The notes under the pieces: model-generated
What the model was told of the DNA's origin: nothing
The model's input: only the letters and a program-made list of their open reading frames with translations
Databases searched by the model: none
Assembly (NCBI GenBank): GCA_963771355.1
Contig: CAVYTA010000006.1
Coordinates: 2,048,001-2,112,000 of the forward strand
Origin: an uncultured Candidatus Rokubacteria bacterium
GTDB lineage: Bacteria > Methylomirabilota > Methylomirabilia > Rokubacteriales > CSP1-6
DNA length: 64,000 bases
Direction: 5' to 3'
Program-made: the position numbers and the translations under genes
Shown here: piece after piece, positions 1-64,000 of the stretch
Position numbering within the stretch: the first letter of the stretch is position 1
Layout: every line of letters begins with the position of its first letter

Positions 1-2
1 AG

Positions 3-374
3 CGGGCCGCGCTGGGCATCGCCAAGCGGCTGGCCGAGATGGGCTTCAGCCTGGTGGCCACCGCGGGCACCGCCAAGCTGCTCACGCTGCAGGGCATGAC
101 GGTCGAGATGGTGCACAAGGTCGGGGAGGGCTACCGGCCCAATATCGTGGACCTCATGAAGCGGGACGAGATCGCGCTGGTCTTCAACACCCCGGAGGAC
201 GGCCGCGCGCGGCGCGACTCGTACCTGATCCGCCGCACCGCGGTCACCCAGAACATCCCCTACTACACCACGGTGGACGGCGCCCAGGCGGCCCTCGGCG
301 GCATCGAGGCCCTGCTCAAGGGAGAGATCTCCGTTCAGAGCCTGCAGGAGTACCATGCCGCCGCCCGTGCCTAG
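3..374 (+). CDS. carB: Carbamoyl-phosphate synthase large subunit, C-terminal MGS-like domain (5' partial)
   Basis: Motifs ATAGTA, RPNIVD, IRRTAV..IPYYTT and terminal SLQEYH; frame is open to the window edge; precedes pyrF. Confidence 0.93.
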   Translation, partial: RAALGIAKRLAEMGFSLVATAGTAKLLTLQGMTVEMVHKVGEGYRPNIVDLMKRDEIALVFNTPEDGRARRDSYLIRRTAVTQNIPYYTTVDGAQAALGGIEALLKGEISVQSLQEYHAAARA

Positions 375-1116
375 CGACCGCCTGCCCGCCGCGCAGCGTC
401 TACCCGCCGCGCAGCGTCTAATCGTCGCTCTCGACGTGGAGAGCCTGGCCCAGGCGGAAGCCCTCATGGACCGCCTCGACGGTCTCGTCATCCGTTACAA
501 GATCGGCTCCCAGCTCTTCACCGCCGCGGGCCCCGCCGCGGTGGAGGCGGTGCACAAGCGGGGCGCCGAGGTGTTCCTCGACCTCAAGTTCCACGACATC
601 CCGAACACCGTGGCGGGCGCGGCCCGTGAGGCCACGCGCGCCGGCGTCTTCATGTTCAACGTCCACGCCTCCGGCGGGCGCGCGATGATGCGGGCCGCGG
701 CGGAGGCGGCGAAGGCGGCCGCCGGCGAGCTCCGGGTGCGCCGGCCCCTCGTCATCGCGGTCACCGTCCTCACCAGCCTCGACCGCGCCACCCTGCACGG
801 CGAGCTGGGGGTGGCCTCCTCGGTGGAGGGGCACGTGCTCCGGCTCTGCGACCTCGCGCGCGAGGCCGGGCTGGACGGCAACGTCGCCTCGCCGCAGGAG
901 ATCGCCTCCATCCGGAACGCGCTGGGGCGCGACTGGGTCATCGTGACGCCGGGCGTGCGCCCGGCAGGAGCGGCGCCGGACGACCAGTCGCGCGTGGCCA
1001 CCCCGGCGGCGGCGGCCCGCGCGGGCGCGCACTATCTCGTGGTGGGCCGGCCGGTCACGGCGGCGCCGGAACCTGCCCGCGCGGCGGAGGCCATCCTGGC
1101 GGAGATGGGCGGATGA
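355..1116 (+). CDS. pyrF: Orotidine-5'-phosphate decarboxylase (start may be GTG 367)
   Basis: [43 protein letters not shown]. Confidence 0.97.
385..420 (+). repeat. Perfect 18-bp tandem duplication in the pyrF 5' end (PAAQRL x2)
   Basis: cccgccgcgcagcgtcta at 385-402 and 403-420. Confidence 0.9.
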
Positions 1117-1727
1117 GTCCCACCGTCACCCATCGCGACCTCATCCAGCGCCTGTTCGAGATCGAGGCCCTCCAGTTCGGGGAGTTCACGCTGAAGTCGG
1201 GGATCCGGTCGCCCTTCTACGTGGACCTCCGCGTGGTCATCTCCCATCCCGACGTGCTCGCGCGCATCGGCGCGCTGATGGCGGAGGCGGTGGGCCACTG
1301 CCGCGCGGACCGGATCGCCGGCATCCCCTACGCGGGTTTACCGCTCGCGGTGGCGACCAGCCTCGCCGGCGGCGTCCCCCTCGTGTACCCCCGCCGCGAA
1401 TCGAAGGACTACGGCACCAAGCGGCGCATCGAGGGCGCCTTCACCCCCGGCGAGCACGTGGTGGTGATCGACGACATCATCACCGACGGGGCGAGCAAGT
1501 TCGAGGCGATCGAGCCGCTGGAGTCGGCGGGGCTGGTGGTGCGGGATCTCGTCATCCTCATCGACCGCGAGCAGGGGGGCCGCGAGCGCCTGGCGGAGAA
1601 GGGTTACACGCTGCACGCCATCCTGACCATCTCGCAGTGCTTCGACGAGCTGGCCCGCGTGGGCCTCGTCGAGGCCCCCGTCATCGAGCGCGCGCGCGAA
1701 TTCGTGCGAGTCGCCCGGTTCGCCTGA
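1113..1727 (+). CDS. pyrE: Orotate phosphoribosyltransferase
   Basis: [23 protein letters not shown] flexible loop, PRPP motif [14 protein letters not shown] overlap with pyrF. Confidence 0.95.
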
Positions 1728-2254
1728 TGCTGCGGGGCCCGGATGCCGTCGGCGAGATCGTCCTCGACGCCGACGCCATCCGCGCCGAGGTCGCCCGGCT
1801 CGGCGCCCAGATCTCCGCCGACTACGCGGGCCGTCAGCCCCACCTCGTGGGCGTGCTCAAGGGCGCGGCGGTGTTCATCGCGGACCTCGCCCGGGCGCTG
1901 ACCATCCCCGCCACGCTCGACTTCATCTCCATCGTGCCCTATGCGCGGGCGAGCGTGTCCGGGGTGGTGCGGATCCGCAAGGACCTCGACGATCCCATCG
2001 AGGGGAAGGACGTCATCGTGGTGGAGGGCATCTGCGCGAGCGGGCTCAGCCTGTCCTATCTCCTGCGCAACTTCGAGACGCGCCGCCCCGCCTCCCTCCG
2101 TATCTGCGCTTTCCTCGTGAAGCAGCGGGCCCGGCCGGTGGAGGTGAAGGTGGACTACGCGGGGCGGGAGATCTCCGACGCCTTCGTGGTGGGCTACGGG
2201 CTGGACGCGGGCGAGCGGTACCGCAATCTCCCCTACGTCGCCCGCCTGCCCTAG
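1727..2254 (+). CDS. hpt: Hypoxanthine phosphoribosyltransferase-like protein with degenerate PRPP motif
   Basis: VGVLKGA, FVVGYGLD, YRNLPYV; ATG overlaps pyrE stop (TGATG); PRPP motif reads VEGICASG. Confidence 0.8.
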   Translation: MLRGPDAVGEIVLDADAIRAEVARLGAQISADYAGRQPHLVGVLKGAAVFIADLARALTIPATLDFISIVPYARASVSGVVRIRKDLDDPIEGKDVIVVEGICASGLSLSYLLRNFETRRPASLRICAFLVKQRARPVEVKVDYAGREISDAFVVGYGLDAGERYRNLPYVARLP

Positions 2255-3180
2255 CCGTTCCGGCGCAGCTTCGGGTCCCACGCGTCGCGCAGCGTGTCGC
2301 CGAAGAGGTTGAAGGCGAGCACCGCCAGGCTGATGGCGAGACCGGGGAAGATGGCCAGCCACGGCGCCTGCTCCATGAAGGCGCGGCCGGTGCTGCTCAG
2401 CATGAGCCCCCAGGACGGCGTGGGCGGCTGGGTGCCTACCCCGAGGAAGGACAGGGTGGCCTCGATGAGGATGGCATTGCCGAGCCAGATCGACGCGATG
2501 ATGAGGATGGGCGCGGTCACGTTGGGCAGGATGTGCCGCCCGAGGATGGAGAGGTGGCGGCAGCCCAGGGCCTGCGCGGCCTCCACGTAGCGGTTCTGCT
2601 TGGCGGACAGCACCGCGCCGCGGACGATCCGCGAGTTGCCGGGAACGATCACGATGGCGATGGCAATCATGGCATTGGTGGTGTTCGGCGTCAGCACGGA
2701 CACGATGGCCAGGGCGAGGATGAGCCCGGGAATGGCCTGGATCGCGTCCATGAGCCGCTGGAGGACGAGATCGAGACGCCCCTCGAAGTAGCCGCAGGCA
2801 AGCCCGATGAGCATGCCGGCCACGGTCCCGATTCCCACCGCCAGCAGCCCGACCCACAGTGAGATGCGGCTCCCGTGGATGATACGGCTCAAGACGTCGC
2901 GGCCGATGTCGTCGGTACCGAAGAGATGCACGCGGCTCGGCGCGGCCAGGCGGATCTCGGGGTGGGTTTCCAGCGGATCGTACGGTGCGAGGACGTCGGC
3001 GAACACCGCGGTGAGGACCAGCAACACGATGATGGCGCCGGAGGCGGCGCCGAGGGGCTTGCGCCGGAGTATGGCCCAGACCGACGGCCGGTGCGTCGTC
3101 GGCGCGGCCCCCACCTCCGGAATCGCGAGCGCGGGCGCGGCCACCGAGGTCACCGAGACGGAGGAGCGGTCGCCGTTCAC
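2251..3180 (-). CDS. Peptide/nickel ABC transporter permease (DppC/OppC family)
   Basis: FGTDDIGRDVLSR, YVEAAQALG EAA motif, HILPN, PSWG. Confidence 0.93.
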   Translation of the reverse strand: MNGDRSSVSVTSVAAPALAIPEVGAAPTTHRPSVWAILRRKPLGAASGAIIVLLVLTAVFADVLAPYDPLETHPEIRLAAPSRVHLFGTDDIGRDVLSRIIHGSRISLWVGLLAVGIGTVAGMLIGLACGYFEGRLDLVLQRLMDAIQAIPGLILALAIVSVLTPNTTNAMIAIAIVIVPGNSRIVRGAVLSAKQNRYVEAAQALGCRHLSILGRHILPNVTAPILIIASIWLGNAILIEATLSFLGVGTQPPTPSWGLMLSSTGRAFMEQAPWLAIFPGLAISLAVLAFNLFGDTLRDAWDPKLRRNG

Positions 3181-3192
3181 GCGGCCCCCGCC

Positions 3193-4143
3193 TCAGCTAT
3201 ACCGGATGCGCGGATCCAGCCACGCATAGGTCATGTCCACCAGGAGATTGAGGGTGACGAGGGTGCCCGCCACCAGCATCACGTTGGTCTGCACCACCGG
3301 GTAGTCGCGATAGGCGATGGCCTCGACGGTGAGCCGTCCCATGCCCGGCAGCGCGAAGATCGTCTCCACCACCACCGCTCCCGCCAGGAGCACGCCGAGC
3401 TGGCCGCCTATCACCGTCACCACCGGGATGAGCGCGTTCTTGAGCGCGTGCTTGTAGACCACGATGCGTCCCGCCAGGCCCTTGGCCCAGGCGGTGCGGA
3501 CATAGTCCTCGCGCAGCACCTCCAGCACGGTGGAGCGCGTCATGCGCATGGTCGCGGCAGCCAGGCGAAAGCCCAACACTGCGGCGGGCAGGAGGAATTG
3601 CTGGAGATTGCGCCACGGCGAGTCCCAGAAGCTCGTGTAGCCGATGGGCGGAATCCAGTGGAACCAGATGGCGGCGAAGGTGATCACCAGCGTGCCCAGC
3701 CAGAAGTCGGGCAGGGAGAGCCCGGACACCGCCACCATGCGGCCGGCGTAGTCGGACGCCGTGTCCTGCCGGGTGGCGGAGAGCACGCCGATGGGCACGG
3801 CAAGGGCGACCCCCAGCACCATGGCGAGAAGGGTCAGCTCGAGGGTGACGGGTATCGCCTTCTTCAGGCTGACCACGATGGGCTCGCCGGTGAACAGTGA
3901 GTCTCCGGGGGAAAGGCTCACCATCTGCCAGACCCAGACCAGGTACTGCTGGTGATAGGGGAGGTCGAGGCGCAGGTCCTTGCGGACCTTGGCCAGCTCC
4001 TTCTCGCCGATATTCCCGGACTCCGCCATCAGCGCGGTGAGCGCGTCGCCCGGCATGACGCGCATCAGCCCGAAGACGATCAGCGAGGAGAGGACGAGCA
4101 CCGGCACGGCCAGCAGCGCCCGGCGCAGCACGTACTTGTACAG
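3193..4143 (-). CDS. Peptide/nickel ABC transporter permease (DppB/OppB family); start CTG 4143 or GTG 4131
   Basis: PGD, EDYVRTAWAKGL, HALKNALIP, VETIFALPGMG, DPRIRY. Confidence 0.92.
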   Translation of the reverse strand: MYKYVLRRALLAVPVLVLSSLIVFGLMRVMPGDALTALMAESGNIGEKELAKVRKDLRLDLPYHQQYLVWVWQMVSLSPGDSLFTGEPIVVSLKKAIPVTLELTLLAMVLGVALAVPIGVLSATRQDTASDYAGRMVAVSGLSLPDFWLGTLVITFAAIWFHWIPPIGYTSFWDSPWRNLQQFLLPAAVLGFRLAAATMRMTRSTVLEVLREDYVRTAWAKGLAGRIVVYKHALKNALIPVVTVIGGQLGVLLAGAVVVETIFALPGMGRLTVEAIAYRDYPVVQTNVMLVAGTLVTLNLLVDMTYAWLDPRIRYS

Positions 4144-4168
4144 GGGCCGCCCCCTTGCGTCCCCGGCC

Positions 4169-5866
4169 CTACTTGTCGAGCCAGACCCTGGTCATGTGGG
4201 GAGAGCCGTAGCCGTCGCTACGCCGGAGGGCGATGGCCGCCCCGTTGCGCATGTGCGGCTGGAACACCAGGAAGCCGTTGTCGTAGGGCATCCACAGCCG
4301 CGCCACCTGGTCGAACTCCCGATCCACGATCCTCTTCGTGATGGCCCGCTGCTCTTTTGGGTCGGGCGTTTGCCGGAGCTTGGTGGATAGCTCGTCGATC
4401 TGGGGATCATTGACGCGGAAGAAGTTCTTGGTGGACTTGGAGTGCATGTACTGGTAGGTCCGTTCGTCGATGCCTACTGCGTGGCCCGACTGGAACCCCC
4501 ACGACAGCCCTTCCCACTTCAAGTCGGCATAGCGGCCGTAGTAGGTCGTGTAGTCCATCTTGGTGATCTTGACGTCGATATTGAGGTTCTTCTTGAGATC
4601 GGACTGCACGAGCTGGACCTGGGACGTCATCTGCGGGAAGTACTCGTAGTAGAACAGCGTGGTCGAGAAGCCGTTGGGGTGTCCCGCCTCGGCAAGGAGC
4701 TTCTTCGCTTCCGCCGGCTTGTACTGCCACCACGGGCCGAACTGGGCCGCCGTCGGCGGCTTGTCCTGGTAGTAGATGTAGGGGACGCCCCAGCCCAGGA
4801 TGCCGTGGCCCTCGAACACGGTGTCCACCTGCTTCTGCCGGTCGATGGCCATGGCGATGGCGCGGCGCACCCGCACGTCGTTGAAGGGCGGCTTGTCCTG
4901 CGCCATCGCCACGCCGAACGGCGTCAGCGTGTTGTGATAGGACTGCGCGACGAGGTTGGGGTTGGTCTTGCGGAGCACCTCGACCTCGGAGGGGCTCGCC
5001 ACGTGGATGAAGTCGGCCTGGCCGGTGCGAAATGCCGCGGTGCGGGTGGCCGCGTCGGGCGTGGACAGGATGATGTACTCGTCCACGTACGGCCGGCCCT
5101 TGTCGAAGTAGTCGGGGTTGCGCGCCAGGAGGACGCGCACCTTGCGGGTGTGCTCCTTGAGGATGAAGGGCCCGGTGCCGATGAGGCGCTTCTTGAGGTC
5201 GCCGTCCTCCTCCAGCACCTCGCGGGAGAAGATCACCGCGATGGGCTCGGCCAGGGCCTGCGGCACGAATACGTTCGGGGTCTGCATGTGGAGTCGGACC
5301 GTATACTTGTCCGGCGTCTCGATCCCCTCGATCTCCTTGAAGTTGAACGTCTGCACGCCTTCCTTGGCATACGCCTCGAAGCAGTACTTGATGTCGGCGG
5401 AGGTGAGCTCGCGCCCGTTGAGCGGCGGCACGTTCTGCCACTTCACGCCCTGGCGCAGCTTGAAGGTCCAGATGCGGTGGTCCGGACTGGCCGACCACGA
5501 CTCCGCGAGGTCGCCCTTGAGCCCCATGTCGCCGGGGCCGCTGGCCTCGTCGGGGAAGGTGTATCGGACGAGGCGATTGCTGGTGAGGCCCGCGAACTGG
5601 TAGAGCCCAACCGACTGCGTCATCCGGGGATCGAGCATCGGCGGATCCCACGGGGACGCTCGCGTGAGCGTCCCGCCCCGCTTGGGTGGCTTGGTGCTGG
5701 CCGGAATCCATTCGGGATAGGATCCGGTTTGCGCCGCGGCGCGGCGGCGGGGAGCGGCCAGCGCGAGGGCACCCACTCCCACCCCGCTCCAGCCGGCGCG
5801 GCGGAGGAACTGCCGGCGACTTACCTGGCTCGAGTCAACCTTCTGACCCCGATTCTTGGTCGACAT
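4169..5866 (-). CDS. ABC substrate-binding protein, family 5, Tat-exported
   Basis: Tat motif SRRQFL; FKLRQGVKW, GTGPF, PFNDVRVRRAI; GGAGGAG RBS upstream of ATG 5866. Confidence 0.92.
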   Translation of the reverse strand: MSTKNRGQKVDSSQVSRRQFLRRAGWSGVGVGALALAAPRRRAAAQTGSYPEWIPASTKPPKRGGTLTRASPWDPPMLDPRMTQSVGLYQFAGLTSNRLVRYTFPDEASGPGDMGLKGDLAESWSASPDHRIWTFKLRQGVKWQNVPPLNGRELTSADIKYCFEAYAKEGVQTFNFKEIEGIETPDKYTVRLHMQTPNVFVPQALAEPIAVIFSREVLEEDGDLKKRLIGTGPFILKEHTRKVRVLLARNPDYFDKGRPYVDEYIILSTPDAATRTAAFRTGQADFIHVASPSEVEVLRKTNPNLVAQSYHNTLTPFGVAMAQDKPPFNDVRVRRAIAMAIDRQKQVDTVFEGHGILGWGVPYIYYQDKPPTAAQFGPWWQYKPAEAKKLLAEAGHPNGFSTTLFYYEYFPQMTSQVQLVQSDLKKNLNIDVKITKMDYTTYYGRYADLKWEGLSWGFQSGHAVGIDERTYQYMHSKSTKNFFRVNDPQIDELSTKLRQTPDPKEQRAITKRIVDREFDQVARLWMPYDNGFLVFQPHMRNGAAIALRRSDGYGSPHMTRVWLDK

Positions 5867-5995
5867 CCTGGCTCTCCTCCCTGATCCGGTCGCGAAGGGA
5901 GACGCACTGGGCGAAGCCACGCCGAGCGGACGGAGCGGACGGAACCAGCTTCAGGTCACGAGTCGCGGCGAAATTCCCATAGGCGTCCCACGTTG

Positions 5996-7396
5996 TCAAG
6001 CGGGCCGGTGCTCGTCGGCGGTGATGGCGTACTGACGCATCTTGGCGTGTAGCGTCTTGTAGTCGGTCTTGAGCAGGCGGGCCGCCGCGCTCTTGTTGCC
6101 CCGGCTCGCGCGCAGGGCCTCGCGGATGGCCTGCTGCTCGGCCTCGGCGGCGCCCAGCTCGGCCAGCTCGCGGAGGGACAGGCCGCCGGCGGACGAGCGC
6201 GGCGCGCCCGTCTCCGCGCGGCGCCCGCGCGGCCAGAGGTGATCGGGCTCCACCTCGTCCTCGCAGCGCACGACCGCGCGGCGGATCACGTCACGCAGCT
6301 CCCGCACGTTGCCGGGCCAGGCGTGGGCGAGGAGGAGCTGCCAGGCGGCCTCCGAGATGCCCCGCACCGGCCGGCCGCGCTCCATGGCGGTATCCTCGGC
6401 GAAGCGACGCGCCAGCACCATGATGTCCTCGCGCCGCGCGCGCAGCGGCGGCACCGTCACCCGCGTCTCGCCCAGGACCGCGGCCAGGTCCTGCCGGAGG
6501 CGCCCCGCGCGCACCTCGCTCTCGAAGGGAGCGCGCGCGGCCGCGATCACGCGCGCGGTCACCGGAAAGGCGTGGGAGCCGCCGCCCAGCGGTTGGGTCT
6601 GCCCTTCGCGCAGGGCCCGCAGCAGCCGCGTCTGGGCCGGCGCCGGCAGCGCGGTCAGCTCGTCGAGGAAAAGCGTGCCGCCGGCGGCCCGAGCCAGCAG
6701 CCCCTCGCGGCCCTCGGTGCCGCGCCCCGCGCCCGGGTCCCAGCCGAACAGCTCGGGCTCTGCCTGCGATTCCGCCGTCGCGGCGCAGTCGAGGGTGATG
6801 AAGGGCCGGCCGCGCCGCGGGCTCTCCTCGTGGATGACGCGCGCCACCAGCTCCTTGCCCGTCCCCGGCTCGCCCTCGATGGTGAGATGGTCCGACGACT
6901 CGGCGGCGGCGAGGCACTGGGCGATGAGTCGCGTCACTTCCGCGCTGGGCCCCATGAGGCGGCGCAGCGAGCCCACCGGGCCCGACTCGCGCTCGAGCTC
7001 CTCCACGCGCGCGACGAGGCGCCGCCGCTCCAGCGCGCGTTGCACGGTGAGAACGAGCTCGTCCTTCACGAAGGGCTTGGTCAGGTAGTCATAGGCCCCG
7101 AGGCGCATGGCCTCCACCGCCTTGGGGATCTCGACGTACGCGGTGAGGATGATGACGCTGGCGTCGGGGTCCACTCCGCGAATCTCCCCCAGCGACTCCA
7201 TGCCGCCCATGCGAGGCATGGCGAGATCGAGGAGCACGACCGAGGGCCGCTCCCGACGATACGCCTCGGCGGCGGCGGCGCCGTCCTCGACGCTGACCAC
7301 CCGCCACCCCTCCGCGGCGAAGATGTCCACGAGCAGCGAGCGCATCTCGGGCTCGTCGTCGACCACGAGGAGGGTGGTTCCGCGCGTATCCGGCAT
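5996..7396 (-). CDS. NtrC-family response regulator (REC-AAA-HTH) with degenerate GAFTGA loop
   Basis: VVDDE, LLDLAMP, YLTKP; GEPGTGKE, LFLDEL, WPGNVREL; GNKSAAARLL HTH. Confidence 0.9.
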   Translation of the reverse strand: MPDTRGTTLLVVDDEPEMRSLLVDIFAAEGWRVVSVEDGAAAAEAYRRERPSVVLLDLAMPRMGGMESLGEIRGVDPDASVIILTAYVEIPKAVEAMRLGAYDYLTKPFVKDELVLTVQRALERRRLVARVEELERESGPVGSLRRLMGPSAEVTRLIAQCLAAAESSDHLTIEGEPGTGKELVARVIHEESPRRGRPFITLDCAATAESQAEPELFGWDPGAGRGTEGREGLLARAAGGTLFLDELTALPAPAQTRLLRALREGQTQPLGGGSHAFPVTARVIAAARAPFESEVRAGRLRQDLAAVLGETRVTVPPLRARREDIMVLARRFAEDTAMERGRPVRGISEAAWQLLLAHAWPGNVRELRDVIRRAVVRCEDEVEPDHLWPRGRRAETGAPRSSAGGLSLRELAELGAAEAEQQAIREALRASRGNKSAAARLLKTDYKTLHAKMRQYAITADEHRPA

Positions 7397-7454
7397 GGTC
7401 CGAGCGTACCGCGGCGGGGACGGGTGCGCGAGCCCGTCCCCGCCCCGGAGGACG

Positions 7455-9632
7455 TCAGGCCTTCTGCTGAATGGCGCGGAGGACGCGGTCGGGCTGCAGC
7501 GGCACCTGCCGGACCCGCGCGCCGGTGGCGGCGAAAATGGCGTTGGACAGCGCGGGCGCAATGGTGGTCGCGCCGGGCTCACCCACGCCGGTGGGATACT
7601 CGGTGCTCTGGACGACGTGTACCTCGACGACGTCGGGCAAGTCGCTCATGCGGAGGACCTGGTAGGTGTCGAAGTTCTTCTGCTCCAGCGCGCCCTTGGC
7701 GACGGTGCCCTTCTCCTTGAGCGAGCTGGAGAGGCCGAAGAGGAGCGAGCCTTCCACCTGGGAGCGGACGCCGTCGGGATTCACGACGATGCCGCAGTCC
7801 ACCGCGCAGATGATCTTCTCGACCTTGACATTGCCGGTGGCGGGCTCCACCCGCGCCTGGATGACGGTGGCGGTCCAGGTCGGGGTCTTCTTCTCCTGGG
7901 CGGACACGCAGGCGACTCCTCGGCCCACGTTCGCCGGCAGCGGCGTGCCCCAGCCCGACCGCTCCGCCACGACGCGCAGCACGTTGGCCAGCCGCGGCGC
8001 CCCGCCGAGCATGTCGAGCCGATACTTGACCGGATCGACTTTCGCGAGATTGGCCAGCTCGTCCATCATGGTCTCGACGGCGAAGAAGGTATAGTTCGGC
8101 GCCACCGCGCGCACGTAGCCCACCGAGATGCCCGTCTCCGCCCGCACCCCGCGCACCACCTGGTCGGGGATGTCGTAGACGTGGTCGGCCCCGTTGAGCG
8201 CGAAGTCGTCGAGGCCCTGCTTGTTGAGGAAGTCCGGACCCCAGCGGCCCCCGGGGTGTCCGGCCACCACGGTGGCGTCCCAGGAGATCACCTTGCCGGA
8301 GCCGTCGAGCCCGGCCTTGACGACCTGATAGGTGGCGGAGCGATACACATCCCTCTGGAGATCTTCTTCACGCGAGCGGATGAGCTTGATGGGTCGGCCC
8401 GCCTCGCGGGCGATGAGGGCCGCCTCGAGCATGATGTCGGGCTCGAGCCGCCGCCCGAACCCGCCCCCGAGATAGTGCTGGTGGATGCGGATATTGGCCG
8501 GCGGCACCTTGAGGGTGGCGGCCAGCAGCCCGACCGCCATGGTCTGGAACTGGCTGCCGGTGTAGAGATCGTAGACGCCGTTCTTCACGGAGGCGAGGCA
8601 GTTCATCGGCTCCATCTGCATGTGGGCGACGTAGTCGGTCATGAACGTCGCCTGGTGGGTGCGCGCGGGCTGGCCCGCCCCCGGGCTCCCGGCCTTGTGC
8701 CACTCGATGCCGGCCCCGGGATCGGCGGCCTTGCGCGCGTAGTCGGCGAAGATCGTCTCGGAGCTGACGTTGGCGTTCGGGCCCAGGTCCCAGGTGATCT
8801 TGAGCGCGTCACGCCCCTTCACCGCCGCCGAGTACGACGTCGCGACCACCGCCACCATGTCGGGCAGCCTCACCGTCTTCAGATAGCCCGGCACCTTCTT
8901 GGCGGCGCTGTCGTCCACCGCGGTGGGCTTGCCGCCCTCGCGGGTGGGCGGGTAGGCGATCTTGGCGTAGGCCATGCCGGGCAGGAACGTGTCGATGCCG
9001 AACTTGGCCCGCCCGTTGGTCTTCTCGGGTATATCGAGCCGCTGGATCCACTGCCCGATCACCTTGTACTCGGCGGGCTTCTTGAGCGTGATCTTCTTGA
9101 GGTCGTCCTCGGTGAACGTCTTGGTGATGGGCGTCTTGGCCACGATCTCGCCGTAGGTCAGGGTGCGGCCCGTGGGCAGGTGCCGCACCGCGCTCCTCGA
9201 GGCCGAACACTCGCTCGCCGGCACTTTCCACGAGCCGGCAGCGGCCTCGATCAGCGCCATTCGGGCGGCGGCGGCCCCGCGCGAGAGGCTGTCGAACGTC
9301 CAGTTGATACTCCAGCTTCCGCCCGTGAGCATGAGGCCGTACTTGGGATCGGCGACCGGGTAGTCGATCCGCATGTCTTTCCAGTCGGTTTCCAGCTCCT
9401 CGGCCACCACCTGGGCGAGCGCGGTACCCACTCCCTGCCCCATCTCCGCCTTCAGGACGTGGACGGTGACGAGCCCGTCCGGCGTGATGGTGATGAAGGC
9501 GTTGGGCTCGAACTTCGCGGCCGCCTCCACGATGCCGCCTCGCCCGGCGGGGATGGTGAAGTAGACGACGAGGCCGGCGCCCGCGGCCGCGCCGCTCTTG
9601 AGGAAGTCCCGGCGATCGAGGGGGGTGGTCAT
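7455..9632 (-). CDS. Xanthine dehydrogenase-family molybdopterin subunit (IorB-like), Tat-exported
   Basis: DRRDFLK Tat motif; EMGQG, TGGSWS, MEPMN, GGGFGRR, GVGEP. Confidence 0.92.
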   Translation of the reverse strand: MTTPLDRRDFLKSGAAAGAGLVVYFTIPAGRGGIVEAAAKFEPNAFITITPDGLVTVHVLKAEMGQGVGTALAQVVAEELETDWKDMRIDYPVADPKYGLMLTGGSWSINWTFDSLSRGAAAARMALIEAAAGSWKVPASECSASRSAVRHLPTGRTLTYGEIVAKTPITKTFTEDDLKKITLKKPAEYKVIGQWIQRLDIPEKTNGRAKFGIDTFLPGMAYAKIAYPPTREGGKPTAVDDSAAKKVPGYLKTVRLPDMVAVVATSYSAAVKGRDALKITWDLGPNANVSSETIFADYARKAADPGAGIEWHKAGSPGAGQPARTHQATFMTDYVAHMQMEPMNCLASVKNGVYDLYTGSQFQTMAVGLLAATLKVPPANIRIHQHYLGGGFGRRLEPDIMLEAALIAREAGRPIKLIRSREEDLQRDVYRSATYQVVKAGLDGSGKVISWDATVVAGHPGGRWGPDFLNKQGLDDFALNGADHVYDIPDQVVRGVRAETGISVGYVRAVAPNYTFFAVETMMDELANLAKVDPVKYRLDMLGGAPRLANVLRVVAERSGWGTPLPANVGRGVACVSAQEKKTPTWTATVIQARVEPATGNVKVEKIICAVDCGIVVNPDGVRSQVEGSLLFGLSSSLKEKGTVAKGALEQKNFDTYQVLRMSDLPDVVEVHVVQSTEYPTGVGEPGATTIAPALSNAIFAATGARVRQVPLQPDRVLRAIQQKA

Positions 9633-9634
9633 GG

Positions 9635-10090
9635 CTAGGCCCCTCCCTTCGCCGCGCGCCGGATCGCGCGCTTGATGCGGAGATAGGTGGCGCAGCGGCA
9701 GATATTGCCCGACATGTGGGCCACGATCTCGTCATCGCTGGGATTGGGGTTCTTGGCCAGCAGCGCGGCCGCCTGCATGATTTGACCCGACTGGCAGTAC
9801 CCGCACTGGGGCACCTGCTCGGCGATCCACGCCACCTGTAACGGGTGCTGGCCCTGGGGGTGCAGCCCCTCGATCGTCGTGATCTTCTTGCCCGTCGCCA
9901 CCGAGATCGGAATCTGGCAGGAGCGTACGGGGCTGCCGTCGAGATGCACGGTACAGGCTCCGCATTGCGCCAGCCCGCAGCCGAACTTGGTGCCGGTGAG
10001 CTGGAGGTGCTCGCGGATCACCCAGAGCAGCGGAGTGTCGGCGGGGACGTTGACGGTGTAGGGCTTCCCATTGACGGTCAGCGTGGCCAT
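9635..10090 (-). CDS. 2Fe-2S subunit (IorA/CoxS-like)
   Basis: [25 protein letters not shown]. Confidence 0.95.
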
Positions 10091-10145
10091 ATGCCCTCCC
10101 TGCGGCGATGGAGTGAGGGAACCGACCCGGGTGTTGACTGCGGCG

Positions 10146-10175
10146 ACTCTAGGCGCGGTCCACGCGCGCTGTCAA
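10146..10175 (-). promoter_or_regulatory. Putative sigma70 promoter for the iorAB-like genes
   Basis: TTGACA-N18-TAGAGT on minus strand, ~55 bp upstream of ATG 10090. Confidence 0.5.
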
Positions 10176-10195
10176 GGGCGGCGGAATCGCGCCGC

Positions 10196-11507
10196 CTAGA
10201 GGCTGCCGGCGATGAAGGCCACCGCCGCGGCGGTCATGACGCCGGTTGCGGTCCAGCCGAGCGCGGTGAGCCAGGGCCCGTTGACGTCGCTTGCCCATGA
10301 TGCGCGGGTTGCCGCCCACGAGCATCACGAGGAGGAGCAACGGCGGCGCGAGGAGCCCGTTGACCACGGCGGAGACGAAGAGGACGCGGACCGGGTTGTG
10401 CTGGAGCAGGGTCAGGACCATGCCGCCGAGGATGGAGGCCGCGATGACGATGTAGAAGCGCCGCGCGCGACGGGGCTTGAGCGAGAGTCCCGCGCGCCAG
10501 CCGAAGAGCTCGGCCACCGCGAAGGAGGCGGAGCCGGCGAGGACGGGAATGGCGAGGAGCCCCGTGCCGATCAGGCCAAGTGCGTAGAGCAGGTACGCAG
10601 CGTCCCCGGCGAGCGGCCGCAGCGCCTCCGCCGCCTGCCGTGCCGACTCGATCTCGCGGTGGCCGGCGCGGTGCAGCGTGGCCGCCGTGGCCAGGATGAT
10701 GAAGTACATGACGAGATTGGAAAAGAACATGCCGGTATTGACGTCGAAGCGCGGCGTCGGCGAGCTCGTGCGGGGTGGCGCCGCGCCGCTGCGAGAGCGC
10801 ATGCCGGCCGCGCGCCTTCTCCTCCTCCACCTCCTGCGAGGCCTGCCAGAAGAAGAGATACGGCGAGATGGTGGTGCCGAGGATCGCCACCAGGGTGGCG
10901 ATCGAGAGCGCGTCGAAGCGGAAGCCGCGGGACGAGCGTGGCGGCCAGGGCGGCGCCCCAGTCCGGGCGCGCCAGCACCGCGGCCACGATATAGGCGAAC
11001 AGGGTGGCGGTGAGCCACTTCAGCGCCCGCGCGAAGGCGACATAGCTCGCATAGACCACCACCAGCACGATGGACACGCCGAAGAGCGGGGACCCACACG
11101 AGTGCGCTCACGCCCGAGAGCATCTCGGCCGCCTCCGCCATGCCGCCCAGATCCGCGCTGATATTGAAGACGTTGGCGACCAGGAGCAGTAGGCAGGCGG
11201 CATAGAGGAGTGGGCGCGGATAGTGGCGCCGCAGCACCGCCGCCAGCCCCTGCCCGGTCACGAGCCCGATGCGCGCGCAGATGAGCTGGACGGCGGCCAT
11301 GAGCGGAAAGGTGGCGACCGCGGTCCACAGCATGCCGTAGCCGAGCGACGCGCCCGCCACCGAGTACGTCGTGATGCCGCTGGGATCATCGTCGGAGGCG
11401 CCGGTGACCAGCCCGGGCCCGAGTACGCGGAAGTAGCGGACGAGCGGATTGTGGGAATGGGGCTCGGGCGGACGCGCGGGGAGAAGGCCGTCCCCCGTGT
11501 CGCTCAC
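10196..11507 (-). pseudogene. NRAMP/MntH-family divalent metal transporter with four apparent +1 frameshifts (pseudogene or assembly error)
   Basis: GPGLVTGASDDDPSGI, AILGTTISPYLFFWQ, GLIGTGLLAIPVLAGS spread over three frames; breaks near 11089, 10925, 10752, 10288. Confidence 0.85.
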
Positions 11508-12320
11508 CGCTTCTGGTACTCCGGCCGCCAGCGGAGGAGCCGCGCTTCGACCTGCCGGATGCCCAGCGCCATCACGATGCCGATGATCCCCAGTACCACC
11601 AGGGCCACCATCATGTCGGCGGCGTTCAGCGTGCCCAGGCTCTGGATGATGAGATAGCCGAGCCCACCTCCGGATTCACCGCCGATGAACTCACCCACCA
11701 CCACGCCGATGAGGGCGAAGGAGATGGAGGGCGTGAGCGAGGCGAAGGTCCAGGCCAGCGCGGAGGGCACGATGACGGACCACATGACCTGCCGCTCATT
11801 CGCGCCGAGGAAGCGGGCGGAGTGGATGAGGTCGGCGTCCACGCTCCGCGCGCCCTGGAAGGTGTTGAAGAAGACGATGAAGAACACGATGCTCCAGGCG
11901 AGCACCACCTTGGCGAGGAGGCCGAAGCCGAAGATCATGGTGATGAGGGGCACCAGCGCGATGCGCGGCAGCGAGTTGAAGGCCACGATGAAGGGGGAGC
12001 AGACGCGCGCCAGCCGCTCGCTCCGACCCAGCACCAGTCCCGCCACGAAGCCGGTGGTGATCCCCACCAGGAAGCCCCACAGGGTGGACTGTATGGTGGA
12101 CCACGCCATCGCCCAGATGCTCAGCCGCACCGAGCCGCCCCGCGAGGTGCAGGAAGCGCTCGACGATCTTCGACGGCCGGCTGATGAAGAAGGGGTCGAT
12201 CCAGTAGAGCCCGGGCGTCCGGGAGATCGCCTTGATCCCGGTGAGATACTCCCACGCGGCGACGGCCGCGACCAGGATCGCCACCTGCCAGGCGAGCATC
12301 CGCCAGCGGTCGGGGGTCAC
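11504..12320 (-). pseudogene. ABC permease (SsuC/TauC/NitT family) with one apparent +1 frameshift near 12140
   Basis: N-part PFFISRPS in one frame; NSLPRIAL, ARFLGA, VVGEFIG in another; break at a G4 run. Confidence 0.8.
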
Positions 12321-12361
12321 GGGCCGGCCTCGCTCCGCTCGGAAAGCATCACGTATCCGCT

Positions 12362-12427
12362 CGGCTCGCCTTCGGCTGCGGCTCGCCAAGCCACTACCGG
12401 CTCGCCTTCGGCTGCACCTCGCCAAGC
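12362..12427. repeat. Intergenic 30-bp direct repeat pair (REP-like)
   Basis: cggctcgccttcggctgc(gg/ac)ctcgccaagc at 12362-12391 and 12398-12427. Confidence 0.75.
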
Positions 12428-12434
12428 ACTGCCC

Positions 12435-13220
12435 TCATGCCCTCTCGAATTCCTCTCCCAAGGCGTGCCAGATCTCGCCGTACTCGCGGGAGTACTCCTC
12501 GGTCTCGCGGATGCGAATCACGTCGCGGGGGCGCGGGAGCTTGACGGCGTAGACGAGCTTGATGCGTCCCGGCCGGCGCGTCATCACCACCACCCGATCG
12601 GCCAGCGTGATGGCCTCGGAGAGGTCGTGGGTGACGAACACCACCGTCTGGCGCTTGGCTTCCCAGAGGGCGAGGAGCTCGGCATGGAGCGTGAGCTTGG
12701 TGTGAGTGTCGAGCGCGCCGAACGGCTCGTCCATGAGGAGGATCTCGGGGTCCGCCACCAGCGAGCGCATCAGGGCGACGCGCTGACGCATGCCCCCGGA
12801 GAGCGTGGCGGGGAAGGCCTCCTCGAAGCCCTGGAGCCCGGCCAGGGCGATCGCCTCCTTGACCCGCGCCGCGCGCTCGGCGGCCGGCATGCCCCGGTAC
12901 TCGAGGCTCAGGGCGATGTTGCGCTCGACGGTTCGCCAGGGAAAGACGGTGTCCTTCTGGAACACGTAGCCGACCTGGCGCGGAGCGCGCGTTGCCACCG
13001 GCTCGCCGTCGACCAGGATGCGGCCGCTGCTGGGCGCCACCAGGGCGCCGATCATGTTGAGGATGGTGGACTTGCCGCAGCCGGACGGGCCGACGATGGC
13101 CACGAACTCCTGATCGGTCACGTCGAACGACACCCCCGCCACCGCCGGGACTTCGCGGGCACCCGCGTCGAAGGTCTTGGCGAGGTCCCGGACGGCGATG
13201 CGAACGCGGGGAGCCGTCAC
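12435..13220 (-). CDS. ABC ATP-binding protein (SsuB/TauB family)
   Basis: GPSGCGKST, LSGGMRQR, LLMDEPFGALD, VTHD; GTG start 13220. Confidence 0.93.
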   Translation of the reverse strand: MTAPRVRIAVRDLAKTFDAGAREVPAVAGVSFDVTDQEFVAIVGPSGCGKSTILNMIGALVAPSSGRILVDGEPVATRAPRQVGYVFQKDTVFPWRTVERNIALSLEYRGMPAAERAARVKEAIALAGLQGFEEAFPATLSGGMRQRVALMRSLVADPEILLMDEPFGALDTHTKLTLHAELLALWEAKRQTVVFVTHDLSEAITLADRVVVMTRRPGRIKLVYAVKLPRPRDVIRIRETEEYSREYGEIWHALGEEFERA

Positions 13221-13224
13221 CGTG

Positions 13225-14337
13225 CTACGACTTGTACTTGGCCTGCGCCTTCCGCACGAAGCGCATGTCCACGGCCTGGGCGTAAGGAATCGGCTTGTCG
13301 AGCGCGGTGGGGATCCAGACCTTCTCCCCGCGCGCGTAGTCCGCTTCCTCGACCACGAAGTCCCAGTCGAAGATGGTGCGGTAGTAGCGAACGGAGTCCA
13401 GCACCACCTCGCGCGTGAAGGCGTCCATGTACGGCTTGTGCAGGAGCTCCACGATCTCATCGTCCTTGGCGCGGCGGATCCACTGCTGCGCCCGGTAGCA
13501 GGCGTTGACATAGGCCTGGACGAGGTCGGGGGCCTTGTCGACGGTCTCCTTCAGGCAATAGCCGACCGTCACCGGGATGGGACCGCCGAACACGCGGTTC
13601 CACGCCTTCTCGTCCTGGATGTCGTAGATGGGCCGTCCAAATCCCTCGCTCACCGCCGCCGATTGCCACTCGGGCACCGCCATGATGGCGTCGAACTTCC
13701 CCGCCTTGAGCCCGCCCAGCATGGTGGTGGAGGCGCCCCCACCCACCCACTCCACGTGGTCGTTGACCGCCCGCCCGCTGGGCGCCTTGATGCTCTTGCA
13801 CACGAACACGCCGTAGACGTGGGTGCCGGAGCCGATGGCGGTCGCGGCCACCACCGCCTTGCGGCCCACGAGCTTCTCGTCGCCGAGGGCCTCCACGCTC
13901 TTCACGCCCCGGTCGAAGAGCTCCTTGCGCACGACGACGTTGGCGTAGGAGCACCGGGTGTCGGTGGCGAACAGGATCACCGCGTCGCGGCCCTTCTCGG
14001 TGGTCTTGAGCGGATGGTTCGAGTCGCCGAGGCCGAACTGGGCCTGCCCTGCCGCCACCGCCTGCACCACCTTGGCGCCGCCGCCCGGCACGATGAAGTC
14101 GGGACTCTTGAGGCCCTCCTCCTCGAAGAATTTCTTCTGGACCGCGACCAGATGCTGGCCGTAAACGATGGTGGAGACGCTGTGCGAGGCGGTGAAGGTC
14201 TTGAGCGTCCCCTGGGCCGCTCCTGCCCCGGGCCTGCCCGCCAGCAGGGCTCCCCCGGCCAGCCCCGCTCCGGCCCGAGCCACCGTGCTCATGAAGCCGC
14301 GCCGCGTCCACTGCCGATCGTCGGGCCGCTCTGCCAT
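13225..14337 (-). CDS. ABC substrate-binding protein (SsuA/NMT1-like), Tat-exported
   Basis: TRRGFM Tat motif; FFEEEGL, GKFDA, PDLVQAYV; operon context. Confidence 0.85.
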   Translation of the reverse strand: MAERPDDRQWTRRGFMSTVARAGAGLAGGALLAGRPGAGAAQGTLKTFTASHSVSTIVYGQHLVAVQKKFFEEEGLKSPDFIVPGGGAKVVQAVAAGQAQFGLGDSNHPLKTTEKGRDAVILFATDTRCSYANVVVRKELFDRGVKSVEALGDEKLVGRKAVVAATAIGSGTHVYGVFVCKSIKAPSGRAVNDHVEWVGGGASTTMLGGLKAGKFDAIMAVPEWQSAAVSEGFGRPIYDIQDEKAWNRVFGGPIPVTVGYCLKETVDKAPDLVQAYVNACYRAQQWIRRAKDDEIVELLHKPYMDAFTREVVLDSVRYYRTIFDWDFVVEEADYARGEKVWIPTALDKPIPYAQAVDMRFVRKAQAKYKS

Positions 14338-14391
14338 GGAAGTCCTCCGGATACGGGATGGGGTCCGGCCGCACTGTACACCCGGAACACC

Positions 14392-14421
14392 TTGACAGGA
14401 AAGATGTTTTTGGGCTACCAT
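14392..14421 (+). promoter_or_regulatory. Putative sigma70 promoter of the yicC-gmk-rpoZ operon
   Basis: TTGACA-N18-TACCAT. Confidence 0.55.
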
Positions 14422-14474
14422 CCGGCGATGGGAGCCTGTCACATCCCCCCGACTTCCCATTTCCAGAGGCGCTC

Positions 14475-15359
14475 ATGATTCGCAGCATGACGGGGTACGG
14501 CCGGGCCGAGGTGTCCGGACCCCGCCTGGCGGTTTCGGTGGAATGCCGCTCCGTCAATCATCGCCACCTCGACATCGTGCTCAAGCTCCCGCGGGCACTG
14601 GCGGTCTATGAGCCCGATGCCCGGCGGCTCGTCCAGGCGGCCGTGCAGCGCGGCCGCGTCGACGTTTCCGCCACGCTGACGGCGGCGGGCGGCGGCGGGC
14701 TCGGCTCCCTCTCGGTCAATACCGTCCAGGCCCGCGAGTACGAGGCGGCCGCGCGCGCCCTCGCGGACGAGCTGGGGCTGACGCCGTCACTTCGCATCGA
14801 GTGGCTGCTCGCGCAGCCCGGCGTGCTCGCGCGCGACGCCGAGCCCGCCGCCTCGCCGGAAGAAGGCTGGAGCTTGCTGGCGCCGGCGCTGGAGGCGGCG
14901 CTCGCCGACCTCGTGGCGCGCCGCGAGGCCGAGGGCAAGGCGCTCGCGCAGGAGCTGGGCACGCTGCACGACACGCTCGAGGCCGGCGTGGCGCTGATCG
15001 CGGTCCGCGTGCCGACGACCCAGGCGCGCCGGGCAACCCGGCTCCGCGAGCGGGTGCAGGCACTGCTGGGCGAGGTCCCGGTGGACGAGGGGCGCCTCGC
15101 CACCGAGGTCGCTGCGCTGGCGGAGCGGGCCGACATCACCGAGGAGCTGGCGCGGCTTCGCGCGCACCTGGGCGAGCTCCGCGCGCGCCTCGACGAGGGG
15201 GGGACGGTGGGTCGCCCGCTGGACTTCCTCATCCAGGAGATCAACCGCGAGATCAACACGGTGGGATCCAAGGCCGACGATCTCGAGATCTCCCAGGCGG
15301 TCATCGCCGCCAAGGCCACCCTCGAGAAGATCCGCGAGCAAGTGCAGAACATCGAGTGA
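14475..15359 (+). CDS. yicC: YicC/YloC family endoribonuclease
   Basis: MIRSMTGYG, SVNHR, DITEELARL, LDFLIQEINREINT, REQVQNIE. Confidence 0.96.
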   Translation: MIRSMTGYGRAEVSGPRLAVSVECRSVNHRHLDIVLKLPRALAVYEPDARRLVQAAVQRGRVDVSATLTAAGGGGLGSLSVNTVQAREYEAAARALADELGLTPSLRIEWLLAQPGVLARDAEPAASPEEGWSLLAPALEAALADLVARREAEGKALAQELGTLHDTLEAGVALIAVRVPTTQARRATRLRERVQALLGEVPVDEGRLATEVAALAERADITEELARLRAHLGELRARLDEGGTVGRPLDFLIQEINREINTVGSKADDLEISQAVIAAKATLEKIREQVQNIE

Positions 15360-15979
15360 TGGAGCTCCTCAAGCGGCGCGGCACCCTGGTGGTGGTCTCG
15401 GCCCCGTCGGGCGCGGGCAAGACCACGCTCTGCCACGAGGTGCGCTCGCTGGTGCCCGACCTCTACTACTCGGTGTCGTGCACCACCCGCGCCCCCCGCA
15501 ACGGCGAGGTGAACGGGACAGACTTCCACTTCCTCGACGCGGGCGACTTCATCGCCATGCGCGACCGCAACGAGTTCGCCGAGTGGGCGCAGGTGCACGG
15601 GCACTACTACGGCACTCCCGCCCGCGCGCTGGAAGGCGCCCTCGCCCGCGGGCTGGACATCCTCCTCGACATCGACACCAGCGGGGCCCGGCAGCTCCGC
15701 GCTCGCTACCCGGAGGCGGTGTCGGTGTTCATCATGGCTCCCTCGCTGGCCGAGCTGGACGCGCGCCTGCGCGAGCGGAAGAGCGACGCGTCGGGCGAGA
15801 TCGCCCGGCGCATGAGTCGGGCCCGCGAGGAGATCGCGGCCTGGCGCGAGTACGACTACCTGATCATCAACCGCGACGTGAAAGAAGCGGTGGACCAGCT
15901 CGCCACCATCATCCAGGCCGAGCGCTGCCGCACGAGCCGACTCACCATTCGATTCCCCGACGTGGAGGTTCCCGACTGA
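15359..15979 (+). CDS. gmk: Guanylate kinase
   Basis: SAPSGAGKTT, TTRAPRNGE, EWAQVHGHYYGT, DID. Confidence 0.96.
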   Translation: MELLKRRGTLVVVSAPSGAGKTTLCHEVRSLVPDLYYSVSCTTRAPRNGEVNGTDFHFLDAGDFIAMRDRNEFAEWAQVHGHYYGTPARALEGALARGLDILLDIDTSGARQLRARYPEAVSVFIMAPSLAELDARLRERKSDASGEIARRMSRAREEIAAWREYDYLIINRDVKEAVDQLATIIQAERCRTSRLTIRFPDVEVPD

Positions 15980-16191
15980 TGACGTTCCCTTCCCTGGAGC
16001 GGTCGCTCGACAAGGTGTCCAATCGCTATCTGCTCGTCGTGCTCGCCGCCAAGCGGGCGCGCCAGCTCAACCGCGGCGCGCAGGCGCAGCTCGAATCCAA
16101 GCACAAGAAGCCTACCAGCGTGGCGCTGCAGGAGATCGCCGACGCCAAGGTGGGCTATCGCCTCAAGGACGAGGACGCCCCCAAGGACTGA
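15979..16191 (+). CDS. rpoZ: RNA polymerase omega subunit
   Basis: NRYLLVVLAAKRARQL, KPTSVALQEI; gmk-rpoZ-coaBC synteny. Confidence 0.95.
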   Translation: MTFPSLERSLDKVSNRYLLVVLAAKRARQLNRGAQAQLESKHKKPTSVALQEIADAKVGYRLKDEDAPKD

Positions 16192-16195
16192 CGTC

Positions 16196-17428
16196 GTGGC
16201 GCTCGGCGGCCGGGAGCTGATCCTCGGGGTCACGGGCAGCATCGCCGCCTACAAGGCGGTGTATCTCCTGCGTGAGCTCGTCCGCCTGGGCGCCCGCGTC
16301 ACCGTCGTCCGCACCGCCCACGCCGAGCAGTTCGTGGGGGATCTCACCTGGCGCACGCTCTCCGGACGGCCGGTGCTCGCCGACCTCTTCGATCCGCGGA
16401 GCGGGGAGGCGGTGGAGCACGTGGCCCTCGCCGAGCGCGCGGATGCGGTGGTGGTCGCGCCGGCCACCGCCAATCTCCTCGCCAAGGCGGCCCACGGCAT
16501 CGCCGACGACTTCCTGACCACCGTGCTCCTCGCCGCCCGCGGCCCGGTGCTGATGGTGCCGGCCATGGACGGCGGGATGTGGAACCACGCCGCGGTGTCC
16601 GCCAACGTGGCCACGCTGCGGTCCCGGGGCGTGACGGTGCTCGAGCCGGACGCGGGCGCGCTCGCCTCCGGGCTCAGCGGCAAGGGCCGCCTCCCCGAGG
16701 CGGACGACATCGTCGAGGCGCTGGAGCGACTCCTGACGCCCGCCCGCGACCTCGCGGGCGAGCAGCTCCTCGTCACCTCGGGGCCCACGCGCGAGCCCAT
16801 CGATCCCGTGCGCTATCTCTCCAACCGCTCGTCGGGGAAGATGGGCCACGCCATCACCACCGCGGCCCTCCGCCGGGGCGCCGCCGTCACCCTGATCTCG
16901 GGCCCCACCGCGCTCACGCCCCCGCCCGGAGCCACCTTCGTCCCGGTCCAGACGGCGGAGGAGATGCGCGAAGCCGCGCTCCAGCATCTTCCCGCGGCGA
17001 CGGTGGTGATCAAGGCCGCCGCGGTGGCGGACTATCGCGTGGCAAACCCCGCCGGCCAGAAGATCAAGTCGAAGAAGGACGAGGGGCTCACCCTGGAGCT
17101 GGTGCCGAACCCCGACATCCTCCGCGAGCTGGCCGCGCGCAAGGGACACACCTTCCTGGTGGGCTTCGCCGCCGAGACCCATGAACTCCGGCGCCACGCG
17201 CAGGCCAAGCTGGCCGCCAAGGGGATCGATCTCTTGGTCGCCAACGACGTGAGCCGCCAGGGCATCGGCTTCGAGGCCGACGACAACCAGGTCGTGCTCC
17301 TCGATCGCTGGGGCGGTGAGGTCGAGCTCCCGAAGATGTCCAAGCTCGCGGTGGCCGACGCCATCCTCGACCGCGTGCTGGCGCTCCGGGCGGCCGCGGT
17401 CGCCCCTCACCCTAGCCCGCTCGCCTGA
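16196..17428 (+). CDS. coaBC: Bifunctional PPC decarboxylase / PPC synthetase
   Basis: GVTGSIAAYK, APATAN, GPTREPIDPVRYLSNRSSGKMG, AAVADY, GFAAET. Confidence 0.96.
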   Translation: MALGGRELILGVTGSIAAYKAVYLLRELVRLGARVTVVRTAHAEQFVGDLTWRTLSGRPVLADLFDPRSGEAVEHVALAERADAVVVAPATANLLAKAAHGIADDFLTTVLLAARGPVLMVPAMDGGMWNHAAVSANVATLRSRGVTVLEPDAGALASGLSGKGRLPEADDIVEALERLLTPARDLAGEQLLVTSGPTREPIDPVRYLSNRSSGKMGHAITTAALRRGAAVTLISGPTALTPPPGATFVPVQTAEEMREAALQHLPAATVVIKAAAVADYRVANPAGQKIKSKKDEGLTLELVPNPDILRELAARKGHTFLVGFAAETHELRRHAQAKLAAKGIDLLVANDVSRQGIGFEADDNQVVLLDRWGGEVELPKMSKLAVADAILDRVLALRAAAVAPHPSPLA

Positions 17429-17444
17429 AGGACGGCGGCCGGCG

Positions 17445-18152
17445 GTGGGAGACCGGGAGGAGCTCGCCGATGCGCTACGCGACCTCGCGGGCACACTCCG
17501 CCACCATCGCGACCTGGGGGTCATCGAGCTGCCCATGAGCGCGGCCGCCGCAGTGGCCCCGCCCCCGATTGACGCCGCGAAGGCGCTGGCCGCCCAGGAG
17601 GCCGCGCTGCAGGGCTGCACGCTCTGCAAGCTCTGCCAGAGCCGGACGAACATCGCCTTCGGCTCCGGCAATCCGCGCGCGGGTCTCCTGGTGGTGGGCG
17701 AAGGGCCGGGCGAGGAGGAAGACCGGCAGGCCAAGCCTTTCGTGGGTCGCGCCGGCCAGCTCCTGACCAAGATGCTCGAGTCGGTGGGCTTCGACCGGGA
17801 GCGCGACGCCTACATCGCCAACGTGGTGAAGTGCCGGCCGGAGCGGAACCGCAATCCGGAGCCGGACGAGGTCGCGGCCTGCAATCCCTTCCTCATGGCC
17901 CAGCTCGACACCGTGCGGCCGGCGGTGATCCTGACCCTGGGTAACTTCGCCGCCCAGACCCTGCTCGGCACCCGCGAGGGCATCACCAAGCTGCGGGGCC
18001 GCGCCTACGAGTACCGGTCGAGCATCCTCGTGCCGACCTTCCACCCCGCGTTCCTGCTGCGAAACCCCGGCCCCCAGTACCGGCGCATGGCCTGGGATGA
18101 TCTCAAGCTCGCGAAGCGCGAATTCGATCGCCTGACGGCCACCAAGCGCTAG
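17445..18152 (+). CDS. Uracil-DNA glycosylase family 4
   Basis: CxxCxLC, GEGPG, PFVGRAG, KCRP, TFHPA. Confidence 0.92.
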   Translation: MGDREELADALRDLAGTLRHHRDLGVIELPMSAAAAVAPPPIDAAKALAAQEAALQGCTLCKLCQSRTNIAFGSGNPRAGLLVVGEGPGEEEDRQAKPFVGRAGQLLTKMLESVGFDRERDAYIANVVKCRPERNRNPEPDEVAACNPFLMAQLDTVRPAVILTLGNFAAQTLLGTREGITKLRGRAYEYRSSILVPTFHPAFLLRNPGPQYRRMAWDDLKLAKREFDRLTATKR

Positions 18153-18156
18153 CCGC

Positions 18157-19938
18157 TTGCGCGTCGCCGATCTTCTCTTCGATCTCCCGCTGCGCCATCC
18201 GCTCACCTACGCCGTGCCCGACGGGCTCGTGCTCGCGCCGGGCCAGCGCGTCAGCGCGCCCGTTCAGGGGCGCGCCCGCGCGGGCCTCGTGCTCGCGCTG
18301 CGGGACGCCGACGCGGCGGGACTGGCGACCATCGACCGAACCCTGGAGCCCGCGCCGGTGCTCTCGCCCGTGATGCTGGATCTCGGCCGCTGGGCCGCGG
18401 CGGAAAGCCTCTCCGCTCCCGGCTCCACCCTCGCCGCGCTGCTGCCTCCCGCCCCCCGCCGCGGGAGCGTGGAGAGTGTGGCCCCGCCGCCGATGCCCGC
18501 CGCTTCGGCCACTCCCGTGACGCCGGAGCTCTGGACCGACCTCGCGCGCGACGCCCGCCTCAGCGAGCTCGCCGCGCGAGCGGACGGGCCGGTGCTGGTG
18601 GTCGCGCCCGACATCGAGTCCGCCGCGCGCTGGGCCGACCGGCTCGACGCCGGGCGCCTGGACAGCGGCGCCCCCGACGCCGCGCGCCGCGCGGCCTGGT
18701 TCGGCGCCGGGCGCGGCCGGCCGCGGGTGGTGGTGGGCACGCGCTCGGCCCTCCTCGTCGGCTTGCCGCCACCCGCCACGCTGGTGCTCCTCGACGAGGG
18801 TGACACCGCCCACAAGCCGCCCGGCGCCCCGCGGCTGCACTCACGCGAGCTCCTCGTGGAGCGGGCCCGGCGTGAAGGCAGCCGGCTCGTGCTGCTCGCC
18901 GGCGCGCCCGCGGTGGAGACGTGGCACCACGCCCGGTCCGGAACCTTCAGACTGGCCGCCCCCACGCCTTCAGGAGGCTGGCCCGAAATCATCGCCGCCG
19001 ACACGCGCGGCATTCTCCGCAACCATCCCCTCACGCTGCCCCTCACCCGCGCCATCGAGGAGGCGGGCCGACGCGGCCGACGCGTGGCGCTGGTGGTCTC
19101 GCGCGGCGCCGCCGCGCTGGGGTGCGAAGAGTGCGGCGAGGTGCTGCGCTGCCCGGATTGCGGCGTGGCCCTGGGGCTCGCGCGCGCGGGAGAGCCGCTC
19201 GGCTGCCGTATCTGCGGCCGCCGCGAGCCGGCGCCGGGGGGCTGCCCTCGCTGCGGCGGCCATCGTCTCTCGCCCTTCGGCTGGAGTCCCGAGCGCGTCG
19301 AGGCGTCGGTGCGCAAGCGCTTCCCGGCGTTGACGGTGGCCCGCGCGGGCCCGCGCGCGGCCGGGGCACAGGTGGTGATCGGGGGGGCGGGCGTGCTGCG
19401 CGGTCTCGAGCTCGGTAGCTTGAGCGCCGTGGGTTTCATCGCCCTCGACGGGCTCCTCCGCATCCCAGACTTCCGGGCCGGGGAGCGTGCCTTCCAGTCC
19501 CTCTGGGCGGCGGCGGAAGCGGTGGGCGGCAGCGGGCGCGTGATCGTTCAGACCCTGCATCCCGAGCACTACGCGCTCCAGGCGGTTCGCCGGCACGAGC
19601 GGGAGCTGTTCTACGAGCCGGAGCTGCAGTTCCGCGCCGAGCTGGGCTACCCACCTTATAGCCGGCTGTGCCTCCTCGACGTACGAGGCAAGAGCGAGGA
19701 AGGGGCCCGCGCGCTGATCGCGGAGTGCACGGCCGCGCTGAGCGGGATCGCGGGTATCCGCGCCTACGCCGCCACGCCGCGGGGCACGCCGGCCGCGCGG
19801 CGGCCCTCGTGGCGCATACTGGTCAAGGGGCCCGCCCACCTGCCGCGCCTGCTCGAGGAGCCCCTTCGCCCCCTCCTCGAGCGCCGCCGCCGCTCGCCCG
19901 GTGTGGTAGAAATAGAGATAGACCCCATTTCCTTATAG
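18157..19938 (+). CDS. priA: Primosomal protein N' with degenerate helicase motifs
   Basis: N-terminal LTYAVP..GQRV, VVGTRSA, four CxxC, PDFRAGER, YPP, C-terminal IDP; priA-def-fmt synteny. Confidence 0.88.
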   Translation: MRVADLLFDLPLRHPLTYAVPDGLVLAPGQRVSAPVQGRARAGLVLALRDADAAGLATIDRTLEPAPVLSPVMLDLGRWAAAESLSAPGSTLAALLPPAPRRGSVESVAPPPMPAASATPVTPELWTDLARDARLSELAARADGPVLVVAPDIESAARWADRLDAGRLDSGAPDAARRAAWFGAGRGRPRVVVGTRSALLVGLPPPATLVLLDEGDTAHKPPGAPRLHSRELLVERARREGSRLVLLAGAPAVETWHHARSGTFRLAAPTPSGGWPEIIAADTRGILRNHPLTLPLTRAIEEAGRRGRRVALVVSRGAAALGCEECGEVLRCPDCGVALGLARAGEPLGCRICGRREPAPGGCPRCGGHRLSPFGWSPERVEASVRKRFPALTVARAGPRAAGAQVVIGGAGVLRGLELGSLSAVGFIALDGLLRIPDFRAGERAFQSLWAAAEAVGGSGRVIVQTLHPEHYALQAVRRHERELFYEPELQFRAELGYPPYSRLCLLDVRGKSEEGARALIAECTAALSGIAGIRAYAATPRGTPAARRPSWRILVKGPAHLPRLLEEPLRPLLERRRRSPGVVEIEIDPISL

Positions 19939-19939
19939 A

Positions 19940-20022
19940 GGTCGTCCCTTGGGACGACCGTAGATCAATAAAAGGCCGGAAAAAAAGACAGCAAGCCAAT
20001 AAAAGGCCGTAAATAAAGACAG
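19940..20022. repeat. Palindrome plus AT-rich 26-bp direct repeats between priA and def
   Basis: ggtcgtccc-tt-gggacgacc (19940-19959); caataaaaggccg(g/t)aaa(a/t)aaagacag at 19966-19991 and 19997-20022. Confidence 0.85.
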
Positions 20023-20060
20023 AAAACTAGTAAGAACAAGATGCTAGGAGTGCAGCCCAC

Positions 20061-20582
20061 ATGCCCGTCCTGAACGTCCGGCGCTACGGCGACCCCATTC
20101 TCCGGCAGAAGGCCCAGCCGGTGGAGGCCGTGACGCCCGAGATCCGCAAGACCCTCGCCGACATGCTCGAGACCATGTACCACCAGGTCGGCATCGGCCT
20201 GGCGGCACCCCAGGTAGGAATCAGCCTCCGCATCATCTTGGTCGATGACGGCCCGCGCGGCCCGCGCGTGCTGATCAACCCCGTCATCGTCGAGCGCCGG
20301 GGCGTCGTGCGCGGTGAAGAGGGCTGCCTCTCGATACCCGGCTTCTTCGGCGAAGTCGAGCGAAGCGAGTGGGTGCGGGTCGAGGCGCTGGACGCCGAGG
20401 GCCTCTCGCTGGCCTTCGAGGCCAAAGGCCTGCAGGCGCGGGTGATCCAGCACGAGATGGACCATCTCGACGGCGTGCTCTTCATCGACCACCTGCCTCC
20501 GGTGACCCGGGACCGGATCAAGAAGAAGATCCAGAAGGACGGCCTGCCCGAGGACGCGCCGCACCACGCCTTCGCGCTGTAG
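20061..20582 (+). CDS. def: Peptide deformylase
   Basis: GIGLAAPQVG, EGCLS, QHEMDHLDG. Confidence 0.97.
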   Translation: MPVLNVRRYGDPILRQKAQPVEAVTPEIRKTLADMLETMYHQVGIGLAAPQVGISLRIILVDDGPRGPRVLINPVIVERRGVVRGEEGCLSIPGFFGEVERSEWVRVEALDAEGLSLAFEAKGLQARVIQHEMDHLDGVLFIDHLPPVTRDRIKKKIQKDGLPEDAPHHAFAL

Positions 20583-20592
20583 CGGGGGAGCG

Positions 20593-21525
20593 TTGCGGGT
20601 CCTCTTCTACGGGACGCCGGCCTTCGCCGTGCCGACCCTCGAGGCACTCCTCGGCGCCCATCACGTGGTCGGGGTCGTCACCCAGCCGGACCGGCCCGCC
20701 GGGCGGGGCCAGCGTGTCACCGCCTCGCCGGTGAAGGAGCGCGCGCTGGCGGCCGGGGTACCGGTCTTGCAGCCCCCGCGCCTGCGCGATGCGGGCTGGC
20801 CCGAGCGCCTCGCGGAGCTGGACGCCGAGATCGCGGTGGTGGTGGCCTTCGGGCAGATCCTGCCCAAGGCCGTGCTCGACGTCCCCACGCGCGGCTCCAT
20901 CAACATCCATGCCTCGCTGCTCCCGCGCTATCGCGGTGCCGCTCCCATCGCGTGGGCCATCATCCGCGGCGAGACGGAGACCGGTATCACCACGATTCAG
21001 ATGGACCCGGGCATGGACACCGGCGACATGCTCCTGCGCGAGGCCACTTCCATCGGCCCCGGAGAGACGGCCGGCGAGCTGACGGCGCGGCTGGCGCCCC
21101 TCGGCGCGGCGGTGATCCTTCGCACACTGGCGGACCTGGACGCGCTCACGCCGATGCCGCAGGACCATGGGCAGGCCACGCTGGCGCCGCGGCTCAAGAA
21201 GGAGGACGGCTGGCTACCGCTCTCGCAGCCGGCGAAGGCGCTCGTCGATCGCGTGCGCGGGTGCAACCCATGGCCGGGCGCCGCGCTCACCGCCGCCACG
21301 ACTCGCGTCCTCATCTGGCGCGCCGTGGTGGTGCCGCATCCCACGACGGCGGCGCCCGGCACGCTGGTGAGGACCGGACCCGGCGCCCTTGCGATCGCAA
21401 CCGGCGAGGGCTTGCTCCTGCCGATCGAGGTGCAGCCCGAGAACCGCAAGGCCGTGCCCTGGGAGGATTTCCTCCGCGGCGCCCGGCTCGGCCCGGGTGA
21501 CCGCCTCACCGAGATCGCTTCGTGA
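20593..21525 (+). CDS. fmt: Methionyl-tRNA formyltransferase
   Basis: GTPAFA, TQPDRPAGRG, HASLLPRYRGAAPI, MDTGD, NPWP. Confidence 0.97.
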   Translation: MRVLFYGTPAFAVPTLEALLGAHHVVGVVTQPDRPAGRGQRVTASPVKERALAAGVPVLQPPRLRDAGWPERLAELDAEIAVVVAFGQILPKAVLDVPTRGSINIHASLLPRYRGAAPIAWAIIRGETETGITTIQMDPGMDTGDMLLREATSIGPGETAGELTARLAPLGAAVILRTLADLDALTPMPQDHGQATLAPRLKKEDGWLPLSQPAKALVDRVRGCNPWPGAALTAATTRVLIWRAVVVPHPTTAAPGTLVRTGPGALAIATGEGLLLPIEVQPENRKAVPWEDFLRGARLGPGDRLTEIAS

Positions 21526-22880
21526 GCCCGGTGCTCCGCGCCGGGCCCGTCGCGCAGGCGCGCTACGAGGCCCTGCGCATCCTCGTGCGCGTGGAAACCG
21601 ACCGGGCCTTCGCCGACATCACCCTCGAGCACGCGCTCGACCGCGCGCAGCTGGAGGCGCGGGACGCGGCCCTCTGCACCGAGATCGTCTACGGGACACT
21701 CCGCTGGCAGCGGCACCTCGACTGGCGGCTCGCCGCCCATCTGCACCGCCCCATGGCGCGGCTCGATCCGTGGGTACGGGCCCTTGTGCGTCTCACCGCG
21801 TATCAGATCCTCTTCCTCGACCGCGTGCCCCGCTGGGCCGCGGTGGACGAGGCGGTGAGCCTGGCCAAGCTCAAGGCGCGCACGCCGGGCCCGGCGGAAT
21901 TCGTCAATGCCGTACTGCGGTCGCTGACCCGCGCGCCCGCGCCGCCGGCTTTCCCCGCCAATCCAGTCGAGGCGGCGGGGGTCCGGTGGTCGTTTCCAGA
22001 CTGGATCGCCGGGCGGTGGATAGCGCGATATGGCCGCGTCGAGGCGGAGGCGCTGATGGCGGCTCTCAACGAGCGGCCACCGCTCACCCTCCGCGCCAAC
22101 CGGCTCCGCATCACGCGCGAGGCGCTCGCGGCGCGGCTTCGTGAGGAGGACCTCGCCGACAGCCGGCCCACCGCGCTGGCCCCCGACGGGCTCGTGCTGG
22201 ACAAGGGAGCGGTGTCCCGACTGGCCGCGTTCACCGAGGGCTGGTGCACGGTACAGGACGAGGCCTCCATGCTGGTGGCCCTGCTCCTCGACCCGCAGCC
22301 GGGCGACGTGGTGGCGGACGCCTGCGCCGCGCCCGGCACCAAGACCACCCAGCTCGCCGAGCTCATGGGCAATCGCGGGCGCATCATCGCGCTCGACGCC
22401 TCGGCCGGGCGCCTCAAGCTGCTCGACCGCGCCGCGGCGCGTCTGGGTGTCACGATCGTGGAGAGCCATGCCGGCGGCGTCGCCGCGCTCGCGCCTCGCT
22501 GGAACGGGCGCTGTGACCGGGTGCTCGTGGACGCCCCCTGCTCCAACCTGGGCGTGCTTCGCCGGAATCCGGAGGTGAAGTGGCGGCGCACGGAGGAGGA
22601 CCTCCGCCGCCTGCAGCAGAAGCAGCGCACCATCCTGGCATCCGCCGCCGCGATGGCGAAGCCGGGCGGCGTGCTGGTCTACGCCACCTGCTCGCCCGAG
22701 CCCGAGGAAAACGAGGACGTGGTGATGCCGTTCCTCGCGGCGCATCCCGACTGGGCGATGGACCCGCCGGCCGAATTCCTGGTCCCGCCCGACGCCCACG
22801 GCATGGTCCGGCTCTTTCCGCACCGGCACGGCACCGACGCCTTCACCGCCGTGCGCCTGCGCCGACGGGGACGCGGATGA
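21522..22880 (+). CDS. rsmB: 16S rRNA m5C967 methyltransferase
   Basis: NusB-like N-terminus, QDEAS, DACAAPGTK, DAPCS, YATCS. Confidence 0.95.
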   Translation: MSPVLRAGPVAQARYEALRILVRVETDRAFADITLEHALDRAQLEARDAALCTEIVYGTLRWQRHLDWRLAAHLHRPMARLDPWVRALVRLTAYQILFLDRVPRWAAVDEAVSLAKLKARTPGPAEFVNAVLRSLTRAPAPPAFPANPVEAAGVRWSFPDWIAGRWIARYGRVEAEALMAALNERPPLTLRANRLRITREALAARLREEDLADSRPTALAPDGLVLDKGAVSRLAAFTEGWCTVQDEASMLVALLLDPQPGDVVADACAAPGTKTTQLAELMGNRGRIIALDASAGRLKLLDRAAARLGVTIVESHAGGVAALAPRWNGRCDRVLVDAPCSNLGVLRRNPEVKWRRTEEDLRRLQQKQRTILASAAAMAKPGGVLVYATCSPEPEENEDVVMPFLAAHPDWAMDPPAEFLVPPDAHGMVRLFPHRHGTDAFTAVRLRRRGRG

Positions 22881-24025
22881 GCGAGGCGTCGCGCGTGCGC
22901 CCGCGCTGGCTCGGTCCCCTGGGCTGGATCACCGGCGTCACCTCGGTGATCCTCGGCGCGGCCGGCGTCGGCGCCGTGCTCTGCCTCTGGTACCCGGCGC
23001 TGCTGACCACACCCGCCCTGCGTGACGTCTACGACATGCGGCTGATCCGCGGCCTGATCAAGGCTGGGCTCATCGCCGGCTTCGCGCTCGGCGCGGCCAG
23101 CCTGCTCCTGAAGCGCCGGAAGGCCCTCGGCCTCACCGGAGTTGGCCTCGCGGCGCTGGCCACCCTCATGGGCGGATCCACGGTCGAGGTGGCGACCCCG
23201 GTGCGGCCGTCGGACTATCTCGGGCTGGACTGGTTCCTCATCAATCTCCTCATCCTCGCCACGGTCTTCGTCCCCCTCGAGTCGGTGTTCGCGCGGCTGC
23301 CCGCGCAGCGCGTCTTCCGGCGCGGCTGGACCACCGACCTCGCGCACTTCGCGGTGAGCCATCTCCTGGTGCAGGCCGGCGTGCTGCTCACCCTCGCCCC
23401 CGCGGCCGTGTTCTTCCGCTGGGCGGTGAGCCCCGCGCTCCAGGGCGCAGTGGCCGCCCAGCCGATCGTGCTCCAGTTCGTGGAGATCCTCGCCATCGCC
23501 GATCTCACGCAATACGGGGTGCATCGGCTCTTCCACCGGGTGCCCTGGCTCTGGCGCTTCCATCAGATACATCACTCGAGCCGCGACATGGACTGGCTCG
23601 CCGCCTCGCGCCTGCATCTGGTGGACATCGCCGTCACCCGGGCGGTGGGCTTCGTGCCGGTGTACGTCCTGGGCTTCGCGTCGGGTCCGACCTACGCCTA
23701 CCTCGTCTTCGTCTCGTTCCAGGCCATCCTCATCCACGCCAACGTGTCCTTTGCCTTCGGACCGTTGCGCTGGCTACTCGCGACGCCCCAGTTCCATCAC
23801 TGGCATCACGCGGCGGAGTCGGAGGCGGTCGACAAGAACTTTGCGGTGCACCTGCCCGTGATCGACTGGGTGTTCGGCACATTCTTCCTGCCGGGCCGGC
23901 GCTGGCCCTCCCGCTACGGGCTCGACGGCGATCCCGTGCCCGAGGGCTACGGGCGCCAGCTGGTTTATCCGTTCCTCCGCGGGGGCGGGCCGTTCCTTCG
24001 CGGGGGCGGGCCGGCGGGGGACTAA
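22877..24025 (+). CDS. Sterol desaturase / fatty acid hydroxylase family membrane di-iron enzyme
   Basis: His boxes HRLFH, HQIHH, HAN, HHWHH; ATGA overlap with rsmB. Confidence 0.9.
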   Translation: MSEASRVRPRWLGPLGWITGVTSVILGAAGVGAVLCLWYPALLTTPALRDVYDMRLIRGLIKAGLIAGFALGAASLLLKRRKALGLTGVGLAALATLMGGSTVEVATPVRPSDYLGLDWFLINLLILATVFVPLESVFARLPAQRVFRRGWTTDLAHFAVSHLLVQAGVLLTLAPAAVFFRWAVSPALQGAVAAQPIVLQFVEILAIADLTQYGVHRLFHRVPWLWRFHQIHHSSRDMDWLAASRLHLVDIAVTRAVGFVPVYVLGFASGPTYAYLVFVSFQAILIHANVSFAFGPLRWLLATPQFHHWHHAAESEAVDKNFAVHLPVIDWVFGTFFLPGRRWPSRYGLDGDPVPEGYGRQLVYPFLRGGGPFLRGGGPAGD

Positions 24026-24753
24026 GGGCCGCGCCGGCGCGGCGCGGTGACCGACATCGGGAGCCCAAGGGCGGAGAGCGCACGCTCGGCAGCCGGGAAG
24101 AAGCCGACCCGGTCGAGGAAGGGATTCAGCCAGCCGGTGGCCACGCAATAAGCGTCCGCCTGCGTTCGATGATGCCGGGCATGATGCGCCGGACGGAGGA
24201 CCAGTCCGGCTCGCTGAAGCCGCCCCACCGCTCGCGGCGCCACCGGCAGATGCGCCCACTTGTGGAACTGATTGGTAACCACCGCCCCCACCGCGAAAGT
24301 CAGAAGCGCGGAATGCGCCACGACTGAGAGCGGCGCTGCCGTGGCCGGTGGCGCGAGGAGAGCGACGACGGCGAGCAGCGGCGCGATGGCGAGACAGCTA
24401 TTACCCGCGATCTCCGCCAGCCCGTGGTGCGTCATCGCAAGCGGATCGCGGTGGTGCTCGCGGAAGGGCTCGATGAGCATCCTCCCGACCAGCGGCGTGT
24501 CCTCCTCGAAGAAGGTGTCGCAGAACCAGTGAACGATGCCGGAAAAGAAGTCGGACGCGAGATAGCCGAGCGCCACCCCCATCGCAACCCACCCGGCCCG
24601 GGACGAGATCGTCTCCACGGCGGCGAGACGGACGGCGAGGACGAGCCAGAGCACGGATGCTGTCGCCAGGGCCGCCCACTCGACAAGGGCGAGCCAGTTG
24701 GGCCGCGGGCCCGTGACAGGCGCCGCGCCGGAATCGCCAGTGGTCTCGAGCAT
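24022..24753 (-). CDS. carF: CarF/TMEM189 (FAD4-related) lipid desaturase, putative plasmanylethanolamine desaturase
   Basis: SGIVHWFCDT, PFREHHRDP..THH, NQFHKWAH, HHARHH, YC..TGWLN. Confidence 0.85.
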   Translation of the reverse strand: MLETTGDSGAAPVTGPRPNWLALVEWAALATASVLWLVLAVRLAAVETISSRAGWVAMGVALGYLASDFFSGIVHWFCDTFFEEDTPLVGRMLIEPFREHHRDPLAMTHHGLAEIAGNSCLAIAPLLAVVALLAPPATAAPLSVVAHSALLTFAVGAVVTNQFHKWAHLPVAPRAVGRLQRAGLVLRPAHHARHHRTQADAYCVATGWLNPFLDRVGFFPAAERALSALGLPMSVTAPRRRGP

Positions 24754-24968
24754 CGGGCAGATTCTACCCGGTCACGGCGTCTTGGGGACAGGTCTCTTCA
24801 GGGCTACGCCCCACGCACCGAAAGGCGCCCTCTCCTTGGATGTGGCCGACATCGGCCGGTTTTCCTCGTCGGATCCCGCCCGCTCGCATTGGCATCGCCC
24901 ATGCTCTCCCTGTAGCAGGGAGCGCCGCACGCGCCCTGAATCCCATTCCACATTGCGAGGAGCGAGTG

Positions 24969-25112
24969 ATGAAGGTCGCGAGAGCTCGACGAGTGCTGGT
25001 GGCTGCTCTGGCTTTTCCAATTGCCCTGTCCCTCGGCGGATGTACTTACTGGGTCTGGATTCCCACCGGGACGACCCCGCCGGCGCCGCCCGCGCCACCG
25101 CGAGTTCCCTGA
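24969..25112 (+). CDS. Putative small lipoprotein (47 aa)
   Basis: GAGGAG RBS, basic N-terminus, hydrophobic core, lipobox LGG-C, Pro-rich tail. Confidence 0.5.
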   Translation: MKVARARRVLVAALAFPIALSLGGCTYWVWIPTGTTPPAPPAPPRVP

Positions 25113-25153
25113 TCGCCGGAGGGGCCCACCTCATCCGGGCGGCCGCTCTGCTG

Positions 25154-26407
25154 ATGGCCGGGCTGGCGCTTGCCGCGTCGATGCCCGACCTGGCCACCGC
25201 GGAGCCGGTCGCGGTGCGCTTCCTCGAGGGCGTCACCCGCGGCTTTCTCGTCGTGAGCGCGGTGGACGGCAAGCCCGTGGGCCAGGGCGACATCCGGCAG
25301 GTCGCACATCCCGGCCGTGTCGAGAGCCGGATGATCCTCCGCTTTCGCGATGGCTCCCTCCACGACGAGACGGTCACCTATACGCAGGACAAGGTCTTCA
25401 AGCTGGGGCGCTTCCGGCTGATCCAGAAAGGCCCCTCCTTCCCGGAGCCCGTCGAGATCACCCTGGAGGCGGGATCCGGGGAATATCTCGTCAAGTCCCA
25501 TCCCGGAGCCGACCGCGAGAAGACCTACCGCGGAACGCTCGAGGTGCCCCCCGACACCTATAATGGCCTGCTCCTCGTCGTGCTCAAGAACCTGCCGGCC
25601 GGCGGCTCGACACGGGTGCACTACGTCGCCTTCACGCCCAAGCCCTATCTCATCGGCCTCGACCTGCTCCCCCAGGGCCAGGAAAAGGTCCGGGTGGGAG
25701 CCGAGTCGCGACCGGCGACGCGGTACGAGCTCAAGCCGGACCTGGGGGTCCTGCTTCGGATCGGCGCCGCCGTACTCGGCAAGACCCCGGCACCGCAGCA
25801 GTGCTGGATCCTGGCGGATCCGGTGCCCGCCTTCGTGGGCTGCGAGGCGCCCCTGGCCACGAGCGGGCCACCCTGGCGCATCGGCCTCACGAGCCCGGCG
25901 CCGACGCCCAATGGCGGCCAAGCCATGAGCCCGGCTCCGCGCTCGCGCATTCGCGAGCGCATTGCCCTCGCCTTCACGTACGTCGAGGACGCGGTGTACC
26001 TCGCGCTCGCCCTGCTGCTGGCGGCCGGAGCCATCGGGCTCGTGGCTCACACCGGCTTGGTCTTCGCGCGCATGCTCGCCGAGGGCACCCTGGCGGTGGG
26101 CGCGGTGGCCGTGCTCGACCGGGTGCTCCTCGTCCTGATGGTGGTGGAGCTGCTCTACACCGTGCAGGTCTCGTTCCGCGAGCACAAGATCGCGGCCGAG
26201 CCCTTTCTCCTCGTGGCCATGATCGCCAGCGTCCGGCGCATCATCGTGCTCAACGCCGAGATGGCCGAGACGGCGAAGCGGGGCGGTGAGGCGTTCCGGG
26301 CCGCCATGATCGAAACCGGCCTGCTGACCTTCGTGGTCCTCGCCATGGTGGGCGCGCTCGTCGTCCTCCGGAGGCAGGCGCCCATCAGGGCCGAACGCGC
26401 GGTCTGA
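25154..26407 (+). CDS. Secreted hypothetical domain in frame with a C-terminal PsiE-family membrane domain (from ATG 25925)
   Basis: Signal-like N-terminus ending ATA-EP; C-part LDRVLLVLMVVELLYTV, EPFL..ASVRRI typical of PsiE-like proteins. Confidence 0.65.
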   Translation: MAGLALAASMPDLATAEPVAVRFLEGVTRGFLVVSAVDGKPVGQGDIRQVAHPGRVESRMILRFRDGSLHDETVTYTQDKVFKLGRFRLIQKGPSFPEPVEITLEAGSGEYLVKSHPGADREKTYRGTLEVPPDTYNGLLLVVLKNLPAGGSTRVHYVAFTPKPYLIGLDLLPQGQEKVRVGAESRPATRYELKPDLGVLLRIGAAVLGKTPAPQQCWILADPVPAFVGCEAPLATSGPPWRIGLTSPAPTPNGGQAMSPAPRSRIRERIALAFTYVEDAVYLALALLLAAGAIGLVAHTGLVFARMLAEGTLAVGAVAVLDRVLLVLMVVELLYTVQVSFREHKIAAEPFLLVAMIASVRRIIVLNAEMAETAKRGGEAFRAAMIETGLLTFVVLAMVGALVVLRRQAPIRAERAV

Positions 26408-26453
26408 GCCCGCGCATTTGCGCGGCGCCCGGGGCGTCGCGTATGGTGAGGGC

Positions 26454-27110
26454 GTGGCCCGCATCGCGCCGAGCATCCTGTCCGCCGATTTCGCCGCGCT
26501 GGGGGACGCCATCGCGCGGGTGGAAGCGGGCGGCGCGGATCTGCTCCACGTGGACGTGATGGACGGCCACTTCGTTCCCAACCTCACCCTCGGCCCGCCC
26601 GTCATCGAGGCGATCCGGAAGCGCGCCCGGATCCCGCTCGACGTCCATCTCATGATCGAGGAGCCGGAGCGCTGGGTGGACACCTATGTCCGCGCCGGCG
26701 CGGACTGGGTCACCGTGCACGTCGAGGCCTGCACCCATCTCCAGCGCGCCCTGTCCCAGATCCGGGAAGCGGGAGCGAAAGCCGGCGTGGCGCTCAATCC
26801 GGGCACCTCCCCCGACTCCCTCCGGTACGTGCTCGACGACCTGGACCTGGTCCTGGTCATGTCGGTGAACCCCGGATTCGGCGGCCAGTCCTTCATCCCG
26901 AGCGCATATCAAAAGATACGTGATATCAGGAGCTTGATCGTCTCCAGGGCGGTCGAGGTCTCGGTGGACGGGGGCGTCAAGCGGGACAATGCGGGAGCCC
27001 TCGTCCGGGCGGGGGCCTCGGTGCTGGTGGCGGGCTCGGCCGTGTTCGGGAGCCCGGACGCCGCGCAGGCGGTGAGGGACCTCCGGAGTGCGTCGGAAGT
27101 AGCGAAATAG
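26454..27110 (+). CDS. rpe: Ribulose-phosphate 3-epimerase
   Basis: IAPSILSADF, HVDVMDGHFVPN, DVHLM, MSVNPGFGGQ, VDGG. Confidence 0.97.
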   Translation: MARIAPSILSADFAALGDAIARVEAGGADLLHVDVMDGHFVPNLTLGPPVIEAIRKRARIPLDVHLMIEEPERWVDTYVRAGADWVTVHVEACTHLQRALSQIREAGAKAGVALNPGTSPDSLRYVLDDLDLVLVMSVNPGFGGQSFIPSAYQKIRDIRSLIVSRAVEVSVDGGVKRDNAGALVRAGASVLVAGSAVFGSPDAAQAVRDLRSASEVAK

Positions 27111-27112
27111 GC

Positions 27113-27141
27113 TTGACTTTTCGCTTTCCCGCCCTTAGTCT
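27113..27141 (+). promoter_or_regulatory. Putative sigma70 promoter of the ffh-rpsP operon
   Basis: TTGACT-N17-TAGTCT. Confidence 0.5.
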
Positions 27142-27175
27142 TTAATCTTTCCAGAAGCATGCTTCTGGGGCAGCC

Positions 27176-28516
27176 ATGTTCGACAACCTCACGACGCGTC
27201 TCAATGGAATCTTCGACCGGCTCCGCGGATTCGGCCGGCTGACGGAGGAGAACGTCCAGGAGGCGCTCCGCGAAGTGCGGATCGCCCTCCTCGAAGCCGA
27301 CGTCAACTTCAAGGTCGTCAAGAGCTTCATCGAGCGCGTCCGCGAGAAGGCCATCGGGCAGGACGTGCTCAGGTCGCTGACGCCGGGGCAGCACGTGGTC
27401 AAGGTGGTCCACGACGAGCTGGTCACGCTGCTGGGCGGCTCGGCGCATCGCCTGGCCATGGCGGCGCATCCCCCCACCGTCATCATGCTGGTCGGGCTCC
27501 AGGGCTCAGGCAAGACCACCACCGCCGCCAAGCTCGCGCGCCTGTTCCAGAAGCAGGGCCTGCACCCGATCCTGGCCTCCGCCGACGTGTACCGGCCGGC
27601 TGCCATCGACCAGCTCAAGACGCTCGGCGCCTCCCTCGGCATTCCGGTGCTGGGCGACCCGGGCGCGACGCCGCTCGCCATCTGCGCCGCCGCGCGCGAC
27701 GAGGCGGCGCAGCGCGGGCTCTCCCCGCTCATCCTGGACACCGCAGGGCGCCTGCACATCGATGAGGAGATGCTCGGCGAGCTCAAGGCGATCAAGCGTG
27801 AGGTGACGCCCCATCACGTGCTGCTGGTCGTGGACGCCATGACCGGACAGGACGCGGTCACGGTGGCCGACAAGTTCAATGCCGCGGTGGGGGTCGACGC
27901 GTTCGTCCTCACCAAGATGGACGGCGACGCACGCGGCGGCGCGGCGCTGTCCGTCCGCGAGGTCACCGGCCGGCCCATCGCCTTCGTGGGGCTCGGCGAG
28001 AAGACGGACGCGCTGGAGCCCTTCCACCCCGACCGGCTGGCCGCGCGCATCCTCGGGATGGGCGACGTGCTGTCCCTGGTCGAGAAGGCGCAGGAGGTGG
28101 TGGACCAGTCGCAGGCGGAGGAGCTGGCGCGGAAGATCCGCGAGGAAACCTTCTCGCTGGAGGACTTCGCCAAGCAGCTCAAGCAGCTGCGCTCCATGGG
28201 CCCGCTGGATCAGATCATGGAGATGGTGCCCGGCCTCCGAGGTGCCGGCATGCCGAAGGAGCTCAAGGGCGAGGAGGGCGAGCTCCAACGCTACGAGGCC
28301 ATCATCGCCTCGATGACGCCGGCGGAGCGCGAGACGCCGGCGCTCATCAACGGGAGCCGGCGGCTCCGCATCGCGCGGGGCAGCGGCACCCAGGTCGCCG
28401 ACGTCAACCGGCTCCTCAAGCAACATGCGCAGCTCAAGAAGATGATGAAGGGCCTCAAGCAGATGGAGGGGCGGATGGGCAAGCTCAAGGGCGCGCTCCC
28501 GTTCCTCAATCGATAA
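27176..28516 (+). CDS. ffh: Signal recognition particle protein
   Basis: [42 protein letters not shown]. Confidence 0.98.
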
Positions 28517-28539
28517 CCCCCAGCAACCGAGGTGATCAC

Positions 28540-28788
28540 GTGGCGGTACACATTCGACTGAGACGGACGGGCACGACCAGGAAGCCGGCCTATCGCGTGG
28601 TGGTGGCGGACTCCCGCGCCGCGCGCGACGGGCGGTTCATCGAGATCATCGGCCATTACAATCCGCTGTCCGACCCGCCGCTGCTCAAGATCGAGACGGA
28701 GAAGGCCACCGCGTGGATCAAGAAGGGGGCGCAGCCGTCGAACACGGTGAAGCACCTCCTCAAGCGCGCCGGGGTCGGCAAGGTCTGA
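28540..28788 (+). CDS. rpsP: 30S ribosomal protein S16
   Basis: [32 protein letters not shown]. Confidence 0.97.
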
Positions 28789-28789
28789 C

Positions 28790-29323
28790 GTGACGGACGC
28801 CTCCGGGGCGCCGCTCATCGCGGTGGGCGAGGTGCTCGGGCCCCACGGGGTCCACGGAGACGTGCGCGTGCGCCCGCTCACCGACCGGCCGCGGGAGCGG
28901 TTCCACGGCCTGGAAGCGTGCTTTCTCTGGGAGCCCGCGCGCAATCGCCAGGAGCCGTGCCGCATCGTCTCCCGGCGCTTCGAGGCGTCGAGCGTGCTGG
29001 TCCGGCTGGACGGAGTGGACTCACCCGAAGCGGCCCGCGCGCTGTCGGGCCGGCTGCTCGCGGTGGAGCGCGAGCGGGCGCTGCCGCCCCGCCCGGGCGA
29101 GTTCTATCCGTGGCAGCTCGAGGGGGCCACGGTGGAGACACCGGACGGCCGGCCCCTGGGCCGGTTCCTCCGGGTGATGGACTCGCCCGCCCAGCCGCTC
29201 TGGGTGATCGAGCGGGACGGGCGCGAGTGGCTCCTGCCGGCGGTGCCGGAGTTCGTGGTGGAAGTGAGCGTGGCGGAGCGCCGCATCGTGGCGAGCCCGC
29301 CGGAGGGGCTGGAGGCATTGTGA
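28790..29323 (+). CDS. rimM: Ribosome maturation factor RimM
   Basis: VG....PHGVHG, LTD, EFY...LEG, LPAV, PPEGL; synteny. Confidence 0.93.
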
Positions 29324-30063
29324 GGATCGACATCGTGACCCTGTTCCCGGGGATGCTCGCGGGCGCGCTCGGCGAGTCGATCCTCGGCCGCGCGCGGGAG
29401 CGCGGGCTGGTGGACATCCGGGTCTACAACCTCCGCGACCACGCGACGGGCCGGCACCTGGTCACGGACGACGCCCCGTTCGGGGGCGGCGGCGGGATGA
29501 TCCTCAAGCCCGAGCCGCTGGCCGCCTGCCTCGGCTTGCTGCGTACCCCGGCGGCGCGGGTGGTACTGCTCGACCCGGCCGGCCGTCGCTTCAGCCAGGC
29601 GGTGGCGCGGGAGTACGCGCGCGTGACGCACCTGGTGCTCGTGTGCGGTCGCTACGAGGGCGTGGACGAGCGGGTGCGCGAGCATCTGGTCGACGAGGAG
29701 CTGTCCATCGGCGACTACGTGCTCACCGGCGGCGAGCCGGCGGCCCTGGTGGTGGCCGACGCGGTGACCCGCCTGCTCCCCGGCGTGCTGGGAGATGCCG
29801 AAGCACCGGCCCACGACTCCTTCGCGCGCGGACTGCTCGAGCACCCACAGTACACGCGCCCGGAGGACTTCGGCGGCTGGCGCGTGCCCCCGCTTCTGCT
29901 GGGCGGCGACCACGCCCGGGTGGAGCGCTGGCGGCGCGTGATGTCGGTGTGGCGGACGTGGCAGCGCCGTCCGGACCTTCTCGAGACCGCGGACCTCGCG
30001 CCCGAGGAGCAGAAGTGGGTGGACGGATTCGGCCAGGGGCGCGAGCCCTCGGATTACATCTAG
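29320..30063 (+). CDS. trmD: tRNA (guanine-N1)-methyltransferase
   Basis: [42 protein letters not shown]. Confidence 0.97.
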
Positions 30064-30082
30064 CGAAGGAGCGGAAGAGGCC

Positions 30083-30457
30083 ATGGAAGCGATTCGACTC
30101 GTGGACGCGGGGCAGCTCAAGAAAGACCGGGGGGGCTTTGCCCCGGGCGACACCGTGCGGGTGCAGGTCAAGGTCGTGGAGGGCGAGAAGGAGCGGCTGC
30201 AGGCCTTCGAGGGCGTCGTCATCCGGAAGCGGGGAGGCGGGGCGAGCGCGTCCTTCACCGTGCGCCGCATCTCCTACGGGGTAGGTGTCGAGCGCACCTT
30301 CCCCCTGCACTCGCCGCGCATCGACAAGATCCAGGTGACGAAGCGGGCGGTGGTGCGCCGCTCCAAGCTCTACTACCTGCGCGACCTCGCGGGCAAGGCG
30401 GCGCGGCTGAAGGAGAAGCGGCTGGCGCAGATTCCCAGCTCGGGCGAGCAGGCGTAG
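30083..30457 (+). CDS. rplS: 50S ribosomal protein L19
   Basis: [38 protein letters not shown]. Confidence 0.98.
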
Positions 30458-30525
30458 GACGGGATCCGGCCACGGTCGCGCCGTACCGGTTCGAGGGGGC
30501 CGCCTGGCGACGCGGCGTCGTCCGG

Positions 30526-31092
30526 GTGGCGGGAGTGGACGAGGCCGGGCGCGCCCCGCTCGCGGGGCCCGTGGTCGCGGCGGCGGTGATCCTGGACGCG
30601 GAGACGCGCATCGTGGGTCTGGATGACTCGAAGCTCTTGCCCCCCGAGGAGCGTGAGCGGCTCTTCCTGCTGATCCGGTCGCGGGCGGTGGCGGTGGGCG
30701 TGGGGATGGTCGACGCGCAGACGATAGACCGAGTGAACATCCTGGAGGCGACGAGGCTGGCGATGGGAGCGGCGGTGGCGGCCCTGCAGGTGATGCCGGA
30801 GCTGGTGCTCACGGACTTCGTGCGCCTGGCCGGGCTCGACTGCCCGCAGCGCAATTTGGTCCGGGGCGATCAGCGCTCGGCGACCGTGGCCGCGGCCTCG
30901 ATCATCGCCAAGGTCACGCGGGACCGCCTGATGGAGGAGGCCGACACCGAGTTTCCCGTCTACGGCTTCCGCCGGCACAAGGGCTATCCGACCCGCGAGC
31001 ACCGCACGGCGCTGGAGCGGCACGGACCCTGTCCCCTGCACCGTCGGACCTTTCAGGGTGTCTCGACGCAGATGGGACTCTTCACGGTATGA
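30526..31092 (+). CDS. rnhB: Ribonuclease HII (coding frame likely extends ~50 nt upstream)
   Basis: GVDEAGR, DDSK, AASIIAKVTRD, HKGY, HRRTF. Confidence 0.95.
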   Translation: MAGVDEAGRAPLAGPVVAAAVILDAETRIVGLDDSKLLPPEERERLFLLIRSRAVAVGVGMVDAQTIDRVNILEATRLAMGAAVAALQVMPELVLTDFVRLAGLDCPQRNLVRGDQRSATVAAASIIAKVTRDRLMEEADTEFPVYGFRRHKGYPTREHRTALERHGPCPLHRRTFQGVSTQMGLFTV

Positions 31093-31535
31093 GCCTGCGC
31101 GGGCTCCTCATGGTCGGCGTGCTCCTGCTCGCGCCCGCGGCGTGGGCCCAGGGAACGTGCCCGCCCACGCGCGCGGACATGGAAGGGCCCTTCTACAAGC
31201 CCGATGCCCCGCGACGCGAGGCCACCGGCAAGGGGTTCGCAGTGACCGGCGCCGTGAAGTCCTCCGGGTCGTGCGCGCCCCTGCCGGGCGCTCGGGTGGA
31301 ATGGTGGCAGGCCAATCCCGGGGGCGAGTATGACGACGCCCACCGGGGCAGCCTGGTCGCGGGGGAAGGCGGCCGCTATCGTTTCGAGACCGACTTCCCC
31401 CCGCCCTACTCGGGGCGCCCGTCGCACATCCACTTCAAGGCCTCCGCACCCGGCTACAGGGTATTGACCACCCAGCTCTATCCCAGGGCGGGACAGACCG
31501 CCGTGACCTTCGATCTTGTGCTGATCAAGGAGTGA
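31089..31535 (+). CDS. Secreted intradiol ring-cleavage dioxygenase-like protein
   Basis: Signal peptide (AWA-Q); EGPFY, WQAN..GEY, PPPY, RPSHIH. Confidence 0.85.
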   Translation: MSLRGLLMVGVLLLAPAAWAQGTCPPTRADMEGPFYKPDAPRREATGKGFAVTGAVKSSGSCAPLPGARVEWWQANPGGEYDDAHRGSLVAGEGGRYRFETDFPPPYSGRPSHIHFKASAPGYRVLTTQLYPRAGQTAVTFDLVLIKE

Positions 31536-31538
31536 ACC

Positions 31539-31919
31539 GTGCCAACTGAAACTCGCAGGACCACCGCTATCCGGGGAGAGGATGAGGCGGCGCGCTTTCT
31601 CGCGCGCTGCGGTTACGCGATCCTGGACCGGAACGTCCGGACGCGCTCGGGAGAGATCGACCTCGTGGCGAAAGAGGGCAAGACCCTCGTCTTCGTCGAG
31701 GTCAAGACGCGCAAGGTCATCGAGGGCGATCCGCCCCAGGCGGCCGTGAACGTGCGCAAGCAGAACCGACTCGGCAAGCTGGCGCACGGCTATCTCAAGT
31801 CCAAGCGGATGCGGGAGGTGCCGTGCCGCTTCGACGTGGTGGCGGTGATCGTCAACGACGAGGGCGGGGTCAAAGCCATCCGCCACATTCCCAATGCATT
31901 CTCCCTCGCTCCCTGGTAG
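31539..31919 (+). CDS. yraN: YraN family endonuclease
   Basis: GEIDLVA, LVFVEVKTR, RFDVV. Confidence 0.92.
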   Translation: MPTETRRTTAIRGEDEAARFLARCGYAILDRNVRTRSGEIDLVAKEGKTLVFVEVKTRKVIEGDPPQAAVNVRKQNRLGKLAHGYLKSKRMREVPCRFDVVAVIVNDEGGVKAIRHIPNAFSLAPW

Positions 31920-31922
31920 CGC

Positions 31923-32576
31923 ATGACCGATCGGGTGGCCGCCTTCGAAAAGGCGCTGGCCCCGGCCGCGGGGCGCACCGCGCTCATCGTGGTGGACATG
32001 CAGCGGGCCTTCCTGGAGCCGGGGGAGGCGATGGAGGTCCCGCCCGCGCGCGAGGTGGTGCCACGCATCCAGGCGCTGCTGACGGCCTTCCGCGCCCGGC
32101 GGCTTCCCGTCGTGTTTACCGAGTTCCTCTACACGGAAGCCGCGCCGCTCCTGGTGGGTGAGCTTCACCCCGAGCATCGTCGCGCGGCGCCCGGCGCGGC
32201 GCGCGGCTTCGGCCGGCCGTCCTCGTCATGTCTGGCCGGGGAGCTCAATGTCGCCACGGTCGCCGAGCTGGCCCCACACCCCGACGAGCTGGTCGTGCAA
32301 AAACCCTACTACGACGCTTTCCATGGCACCGTGCTGGACGGCGCGCTACGCGCGCGCGGGGTCACCCACCTGGTGATCACCGGCACCCTGACCGACATCT
32401 GCGTGCTCGCCACCGTCGTCGGCGGCTTCAACCGCGAGTACCGGATCACCGTGGTCGAGGACGGCGTGGCCACGCTGTGGCCGGAGATCCAGCGGGCCAC
32501 CCTGGACATCATCGGGCGCGCCTACGGGCGCGTGCAACCGGCCAAGACGGTCGTCGACGAGATCTCGAACCTCTAG
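31923..32576 (+). CDS. Isochorismatase/cysteine hydrolase family protein
   Basis: D-K-C triad: VVDMQ, VQKPYYDAF, TDICV. Confidence 0.9.
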   Translation: MTDRVAAFEKALAPAAGRTALIVVDMQRAFLEPGEAMEVPPAREVVPRIQALLTAFRARRLPVVFTEFLYTEAAPLLVGELHPEHRRAAPGAARGFGRPSSSCLAGELNVATVAELAPHPDELVVQKPYYDAFHGTVLDGALRARGVTHLVITGTLTDICVLATVVGGFNREYRITVVEDGVATLWPEIQRATLDIIGRAYGRVQPAKTVVDEISNL

Positions 32577-32597
32577 CTTCGCCGCGAGGACCCGGCC

Positions 32598-33542
32598 ATG
32601 GCCACCGAGCTCCGCTTCCAAGGCTGCATCCCGGCCAACCTCCTGCCCTTCACCCGCGACCTCGAGATCGACGAGCCCGCCTACCGTGCCCACCTGCGCT
32701 GGCTCGCCGATGCTCCCGGGGTCACCGGCATCGTGGCCAATGGCCATGCCGCCGAGGTGTCCTCGCTCACGCGCGAGGAGCGGAAGCGCGCGCTGGCCAT
32801 CGGGCTGGACGAGGTCGCCGGCAAGGTGCCGGTGATCGCGGGCGTCTACTCGGACGGCACGCGCGAGGCGGTGGAGCTGGCGCGCGACGCACGGACAGCG
32901 GGCGCGGCGGGACTCCTCGTCTTTCCACCCACGCTCTTCATGTGGGGGGCCCAGGTCAAGCCGGACATGGTCCTCCGTCACTTCTCGGAGCTGGCCGACG
33001 GCGTCGATCTCCCGCTCATCGTCTTCGAGTACCCGCCCGCCTCGGGGATCGGCTATAGCCCGGAGACGCTGGCCGCGCTCTGCAAGATCCCCACCGTGGT
33101 GGGGGTCAAGGACTGGTCGAACGACATCGTGGCCTACGAGAAGAACCTGCGCGCGCTGCGCGCCTCCGGCCGGCCAGTGGCCATGCTCTCCTCCTTCACC
33201 GTGTCGCTCATGGCCAGCTTCGCGCTCGGAGCCGACGGCTGCATCTCGGGCATGGGCAGCGTGGCCGCCGACCTCCAAGCCGCCCTCTTCGCCGCCGTCA
33301 AGGCCGGGCGCCTGGAAGAGGCACGCGCGCTCAACGATCGTCTCGCCCCGCTGGTCTCCGTCTTCTACGCGCCGCCCTTCGTGGACATGCACAACCGGAT
33401 GAAGGAGGCGCTCGCCCTGCTCGGGCGCATTCCCGCCGCGCACGTGCGGCCGCCGCTGACGCCGGTGTCGGAGGACGAGCGGGATCGGATCCGGCTGGCG
33501 CTGCGGGAGGCCCGCCTCACCCGCGAGGGCGCCGCGCGGTGA
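32598..33542 (+). CDS. Dihydrodipicolinate synthase-family class I aldolase
   Basis: LPF, NGHAAE, VPVIAG, EYP, GVKD Schiff-base Lys. Confidence 0.88.
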   Translation: MATELRFQGCIPANLLPFTRDLEIDEPAYRAHLRWLADAPGVTGIVANGHAAEVSSLTREERKRALAIGLDEVAGKVPVIAGVYSDGTREAVELARDARTAGAAGLLVFPPTLFMWGAQVKPDMVLRHFSELADGVDLPLIVFEYPPASGIGYSPETLAALCKIPTVVGVKDWSNDIVAYEKNLRALRASGRPVAMLSSFTVSLMASFALGADGCISGMGSVAADLQAALFAAVKAGRLEEARALNDRLAPLVSVFYAPPFVDMHNRMKEALALLGRIPAAHVRPPLTPVSEDERDRIRLALREARLTREGAAR

Positions 33543-34054
33543 CGCCGGCCGAGCGGAAGACGGCCATCCGCCGCTACGCGGCCGGTCCGGCGCGTCTCCG
33601 CGCCGCGCTGCGCCGCGTCCCGCGGCCGGCCTTGCACTGGCGGCCGGCGCCGGGCGAGTGGTCCGCGCACGAGGTGGTCCACCACTGCGCCGACAGCGAG
33701 AGCAACGCACACATCCGGCTGCGCTACGTGCTCGCCGAGAAGGATCCGCTCATCGTGGGCTATGACCAGGCGGAATGGGCGCGCGCCCTGGAGTATGCGC
33801 GGCGGCCGCTCGCTCCCGCGCTGGCCACCGTGGTGGCGGTGCGCGCCAATACCGTGCCGCTTCTCCGCGCGCTGCCCGAGGCGGCCTGGAGCCGGAGCGG
33901 GCGGCACACCGAGATGGGCACGTACACGGTGGAGGGCTGGCTCGGCCTCTACGCCGAGCACGTCGAGGTCCATGCCCGTCAGATCGAGGCGAACCTGGCC
34001 GCGTGGCGCAAGCAGCGGGGCGGGCGGAAGCGAAAGGCTAGAAGTCGACGGTAA
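33539..34054 (+). CDS. DinB/YfiT family protein
   Basis: WSAHEVVHHCADSE, YDQAEWA, HVEVH. Confidence 0.85.
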   Translation: MTPAERKTAIRRYAAGPARLRAALRRVPRPALHWRPAPGEWSAHEVVHHCADSESNAHIRLRYVLAEKDPLIVGYDQAEWARALEYARRPLAPALATVVAVRANTVPLLRALPEAAWSRSGRHTEMGTYTVEGWLGLYAEHVEVHARQIEANLAAWRKQRGGRKRKARSRR

Positions 34055-34061
34055 CGAGGAC

Positions 34062-34089
34062 GGAGGCCCCGTCGGCCGACGGGACCTCC
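34062..34089. terminator. GC hairpin after the DinB gene (possible terminator, no U-tract)
   Basis: ggagg-c-cccgtcgg/ccgacggg-a-cctcc inverted repeat. Confidence 0.45.
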
Positions 34090-34260
34090 CTCACGAGGGT
34101 CATGAGCAGAGGGGACCGCCCCGGCCGGCCCGTCTCGGATGACCTGGCGCTGCGCCCCCTGTCGATCCTCCCCGGACTGACACTGCCCTCACCAGGTGCC
34201 CGGGAAGTGAGGGGCTTCTGAAGCCGGCTGGATAGGGAACTTCCGCGGGGAGGGAGTGTG

Positions 34261-34289
34261 TTGCAAGGGAGAAGCGCTTAGGGTATAAG
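34261..34289 (+). promoter_or_regulatory. Putative sigma70 promoter for the aminotransferase gene
   Basis: TTGCAA-N17-TATAAG. Confidence 0.6.
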
Positions 34290-34321
34290 GGTCCAACATT
34301 TTCGGCACTTCAAGGGGATCG

Positions 34322-35632
34322 ATGGCCGTCTCCGCAGGTCGAAGTCAGCAGGAGCAAGCACTCCTCGACAAAGCCGGCCGTCTTCTGCCCGGCGGGGTTC
34401 TGGGCGGTTACTCGGCTCCCGCCGAGCTCAGCTTCGTAGTGCGGGAAGCGCGCGGGGCTCGCCTGACCGACGTGTCCGGCCGTGAGTATGTCGACTATAT
34501 CCTCGGGAGCGGCCCGCTCGTGCTCGGCCACGCGCACCCGGCGGTGGTATCGGCGGTGGAGCGCCAGCTCGGAAAGGGCACCACCTACTTTCAGCTCAGC
34601 GAGCCCACCCTCGAGCTCGCCGAGGAGATCTGTCGCGCCGTGCCCTGCGCGGAGCAAATCCGGTTCACGTCGACGGGGAGCGAGGCCACGTTCTTCGCGC
34701 TCCGGGTGGCGCGCGCGTTCCGTCAGCGGGAGAAGATCCTGAAATTCGAGGGCGGCTTCCACGGCACCCACGACTATTCCCTGATGAGCGTGGGACCGAA
34801 GTCACCCAAGGCCTTCCCCGCCCCCACGCCGGACTCTGCCGGCATTCCGCACGCGATCCAGGAGCATGTGCTGATCGCGCCCTTCAATGACCTCGCCGAG
34901 ACCGAGGCCATTCTGGCCGCCCACCACGCGGACCTGGCCGCCGTCATCATGGAGCCCTTTCAGCGCCTGGTGCCACCGGAGCCGGGGTTCCTCAAGGGCG
35001 TGCGGGAGATCACGAAGCGCTTCGGCGTGCCGCTGATCTTCGACGAGATCGTGACCGGCTTCCGCTTCGCGTACGGCGGCGCCCAGGAATACTACGGCGT
35101 CGTCCCCGACCTCGCGGCCATTGGCAAGATCGTGGGCGGCGGCTTTCCCCTCGCGGCGGTGGTGGGGCGGGGCGAGATCATGCGCCACCTCGCCCCTGAG
35201 CTGGAAGGCACGCCGGAGTTCGTGGCGCAGGCGGGCACGCTCAACGGTAATCCGGTGGCGGCGGTGGCCGGGTTGGCCACACTGACGGAGCTGCGCCGGC
35301 CCGGCACCTACGAGCGCCTCTTCACGACGGGCACGCGCATCAAGACCGCGCTCCAGGCCGCCGCGGACTCGGCGGGGCTCGCCGCCCACGTGGCCGGCGA
35401 GGCCCCGGTATTCGAGATCTACTTCACCGATCGGCCGATCACGGACTACCGCGCCACCCTCACCGCGGACCGGGCGCGTCACCGAGCCTTCACCGACGAG
35501 CTGATCCGGCGCGGCGTCGTCAAGGCGGCACAGAAATTCTACGTCTCCCTCGCCCATGGCGAGGACGAGATCCGTCACACCGTCGAGGCCTTTACCCTGG
35601 CGCTCCGGACCGTCGCCGACCGGCGGCCCTGA
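34322..35632 (+). CDS. Class III PLP aminotransferase (HemL-like paralog)
   Basis: TGSEAT, FEGGFHG, FDEIVTGFR, GKIVGGG, AGTLNGNP. Confidence 0.88.
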   Translation: MAVSAGRSQQEQALLDKAGRLLPGGVLGGYSAPAELSFVVREARGARLTDVSGREYVDYILGSGPLVLGHAHPAVVSAVERQLGKGTTYFQLSEPTLELAEEICRAVPCAEQIRFTSTGSEATFFALRVARAFRQREKILKFEGGFHGTHDYSLMSVGPKSPKAFPAPTPDSAGIPHAIQEHVLIAPFNDLAETEAILAAHHADLAAVIMEPFQRLVPPEPGFLKGVREITKRFGVPLIFDEIVTGFRFAYGGAQEYYGVVPDLAAIGKIVGGGFPLAAVVGRGEIMRHLAPELEGTPEFVAQAGTLNGNPVAAVAGLATLTELRRPGTYERLFTTGTRIKTALQAAADSAGLAAHVAGEAPVFEIYFTDRPITDYRATLTADRARHRAFTDELIRRGVVKAAQKFYVSLAHGEDEIRHTVEAFTLALRTVADRRP

Positions 35633-35691
35633 GTCGTCCGAATCCCACCGGCCTCCCCGCCCGGGAGCGCCGACACCCGAAGGAGACAACG

Positions 35692-37002
35692 ATGAGCGAG
35701 CGCTGGCAGGACGAGAGCTGGGCGAGAACCGAAGAGTTCTGGTACAGCGGCAAGGTGACCCGGCGTAGCCTCATCGGGATGGGCGCCGCCGCCGCCGGCG
35801 CGCTGGGCGCGTCCATGCTGATGCCCGCGCCGTGGCGGGCGGCCTTCGGCCAGGCCAAGGCCTTCAAGCTCGGCACGCTGCAACCCCTGTCCGGCGTCGC
35901 CGCCGCCGGCGGCAAAACCGCGCTGGTGGGCGTGCAGATGGCGGTGGACCGCATCAACAAGTCGGGCGGGATCAGCGGCCGGCCCGTCGAGCTCATCATC
36001 GCCGACTACGAGTCGAAGCCGGACGTGGGGCGCCGCAAGGCGGAGAAGCTGGTGGTGGACGACCAGATCGACGTCCACGCGGGCGGCTACCTCTCCAACG
36101 TCTGCCTGGCCTGCATGCCCGTCTACGAGGAGCACAAGCTCGTCAACATGATCACGGTGTGCCTCGACACCACCATCACCCAGAGCAAGTGCAGCCGCTA
36201 CACCTTCCGGCCCTTCGACTTCGCCCCCGCGCAGGCGGTGGCGGCGGCGCCCTACATGGTGAACAAGATGGGCAAGAAGTGGCACATCGCCTTCGCGGAC
36301 TACGCGTGGGGCCAGTCCACCAAGGACGCCTTCGTCGCCGAGATCAAGAAGAACGGCGGCGAGGTGGTGGGGACCACCGGCATCCCGCTCGGCACCGCCG
36401 ACATGACGTCCTTCCTGTCCAAGATCAGCGGGAGCTTCGACGGGCTCTTCGGCATCTTCTTCGGGCCCCAGGGCATCGCCTTCGTCAACCAGAGCTTCGA
36501 CCTGGGGCTGACCAAGAAGTACAAGCTGGCGGGGGACGGCGCCATCGTGGTGTCGGTCAGCCTCCCCGCCATGGGGGCCAAGGCCGAGGGCTTCGTCGGC
36601 ATCGACCGCTATATCCCGCTGCTGGAAGGCGTGCTGAACACGCCGCATCACAAGCGTTTCCTGGACGACTCCACCGCCCGGCTCAAGGCCATCGACCCCA
36701 CCGGGCCGCTCCCGGACCGGTACGTGCAGTCGAACTACGAAGGCGTCAACGCGCTCAAGGTCGGCATGCAGAAGTCGGGCTTTCGCGGTCGGGAGGACTC
36801 GATGAAGCTCATCGAGGCCCTCGAGGGGCTGGAGATGAAGGAAGGGGACGACTTCCCCCAGGGCGATAAGCTCTTGAGGAAAGAGGATCACCAGGCCTTC
36901 CTCCGCGAGTTCGTATTCGAGATCCGCGGCGGCAAGTACAAGATCCTCGACGTCGTCGCGAAGGAAAAGACCATCGTCCCGGTCGCCTGCAAGTTCGCCT
37001 AG
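35692..37002 (+). CDS. LIV-type ABC substrate-binding protein, Tat-like signal
   Basis: TRRSLIG; PLSG, INKSGGISGRP, DYAWG; AGGAG RBS. Confidence 0.88.
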   Translation: MSERWQDESWARTEEFWYSGKVTRRSLIGMGAAAAGALGASMLMPAPWRAAFGQAKAFKLGTLQPLSGVAAAGGKTALVGVQMAVDRINKSGGISGRPVELIIADYESKPDVGRRKAEKLVVDDQIDVHAGGYLSNVCLACMPVYEEHKLVNMITVCLDTTITQSKCSRYTFRPFDFAPAQAVAAAPYMVNKMGKKWHIAFADYAWGQSTKDAFVAEIKKNGGEVVGTTGIPLGTADMTSFLSKISGSFDGLFGIFFGPQGIAFVNQSFDLGLTKKYKLAGDGAIVVSVSLPAMGAKAEGFVGIDRYIPLLEGVLNTPHHKRFLDDSTARLKAIDPTGPLPDRYVQSNYEGVNALKVGMQKSGFRGREDSMKLIEALEGLEMKEGDDFPQGDKLLRKEDHQAFLREFVFEIRGGKYKILDVVAKEKTIVPVACKFA

Positions 37003-37798
37003 TGGCGGCAGACCGGCATTCTGAGAGCGCACCCCCGGCCGGCAACGGCCGGGGGTCTTCCTCGACTTCCCTCCTCCGCACCGAAGGGCTCACCATGCGC
37101 TTCGGCGGCCTCGTGGCCGTCAACAACGTGAGCATCTCGGTGCCGCGGGGACAGATCCGCGCCATCATCGGGCCCAACGGCGCGGGGAAGAGCACCTTCT
37201 TCAACTGCATCACCGGCGTGCTGCATCCGAGCGCGGGACGCATTCTCCTCGACGGCAGCGACGTGGCGGGGCTGCCGCCCAACCTCATCTCGCGCCGGGG
37301 CATCGCCCGCTCGTATCAGATCACCAATATCCTCCCCGGCGCCACCGTGCTGGAGAACGTGCGCATCGCCGCCCAGTCGCGCAAGCACGGCTGGAGCTTG
37401 CTGCGCCACCACCGCGCCTTCACCGACCTGATCGAGCGGTCCCGCGCCGTGCTGCACGACGTCGGCCTCGAGGGCAGGGAGGAGGAGCTCGCGGCGAATC
37501 TCTCCCACGGGGACCAGCGGACGCTGGAGATCGCGATCGCGCTCGCCACCGAGCCCGTGCTCCTGTGTCTGGACGAGCCCACCGCCGGCATGAGCGTGGC
37601 CGAGACCGAGGCCACCGTGGAGCTGGTACGTCGGATCGCCCACGACCTCACCATCGTGATCGTGGAGCACGACATGGAGGTGGTGATGGGGCTGGCCGGC
37701 GTCATCACCGTGCTCCACTACGGCGAGGTGCTCGCCGAGGGCACCCCCGCCGAGATCCAGGCCAACCCCCGCGTGCAAGAGGTCTACTTGAAGAGCTG

Positions 37799-37799
<1 letters not shown>
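37002..37799 (+). CDS. LIV-type ABC ATP-binding protein (LivG-like)
   Basis: FGGLVAV, GPNGAGKST, DEPTAG, EHD, VYL. Confidence 0.92.
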
Positions 37800-38509
<710 letters not shown>

Positions 38510-38512
38510 ACA

Positions 38513-39385
38513 GTGGCCATCCCCCTCGACCAGATCCTCATCCAGACCGTCACCGGGCTCGTGAACGGGATGATCCTGGCGCTGGTGGCGTCCGGCCTCA
38601 CCCTCATCTTCGGGATCATGGATGTGGTCAACTTCGCCCACGGCGACCTCGTGATGCTGGGCGCCTTCGTGGGTGCGACCGCGGTGGCCAGCACCGGAAG
38701 CTTCTGGCTGGGTCTGCTCATCGCCGCGGTGACCATCGCGGTGTTCGGGGCCGCGCTCCAGATGACGACGCTCCGGCCGCTAATCGGGCGAGACCCGCTC
38801 ACCACCATTCTCGCCACCTTCGGGATCTCGCTGGTCTTGCAGAAGTACGCCATCTGGCAGTGGGGGCCGTCGGCGCGGCAGATCCTCGAGCCGATCTCGG
38901 GCCAGTTCCAGCTCTTCTATCTCCAGTATCCCTGGTACCGCATCCTCACCGCCGTGCTCTCCGCCGCCATCATCGGCGCGCTCTATCTCTTCCTGAAGTT
39001 CGGGAAGTACGGGATCTGGATTCGGGCCACCACCCAGGATCGCGTGATGGCGGCGGCCATGGGCATTCCGGTGCCCCTCGTGCACACCACCGTGTTCGCG
39101 ATCGGGGCCGCCATGGCGGCGGCCAGCGGGGTGCTCTTCGGGCCCCTCGGCGGCGTCACCCAGAACATGGGCTTCGACTTCACGCTGCGCGCCTTCATCG
39201 TGGTGGTGGTGGGCGGCATGGGCAATCTCGGCGGCTCCATCCTCGCCGCCATCTTCATCAGCCTGCTGGAGGCTTATGCCTCGCTCGTGGTGTCTCCCGC
39301 CCAGGCCGTCATCGTCTCCTTCGTGGCCCTGATCCTCACCCTGCTCTTCCGCCCCACCGGACTCTTCGTGCCCACGCCAAAATGA
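38513..39385 (+). CDS. LIV-type ABC permease (LivH-like)
   Basis: GLTLIFG..NFAHG, VVVGGMG. Confidence 0.92.
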   Translation: MAIPLDQILIQTVTGLVNGMILALVASGLTLIFGIMDVVNFAHGDLVMLGAFVGATAVASTGSFWLGLLIAAVTIAVFGAALQMTTLRPLIGRDPLTTILATFGISLVLQKYAIWQWGPSARQILEPISGQFQLFYLQYPWYRILTAVLSAAIIGALYLFLKFGKYGIWIRATTQDRVMAAAMGIPVPLVHTTVFAIGAAMAAASGVLFGPLGGVTQNMGFDFTLRAFIVVVVGGMGNLGGSILAAIFISLLEAYASLVVSPAQAVIVSFVALILTLLFRPTGLFVPTPK

Positions 39386-40338
39386 GCGCGCCGCGCCGGG
39401 ACTACGCCTACTGGACTGGCTTCGTGATGGTGGTCGGCCTCCTGTGGGCGGCCCCTCTGGTGCTGCCCCCGTTCTGGGGCCGGTTCGCCACCGAGATCCT
39501 CATCTGGGGGCTCCTGGCCATGTCCTCGGACATCCTCATCGGCTATACGGGGATGGTCTCCTTCGGGCACTCGGTCTTCTTCGGCCTGGGGATGTACGGA
39601 GCCGCCGCCGCGCTGCTGACCGTGAAGCCGCCCAATCTCTGGGTGACGCTCGTCTACGGGCTGGTCGGCGCCGCGGTGGTGGCGGCCTTCGTGGCCTATT
39701 TCGCCACGCGGCTGCGCGAGATCTACTTCTCCATCACCACCCTTGTCTTCTCCCAGATCTTCTACGTCATCATCTTCACCTGGACCGAGGTCACCGGCGG
39801 GGAGAACGGGCTCACCTTCAGCCAGCCGCCGCTCTCCTTCCTCGGGCTGTACTCGGCGCGGTTCACGTCCACCACGCTGCACTGGTTCGTGCTGGCGGTG
39901 GTGGCGATCTCCTTCCTGCTCCTGCGCCGTATCACCCAGTCTCCCTTCGGCAAGGTGCTCCAGTCGATCCGGGAGAACGAGCCGCGCACGCGCGCCATCG
40001 GCTACTCCGTCGAGCGCTACAAGATCGTGGCGGTGATGCTCTCCGGGCTCTTCGCGGGGCTCTCCGGCATCCTCTACGCGCTCCAGAACAAGTTCGCCGC
40101 CCCCGACTTCGTCTTCTTCGTCATCTCCGGCGAGGTGGTGATCTTCAACGTGATGGGCGGCATGGGCACGCTGGTGGGCCCCGTGGCCGGCGCGGCCTTC
40201 TTCTTCCTCCTCCGCGAGGGCCTCTCGCGCTACTTCACCGAGTACTACCTCATCCCGGTCGGCATCATCTTCACCGCCATGGTGATCTTCATGCCGCAGG
40301 GCATCCTCGGCTTCCTCCGGCGCCGGCTGAACGCCTAG
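39382..40338 (+). CDS. LIV-type ABC permease (LivM-like)
   Basis: GYTGMVSFGH, TGGENG, IRENE, GGMGTLVGP. Confidence 0.92.
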   Translation: MSAPRRDYAYWTGFVMVVGLLWAAPLVLPPFWGRFATEILIWGLLAMSSDILIGYTGMVSFGHSVFFGLGMYGAAAALLTVKPPNLWVTLVYGLVGAAVVAAFVAYFATRLREIYFSITTLVFSQIFYVIIFTWTEVTGGENGLTFSQPPLSFLGLYSARFTSTTLHWFVLAVVAISFLLLRRITQSPFGKVLQSIRENEPRTRAIGYSVERYKIVAVMLSGLFAGLSGILYALQNKFAAPDFVFFVISGEVVIFNVMGGMGTLVGPVAGAAFFFLLREGLSRYFTEYYLIPVGIIFTAMVIFMPQGILGFLRRRLNA

Positions 40339-40414
40339 CGCCCCTCCGGGGCCCGCGCGCTGTATCGGTTTCGGGACGTTGACGGCGAGCCGGCCGCCGC
40401 CAACACTCGACGCT

Positions 40415-41932
40415 ATGCTCGCGCGCATCCGCTCCGCCGGTATCCATGGCATCCAGGCCCGGAGCGTCTGGGTGGAGGTCGACGTCACCAGCGGGCTGCC
40501 CAGCTTCTCGACGGTCGGGCTTCCCGACTCCACCGTCCGCGAGAGCCGCGACCGGATCCGCGCCGCCATCCGCAATTCGGGCTTCGAGTTCCCCATGGAG
40601 CGGATCACGGTGAGCCTGGCGCCGGCCGACTTCAGGAAGGAAGGCGCGGCCTTCGATCTCCCGATGGCGCTGGGCATCCTCGCCGCCACCGGCCTCGTGA
40701 AGCCCTCGCTGCTGGAGCGCTGCGCCGTGCTGGGCGAGCTCGCCCTGGACGGCAGTGTCCGCTCGGTGCGCGGCGCCCTGCCGGTGGCCCTCCATTGCCG
40801 GGACGCGGCCGTCCCCTGGCTCTTGCTGCCCGCCGGCAATGCCGCCGAGGCCGCCGCGGTGATGGGCGTGGACGCGGTGGCGCTCACCTCTCTTCACGAG
40901 GCGGTCGAGTATCTCAATGGGGAGCGCCCGCTCCTCCCTTTCGTGCGCGAGCCGCTCTCCACTGGCGAGCCCACGGCGGCGGGCGCGGACTTCTCGGAGG
41001 TGCGCGGGCAGGCGCATGCCAAGCGCGCCCTCGAGATCGCCGCCGCCGGCGCCCATAACGTGCTGATGGTCGGGCCCCCCGGCGCAGGCAAGACCATGCT
41101 GGCTCGGCGACTGGCCACCATCCTCCCTCCGCTGACCCTGGACGAGGCGATCGAGGTCTCGGCGATCTGGAGCGTGGCGGGCCTACTCTCCGCCGGTCAG
41201 GGCCTCGTCACCGTCCGGCCGTTCCGAGCGCCGCATCACACCGTGTCGGAGTCCGGTCTCATCGGCGGCGGCAGCGTGCCTCATCCGGGCGAGGTGAGCC
41301 TGGGGCATCTCGGCGTTGTCTTCCTCGACGAGCTGCCCGAGTTCACCCGCCGCGCGCTGGAATCGCTACGCCAGCCGCTCGAGGAAGGCACCGTCGCCGT
41401 CGCCCGCGCCGCCGGCACCGCTGTCTTTCCCGCACGCTTTCAGCTCGTCGCCGCCGCCAATCCCTGCCGGCGCGCCTGCCGCTCCCTCGAACGCTGTGTT
41501 TGCACGGAGGGGGAACGGCGCCAGTATCTCGGCCGGCTATCGGGCCCCCTGCTCGACCGCATCGACCTGCATCTCGAGCTTCCCGCGGTGGGCGTCACCG
41601 AGCTCACGTCGGAGATTTTCGAGGAACCGTCCACCGTCATCCGGGCCCGTGTGATGGCCGCCCGCGCCCGGCAAACCGCGCGCTTCCACGAGACGAATAT
41701 CCGCGTCAATGCCGGGATGCCGGGCCGGGCCACGCGCCGCTGGTGCGCACCCCCACCCGACGCCGCGCGGCTCCTCGCCCGCGCGGTGAGCCGGCTCGGG
41801 CTCTCCGCACGCGCCTATCACCGCGTCCTCAAGGTTGCCCGCACCATCGCGGATCTCGCGGGCGCAGACGGTATCACCGTCGAGCATGTGTCGGAGGCCG
41901 TCCAGTACCGCACCCTGGACCGTACGGAGTGA
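40415..41932 (+). CDS. comM: ComM/YifB Mg-chelatase-like AAA+ helicase
   Basis: VGLPD..VRESRDR, GPPGAGKT, FRAPHH, LDELPEF, LSGPLLDRID, LSAR. Confidence 0.94.
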   Translation: MLARIRSAGIHGIQARSVWVEVDVTSGLPSFSTVGLPDSTVRESRDRIRAAIRNSGFEFPMERITVSLAPADFRKEGAAFDLPMALGILAATGLVKPSLLERCAVLGELALDGSVRSVRGALPVALHCRDAAVPWLLLPAGNAAEAAAVMGVDAVALTSLHEAVEYLNGERPLLPFVREPLSTGEPTAAGADFSEVRGQAHAKRALEIAAAGAHNVLMVGPPGAGKTMLARRLATILPPLTLDEAIEVSAIWSVAGLLSAGQGLVTVRPFRAPHHTVSESGLIGGGSVPHPGEVSLGHLGVVFLDELPEFTRRALESLRQPLEEGTVAVARAAGTAVFPARFQLVAAANPCRRACRSLERCVCTEGERRQYLGRLSGPLLDRIDLHLELPAVGVTELTSEIFEEPSTVIRARVMAARARQTARFHETNIRVNAGMPGRATRRWCAPPPDAARLLARAVSRLGLSARAYHRVLKVARTIADLAGADGITVEHVSEAVQYRTLDRTE

Positions 41933-41981
41933 AGCTAGCTGAGTGTGCCGCGGAACTGGAAAGAGTCGGGGCGAGCGGAGG

Positions 41982-42662
41982 CTAGCGGAGGCGAATGCGG
42001 CCGGCGGGCGGGACGTTGGTGTAGGTGACACTACCCCGGCCGTCTTCGTAGCGGAATATCGGCTGGGATACGCCCACCCCACCACCCCCGTGGATCTGTA
42101 AGATCTTCCGCACGTAGTCCTGGGTTTCTGGATACGGCGGGATGCCGCGATACGTATCCACCGCGCCGGCGCCCGCATTGTACGCGGCCAGCGCCAGTGG
42201 GAGATTGCCGGGATAGCGATCGACGAGATAGCGCAGATGCCGGACGCCGCCCTCGATGTTCTGCCGCGGATCGAAGGCATTGCGCACGCCAAGGGAGGAA
42301 GCCGTCTGCGGCATCAGCTGCATGAGCCCCTGGGCACCCTTGCGCGAGACGGCGGAAGCATTGAAGGCAGACTCGACGCGAATGACGGACTCGACCAGGC
42401 TGGGGCTCAGACCATGGCGGCCCGCGATCTCCTTGATCTCGTCCTGGTATCTCGCCTGGGTGACCGGCGGTAAGCGGAGCCAGCCGGTATTGGTTCCCGT
42501 CGTCCCGGGCATTTGCCGGTAGCGGGGGTCGGTCGGCGCATTGGTGAAGTGCGTCACGCCTTCGCCGTCGGTGAGGCGATACGAGGAAGCATGGCCATCC
42601 ACTATTGGGAGGCCCGTCGTGGTCAAAAGGAAGAAACTACCGAGAAGAAGGTTTCTGGACAC
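41982..42662 (-). CDS. Lytic transglycosylase (SLT domain)
   Basis: VESAFN, GAQGLMQLMP, AAYNAG, PPYPETQDYV; N-terminal signal and HFTN segment. Confidence 0.92.
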   Translation of the reverse strand: MSRNLLLGSFFLLTTTGLPIVDGHASSYRLTDGEGVTHFTNAPTDPRYRQMPGTTGTNTGWLRLPPVTQARYQDEIKEIAGRHGLSPSLVESVIRVESAFNASAVSRKGAQGLMQLMPQTASSLGVRNAFDPRQNIEGGVRHLRYLVDRYPGNLPLALAAYNAGAGAVDTYRGIPPYPETQDYVRKILQIHGGGGVGVSQPIFRYEDGRGSVTYTNVPPAGRIRLR

Positions 42663-42720
42663 GATAGGTCAAGCATAAGCTAGCCGCCAAGACGGAGGCA
42701 AGAGTGAACTAAAACGCCTG

Positions 42721-42750
42721 TCCCGACTGGGGCTTATCCCCCAGTCGGGA
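42721..42750 (-). terminator. 12-bp hairpin downstream of lon
   Basis: tcccgactgggg-cttatc-ccccagtcggga. Confidence 0.6.
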
Positions 42751-42763
42751 AGTAATTTTCCCA

Positions 42764-45169
42764 CTAGTTTTGCGAGGCGACCAACTCGCCCAACGTGGGC
42801 GCGTCCACGTGCGGCGGGTCTTCCAACGCGAGGCGGATGACCTGGTCGATAGATTCCACCAAGTGGAAGGTCATACCCTTGCGCGCATCCTCCGGCACGT
42901 CCTCGAGCAGGTTCTTCTCGTTCCGGCTCGGCAGGATGATCGTGCGGACACCCGCGCGCCGGGCGGCCAGCACCTTCTCCTTGATGCCGCCTACCGGCAG
43001 CACCCTTCCCGACAGCGTGACCTCGCCCGTCATGGCCAGGTTCGACCGTACCGCCCGACGTGTGAGAAGCGAGACCAGGCACGTGACCATGGTCACCCCG
43101 GCCGACGGCCCATCCTTGGGGATGGCGCCGGCCGGGATGTGCACGTGGAGATCGGAGTGCTCCCAGAAGTCGGAGCGTATTCCCAGATCGGGCGCGTGGG
43201 ACCGGACCCAGGACAGCGCCGTCTGCGCGGACTCCTTCATCACATCACCGAGCTGACCGGTGAGGGCGAGCGTCTTGCTGCCCTTCATGCGAGTCGCCTC
43301 GATGAAGAGGATATCGCCGCCGGTCGGCGTCCACGCGAGCCCCACCGCCACTCCGGGCACGCGCGTCCGCTCCTCGATCTCCTCCTGCACGAAGCGCGGG
43401 GCGCCGAGCAGCTCGCCCACCAGCGCCGGCGTCACCTCCACGAGCGCCGTCTCTCCCTCCACTCTCCGCTTGGCGAGCTTCCGGGTGATGGCCGCGATTT
43501 CCCGCTCGAGATTCCGGAGCCCGGCCTCGCGCGTGTACCCCCGGACGAGGATCCGGACTGCGTCGTCGGTCCAGCGCATGTGGTCGCCCAGCGCCATCCC
43601 ATGATCGGCCGCCTGCTTGGGGATCAGGTGCTGATGCGCGATGTGCACCTTCTCTTCCTCCGTATACCCGGCGAGCTCGATGATTTCCATCCGGTCACGG
43701 AGCGCCGCCGGCACCGTGTCGAGCATGTTGGCGGTGGTGATGAACAGCGCCTTCGACAGGTCGAACGGCACATCGACATAGTGGTCGCGGAAGGCACCGT
43801 TCTGCTCGGGGTCGAGCACCTCCAGCAGCGCCGAGGCTGGATCCCCGCGGAAGTCCATGCCGAGCTTGTCGATCTCGTCCAGCATGAAGACGGGGTTCTT
43901 CGTCTCCGCGCGGCGCAAACCCTGGATGATCTGACCGGGTAGCGCCCCGATGTACGTCCGCCGGTGCCCGCGGATCTCCGCCTCGTCGCGCATACCGCCG
44001 AGCGAGATCCGGTGGAATTTCCTACCCAGCGCCCGGGCGATCGAGCGTCCGAGCGAGGTCTTGCCCACGCCGGGAGGGCCCACGAAGCAGAGGATCGGGT
44101 CCTTGCCCGCCGGTCGCATGCTCTTGACCGCGAGGTACTCGAGAATACGGTCCTTCACCTTGGGCAGACCCCAGTGGTCGGCGTCAAGGATGGTGCGGGC
44201 CTCGGCGAGATTCAGGTTGTCCTGAGTCTCTTTGGCCCACGGCAGCGCCACCAGCCACTCGAGATAGGTGCGCGCTACCGTGTACTCGGCCGCCGCGGGC
44301 GGCATCTTGGCGAGTCGGTCGAGCTCGCGCAGCGCCTCCCGCTTGGCCTCCTCGGGCATGCCCGCGGTCTCGATCTTGCCGCGCAGCTCATCCGCCTCCT
44401 GGCCGCGCTCATCGCTGTCGCCGAGCTCCTTCTGGATGGCCTTGAGCTGCTCGCGCAGGTAGTACTCGCGCTGACCCTTGCCCATCTCGGACTCCACCTG
44501 TGATTGGATCTTGGAGCCGAGAGCGAGGATCTCCGCCTCCTTGGTGAGAGCGGGCACCAGCCGGGCCAGCCGGGCCTTCACGGACTCCGTCTCCAGGAGC
44601 TCCTGACGGAGCTCGGTGGAGAGGGACGGCAGAGCTGACGACACCACGTCCGCGACGCGCCCAGGCTCCGTCACGGTTTCCACCGCGCCGGCCAGCTCGT
44701 CGGGGAGAAAGGGCGAGAGCTCCACCACCTGGCGGAACAGCGTGTTCACGTTGCGCACGAGGGCCTCGGCCTCGAGGTCGCCCTTCTCGGCGGGCACGTC
44801 CGCGAGCACCTCCACGCGCGCGCGGAGGAACGGCTTCTGCTGCAGCACTTCCACGATCCGGATTCGGGACATGCCCTGCACCACGAGCCGCACGGTCCCG
44901 TCGGGCTGCTTGAGCACCTTGTGGATGGTCGCCACCGTCCCCACCCGGTGCAGATCCCTCTCCTGGGGATCCTCCACCGCGGCGTCCCGCTGGCCGAAGA
45001 CGCCGATCACCCGATCGCCGCGCACGGCATCCTCGATCAGGTGGACGGACGCCTCCCGGCCCGCGGCAAGAGGAAGCACCGCCTCGGGGAAGAGAACGGT
45101 CCCCCGCAGGGGCAGGATCGAAAGCACCTCGGGTACCGGCCGAGTGGTACCGCCGAGTTCGTTGGCCAT
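42764..45169 (-). CDS. lon: ATP-dependent Lon protease
   Basis: LON N-domain, GPPGVGKTS, HRRTYIGA, KDGPSAG, GGIKEK. Confidence 0.97.
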   Translation of the reverse strand: MANELGGTTRPVPEVLSILPLRGTVLFPEAVLPLAAGREASVHLIEDAVRGDRVIGVFGQRDAAVEDPQERDLHRVGTVATIHKVLKQPDGTVRLVVQGMSRIRIVEVLQQKPFLRARVEVLADVPAEKGDLEAEALVRNVNTLFRQVVELSPFLPDELAGAVETVTEPGRVADVVSSALPSLSTELRQELLETESVKARLARLVPALTKEAEILALGSKIQSQVESEMGKGQREYYLREQLKAIQKELGDSDERGQEADELRGKIETAGMPEEAKREALRELDRLAKMPPAAAEYTVARTYLEWLVALPWAKETQDNLNLAEARTILDADHWGLPKVKDRILEYLAVKSMRPAGKDPILCFVGPPGVGKTSLGRSIARALGRKFHRISLGGMRDEAEIRGHRRTYIGALPGQIIQGLRRAETKNPVFMLDEIDKLGMDFRGDPASALLEVLDPEQNGAFRDHYVDVPFDLSKALFITTANMLDTVPAALRDRMEIIELAGYTEEEKVHIAHQHLIPKQAADHGMALGDHMRWTDDAVRILVRGYTREAGLRNLEREIAAITRKLAKRRVEGETALVEVTPALVGELLGAPRFVQEEIEERTRVPGVAVGLAWTPTGGDILFIEATRMKGSKTLALTGQLGDVMKESAQTALSWVRSHAPDLGIRSDFWEHSDLHVHIPAGAIPKDGPSAGVTMVTCLVSLLTRRAVRSNLAMTGEVTLSGRVLPVGGIKEKVLAARRAGVRTIILPSRNEKNLLEDVPEDARKGMTFHLVESIDQVIRLALEDPPHVDAPTLGELVASQN

Positions 45170-45185
45170 GTTCGGTTCCTTTCTG

Positions 45186-45572
45186 TCAGAACATCTCGAT
45201 GGGCGAGAGCTGTCCGGAGGCAGCCCGAACCAGCGCCTCCCCGGTGCCCCGGCTCGTCGAGTCGGGTTTCTGCGCGACATCGTCCCGCACGTAGCCCAGG
45301 AGCTGTTCCATCTGCGCCTGCATCGCGAGCATCCGTCGTCTCATCTTTAAGATGATCTCCACGCCGGCCAGATTCACGCCCAGATCCCGCGTGAGCCTGG
45401 TCAGCCGGGCGATCTCGTCCACGTCGTCCGCCGAGTACATCCGGGTCTTGCCGATGGTGCGGCTGGGCTGGATGAGGCCCTTCTTCTCGTACATGCGTAG
45501 GGTCTGGGGATGGAGCTTGAGCATGTCCGACACCGCACCGATCATGTAGAGGGGCTTGCCTTTGTCGGTCAT
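45186..45572 (-). CDS. hspR: Heat-shock repressor HspR (MerR family)
   Basis: LHPQTLRMYE, PSRT.G.TRMYS, LGVNLAGV; follows dnaJ. Confidence 0.92.
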   Translation of the reverse strand: MTDKGKPLYMIGAVSDMLKLHPQTLRMYEKKGLIQPSRTIGKTRMYSADDVDEIARLTRLTRDLGVNLAGVEIILKMRRRMLAMQAQMEQLLGYVRDDVAQKPDSTSRGTGEALVRAASGQLSPIEMF

Positions 45573-46573
45573 GCCCGCGCCGTCCTTTTCCCGGGATTCG
45601 CGGCCGGGCTCGGCAGTAGCCGGTCGAGGTCGCGGATCATCTCCTGCGTTCTCACATCCAGGTCCCGGGGGATGGCGACCGACACCGCCACGAACAGGTC
45701 CCCCCGGCCCTCACCCGACAGCCGCGGCATACCGCGCCCACGGACACGAAGCACCTGCCCGCTCTGGGTGCCGGGTGGTACCACCAGGTCGACCTCGCCC
45801 CACAGGGTGCGTACCGTCACGCGGGCACCAAGTATTGCCTCGGCGACGCTCACCGGCACCTCCGCGTACAGGTTGTCGCCCTTACGCGTAAAGACAGGAT
45901 CGTCGTGCACCCGCGTGATGACGATCAGGTCCCCGCGCGGGCCGCCGAAGGGGCCGGCATGCCCCTCTTCCGGGATGCGGATCTGCGAGCCGGTGTCCAT
46001 GCCGGCGGGAATCGCCACCCGCACAACCGCGCGGGAGGGCGTCACCCCACGTCCGCGGCAGGCGGGGCAGGGCTCGGTCACCCGCTCACCCGCGCCCGCG
46101 CAGACCGGGCACTCGGACGTCCGGGGGGCAGAGTCACCGCTCCAGACCACGCCGGCGCCCCCGCAGTGCGCACACGTCGCCATCAGCCCGCCGGGCCGGG
46201 ACCCGCTGGTGCCGCAGGTCTCGCAGGGCGAAAGCCGCTCCACCGTGAGATCCGCGGTGAGCCCATTGGCCGCCTGGTCGAATGCCAGCTCCACCGGCAC
46301 GTGCACATGATCCCCACGCCGGCCCGGCGGCCGTCCACCGGCGCTCGCGTCGGTCGCGGCGGCGCCGCCCTGCCGGTCGTACAGGGTACGCGCGGAGGGA
46401 TCGCCGAGGACGCGATACGCCTGGCTGATCTCCTCAAACAAAGAGTGGGCCTCGCGGTCCCAGAAGTTGACGTCCGGCGAATAGCGCCGCGCCAGCCGCT
46501 GGTACGCGCGGCGGACCTGGACAGCGGAGGCCGCCGTCCCGATTCCCAGTACCGCGTAATAGTCTCTGGCCAT
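45569..46573 (-). CDS. dnaJ: DnaJ-family co-chaperone with SPD instead of HPD
   Basis: DYYAVLG J-domain, four CxxC zinc-finger motifs, GDL C-terminal domain. Confidence 0.9.
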   Translation of the reverse strand: MARDYYAVLGIGTAASAVQVRRAYQRLARRYSPDVNFWDREAHSLFEEISQAYRVLGDPSARTLYDRQGGAAATDASAGGRPPGRRGDHVHVPVELAFDQAANGLTADLTVERLSPCETCGTSGSRPGGLMATCAHCGGAGVVWSGDSAPRTSECPVCAGAGERVTEPCPACRGRGVTPSRAVVRVAIPAGMDTGSQIRIPEEGHAGPFGGPRGDLIVITRVHDDPVFTRKGDNLYAEVPVSVAEAILGARVTVRTLWGEVDLVVPPGTQSGQVLRVRGRGMPRLSGEGRGDLFVAVSVAIPRDLDVRTQEMIRDLDRLLPSPAANPGKRTARA

Positions 46574-46586
46574 GTCTAAGTGATCG

Positions 46587-46610
46587 GGCCCCCCGGGCGG
46601 CCGGGGGGCC
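46587..46610. other. Intergenic 10-bp GC hairpin between dnaK and dnaJ
   Basis: ggccccccgg-gcgg-ccggggggcc. Confidence 0.6.
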
Positions 46611-46616
46611 GGTCGG

Positions 46617-48539
<1,923 letters not shown>

Positions 48540-48593
48540 GTTGTCCGTCTCCTCTCAAATTGTCTGCCTACCGCTTGGCGCGCTCACCGGGAA

Positions 48594-49067
48594 CTACAGA
48601 ACGTCGATCTTGATCGACTTGGGCTTGATCTCCTCCGCCTTGGGGAGAGTGATCATGAGCACCCCGTCGCGATACGTTGCCTTCACCTTGTCGGCCTGCA
48701 CGGAAACCGGCAGCGAGAGATGCCGCTCGAATCGCCCGTACCAGCGCTCGCCGCGGTGGAAGCTTTCCTGCTTGGTGTCCTGGTTCAGCGTGCGCTCGCC
48801 CTTCAGCGACAGAACGTCGCCAGTGATGGACAGCTGCACTTCCTTCTCGCTGACGCCGGGCAGCTCCGCAGCCACCAGGAGATCGTCCTTGGTCTCGTAC
48901 ATGTCGACCGCGGGCGCCCAGACACGATCGCCGCCAGGCATGGTCCCTGAGCGCCCCAAGAACCCGTCGAACACGCGGTTCAATTCGGACTGAAAGTCGC
49001 CCACTTCGCGAAACGGATCCCAACGCTCGACGCTCTGCGCCATCGGACGCCATCTGAGAATTGCCAT
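48594..49067 (-). CDS. Small heat-shock protein (Hsp20)
   Basis: PAVD, ELPGV, ER.YG.FER, DGVL.I.LPK; AAGGAGG RBS. Confidence 0.95.
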   Translation of the reverse strand: MAILRWRPMAQSVERWDPFREVGDFQSELNRVFDGFLGRSGTMPGGDRVWAPAVDMYETKDDLLVAAELPGVSEKEVQLSITGDVLSLKGERTLNQDTKQESFHRGERWYGRFERHLSLPVSVQADKVKATYRDGVLMITLPKAEEIKPKSIKIDVL

Positions 49068-49106
49068 GTGCCCCTCCTTGGCCGGATCTGCTTCCCGGCT
49101 CACAAA

Positions 49107-49151
49107 GTTGAGTCTGAGTTACTTATATTCTATGAGTCTGGCTCTGTCAAG
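49107..49151 (-). promoter_or_regulatory. Sigma70 promoter overlapped by two HAIR-like HspR operators
   Basis: Minus strand TTGACA(49150-45)-N17-TATAAG(49127-22); GTTGAGT-N7-ACTTATA (49107-27) and TATGAGT-N7-TGTCAAG (49131-51) vs HAIR consensus CTTGAGT-N7-ACTCAAG. Confidence 0.8.
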
Positions 49152-49231
49152 CTAGACGCCAAAATCTAGATAACCTCTTCAAACTCTTAGGGTTTTTGAC
49201 ACCTCCAAACCTGGAATGCTATGGTTGGCCG

Positions 49232-49882
49232 ATGCGATTGGGGTGCCTCGGCTGCCTTATCGTGATCGTCGCGATCCTGGTGGTCGCTGTCGCGGCGGCG
49301 GGATTCATCTTCCTATCCGGAAACATGGGCACTCCCCCGGACGTTCAGCCCACCCGGTTTACCCGGGCGGATGGTTACTCGGCGCAGCGCAAGCTCTACG
49401 AGCTCGTGCTCCGAGAATCCGGACGCTCGACGCGGACCGACTCGGTGGTTCTGAGTGAGGCGGAGGTCAATGCCTTCCTCGCCAATCATCTCGCCGAGGC
49501 CGCCGATCTTCCCTTCAGCCCTCTCATCGTTCGCTTCGCGGCCGGCCAGATCGAGCTCCGGGGCCAGACTCTGCTCCGGAATCTCCTGCAGGGACCTCCG
49601 TTCCCCCAGCTGATGCCGTACCTACCGGCCGCCCGCCTGGACCAGCCAGTCTGGGTCACGGTGCGAGGACGGTTCCTCATCGACCATCCGCGAACGAAGG
49701 GGGGCCGGGGCTATGCACGGGTCGAGGTCACGGAATTCGCCCTGGGCAAGCAGCCAGTGGGGCGCTGGCTGTTGTGGCTCATGCTGGGCCCTGCCAGCTC
49801 GAAGCTCCTGCGCTTCCAGGTGCCCTCGGTCGTGGATTCGGTGGAGATCGACGAGCGGCGCGCCGTGATCCGGACGCAGTAG
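49232..49882 (+). CDS. Hypothetical N-terminally membrane-anchored protein
   Basis: GCLGC followed by a hydrophobic helix; divergent from hsp20; TTGACA at 49196 upstream. Confidence 0.7.
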   Translation: MRLGCLGCLIVIVAILVVAVAAAGFIFLSGNMGTPPDVQPTRFTRADGYSAQRKLYELVLRESGRSTRTDSVVLSEAEVNAFLANHLAEAADLPFSPLIVRFAAGQIELRGQTLLRNLLQGPPFPQLMPYLPAARLDQPVWVTVRGRFLIDHPRTKGGRGYARVEVTEFALGKQPVGRWLLWLMLGPASSKLLRFQVPSVVDSVEIDERRAVIRTQ

Positions 49883-50087
49883 GCGCCGTCAGCCGCCGGA
49901 AATCTTCGCGATGCGCACGTAGCGCATCCGGACGTCGTGGAGAAGCCCTCGAGGAGTTCCCCCTCCGGCGTCGCCCGGTTTCTCCGGGTTTCCGCGAAGG
50001 ATCCGCAGGGTCCCCGGCCCGCGCCCCCGAAGTCCTTCAAGGACACCAGACCTTGTGTATACTGTCCGTGCACTTCCAGGACCTTCC

Positions 50088-50921
50088 ATGGCTGACTCCG
50101 CCGGCACCCTCTTCGAATCCCTGCTCTCCATCATGTCTCGTCTGAGAAGCGAGGGGGGATGTCCCTGGGACCGTGAGCAGACCCGCGAGTCGCTGAAGCC
50201 CTACCTGATCGAGGAGGCCTACGAGGCCCTAGACGCCCTCGACTCCGGTCAGCCGGAGCACATCCAGGAAGAGCTGGGCGACGTCCTGTTCCAGGTGGTC
50301 TTCCACAGTCAGCTCGCGCGCGAGGGTGGCGAGTTCACGATGGCGGACTTGCTCGCCCGGCTCAACGAGAAGATGATCCGGCGCCATCCGCACGTCTTCG
50401 CCGGAGGCCGCGTCGCCGACGCCGACGAGGCGCTGTCGCAGTGGGAGCGGATCAAGCGCGCCGAGGGAAAGCCGGACGGCTCGCCCCGTTCGGCGCTGAC
50501 GGGCGTGCCCGCCTCGCTGCCTGCGCTCCTGCGCGCGCAGCGGCTTCAGGTGAAGGCCGGCCGCGTGGGCTTCGACTGGCCGGGATGGCGCGACGCCTGG
50601 CCCAAGGTAGCCGAGGAGATGGCGGAGCTCGAGCGCGCGGCGGCGGAAGGCGATCCGGGCCGTATACGTGAGGAGCTCGGCGACCTGCTGTTCTCGGTCG
50701 TCAACGTGGCCCGGCTGCTCGGCGTGGATGCCGAGGACAGCCTGAGGCGGGCCGCGGAGAAGTTCACCCGTCGCTTCAACGAGGTGGAGGGGGAGATGAG
50801 GGCCGGGGGCCGGACCGTCGGTGAGGTGTCGCAGGAAGAGCTGGAGCGGGCGTGGGAAGCGGTCAAAGCGCGCGAAGGTGAACCGGCGCCCGACCGGCCC
50901 GACGCAGGTGACCGGCCATGA
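50088..50921 (+). CDS. mazG: Nucleoside triphosphate pyrophosphohydrolase MazG
   Basis: GCPWDREQT, EEAYE, EELGD twice, RRHPHVF, GFDW. Confidence 0.95.
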   Translation: MADSAGTLFESLLSIMSRLRSEGGCPWDREQTRESLKPYLIEEAYEALDALDSGQPEHIQEELGDVLFQVVFHSQLAREGGEFTMADLLARLNEKMIRRHPHVFAGGRVADADEALSQWERIKRAEGKPDGSPRSALTGVPASLPALLRAQRLQVKAGRVGFDWPGWRDAWPKVAEEMAELERAAAEGDPGRIREELGDLLFSVVNVARLLGVDAEDSLRRAAEKFTRRFNEVEGEMRAGGRTVGEVSQEELERAWEAVKAREGEPAPDRPDAGDRP

Positions 50922-51451
50922 AGGCCAAGATCGGCACCGCCACCATCTCGATTCAGCTGGGTGACATCACGGACGCCGAGGTCGACGCCATCGTGAACGC
51001 GGCGAACTCCCAACTCCTGATGGGCACGGGAGTGGCGGGGGCCATGAAGCGCAAGGGTGGCACCGTGATCGAGGAGGACGCCGTCCGTCAGGGGCCCATC
51101 GAGGTGGGCGAGGCCGTCCTGTCGGTGGCTGGCAACCTGCCCGCCACCCACGTGATCCATGCCGCCACCATGGGCCCGGACCTCAAGACCGATCCCGAAT
51201 TCATCGCCGCCGCCACCAAGTCCAGCTTGGCTCTGGTCGAGAAGCACCGGCTTACGTCCATTGCCTTCCCCGCCCTGGGAAGCGGGGTGGGAGGGGTCCC
51301 TCCCGCGAAGAGCGCGGAGGCCATGCTGGGGGCTCTGGCCGAGCACCTGAAATCCGGTAAGTCCTCGTTACAAAAGGTGCAGTTCATCCTCTATCAAGCT
51401 GAGGCACAGAAAGCTTTTACCGACACGTTGAAAAAGCTTACTGGGTTATAG
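50918..51451 (+). CDS. Macro domain protein (ADP-ribose binding/hydrolase)
   Basis: GDIT..VDAIVNAAN, GVAGA, VIHA, SIAFPALG. Confidence 0.92.
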   Translation: MKAKIGTATISIQLGDITDAEVDAIVNAANSQLLMGTGVAGAMKRKGGTVIEEDAVRQGPIEVGEAVLSVAGNLPATHVIHAATMGPDLKTDPEFIAAATKSSLALVEKHRLTSIAFPALGSGVGGVPPAKSAEAMLGALAEHLKSGKSSLQKVQFILYQAEAQKAFTDTLKKLTGL

Positions 51452-51487
51452 TGGGAAGGTCGGGCTCGGAAGCGGGCCCTCCGGAAG

Positions 51488-53224
51488 ATGGCGGACGCGA
51501 AACCCAGTCAGCCGATAAGCCGACGTCTGGGAGATCTCCTGGTTCGAGAAGGACTGATCAACCAGGAGCAGCTCCAGCGTGCGCTCGCCGACCAGAAGGG
51601 TAACAACGAAAAGCTCGGCTCCATCCTGGTCCGGCTGAGCATCATCAACGAAGACCAGCTCATCGCCTTCCTCTCCAAGCAGTACGGCATCCCTTCCATC
51701 ACGCTCACTCAGCTGGACGTGGACGTGGAGGTGGTCAAGCTCGTTCCCGCCCAGATCGCGCGCAAGTACGAGGTGCTGCCGATCAAGCGCACCGGGAATC
51801 AGCTGACACTGGCCATGGCCGATCCCACCAATGTGTTCGCGGTGGATGACGTCGGGTTCATGACCAACCTTCAGGTGGTGCCGATGGTGGCCTCCCAGGG
51901 GGCCATTCGCCAGGCCATCGATCGGCTGTACGAGGCCCAGACCGGCGGCCTTGCCGAGGTGCTCTCGGAGATGGACGCGGTGGTGGGCGACGTCGAGGTC
52001 GTCGAAGGCGAGGACGAGCAGTGGGCCAAGGCCGACATCTTCGAGTTGAAGGAGTCGGCGGACGAGGCCCCGGTGGTCCGGCTCGTCAACATGATCCTGG
52101 TGGACGCCATCCGCCGCGGCGCCTCCGACATCCACCTCGAGCCCTACGAGAAGGTCTTCCGGGTGCGCTTCCGCATCGACGGCGTGCTGCACGAGATCAT
52201 GACCCCGCCCAAGCGGCTGGAGGCGGCGCTCACGTCCCGCGTGAAGATCATGTCGAATCTCGACATCGCCGAGCGGCGGCTGCCCCAGGACGGCCGCATC
52301 AAGCTGCGCTACAACCAGCGCGAGATCGACTTCCGCGTGTCGACCCTGCCGACCATCTTCGGCGAGAAGACCGTCATGCGCATCCTGGACAAGGACGCGC
52401 TCCAGCTCGACCTCGCGTTGCTCGGCTTCGATCCCTGGAGCCTGGAGCAGTTCACGCGGGCCATCCATCAGCCCTACGGCATGATCCTCATCACGGGGCC
52501 GACCGGATCGGGCAAGACCACCACGCTCTACTCGGCCATCCACACCATCAACTCCCCCGACGTGAACATCATGACCGCCGAGGATCCGGTCGAGTACAAC
52601 CTCAAGGGCGTCAATCAGGTGCAGGTCAACGAGGGGATCGGGCGGACGTTCGCCGCCGCCTTGCGCTCATTCCTTCGTCAGGATCCCGACATCATCCTGG
52701 TCGGCGAGACGCGCGACCTCGAGACGGCGCAGATCGGCATCCGCGCCGCCCTCACCGGCCACCTCGTGCTCACCACGCTCCATACCAACGACTGCCCGTC
52801 CACGGTGGCGCGGCTGCTCGACATGGGCATCCCGCCCTTCCTGGTCTCCTCCGCGCTGACCCTCATCCTGGCCCAGCGGCTGGGCCGGAAGATCTGCAAG
52901 GACTGCAAGCAGCCCTACGACGCCGACGAGGAGACTCTGGTCCCCTACGGCCATGTCCCCCAGGGCCTGGGCCGGGTGCAGTTCTACAAGGGCAAGGGCT
53001 GTCACACGTGCAGCTTCACGGGCATGAAAGGTCGCGTGGCCATCTACGAAGTCATGCCGATCACGGAAGAGCTGCGGGACTTGATGCTGCGCAACGCGCC
53101 CACCGCCGACATCCGGGAGATGGCGCTCAGCCAGGGCATGAAGACCCTCCGCCAGAACGCACTACAGAAGGTCCTCGAGGGGGTCACCACCGTCGAGGAA
53201 GTCCTCCGGGTGACCGTCAGCTAA
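51488..53224 (+). CDS. pilB: Type IV pilus assembly ATPase with N-terminal MshEN domain
   Basis: RLGDLLVREGLI..LQRALADQ, ASDIHLEP, RLPQDG, GPTGSGKTT, LRQDPD, CxxC..CxxC. Confidence 0.97.
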   Translation: MADAKPSQPISRRLGDLLVREGLINQEQLQRALADQKGNNEKLGSILVRLSIINEDQLIAFLSKQYGIPSITLTQLDVDVEVVKLVPAQIARKYEVLPIKRTGNQLTLAMADPTNVFAVDDVGFMTNLQVVPMVASQGAIRQAIDRLYEAQTGGLAEVLSEMDAVVGDVEVVEGEDEQWAKADIFELKESADEAPVVRLVNMILVDAIRRGASDIHLEPYEKVFRVRFRIDGVLHEIMTPPKRLEAALTSRVKIMSNLDIAERRLPQDGRIKLRYNQREIDFRVSTLPTIFGEKTVMRILDKDALQLDLALLGFDPWSLEQFTRAIHQPYGMILITGPTGSGKTTTLYSAIHTINSPDVNIMTAEDPVEYNLKGVNQVQVNEGIGRTFAAALRSFLRQDPDIILVGETRDLETAQIGIRAALTGHLVLTTLHTNDCPSTVARLLDMGIPPFLVSSALTLILAQRLGRKICKDCKQPYDADEETLVPYGHVPQGLGRVQFYKGKGCHTCSFTGMKGRVAIYEVMPITEELRDLMLRNAPTADIREMALSQGMKTLRQNALQKVLEGVTTVEEVLRVTVS

Positions 53225-53279
53225 CGTTCGCACGTCCGGCCTCCGCGGGATACCGCGCGCCGGGCAGACAGAGGACGCC

Positions 53280-54410
53280 ATGGCCGCAACGATGCACGAT
53301 CTCCTGACCATCATGATCGAGCGGGGCGCGTCGGATCTTCACGTCACCACCGGCACCTATCCGCAGATCCGGCAGAATGGGAAGCTGCAGCCCCTCACCG
53401 AGTTCGAGCAGCTGACCCCCCAGGACACGCAGCGGCTCGCCTACAGCGTGCTCAACGAGGGGCAGAAGCAGAAGTTCGAGGAGGACAACGAGCTCGACTT
53501 ATCCTTCGGCATCCAGGGGCTCGCGCGCTTTCGCTGCAACGTGTATCGACAGCGGGGTGCGGTGGCGGCAGCCATCCGCGTCATCCCCATCAAGATCCGG
53601 ACCTTCGGCGACCTCAACCTGCCCCCCATCGTGGAGCAGATGGCGGACCGGCCGAAGGGACTCGTGCTGGTCACCGGGCCTACCGGGTCCGGCAAGTCCA
53701 CCACGCTCGCCGCCATGATCGACAAGATCAATTCGGAGCGCAGCGAGCACATCATGACCATCGAGGACCCCATCGAATTCGTCCACCAGCACAAGCGGTG
53801 CCTGGTGAACCAGCGCGAGGTCTTCTCGGACACCCAGTCGTTCAAGAACGCGCTCAAGTCGATCCTCCGCCAGGACCCCGACGTCGTCCTCGTCGGCGAG
53901 ATGCGCGACCTCGAGACCATCGCCGCCGCCTTGACCATCGCCGAGACCGGCCATCTCACCTTGGGCACGCTGCACACCAACTCCTGCGCCCAGACCATGA
54001 ACCGGATCATCGACGTGTTCCCCACCACCCAGCAGGCACAGGTACGCGCCCAGCTGTCACTCGTGCTCGAAGGCGTCCTGTCGCAGCAGCTCATTCCCAC
54101 CGCGGACGGTCGCGGTCGCGCGATGGCTCTCGAGATCATGGTGACCACTCCCGCCATCCGGAACCTGATCCGCGAGGAGAAGCTCCATCAGATCTACTCG
54201 GCGATGCAGGCGGGGCACAAGTTTGGCATGCAGACGATGAACCAGGCGCTGGTGGATCTGATCGGCAAGCGACGGATCTCGCGTGAGGAAGCGTTGAACC
54301 GCAGCACGCTACCCGAGGAGCTGGAGCAGCTGCTCAAGTCTGCGCCGGCCGGTGCCACTCCTGCCGCCCCCGCCGCGGGCGGAACCGCTTCACCGTTCGG
54401 CCGGCGGTAG
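53280..54410 (+). CDS. pilT: Type IV pilus retraction ATPase
   Basis: GPTGSGKST, EDPIE, AIRNLIRE, GMQT. Confidence 0.97.
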   Translation: MAATMHDLLTIMIERGASDLHVTTGTYPQIRQNGKLQPLTEFEQLTPQDTQRLAYSVLNEGQKQKFEEDNELDLSFGIQGLARFRCNVYRQRGAVAAAIRVIPIKIRTFGDLNLPPIVEQMADRPKGLVLVTGPTGSGKSTTLAAMIDKINSERSEHIMTIEDPIEFVHQHKRCLVNQREVFSDTQSFKNALKSILRQDPDVVLVGEMRDLETIAAALTIAETGHLTLGTLHTNSCAQTMNRIIDVFPTTQQAQVRAQLSLVLEGVLSQQLIPTADGRGRAMALEIMVTTPAIRNLIREEKLHQIYSAMQAGHKFGMQTMNQALVDLIGKRRISREEALNRSTLPEELEQLLKSAPAGATPAAPAAGGTASPFGRR

Positions 54411-54437
54411 AAACCAGGCCGAGAAGGAGAACCGACA

Positions 54438-55637
54438 ATGCCGACGTTCGCATACACGGGACGGGGAGCCCGGGGTGTCATAAACGGGGAAATCGACGCC
54501 CCCGATCGCACCACCGCGGTGGGCGAGCTGCGCAGTCGCGCCATCCTGGTCAGCAAGATCGCCGAGAAGGCGGGCGGCAAGACCCCGGTCAAGATCGGCG
54601 GCAAGGTGAGCGACAAGGAGATGGCCATCTTCACCCGCCAGTTCTCCACCATGGTCGACGCCGGCCTTCCGCTGGTCCAGTGCCTGAACATTCTCGCCGA
54701 GCAGAGCGAGTCCAAGACCCTGCGCGGAGTCACCGCGAGCGTGGCCCGTCAGGTCGAGGCCGGCTCCACCCTCGCCGACGCGCTGCGCCGTCACCCGCGC
54801 ACCTTCGACGACCTCTTCACCAACCTCGTCCAGGTCGGCGAGACCGGCGGTATTCTCGACGTCGTCTTGCAGCGCCTCTCCCAGTACATCGAGAAGGCCG
54901 CTGCGCTGAAACGCAAGGTCAAGGCCGCCATGATCTATCCCGCCACTATCATCGGGGTGGCGTTCCTGGTCGTCATCTTCATGCTGACATTCGTCATCCC
55001 GACTTTCGCCTCGATGTTCAAGGGACTGGGCGCGGAGCTCCCGCTACCCACCCAGATCGTCCTCTGGTTGTCCGACTTCGTCCGCGGCTACATTCTCCTG
55101 ATCATTGCCGCGATCGCGGGGGCGGTCTACGCGCTGCGCCGCTACTACAAGACCGAGAATGGCCGCGGCACCATCGACGCGCTGGCCCTCAAGGTCCCGG
55201 TGTTCGGCACCTTGATCCGGAAGGTGTCGGTGGCGCGTTTCACGCGGACCTTCGGTACCCTCGTGTCCTCGGGCGTGCCCATCCTGGAAGGCCTGCGCAT
55301 CACCGCGCGTACCGCCGGCAACCGGGTGGTGGAGAAGGCGGTCATGCAGTGCCGGGCCGCGGTCACCGCGGGTAAGACGCTGGCGGAGCCGCTCAAGGCC
55401 TCCGGCGTGTTCCCGCCCATGGTCACCCAGATGATCTCGGTCGGCGAGCAAACGGGTGCCCTGGACGCGATGCTGTCGAAGATCGCCGATTTCTACGATG
55501 ACGAGGTGGACACCGCGGTGGGGGCGCTCACCGCGCTCCTGGAGCCCCTCATGATCGTCTTCCTGGGCATAGTGATCGGCGGCCTCGTGGTGGCCATGTA
55601 CCTGCCGATCTTCCGACTGGTCACGTTGATCAAGTAG
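54438..55637 (+). CDS. pilC: Type IV pilus platform protein
   Basis: FTRQFSTM..AGLPL, AMIYP, EP, AMYLPIF. Confidence 0.96.
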   Translation: MPTFAYTGRGARGVINGEIDAPDRTTAVGELRSRAILVSKIAEKAGGKTPVKIGGKVSDKEMAIFTRQFSTMVDAGLPLVQCLNILAEQSESKTLRGVTASVARQVEAGSTLADALRRHPRTFDDLFTNLVQVGETGGILDVVLQRLSQYIEKAAALKRKVKAAMIYPATIIGVAFLVVIFMLTFVIPTFASMFKGLGAELPLPTQIVLWLSDFVRGYILLIIAAIAGAVYALRRYYKTENGRGTIDALALKVPVFGTLIRKVSVARFTRTFGTLVSSGVPILEGLRITARTAGNRVVEKAVMQCRAAVTAGKTLAEPLKASGVFPPMVTQMISVGEQTGALDAMLSKIADFYDDEVDTAVGALTALLEPLMIVFLGIVIGGLVVAMYLPIFRLVTLIK

Positions 55638-55646
55638 CCGCAGATC

Positions 55647-57287
55647 GTGCGTCCGCTATCAGGGCCGAGAACAGGCCTTCGCGGGCTGGGCTGGGCTCGG
55701 CTCCTGATGGCGGCGCTCGTATTCGCCGTCGGTGTGTGGCTGCACGCCACCGGCACCTTCCCCTTCCAGTTTCCCCTCTTCGTCCTCGCCATTTGCGGTA
55801 CCGGGCTCACCTCGCTTCCGCTCATGGCGGGATGGCCCGCGGCGCAGAGCGAGCGGCGCTTCGCCTGGCTCCTCCTCGGTCTCGATGTCGTCCTCGTCAC
55901 CGCCATCGTGACCACCAGCGGCGGCCCACGCTCGCTCTTCACCTTCCTCTACGTCCTCACGGTGATGGAGGGCTGTTTCCTGCTCTCGCGGTTAGGCGGG
56001 CTGGTGGTGGCGGGGCTGGCCAGCCTGCTCTACGTGGGCCTGGTGCTCGGGCGCACCATTCTCCCGCTGGCCAACCTGCTCGAGCCCGGGGAGACCACCG
56101 CCCTCGAGGTGCTGTCGGTGTTCCTCAACGCCGGCGTACTCCTGGTGAGCGCCATCGTGGCGGGCTCGATGGCCGAGCGTTATCAGCTCGCCCAGGCGAG
56201 CCTGGAGGCGCAGCAGCGGCACCTCTCCGACGTGCAGGCCTTCCGCGACCTCATCTTCCAGTCCGTCGGTACTGGGCTCATCGCGGTGGGACCCGACGGC
56301 CGCATCACCGCCTTCAACCGCGCCGCGGAGGCCATCGCCGGGCTCCCCGCCGACGGGGCCCTCGGCGAGCGGTTCAACGAGATCTTCGGGACCGATGTGG
56401 ATCTGGAACGGGTGCACACGGCGGTGGGGCGGGGCGACGGGCAGTCGCAGCGCTACGAGATCCAGATCCGGCGGCGGGACGGGCGTTCGGTGCCGGTCGG
56501 CATCTCGTTCTGGCTCCTGCGATCCGGCGAGGGCGAAGCCATCGGCCTCATTGGAGTCTGCCAGGACCTCTCATCGATCAAGCAGATGGAGGAACGGATG
56601 CGCCAGGCGGACCGGCTCGCCGCCATCGGCCGCCTCTCCGCGAACATCGCGCACGAGATCCGGAATCCACTCGCCTCCGTGTCGGGCGCCATCGAGGTGC
56701 TCGTCCGCGAGCTTCCGCCCGACGCCACCCGCGGCCGCCTGGTGGAAATCGTGCTGAGCGAGTCGGCCCGCCTCAACCAGCTCATCTCCGACTTCCTCGA
56801 GTACGCGCGGCCCGCTCCGCTGGCGCCGATGGAGGTGAACGCGGCCAAGGTCCTCGACGAGGTGCTGGTCCTGCTCGAGCACCGGCAGCTGCCGGACAAC
56901 CTGAAGGTCCTTCGCGAGTACGGGGATGCGCTGGTGGTCCGGGCCGATCCCCAGCAGTTGCGCCAGGCGATCTGGAACCTCGGCCTCAATGCGGTGCAGT
57001 CCATGCCTTCGGGGGGCGAGCTGCGGGTGGGGGCCCGCCGGCTCGACGTGCCCGGGCGCCCCGACCGGGTACAGATCTGGATCGGCGACACCGGCACCGG
57101 CATCGCCGAGACCGACCTGCCGCACATTTTCGAGCCCTTCTACTCCACCAAGCCGGAGGGGAGCGGACTCGGCCTGGCCATGGTGTACCGAGTCGTCCAG
57201 GAACACGGAGGCGAGATCGACGTGCGCAGCACGCTGGGGTCGGGGACGCTCTTCACGTTCACCCTCCCGGGCGCCCCGGGCGCGTAG
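55647..57287 (+). CDS. pilS: Sensor histidine kinase PilS-like
   Basis: Multi-TM N-terminus, PAS-like region, AHEIRNPL, N box, DTGTG, GSGLGL; between pilC and pilR. Confidence 0.88.
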   Translation: MRPLSGPRTGLRGLGWARLLMAALVFAVGVWLHATGTFPFQFPLFVLAICGTGLTSLPLMAGWPAAQSERRFAWLLLGLDVVLVTAIVTTSGGPRSLFTFLYVLTVMEGCFLLSRLGGLVVAGLASLLYVGLVLGRTILPLANLLEPGETTALEVLSVFLNAGVLLVSAIVAGSMAERYQLAQASLEAQQRHLSDVQAFRDLIFQSVGTGLIAVGPDGRITAFNRAAEAIAGLPADGALGERFNEIFGTDVDLERVHTAVGRGDGQSQRYEIQIRRRDGRSVPVGISFWLLRSGEGEAIGLIGVCQDLSSIKQMEERMRQADRLAAIGRLSANIAHEIRNPLASVSGAIEVLVRELPPDATRGRLVEIVLSESARLNQLISDFLEYARPAPLAPMEVNAAKVLDEVLVLLEHRQLPDNLKVLREYGDALVVRADPQQLRQAIWNLGLNAVQSMPSGGELRVGARRLDVPGRPDRVQIWIGDTGTGIAETDLPHIFEPFYSTKPEGSGLGLAMVYRVVQEHGGEIDVRSTLGSGTLFTFTLPGAPGA

Positions 57288-57341
57288 CGGAAGCGCCGGG
57301 CACGGGCGACTGCATGCTAGTCTAGGGGCGGCGAAACTCCC

Positions 57342-58736
57342 ATGGCTGACGCACGCGTATTGGTGGTGGACGACGAGAAGAGCATGCGGGACCTCCTCGC
57401 CATTACCCTCGAGAAGCAGCACTTCGAAGTTACCGTTGCCGACGGGGGCCAGGCCGCCATCGCCACCCTCCGGCGCGAGCCCTTCGACGTGGTCATCACC
57501 GATCTCCGCATGCCCACCGCCGATGGCCTGCAGGTGCTTCGCGCCGCCAAGGAAACCTCCCCGGAGTCGGTGGTGATCGTCATCACCGCGGTCGGCTCCA
57601 CCGAGACCGCGGTGGAGGCCATGAAGCTCGGCGCCTATGACTACATCACGAAGCCGTTCAAGCTGGACGAGATCAACCACATCATCCGGCGCGCGCTGGA
57701 GCGCAAGCGCCTCCGCGACGAGAACTTCTACCTCCGGAAACAGCTCGAGACTCAGCATCGCTTCGACAACATCGTGGGCAAGAGCGCGCGGATGGGAGAG
57801 GTCTTCGACACCATTCGCAAGATCGCCGACAGCCCGTCCACCGCCATGGTGAGCGGCGAGAGCGGCACCGGCAAAGAGCTGGTGGCGCGGGCCATCCACT
57901 TCAATGGCGGCCGCGCGGGCAAGCCCTTCATCTCGGTGAACTGCGGAGCCATTCCCGAGGCCCTGATGGAGTCCGAGCTGTTCGGTCACGTGAAGGGCGC
58001 CTTTACCGGGGCGATCTCCAACAAGATCGGGCTCTTCTCCGCCGCCGACGGCGGAACGCTTTTCCTCGACGAGATCACCGAGATTCCCTCGCTCCTCCAG
58101 GTGAAGCTGCTGCGGGCCATCCAGGAGCGCGAGATCCGTCGGGTGGGCGACACACGCGACCTCAAGGTGGACGTGCGGCTGATCGCCGCCTCCAACCGCG
58201 ACCTGGAACAGGCGGTCGCCGAGGGAACGCTGCGCGAAGATCTCTTCTACCGGCTCAACGTCATTCCCATTCAGCTCCCCCCTCTGCGCGAGCGTCGCGA
58301 GGATATCCCGTTCCTGGTGGACCATTTCCTCCAGAAGTTCGGCAAGCAGCTGGGGAAGGAGGTCCGCGGAATCACGCCGGAGGGCCTGGCCGTGCTCGAG
58401 CGCCATCACTGGCCGGGCAATATCCGCGAGCTGGAGAACGTGCTCGAGCGCGCGATCGTGCTCGGCGCGGGCGAGAGCATCGGCGTCGAAGCGCTTCCGG
58501 AGTCGGTGCGCCGCGAGCGCCCCGTGAAGGGCATCGATGTGGACCTGCCCGAGGAAGGTATGGATCTCGAGGCGGCCCTCGACGCTCTGGAGCGCCGGTA
58601 TCTCCAGCGGGCGCTGGAGCGTAGCCGCGGCGTCCAGACCAAGGCGGCCGAGCTCCTCCGGATGACCTTCCGTCAGTTCCGATACAAGCTCCAGAAGCAC
58701 AACATGGCCCGCCGCGGTCCGCAGGCCGAGGACTGA
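57342..58736 (+). CDS. pilR: Sigma54-dependent response regulator PilR-like
   Basis: REC domain, GESGTGKE, intact GAFTGA, FREDLFYRLNV-type motif, HTH. Confidence 0.9.
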   Translation: MADARVLVVDDEKSMRDLLAITLEKQHFEVTVADGGQAAIATLRREPFDVVITDLRMPTADGLQVLRAAKETSPESVVIVITAVGSTETAVEAMKLGAYDYITKPFKLDEINHIIRRALERKRLRDENFYLRKQLETQHRFDNIVGKSARMGEVFDTIRKIADSPSTAMVSGESGTGKELVARAIHFNGGRAGKPFISVNCGAIPEALMESELFGHVKGAFTGAISNKIGLFSAADGGTLFLDEITEIPSLLQVKLLRAIQEREIRRVGDTRDLKVDVRLIAASNRDLEQAVAEGTLREDLFYRLNVIPIQLPPLRERREDIPFLVDHFLQKFGKQLGKEVRGITPEGLAVLERHHWPGNIRELENVLERAIVLGAGESIGVEALPESVRRERPVKGIDVDLPEEGMDLEAALDALERRYLQRALERSRGVQTKAAELLRMTFRQFRYKLQKHNMARRGPQAED

Positions 58737-58836
58737 CAATCCTGGGCGCGCTCCTGACAGGTTTCGTCATGAAAGCGCGGCTTTCATCCCCCCTCGCAGA
58801 TCCCAAACGCACCCATTTCCGAGTACATTCCCGCCA

Positions 58837-58853
58837 TGGCATCGACCGTGCAT
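58837..58853 (+). promoter_or_regulatory. Sigma54 -24/-12 promoter of pilA
   Basis: TGGCAT-CGACC-GTGCA with GG-N10-GC spacing; between pilR and pilA. Confidence 0.75.
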
Positions 58854-58924
58854 TCTCCCCGGTTGCCTGGCAATGTTGGCCAGCCACTATCAGGAATACA
58901 ACCAGACAACGGGGGAAATAAAGA

Positions 58925-59329
58925 ATGCTGAGTTTCTGGCACAAGAAGCGGAAGATGCTGGGCAACCAGCGCGGCTTCACTCTCATCGAGCTCATGATCG
59001 TGGTGGCCATCATCGGTATCCTCGCGGCCATCGCCATCCCGCTGTACGCGAACATCCAGGCTCGCGCCCGCATCGCCAAGGCGCAGGCCGACGCCCGTAC
59101 GCTCGCCTCCGCGGTGAGCATGTACTCGGCCCACATGGGCACGCTCCCGGGCGCTCTCTCCGCCCTGAACGCGGTGGCGACGAACAGCCTTGGCCAGACC
59201 GCTGGCCCGTTCATGGCCTCCACCCCCGCGGCGCCCGCTGGCTGGACGGCGTATGGGTACACCTCGGCGGCGGCCGGTACCTTCACGATCTCGGCCTCCG
59301 GCGACGCGACCACCGTCAGCCTGCCGTAG
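58925..59329 (+). CDS. pilA: Type IVa major pilin
   Basis: QRG|FTLIELMIVVAIIGILAAIAIP; own sigma54 promoter and strong terminator. Confidence 0.93.
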   Translation: MLSFWHKKRKMLGNQRGFTLIELMIVVAIIGILAAIAIPLYANIQARARIAKAQADARTLASAVSMYSAHMGTLPGALSALNAVATNSLGQTAGPFMASTPAAPAGWTAYGYTSAAAGTFTISASGDATTVSLP

Positions 59330-59355
59330 GGAACTTCCTACACTCACTCATAGCG

Positions 59356-59392
59356 CGGGGGAGGGGCTTCGGCCCCTCCCCCGTTTTTCTTT
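59356..59392 (+). terminator. Rho-independent terminator after pilA
   Basis: 12-bp stem cgggggaggggc-ttcg-gcccctcccccg followed by tttttctt. Confidence 0.9.
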
Positions 59393-59581
59393 GCCGAGCG
59401 TCCACTCGACCTTGCATCTGGAACCGCACTTTCATGGGGACATCATGAACACCTTCGGCCACCCGGCAGTCATCCTGCTCCGGCTCGGGGGACCGGCCCG
59501 CGCCGACCACCGGGGGGCGGGCGATCGCGGACCGGTGGCGGGAGCGCCCACGGGCGCGGCACTGGCCGGCGGATCCGCGCG

Positions 59582-61453
59582 GTGAACGGGATGCGGGGCG
59601 CCGCCGTCGCCGTGCTCCTTGCCACCCTGCTGGGCTTCGCGCGGACGCTGGCCTATGACTTCGTGTGGGACGACGCCCTCCTGATACAGCGGAGCCAGCG
59701 GCTCCAGCAGTGGACCTCGCTGCCCGCCGTGCTGGGCTCGCATTTCTGGTCCGAGGTGCATGAGGGCAGCCACTACTACCGGCCCCTCGTCTCGCTGAGC
59801 TTCTTCCTCGATGTGCAGGCATGGGGTTTCAACCCCATGGGCTTTCACCTCACCAATCTGCTGGCGCATCTCGCGGCCGCGCTGGCGGTGCTCGCCTTGG
59901 CCCGCCGGCTCACCGGCAGCGTCCTCGCGTCCGCGGTCGCGGGGGTGGCGTTCGCGCTGCACCCCATCCACACGGAGTCGGTCACCTTCATCTCGGGACG
60001 CACCGATGTGCTCGCCACCCTCTTCTTCCTCCTGGCGCTGCTCGGCTATGTCCGCTGGCGCCAGCAAGGTGGTCTACTGACCTTCGCCGGCTCGCTCGTC
60101 GCCTTCTTCCTGGGGCTGGCGGCCAAGGAAGTGGCGGTGACGCTTCCCCTGGTCCTCCTCCTCTATGACCGGATGGTGGGTCCGAAGGAGCGCGGCGCCG
60201 GGGCCCTCGCCCGAGCGCTCACGCGCTACGCGGCCTACGGGGGAGTCATCGCGCTGTATTTGATGGTTCGCATGGCCTCGCTGGGGGCCTTGGTGGAATC
60301 CGAGCCGGGGACCTGGGGCACTCTCCTCACTCGCATACTCACCGCGACCAAGATCGTGGCGACCTATGCCTGGCTCACCCTGGTCCCCTTCCCGGCCAAC
60401 CCTTACTACATCATCGTGCCGGTGTTGTGGCCCCCTCCGCTCGCCTGGTGGGGGGCCACCGGTGGACTGGCTGTCTTGCTCGTCCTGACCCTCTGGGCGG
60501 CGTGGCGGAGGCCCCTGTGGGGATTCGCCGCCCTCTGGTTCTGGGTGACCCTGATCCCATCCGTGGGCGTCGACCTCCTACCGGTGCCAACGGCCATCAT
60601 GGCCGAGCGATTCCTGTACCTTCCCTCGGTGGGCTTCTGCCTGCTGCTCGCGATGGGCGTCCAGCAGCTGCTGGGCACGGGCCAGCTGCTGGGCTCCGGC
60701 CGCGCGCTGGCGGCCGACCAGGTCCGTCCCCTGCCCGCGCTGGGGCTGGCCACCCTCCTGCTCGGCTATATCCTGCTCACGCTCTGGCGGAACGAGCCCT
60801 GGAAGGACCACTACCATCTCTATTCCCACATGGTCGAGACGTCGCCCGAGTCGGACCTCCCGCACGTGAACCTCGCCCTCGTACATCTGCCCCGGGGAGA
60901 GGTGCTCGAGGCCCATGCCCATTTCATGCGGGGGGTGGAGATCGCGCCGCACAATCCCCGGGCGCTGGTGGGCCTGGGTCTGACCGAAACGATACTGGGT
61001 AATCGCGAGAGCGGCCTCGAGCATGCCCTCGAGGGGGCTCGCCAGGCACCGAAAAATCCGCATGTGCTTGCCTTTCTCGCCCAGCTCTATCTCCTTCGTG
61101 AGGAGCCCGAGCACGCCGTGACCGTGTTCGAGGAGTCCCTGCGGCTTCACCCGGACCAGGCCCATGCCACCGTCCTCTTCGCACGCGCCCTGGGCCGGGT
61201 GGGCCGCACCCAGGATGCCGAGGTCACGCTGGTGCGAGCCCACGCTCTCGTTCGGCCCGGGACCGGGGAAGCGGCCCTACTCGACCGGGTCACCGCCGAG
61301 GTGCTAGGCCCCCGCGAGCCGAGACGGGCGCGGGCGGCCTGGGAGCGCTATATCGCCCGCCTGCGCTCCACGCCCGAGCCCTCCCGCGCCGAGCAGGCCG
61401 ATCTCGTCGACGCCGAGCGCCAACTCGCCGTGCTGGCCGGGGGGATCCGGTGA
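59582..61453 (+). CDS. TMTC-like GT-C glycosyltransferase with C-terminal TPRs
   Basis: FVWDD, YYRPL, FHLTN..H, HPIHTESV..ISGR, AKE, AERFLYLPS, RN..W; multi-TM then TPR helices. Confidence 0.85.
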   Translation: MNGMRGAAVAVLLATLLGFARTLAYDFVWDDALLIQRSQRLQQWTSLPAVLGSHFWSEVHEGSHYYRPLVSLSFFLDVQAWGFNPMGFHLTNLLAHLAAALAVLALARRLTGSVLASAVAGVAFALHPIHTESVTFISGRTDVLATLFFLLALLGYVRWRQQGGLLTFAGSLVAFFLGLAAKEVAVTLPLVLLLYDRMVGPKERGAGALARALTRYAAYGGVIALYLMVRMASLGALVESEPGTWGTLLTRILTATKIVATYAWLTLVPFPANPYYIIVPVLWPPPLAWWGATGGLAVLLVLTLWAAWRRPLWGFAALWFWVTLIPSVGVDLLPVPTAIMAERFLYLPSVGFCLLLAMGVQQLLGTGQLLGSGRALAADQVRPLPALGLATLLLGYILLTLWRNEPWKDHYHLYSHMVETSPESDLPHVNLALVHLPRGEVLEAHAHFMRGVEIAPHNPRALVGLGLTETILGNRESGLEHALEGARQAPKNPHVLAFLAQLYLLREEPEHAVTVFEESLRLHPDQAHATVLFARALGRVGRTQDAEVTLVRAHALVRPGTGEAALLDRVTAEVLGPREPRRARAAWERYIARLRSTPEPSRAEQADLVDAERQLAVLAGGIR

Positions 61454-62214
61454 GCCTTGAGTCGATCGCAGGACCCGTGCTCTTCCTCCTGGGACTTTGC
61501 GTGGGCAGCTTCCTCAACGTCGTCATCGCGCGAGTGCCGGAAGGACGGAGTATCGTCGGCCCGGGCTCCGCGTGCCCCCGCTGCTCTACACCCATAGCCT
61601 GGTACGACAATGTCCCGCTTCTCTCCTTCGCCCTCCTTCGCGCGCGCTGCCGAAAGTGCGGGGAGCCGATCTCCTGGCGGTACCCGGTGGTCGAGCTCGT
61701 CACCGGCCTTCTCTTCGTCTTGGCCCTGGCCGAGCGCGGCCTCACGATCGATCTGATCCCGGCGCTCCTGCTCGTCGCCGGCCTGGTGGCGATCACCGGT
61801 ATCGACCTCGATCACCAGCTCATCCCGGACGTGATCTCGATTCCGGGCATCGTCGTGGGGCTGGCGGTGAGCACGCTGACCGGCCGGCCGGGCTGGCTCG
61901 ACTCCCTCGTCGGCGTGGTCATCGGCGGTGGGATATTCCTGCTGATCATCGTGGCGAGCCGCGGCGGTATGGGCGGTGGCGACATGAAGCTGGGGGCCAT
62001 GCTGGGCGCCTTCCTGGGCTGGAAGCTGGTTCTGGTCGCCATCCTCATCGCCATCCTCGCCGGCGGAGTGTTTGCGATCGTGGTGCTCCTGCTTCGACGC
62101 AAGGGCCGGAAGGATGCCGTCCCGTTTGGTCCGTTCCTGGCGCTGGGAGGGGTAGTGAGTCTGTTCTGGGGCGAGAGCTTGCTCGCCTGGTACCTCGGCA
62201 CGTTCTCGGGCTGA
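61450..62214 (+). CDS. pilD: Prepilin peptidase
   Basis: GSFLNVVIARVP, CxxC..CxxC, IDLDH, MGGGDMKL, PFGPFL. Confidence 0.96.
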   Translation: MSLESIAGPVLFLLGLCVGSFLNVVIARVPEGRSIVGPGSACPRCSTPIAWYDNVPLLSFALLRARCRKCGEPISWRYPVVELVTGLLFVLALAERGLTIDLIPALLLVAGLVAITGIDLDHQLIPDVISIPGIVVGLAVSTLTGRPGWLDSLVGVVIGGGIFLLIIVASRGGMGGGDMKLGAMLGAFLGWKLVLVAILIAILAGGVFAIVVLLLRRKGRKDAVPFGPFLALGGVVSLFWGESLLAWYLGTFSG

Positions 62215-62383
62215 ACGATGCCCTGCGGATTGGGCACTCGTGTCAGCCGGTTGACGTCATGGCTGTTGGATTTTGAGAGTGCCATATCGACGGAACCCTT
62301 GGAGAGGGCCCGCAGGCGGCTTGAAAGGAAGCGGAAAGGCCCGAGTTCAGGGCCCTCGGAGTGTTCGAAGGCCTGACATTGGC

Positions 62384-62400
62384 TGGCCCTCTTCTTGCTA
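62384..62400 (+). promoter_or_regulatory. Putative sigma54 promoter of the fimT-like pilin
   Basis: TGGCCC-TCTTC-TTGCTA with GG-N10-GC spacing, ~50 bp upstream of ATG 62451. Confidence 0.65.
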
Positions 62401-62450
62401 CGATACCGACACAAGCCGGGCAACCGGCGGAAAGGCTGGTATCTCGAGCC

Positions 62451-62912
62451 ATGGCAGTAAGGAAGTGGCGGAGAAGCGGGCAAGGTGGTTTTCAGCTCGT
62501 AGAGCTGATCATCATCGTGGCCATCATCGGTCTGCTAGTGGCCATCTCGGTTCCGTTCCTCGTGAGCTACCTGCAGGCGGCCAAGTTGAAGGGGAACGCC
62601 GAGATCGTGGCGACCTGGTTGAACCAGGGCCGACAACTGGCAATCCGGAACAATCAGAACGTCTGCGCCGATATCGATGGCGCCGGTCTGCACTATCACC
62701 TGACGAACTGCGCGGGGACGGTCTGGGTCGGGAACGGGACGAACGCGTCCGGGTATGTCCCCTTCCCGGCGGGGGTCACCATGAGCGTCACCTCCCCCGC
62801 GATCTTCAACTACCTCGGCGCCGCCTCCCCGGCGGCAACCTACACGATCACTCACGCCGGCCGCACGATCACGGTCTCCGTGGCCACGACCGGGCGGATC
62901 ACCATCCCCTAG
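62451..62912 (+). CDS. FimT/FimU/GspH-like minor pilin
   Basis: QGG|FQLVELIIIVAIIG, R..AI..N..V, F..LG, C-terminal V..TGRI. Confidence 0.85.
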   Translation: MAVRKWRRSGQGGFQLVELIIIVAIIGLLVAISVPFLVSYLQAAKLKGNAEIVATWLNQGRQLAIRNNQNVCADIDGAGLHYHLTNCAGTVWVGNGTNASGYVPFPAGVTMSVTSPAIFNYLGAASPAATYTITHAGRTITVSVATTGRITIP

Positions 62913-62922
62913 ACGGCGAGTC

Positions 62923-62955
62923 CGGCGGGCCCGTCATCGGGCCCGCCGTTCCTTC
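62923..62955 (+). terminator. Probable terminator after the minor pilin gene
   Basis: 11-bp stem cggcgggcccg-tcat-cgggcccgccg then ttccttc. Confidence 0.6.
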
Positions 62956-63285
62956 GCGGTTATTGACGTGGAAAGTGTCGACCTTGGGGCTGTTCGTCCC
63001 GGGTCGGCGGCACCAGACCGCGATCCGGCGAAACCGGGAGCCGAAGCGCGTGAGGCCGAACGATAGTGGATGCGTAGTGGACACGCATTTCCACAATCTA
63101 AGGTGGCCGTGCCCGGAGGCGAGCACAAGCGGGAGAACGTAATGTTTATTGACGGCTTTCGTGGGACCGACATATACATTGGGCTGACGTCTGAAGCTTT
63201 CCGCTGACCGTCACGCGTCCTCGGATAGGGTTGCCACCGCGATTTGAGCGGGGGTTTCAGACTCTACCAGGCAGGGGAGCCGACT

Positions 63286-64000
63286 ATGGGGCTGTTCGGG
63301 CTGGGGAAGAAGCAAGCGACGTTCGGACTCGATATCGGGTCCAGCAGCGTCAAGGTGGTCGAGCTCGTCGAGGGGCGAGGAGGCTTCATTCTCGAAGCCT
63401 TTGCCCGAGTTCCCCTCCCCCGTGACGTCATCGCCGACGGCGCCATCCGCGAGCCGGGGATCGTGGCCGAGGCGGTGAAGGAGGCCCTGGACAAGGCCGG
63501 GATCAAGGGCAGGTCCGCCGTGATCTCGGTGTCCGGTCGCGAGGCCATCACCAAGCGCGTTCCGCTGCCGAAGGTCGGCGCCAAGGAGCTGGCCGACGCC
63601 ATCGTGCTCGAGGCCGAGCACCACATCCCGTTCGCCGTGGACGACGTCTTCCTCGACTATCAGGTGGTCGGGGAGAGCAGCAACACCATGGACGTGATGG
63701 TGGTGGCGGTGAAGAAGGTCAAGGTGCTCGAGTACGTCGCGGCGGTGGAGGACGCGGGCATCGAGCCACTCGTGGTGGATCTCGATGCGTTCGCCATCCA
63801 GAACCAGTACGAGTTCAATAACCCCGGGGATGGCGGCGAGGCGGTGGCACTCATCGACATCGGCGCCTCCATCATGAAGACCAACGTGATCCGCGGCGGC
63901 CTTTCGATCTTCGCCCGCGACGTGCCGTTCGGGGGGCATCACTACACCGAGGCCATCGCGCAGCGGCTGAACATCCCCTTCGAAAAGGCGGAAGCGGCCA
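63286..64000 (+). CDS. pilM: Type IV pilus assembly protein PilM (3' partial; absent from the ORF track)
   Basis: Own translation: MGLFGLGKKQATFGLDIGSSSVKVVEL, HIPF, LDYQ, LIDIGAS, FGG; GGGGAG RBS. Confidence 0.93.
   Translation, partial: MGLFGLGKKQATFGLDIGSSSVKVVELVEGRGGFILEAFARVPLPRDVIADGAIREPGIVAEAVKEALDKAGIKGRSAVISVSGREAITKRVPLPKVGAKELADAIVLEAEHHIPFAVDDVFLDYQVVGESSNTMDVMVVAVKKVKVLEYVAAVEDAGIEPLVVDLDAFAIQNQYEFNNPGDGGEAVALIDIGASIMKTNVIRGGLSIFARDVPFGGHHYTEAIAQRLNIPFEKAEAA

Follow-up and report, generated by a model that had tools for sequence, protein, structure and literature searches.

A conserved pair of putative lipid-oxidation genes on a distinct clade of the CarF/TMEM189/FAD4 family in Rokubacteria

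Two histidine-box membrane enzymes are encoded side by side in the genome of an uncultured Candidatus Rokubacteria bacterium, within a stretch of 64,000 nucleotides (the window), and the question they raise is whether they form an aerobic plasmalogen module, as the original prediction proposed. One of them belongs to the PF10520 family, for which two reactions are known: that of PEDS1, represented by Myxococcus xanthus CarF and animal TMEM189 (PF10520, NF045946), which converts alkyl-ether phospholipids into plasmalogens, and that of plant FAD4, a delta3-trans desaturase acting on phosphatidylglycerol. Aerobic plasmalogen synthesis in bacteria has been reported to be concentrated in Myxococcota, a GTDB search having detected the complete pathway in 73 bacterial genomes, 61 of them from that phylum (PMC13012113). 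Bacterial CarF has been described as confined to myxobacteria, Leptospira and some Alphaproteobacteria, in papers that also put forward the H113 rule discussed below (PMC9131029, PMC8156234). The lineage had been taken to lack any description of such enzymes, which does not hold entirely: Dataset S1 in the supplement of PMC13012113 (2026) lists two Rokubacteriales PF10520 rows, one of them the protein of locus L043; its FAR and GNPAT tables contain no Rokubacteria match, its AGPS table contains one, and a figure of the same paper shows a bacterial clade of 229 sequences in collapsed form. A literature search on Rokubacteria ether lipids or desaturases and on PF10520 found nothing on the gene pair; the supplements of PMC13012113 may bear on the clade, and further literature includes PMC11225845 and bioRxiv 10.64898/2026.06.23.733905.

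The two genes and their metal-site residues

Table 1. Features of the locus, in positions of the window
Feature	Position	Strand	Remarks
PF10520 (CarF/TMEM189/FAD4 family) membrane desaturase	24022..24753	-	243 aa, 'HWFCDTFFEED' clade
PF04116 sterol-desaturase/fatty-acid-hydroxylase family partner	22877..24025	+	382 aa, 98 bits
4-bp stop-codon overlap, desaturase/partner (CTAA)	24022..24025	.	
21-bp tandem duplication, one mismatch	23969..24010	+	partner tail lengthened, PFLRGGG twice

The genome around this 64-kb stretch measures 5.5 Mb and is 99.8% complete. The minus-strand ORF had been predicted to carry the CarF/TMEM189 histidine pattern, and this is borne out: its product scores 156.7 bits against the PF10520 profile (Pfam cut-off, 26.4), all eight conserved histidines of the family can be mapped in it, and alignment to M. 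xanthus CarF recovers all nine CarF histidines, H78, 103, 104, 113, 164, 168, 191, 194 and 195 of CarF being matched by His 75, 100, 101, 110, 164, 168, 191, 194 and 195. D79 and F97 correspond to CarF D82 and F100 and, by spacing, to mouse D100 and F118; 11 of the 11 residues known to matter are present. These include the PEDS1/CarF signature, composed of the ninth histidine (H110, the equivalent of H113 and the second His of THH in the motif FREHHRDPLAMTHH), the second-shell aspartate D79 and the second-shell phenylalanine F97, whose roles in PEDS1/CarF have been described (PMC9131029, PMC8960569). The surroundings of the metal site (D103, E114, G117, T160 and N161) are also PEDS1-like, and not FAD4- or Bradyrhizobium-like. 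On the other hand, the clade differs from the PEDS1 side in F81-F82 (W84-G85 in CarF), G111 (D114) and R102 (V105), and the residues specific to this desaturase lie at CarF positions 84-85, 105, 114 and 118-119.

Identity to CarF reaches 46% across 169 aa, against 35% to FAD4. The AlphaFold model of the desaturase (pLDDT 88.3) contains four long helices, a prediction consistent with a CarF topology of four helices (PMC8156234). A more internal start may be used, since cluster members of 215 aa exist. No sequence relative of the desaturase was found in the PDB, and a Foldseek search returned nothing at E<=0.001, the best row being the Scs7p hydroxylase (E 0.27, TM 0.41).

The partner is intact, with all His boxes conserved. 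It carries an N-terminal extension of ~150 aa, hydrophobic and unmatched in Pfam, and its start overlaps the stop (ATGA) of an upstream gene that is rsmB-like by sequence. The predicted overlap with the stop of a sterol-desaturase-family gene is there as described. It is not a conserved feature of the pair, because the 21-bp duplication precedes it and in other genera the two genes lie in tandem, not convergently. No plasmid match and no sigma-70 promoter-like site were found for the locus, and the one terminator-like site is at chance level. Contigs from RNA libraries (rhizosphere and soil runs) are identical to both genes letter for letter; they are not counted as transcription, because flanks and intergenic DNA are covered as well.

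In databases the partner is labelled sterol desaturase or lathosterol oxidase, and a PDB search found no credible relative. The suggested link of the partner with AGMO stands in one part: an AGMO-like protein (P0334) does carry PF04116, and both AGMO and the ornithine-lipid hydroxylase OlsE (NF052566) share the PF04116 His boxes with the partner. However, the partner gives no match to the AGMO C-terminal domain PF24858 at E<=0.1, a search in which the control P0334 does match, and it scores 120.5 bits against the OlsE profile, whose cut-off is 475. By these profiles, the partner belongs with neither of the two. The search for OlsB in the host genome gave two PF13444 matches, judged by eye to be of the acyl-homoserine-lactone-synthase type and not OlsB.

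Position of the desaturase within PF10520

In a mixture-model tree of 55 sequences, the desaturase falls in a clade of 24 (hereafter the window clade; support 98/94) that contains all 12 paired sequences and excludes the PEDS1-side set (85/94), with its Myxococcus, Leptospira and amoebozoan members, as well as FAD4, the Bradyrhizobium type and a further bacterial group. The window clade is recovered with 52 sequences (94/88) and with 29 (83/93), the PEDS1-side set not forming a single clade in the latter. The long sequence P0168 was omitted from the 52- and 55-sequence trees, and L165 and L166 from the former; animal TMEM189 did not surface in the sequence searches and is not covered by the trees. 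The reference for CarF comes from a Myxococcaceae genome and equals CARF_MYXXA by look-up, and Leptospira homologues and two amoebozoan homologues were also included. The FAD4-type and Bradyrhizobium-type references come from metagenome contigs and were matched by eye to rows of Dataset S1, an exact sequence look-up having returned no name for them. The reference pattern search gave 36 matches, from which 4 unrelated ORFs were excluded.

Of the two placements contemplated beforehand, neither was recovered: the desaturase lies outside the FAD4 clade, and a position as sister of Myxococcus CarF is rejected by the AU test (p=0.0001). In several trees it falls outside the clade bounded by the lineages with tested PEDS1, although the AU test does not reject joining the window clade to the PEDS1 set (p=0.37), to the Myxococcus/amoebozoan subclade (p=0.25), to FAD4 (p=0.44) or to Bradyrhizobium (p=0.54). 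As far as these alignments go, the protein is in a clade of its own, and the deep branching among the groups of the family is weakly supported. What did hold is that the protein is nearer CarF than FAD4, with the essential residues kept. Its score against NF045946 (155.8 bits) is intermediate, below those of CarF (571), Dictyostelium (232) and Leptospira (219) and above those of the Bradyrhizobium type (103) and FAD4 (81). It does not reach the equivalog cut-off of 500 bits, which is a weak test, because the Leptospira and Dictyostelium homologues are also below it.

Plant FAD4 shares the Pfam family and eight histidines with the desaturase, and differs from it in an Arg at the H113 position, in its QGHH and QQFHAWAH boxes and in its own long branch; the desaturase has neither this Arg nor the QGHH box, and its identification as FAD4 was rejected. 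The statement that the histidine after the HH box, replaced by Arg in FAD4, is kept here is confirmed by the alignments and the rows of Dataset S1; for this column FAD4 was aligned pairwise, the MAFFT multiple alignment having misplaced it. The CarF-like protein of Bradyrhizobium diazoefficiens, which did not complement, shares with the desaturase the family and an acidic pair after the HWxxD box. Unlike the desaturase, it carries Tyr for H113 and Thr for F100, has no partner nearby and belongs to its own clade (100/99), and it was not seen inside the window clade in the 55-sequence tree.

The Leptospira homologue is like the desaturase in being bacterial, in scoring below the NCBIfam cut-off and in a host where FAR is missing. 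The L. weilii protein is 37% identical to the desaturase, and the L. interrogans one complemented a delta-carF mutant (PMC9131029). Unlike the desaturase, however, the Leptospira homologue groups with the PEDS1 side in the trees, and no partner gene lies within 1.5 kb in 28 of 29 loci, the remaining one giving a weak partial match.

H113 is kept in 237 of 260 window-side and 170 of 173 PEDS1-side sequences, the 260-member grouping having a FastTree support of 0.125 and being enriched for neighbours of the query. It is replaced by Tyr in two paired loci, and is Asn or absent in a 682-aa fusion protein described below. In complementation, homologues with this histidine have been reported as positive and those without it as negative (PMC9131029, PMC13012113). 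However, the residue is not a proven substrate determinant, because the H131A variant retains 7% activity and the position is outside the iron site (PMC8960569).

Conservation of the pairing

PF10520 is present in 18 of 251 genomes of the phylum, all of them from the host's family, 2 with the CarF-side type and 16 with the window type (that of the desaturase described here). The predicted conservation of the pairing in relatives is confirmed: the partner is within ~3 kb of the window-type desaturase in 14 of these 16 genomes (within 1.5 kb in 13, one of them frameshifted, and ~3 kb downstream in 1), the other two having a 46-residue remnant of the partner and no partner, respectively. The convergent arrangement is a feature of the host's genus, where the pair lies behind the rsmB-like gene; in the other genera the genes are in tandem, with the desaturase first. 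Among 80 named loci, the best of 280 confirmed PF10520 loci, the partner adjoins 20 of 51 window-side desaturases (31 lack it), 0 of 23 CarF-side and 0 of 6 unplaced ones. These 20 paired loci comprise 12 of the Rokubacteria type, which overlap the family-genome set, and 8 that, by database label, belong to five other phyla: Acidobacteriota (3), Gemmatimonadota (2), Planctomycetota, Cyanobacteriota and Alphaproteobacteria. The pairing is therefore real, its adjacency persisting in both orientations and in six phyla.

A triple fusion (desaturase-partner-desaturase in a single chain of 682 aa) is known from one metagenomic record; a search with it as query gave no second fusion, and a separate search aimed at longer forms recovered 5 proteins, none of them a fusion. 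The partner, present in 72 of 159 family genomes against 18 for the desaturase, mostly occurs without it. Its tree, compared by eye, broadly tracks that of the desaturase, with partner-only genomes nested among paired ones. Because the partner is far commoner and because of this nesting, the pair can be read as an ancient cassette that has often lost its desaturase.

Substrate supply and possible roles of the pair

Queries for ElbD, the FAR-acyltransferase (FARAT) and AGPS were taken from a CarF-bearing myxobacterial genome and named by domain and gene order, following a figure legend of PMC9131029. The elbD/agps-like genes to which the original prediction had pointed did not turn up: in the host genome ElbD matches only through its AMP-binding part, FARAT gives no match, and AGPS matches other FAD oxidases only, at 27-34%, so that the aerobic plasmalogen pathway (FAR/ElbD, GNPAT/FARAT, AGPS) was not found in this nearly complete genome. 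Neither the ElbD reductase domain nor AGPS was found in any of the 18 Rokubacteria carriers of PF10520 (0/18 each); among 15 other genomes, the former is present in 5 and the latter in 4. The host genome does contain a three-gene set with PF09989 and a double PF01869 (C1:175502-180466), domains common to Ger enzymes (PMC13159169). PF09989 does not track the desaturase: 10 of 16 carriers have it, as do 81 of 159 family genomes, and four carriers that are 91-100% complete gave no match to it. Out of 22 paired genomes, many of them incomplete, 10 have none of ElbD-FAR, AGPS and PF09989 (four of these being 91-100% complete), 11 have at least one, and 1 has a weak AGPS-like match only.

The reading we favour, tentatively and at somewhat less than even chances, is that the genes are inherited together as a cassette and encode two diiron enzymes that tailor a non-ether membrane lipid near its head group. 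Both proteins are intact and retain their metal-site residues; the genes remain neighbours in several phyla and have been fused once. Since both are His-box membrane enzymes, they would likely depend on O2 and a diiron centre, with electrons from an outside donor as expected from their families, and act on one shared membrane lipid. The PF04116 partner would likely hydroxylate this lipid near the head group, and the CarF-like protein would likely introduce a double bond close to the attachment point of a chain bound by an ester or amide, not by an ether; FAD4 also acts on an ester-linked chain. Action near the head group is suggested by relatives: those of the desaturase whose activity has been tested work beside the glycerol linkage (PEDS1 at C1', FAD4 at C3), and fatty acid 2-hydroxylase acts at C2. 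The gene distribution suggests that the core step belongs to the partner, with the desaturase as an accessory, and that most carriers probably do not use an alkyl ether as substrate. A shared non-ether lipid is favoured because the partner is conserved, H113 is lost in some paired or fused members and no ether supply tracks the pair; another membrane lipid is likely because the known aerobic supply genes were not found in the host genome.

Only a little less probable is the reading in which the desaturase is a true PEDS1 that makes plasmalogens from alkyl-ether phospholipids provided by the Ger/PlsA-like operon or scavenged from soil organisms. The retained key residues, the histidine at H113, the surroundings of the metal site, the higher identity to CarF and the AU result for the PEDS1 set all agree with it, and the missing supply genes do not exclude PEDS1 activity, because the Leptospira enzyme is active although its genome has no FAR (PMC9131029). 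An ElbD-like reductase is present in three paired non-Rokubacteria genomes, in one of them beside an AGPS-like gene, and the host has both the PF09989 set and a YhhN gene. However, PF09989 does not follow the desaturase, the domain order of the operon is split and its product putative, Ger was reported to be active in E. coli only without oxygen (PMC13159169), YhhN was not found in any of the three other paired genomes tested, and the partner is left unexplained. An unlikely variant is a hybrid route, in which reductive ether formation by an anaerobic-type Ger/PlsA-like reductase would precede oxygen-dependent vinyl-ether formation by the PEDS1 clade, the adjacent or fused PF04116 enzyme providing a further step of ether-lipid oxidation.

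It is still less likely that each enzyme has a lipid substrate of its own and that the genes are only co-regulated or co-transferred, in which case the partner could, for example, oxidise hopanoids. The partner is without the desaturase in most family genomes and bears sterol-related database names, squalene-hopene cyclase is matched in 5 of 5 paired genomes tested, the orientation varies, and the host's pair cannot be one transcript, because the genes are convergent; but the adjacency in six phyla and both orientations and the fusion speak against this, and the pair does not adjoin the host's cyclase genes (on C5 and C4). Degradation of scavenged ether lipids, with an AGMO-like partner, a desaturase that makes the vinyl ether and a YhhN that hydrolyses it, is very improbable: PF04116 in P0334, YhhN in the host and the lack of aerobic ether synthesis genes would fit a scavenger, but the partner has no PF24858, the AGMO-like protein is the weakest match in the search with the fusion, YhhN was not found in the three other paired genomes tested and no transporter or aldehyde dehydrogenase was recognised, by eye, among the unannotated recurring neighbours.

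With family, residues, H113 and pairing upheld, and with CarF sisterhood, the ether genes and, in some paired members, H113 missing, an aerobic plasmalogen module, a possible reading of the pair, is not the best-supported one. What is new is a conserved and putative two-gene lipid-oxidation cassette on a distinct clade of the CarF/TMEM189/FAD4 family, Rokubacteriales homologues having been tabulated already. The CarF/TMEM189 systems differ from it in clade, and the desaturase is paired with a PF04116 gene in a host where ElbD, FARAT and AGPS were not found. Because it combines the full PEDS1 signature with no supply pathway, the clade directly tests H113 as a mark of ether specificity. A complementation test might well succeed even with a different native substrate; fungal homologues complemented, and no plasmalogens were present in the two Trichoderma strains that were analysed (PMC13012113). 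A positive result would extend aerobic plasmalogen capacity to soil phyla and suggest a new source of ethers. A negative one would suggest a third PF10520 reaction and would offer an entry point to a gene that is widespread in bacteria under the name 'sterol desaturase'.

Possible ether-lipid genes and other lipid genes of the genome

The whole genome to which the window belongs (G000) carries a PlsA/PlsR/Ger-like three-gene set, recognized by its domain content (a PF09989 domain, PF01869 twice and a 520-aa ORF without a Pfam match), which is immediately preceded by a PF03405 ferritin-like, acyl-ACP-desaturase-like gene. PF09989 is present in about half of the window's family. A YhhN-family gene was not found in the three other paired genomes searched (those with a PF10520 desaturase and an adjacent PF04116 partner), and all five paired genomes tested contain at least one squalene-hopene cyclase match. 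Two further PF04116 genes of G000 are broken, one being frameshifted and the other a remnant.

Features of G000
Feature	Position	Remark
PlsA/PlsR/Ger-like set with preceding gene (L199)	C1:175502-181353	domain content
Broken PF04116 gene	C5:869752-870577	
Broken PF04116 gene	C6:2631200-2631508	
YhhN-family (lysoplasmalogenase-like) gene	C6:2637124-2637690	unlinked to pair
Squalene-hopene cyclase, strong match	C5:618034-618987	
Squalene-hopene cyclase, strong match	C4:166197-167141	

Partner extension and a triple fusion

An Atlas cluster that comprises 864 unnamed bacterial proteins of 160 aa is similar (score 0.94) to the N-terminal extension of the PF04116 partner (P0002, residues 1-150), and the extension may therefore also exist as a domain on its own or in fragments. 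One metagenomic record only, P0168 (682 aa), joins the domains in the order PF10520-PF04116-PF10520, and its desaturase domains lack the equivalent of H113, the ninth CarF-type histidine.

Desaturases in other genomes and neighbourhoods

Two genome bins of the family (L002 and L003) have a CarF-side desaturase in place of the window type, perhaps through transfer or bin contamination, that of L002 being placed near amoebozoan PEDS1 in the trees, and homology search gave no ElbD or AGPS matches in either genome. The titles Nitrosocosmicus and Verrucomicrobiia of two records (L021, L022) look like mislabels, because gene order at these loci is that of the window and their desaturases are 67-80% identical to the window's. 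Among the best 80 of 280 confirmed loci, 16, titled mostly Myxococcota and Binatia, present a distinct recurrent gene set 3' of the PF10520 gene (L027, L042, L046, L048, L053, L057, L060, L068, L070, L076, L080, L084, L088, L091, L095, L097), with FabH/FabF-like ORFs 5' of the PF10520 gene in 6-8 of them, as judged by eye. This neighbourhood is a second conserved setting in which genes of the clade occur.

Follow-up and report, generated by a model that had tools for sequence, protein, structure and literature searches.

The window analysed here is a 64,000-nucleotide stretch of DNA from an uncultured Candidatus Rokubacteria bacterium. Within it, a pilB-pilT-pilC-pilS-pilR run (names from reading ORF translations) ends in a gene for a pilR-like sigma-54 response regulator (57342–58736, + strand) and lies upstream of pilA (58925–59329, +). 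PilA, the predicted substrate, was assigned as the major type IV pilin from matches to N_methyl (PF07963, E 1e-10) and T2SSG (PF08334, E 6e-6) and from its position after pilR. The PF08334 match also made the type II secretion pseudopilin GspG a candidate identity; it was rejected because PilA follows pilS-pilR and a separate, typical GspG cluster lies at C5:311023.

The next gene encodes a 623-amino-acid candidate membrane glycosyltransferase resembling TfpW and TMTC (59582–61453, +), recognized by its ORF, motifs and TPR tail, with a start ambiguous by a few codons (GTG at 59582 or ATG at 59591). Its stop overlaps the start of the prepilin peptidase gene pilD (61450–62214, +; PF06750, PF01478) in a GTGA at 61450–61453, and a FimU/GspH-like minor pilin, a possible second substrate, is encoded at 62451–62912 (+; GspH PF12019, E 0.002; N_methyl, E 0.019). 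An earlier note on this DNA had described pilA, a 623-residue gene with multiple transmembrane segments and TPRs, and pilD joined through GTGA, all of which are present. It had also placed the transferase gene directly after pilA; it is the next gene, but a 252-nt gap intervenes that contains a terminator-like hairpin (59355–59384, +; 13 pairs, 11 of them G-C). Shuffled sequence gave 0.6 such sites on average, so the hairpin count by itself is not above chance. Attenuation has been ascribed to terminators that follow major pilin genes (PMC11841053), and by analogy the hairpin likely attenuates read-through from pilA into the accessory transferase gene. Co-expression of the transferase with pilD is a putative reading of the stop/start overlap.

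PilA has 134 residues (117 when mature). A recount bore out the earlier description of a cysteine-free pilin with about 21 Ser/Thr near its end: there are no cysteines and 21 Ser/Thr among the last 77 residues. After mature residue 40, Ser/Thr make up 27%, well above the proteome value of 9.7%. Ten gammaproteobacterial pilins without an adjoining transferase-family gene span 16–29%, with five at 25% or more; PilA is therefore unremarkable for a pilin, and Ser/Thr richness was discarded as evidence of glycosylation. Within the order, Ser/Thr fractions averaged 0.31 for pilins beside the transferase's own subfamily, 0.23 beside a second, distant subfamily and 0.20 without a family gene, with 0.17 in the sister family, all pilins compared being kin.

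Architecture and relatives of the transferase

Residues 1–407 of the transferase form a helical membrane domain and residues 410–618 TPR-like helices. A full-length model (pLDDT 87) has 11 long helices read as membrane-spanning and an extra helix at 248–267; a crude hydropathy scan gave eight membrane segments, and a single-sequence model of the membrane domain alone (pLDDT 48) was too low for use. Motifs comprise WDD (29–31), YRPL, HPIHTESVTFISGRTD, KE (182–183) and AERFLY (341–346), followed by the TPR tail, and the key membrane-domain residues are D30-D31, R67-P68, H130-E132, R140-D142, K182-E183 and R343. W29-D30-D31 is invariant in all 49 subfamily members and in 41 of 41 sequences of a second alignment. 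Across 25 aligned members, three TfpW-type proteins among them, E132, R140, D142, K182 and R343 are invariant and W29-D30-D31 is at least 90% conserved. The transferase does carry the acidic pair, which is conserved, and the other TMTC-type motifs, in line with the earlier note.

Family libraries see little of this domain. No Pfam or NCBIfam model covers it, and PDB sequence and profile searches returned no match to it; each recognized the TPR tail only. Foldseek matches to the full-length model were, among those listed, all TPR proteins, and this structure comparison did not confirm a GT-C fold. Indirect pointers to such a fold are that ESM Atlas placed PMT_2 clusters at 0.98 for the transferase (family share 27–30%) and that 2 of 120 homologues carry a PMT_2 annotation. 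This TPR-only recognition, the "PilF" label that some sources give to homologues and the stop/start overlap with pilD would suit a TPR scaffold or pilin chaperone that acts with PilD and has no catalytic activity. We consider that role very improbable, as the invariant columns are those predicted for catalysis and donor binding in the membrane domain rather than the TPRs.

The closest characterized counterpart is TfpW of group IV Pseudomonas PA7/Pa5196, a GT-C enzyme of 646 residues with 11 transmembrane segments, a DDX motif and periplasmic TPRs, which is encoded directly after pilA, modifies many Ser/Thr residues and has been proposed to polymerize sugars besides transferring them (bioRxiv 10.1101/2020.04.19.049825). 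Pseudomonas indica is a species listed for TfpW in the same work. A profile built from the transferase's subfamily alone found the gene after pilA in P. indica at 101 bits, the sole significant ORF in 12 loci, and BLASTP aligned its product with the transferase at 27% identity over 438 columns (E 3e-22). Three TfpW-type proteins, P0123–P0125, served as stand-ins for PA7 TfpW, with homology over the membrane domain scored against P0123 and P0124. P0124, from a pilA-641 aa-245 aa cassette in genome G056, matched the transferase at 28% over 370 columns (E 2e-18) and by HHalign at 98.8% over 396 columns.

Kinship with TfpW probably falls short of close orthology, since TfpW-type proteins branch separately, scoring 86–108 bits against the transferase's subfamily and 72–84 bits against the other subfamily. 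In quick family trees (FastTree) they occupy a long branch of their own and are of unlike composition. The strict TfpW motif YX6PFX7P is present in P0123–P0125 and in none of 49 subfamily members; the transferase reads YX6PFX9P, and 42 of the 49 have YX6P[FY].

Overall, the transferase resembles TfpW in size (623 versus 646 residues), membrane domain with C-terminal TPRs, DD motif, membrane-domain homology, position after the major pilin gene, and the presence in the genome of DPPR synthase and DprE1/DprE2. The Pseudomonas system comprises pilA-tfpW-tfpX and a D-Araf pathway (PsPA7_6245-6251). The present locus differs in belonging to another phylum, in having pilD next instead of tfpX, in its short Cys-free pilin and in the displaced final proline (X9); the system also differs in lacking a detectable GtrA, in fused DprE1-DprE2, in six paralogues and in the separate tree branch. 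The earlier note had contrasted the transferase with characterized pilin enzymes, TfpW included, a contrast that fails for TfpW. Because TfpW shares both architecture and sequence homology with the transferase, the locus is, by sequence, another example of the characterized TfpW-type system, and the pilus is likely glycosylated by the transferase, the sugar possibly being arabinose. TfpO likewise is a pilin glycosylation enzyme encoded after pilA, but TfpO/PglL, described as unrelated to TfpW (PMC11841053), transfer whole lipid-pyrophosphate glycans. No Wzy_C domain was matched in the transferase; the Wzy_C genes of the genome are located elsewhere.

Animal TMTC1-4, O-mannosyltransferases that we take to be CAZy family GT105, share the plan of a membrane domain with a TPR tail. 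Motifs printed for TMTC (PMC7801869) were matched by eye rather than by direct alignment to D30-D31, SHYYRP (SHKSYRP in TMTC), the loop-2 D142, K182-E183 and R343 of AERF. Besides its bacterial setting, the transferase is unlike TMTC in having neither DUF1736 nor the DW motif: TMTC_DUF1736 (PF08409) had no match anywhere in the genome at E 1, a negative outcome for the TMTC HMM comparison that the earlier note had suggested, and residues 230–345 contain no DW. In ESM Atlas a chordate DUF1736 cluster appeared at 0.92 for both the transferase and P0124. Full-length prokaryotic TMTC homologues had been noted before and left uncharacterized (PMC7801869). A full-text literature search for TfpW and TMTC together found no paper naming both. 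What is new is that TfpW and TMTC appear to share one family, of more than 60,000 clusters, without a Pfam model.

Recurrence between pilA and pilD

The slot was surveyed from pilD outward, with two rows of locus L067 left out of the slot-gene counts. Immediately before pilD, 17 of the 35 genomes with a pilD match have a family gene, as do 17 of the 22 from the window's own taxonomic family, across 11 genera. Occupants belong to two distant subfamilies. In the sister family, GT2 genes occur in the pilA-pilD interval of five of six fully seen loci, and PMT_2 GT-C genes likewise in five of six. The six family paralogues in the window's genome, at three places, are each no more than 8 kb away from a pilin-like gene (background, 64 of 2,589 genes within 8.5 kb).

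Elsewhere the association weakens. Close orthologues in genus g34 have no pil gene in their 1.5-kb flanks (six of six), an orthologue in G151 precedes pilD without pilA, and in three genomes pilD is immediately preceded by a pilin gene, with no family gene. Among 77 metagenomic family loci, a pilin-like gene adjoins the family gene in three, against an own-genome background of 0.9, and in one of these three the neighbours are long prepilin-type genes rather than a major pilin. A family-wide link to pilins was accordingly rejected; the linkage proposed earlier recurs locally and does not extend to the family. The unlinked g34 orthologues, the 74 metagenomic loci without a pilin neighbour, the tandem paralogues at 29 of the 77, the six paralogues in one genome and the 60,593 clusters at E 1e-30 would fit a broad-range periplasmic O-glycosyltransferase for many Ser/Thr-rich exported proteins, with pilin at most one target and its position a convenience in a surface-biogenesis operon. 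We regard this as unlikely, given that members of two subfamilies occupy the slot and unrelated GT-C genes take it over in the sister family, that every paralogue in the window's genome is near a pilin gene, and that the sole characterized bacterial homologue found, TfpW, acts on its cognate pilin (bioRxiv 10.1101/2020.04.19.049825).

In four congeners (G001, G004, G006, G007) and in genera g17 and g33 the slot is occupied by a tandem of two different family genes, which suggests a division of labour. Instead of modifying protein directly, the transferase might add its sugar to a glycan or lipid, lengthening or capping a pilin glycan that a paralogue has started or modifying an envelope polymer; the polymerizing role proposed for TfpW allows for this, as does the inability of GT-C homology by itself to define the acceptor (PMC7801869). 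We hold it to be improbable for the present gene, which stands singly in its slot, as do those of G002 and of genomes with the other subfamily, and whose characterized homologue groups, TfpW and TMTC, are both tied to protein O-glycosylation.

Sugar donor and proposed reaction

The genome contains genes for the TfpW-type donor, polyprenyl-phospho-arabinofuranose: a UbiA-type (DPPR) synthase at C7:324538-325422 and fused DprE1-DprE2 at C7:325410-327620, on a different contig from the pilA-transferase-pilD locus. A GtrA component was not found in the genome. DprE1 is encoded in 17 of 20 genomes that have the transferase's subfamily versus 23 of 125 without it, genomes that are kin and not independent (by genus, 4 of 5 versus 5 of 49); G024 and G152, of 22 genomes, were dropped as having the other subfamily. 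Misses are possible in this survey because eight candidates were scored per genome. Genus g33 has the transferase's subfamily in the slot and DprE1 in none of three genomes, and DprE1 is missing from 7 of the 9 genomes whose slot holds the other subfamily.

The earlier note had envisaged mannose and suggested looking for a polyprenol-phosphate-mannose synthase. A DPM-synthase-like GT2 does exist (C6:829963-830787), its best solved relative being dolichol-phosphate mannose synthase 5MLZ (E 3e-10), but mannose is not favoured, as a D-arabinofuranose pathway is encoded. That version, with the same enzyme and substrate and a polyprenyl-phosphate hexose from this GT2 (mannose, as in TMTC, or a hexosamine), overlaps the explanation preferred below and differs in the sugar alone. 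It gains from a GT2 orthologue (E 3e-114) that separates pilA from the family gene in G018, an orthologue of the methyltransferase neighbouring the GT2 in the G022 pil cluster, such a GT2 directly before a family gene in 3 of 77 metagenomic loci (L178 reads pilin-GT2-three paralogues), and the match of YRPL, KE and AERF to motifs printed for TMTC (PMC7801869). It is nevertheless doubtful: G018 and G022 have the other subfamily, the GT2 sits in a run with an ArnT-like gene that it might serve instead, its NCBIfam matches, every one of them below cut-off, are closer to AglJ and PpgS than to a mannose synthase, and the transferase's subfamily co-occurs with DprE1. Because the genome encodes TfpW's donor pathway, mannose is no likelier than arabinose. 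Given activity, arabinofuranose has slightly under an even chance of being the sugar; a hexose or hexosamine from the GT2 is a less probable but serious candidate, and any other sugar seems unlikely.

We therefore favour, with fair confidence, a TfpW homologue encoded between pilA and pilD that moves single sugars from polyprenyl-phosphate onto Ser/Thr of PilA in the periplasm, D-arabinofuranose being somewhat likelier than mannose. Gene order, homology, conserved catalytic-type residues, slot recurrence and donor genes underlie this choice, and the central proposal of the earlier note, pilin glycosylation from a lipid-phosphate sugar, is likely. If the transferase follows the topology mapped for TfpW, its N-terminus would lie inside and its DD loop and TPR tail outside. 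The UbiA-type synthase would join PRPP to polyprenyl phosphate and fused DprE1-DprE2 would epimerize the product; catalysis at D30-D31 would then pass single sugars from the carrier to PilA, the acceptor, with the TPR tail as the presumed substrate-binding part. By analogy, the sugars would likely stabilize the pilus and shield it from phages that bind pili.

An arrangement already known, with a TfpW-type transferase gene after pilA, is now placed in an abundant, little-studied uncultured soil lineage, the Rokubacteria. TfpW has so far been regarded as a peculiarity on the Pseudomonas side, and bacterial TMTC homologues as uncharacterized; the transferase likely brings the two enzymes, hitherto studied apart, into a single, very large family that has no name. 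More speculatively, and at distinctly less than even confidence, TfpW and animal TMTC would constitute one membrane-plus-TPR protein O-glycosyltransferase family whose bacterial paralogues are substrate-selective single-sugar writers; Rokubacteriales would swap paralogues and other GT-C enzymes in the pilA-pilD slot, varying pilus sugar coats, and the transferase's subfamily would write arabinofuranose. If there is a single family, TfpW gives its 60,593 clusters a function that has been tested, the automatic "protein O-mannosyl-transferase" label on some homologues may be wrong about the sugar, and the selection of Ser/Thr acceptors by TMTC-type enzymes and their TPR tails could be approached simply through the pilin-linked members. 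TMTC biochemistry would then gain a bacterial enzyme with its substrate, a small pair open to reconstitution in E. coli.

Occupants of the pilA–pilD interval

ORF translations in the window give the order pilB-pilT-pilC-pilS-pilR-pilA (pilA at 58925..59329), the 623-aa gene (59582..61453, forward strand), pilD (61450..62214), a FimU-like pilin and pilM; names were assigned by reading translations, and Pfam supplied those of pilA, pilD and the minor pilin. Residue counts and motifs given for the pilin and the 623-aa protein in the earlier note were correct on recheck; the Ser/Thr richness it had singled out is not distinctive for this pilin. Between pilA and the 623-aa gene lie 252 nt that include a 13-pair hairpin and a T run. 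Terminators 3' of the major pilin gene that attenuate accessory genes are described for several species (PMC11841053). Two further pilA copies in the window's genome, G000 (C5:526054-526458 and C6:1244389-1244790), one nearly identical to the window's pilA, are solitary among unrelated genes, and no 623-aa-type gene adjoins either.

A survey anchored on pilD found a match in 35 of 41 genomes, all 35 of which were inspected. A family gene lies directly 5' of pilD in 17, every one in the window's taxonomic family (17/22 genomes; 11 genera). In these 17, pilA is visible upstream in 12, contig ends conceal it in four, and G022 has no pilA call. Three of the 35 genomes have a pilin directly 5' of pilD. 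Recurring linkage of pilA, family gene and pilD, for which the earlier note suggested a survey, holds within the window's family but not in the sister family, where no family gene occupies this position (0/11 genomes). Slot occupants fall into two subfamilies that share about 30% identity. Of these, 8 genomes have ours, often with genes of two subclades in tandem, and 9 have the other (one frameshifted). In the sister family, six fully seen intervals hold GT2, methyltransferase, PMT_2 and further membrane genes. Because its occupants differ in this way, the slot behaves as a variable glycosylation cassette.

The sister-family cassette (L056 and L058-L062, pilA to pilD) comprises an ArnC-like GT2, a methyltransferase, a PMT_2 GT-C and one or two membrane proteins; the pilins beside it are short, at about 100 residues, and have two Cys. 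These membrane proteins bear the signature D-x-D-F-W-W ... DPFS ... RPQ ... NLHAGF, and none of the Pfam and NCBIfam models names them.

Relation to TMTC and TfpW

In an AlphaFold2 model of the 623-aa protein (49 sequences; pLDDT 87), residues 1-407 form a helical domain and residues 410-618 TPR-like helices; the invariant alignment columns are W29-D30-D31, R67-P68, H130-E132, R140, D142, K182-E183 and R343. Comparisons that might directly reveal a GT-C fold did not do so: among the matches listed by Foldseek for this model were TPR proteins only, and PDB sequence and profile searches with the membrane domain gave no match. ESM Atlas returned bacterial clusters that bear PMT_2 (0.98) and one chordate cluster with DUF1736 (0.92). 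Close homologues have names indicating Methylomirabilota/Rokubacteria and are labeled 'protein O-mannosyl-transferase', 'TPR protein', 'PilF' and, once, GT39. The invariant columns correspond to the functional TMTC residues printed in PMC7801869 (DD, SHKSYRP, D169, K219, AERV); the DUF1736/DW loop, however, is absent. The proposal of a TMTC-like enzyme survives as a resemblance in functional residues, without the DUF1736 loop. The same paper already mentions uncharacterised full-length prokaryotic TMTC homologues. A literature search outside subscription papers found none naming TfpW and TMTC together, and search listings of the same coverage for bacterial TMTC and pilin, GT105 and prokaryotes, and Rokubacteria and pilin glycosylation held nothing on this locus.

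TfpW is a GT-C enzyme of 646 aa and 11 TM helices whose TPR tail is periplasmic; encoded directly 3' of pilA, it transfers D-arabinofuranose onto several Ser/Thr and requires DPPR synthase, DprE1 and DprE2 (10.1101/2020.04.19.049825). Scanning with part of a published pilA primer recovered 12 loci, including that of Pseudomonas indica, one TfpW species in the preprint (10.1101/2020.04.19.049825). Against these loci, a profile of our subfamily only matched a single ORF, the gene 3' of P. indica pilA (101 bits), which is followed by DPPR synthase and DprE2 genes; BLASTP aligned its product with the 623-aa protein at 27% over 438 columns (E 3e-22). Used as query, the P. indica protein had matches in 2/34 genomes of a Pseudomonas genus, both 3' of pilA. 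In one, G056, a 641-aa gene precedes a 245-aa gene, sizes near those published for TfpW and TfpX; the 641-aa protein has DD and YX6PFX7P, from which we infer that it is TfpW-type. Its alignment with the 623-aa protein spans 370 columns at 28% identity (E 2e-18), with 98.8% in HHalign, and both retrieve the same five ESM Atlas clusters, the TMTC one among them. DprE1 was present in 3/3 TfpW-type genomes and absent from one control genome lacking the gene. Judged by sequence, the 623-aa protein is a TfpW homologue, differing in that it lacks the strict proline motif YX6PFX7P. The candidate transferase likely works like TfpW, the relationship being one of homology rather than established orthology.

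Between the P. indica TfpW-type gene and DPPR synthase lies a second membrane protein gene (L087:8337-10025; 562 aa, DD motif) with no match in a Pfam search. Three other Pseudomonas loci (L082, L084, L086) carry large membrane genes (630-650 aa) directly 3' of pilA, two of them followed by GT2 and GtrA-like genes. The family profile did not match these genes, which are further pilin accessory types.

Candidate sugar donors

The donor for the 623-aa protein could come from either of two sources in G000, an arabinofuranose-lipid route or a DPM-synthase-like GT2. On contig C7, a DPPR synthase gene (8J8J, E 1e-34) overlaps a fused DprE1-DprE2 (E 2e-74 and 1e-30; a single 736-aa ORF), making G000:C7:324538-327620 (L079:6539-9621) a complete polyprenyl-phospho-arabinofuranose route. 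The cluster of pilin and paralogues on C7 lies about 27 kb away. GtrA was not found in G000. Across the order, DprE1 occurs in 40/145 genomes: in 17/20 with our subfamily versus 23/125 without, and, by genus, in 4/5 versus 5/49 (Fisher p 0.002, overstated by kinship), g33 being the exception to co-occurrence. Of the 9 genomes whose slot holds the other subfamily, 2 have DprE1.

The polyprenol-phosphate-mannose synthase sought on the earlier proposal has a candidate in the DPM-synthase-like GT2, which forms one run with an ArnT-like GT-C and a methyltransferase (G000:C6:827475-830787, L071). An orthologue of the GT2 sits in the slot of G018, and one of the methyltransferase inside the pil cluster of G022. 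At a low-GC metagenomic locus (L178:446-7021), a pilin and a DPM-synthase-like GT2 are followed by three family genes in tandem; this independent case of linkage to a pilin suggests a hexose-type donor.

Family reach and putative role

Each of the six G000 paralogues, which occupy three places, has a pilin-like gene at a distance of 79-7956 bases, versus 2.5% of background genes (threshold picked post hoc). Three, of the other subfamily, surround a 148-aa, four-Cys, Ser/Thr-rich pilin at C7:288418 (G000:C7:283555-293069, L072); a second cluster of minor-pilin and pilM-like genes lies downstream of them. Our subfamily occurs in 20/145 genomes of the order, in five genera (2 genomes excluded). 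It resides inside the pil cluster in four genera and adjoins unrelated genes in g34 (6/6 genomes). These g34 orthologues are close ones (L094-L097, L099, L101), and a divergently placed membrane gene adjoins two. Of 77 metagenomic family loci, many of them short, only 3 place a family gene beside a pilin-like one, whereas tandem paralogues occur at 29. Cluster representatives of the family number 135,114 at E 1e-3, 106,990 at E 1e-10 and 60,593 at E 1e-30. Given the g34 loci, the metagenomic loci and the family's size, pilin linkage does not extend to the family as a general trait, and pilin glycosylation is one of the family's uses and does not define it.

Observed gene order, homology, conserved residues, slot recurrence and donor genes suggest how the enzyme would act at this locus. 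Prepilin anchored in the inner membrane would meet the transferase, whose D30-D31, in an outer loop, would activate Ser/Thr in the pilin head to attack a polyprenyl-phosphate sugar, with PilD carrying out pilin maturation meanwhile. Enzyme levels would be held far under those of pilin by the hairpin 3' of pilA. Pilus sugars are reported to shield against phage in Pseudomonas (bioRxiv 10.1101/150227; PMC11841053), and by analogy phage shielding may be a role of the Rokubacteria locus.
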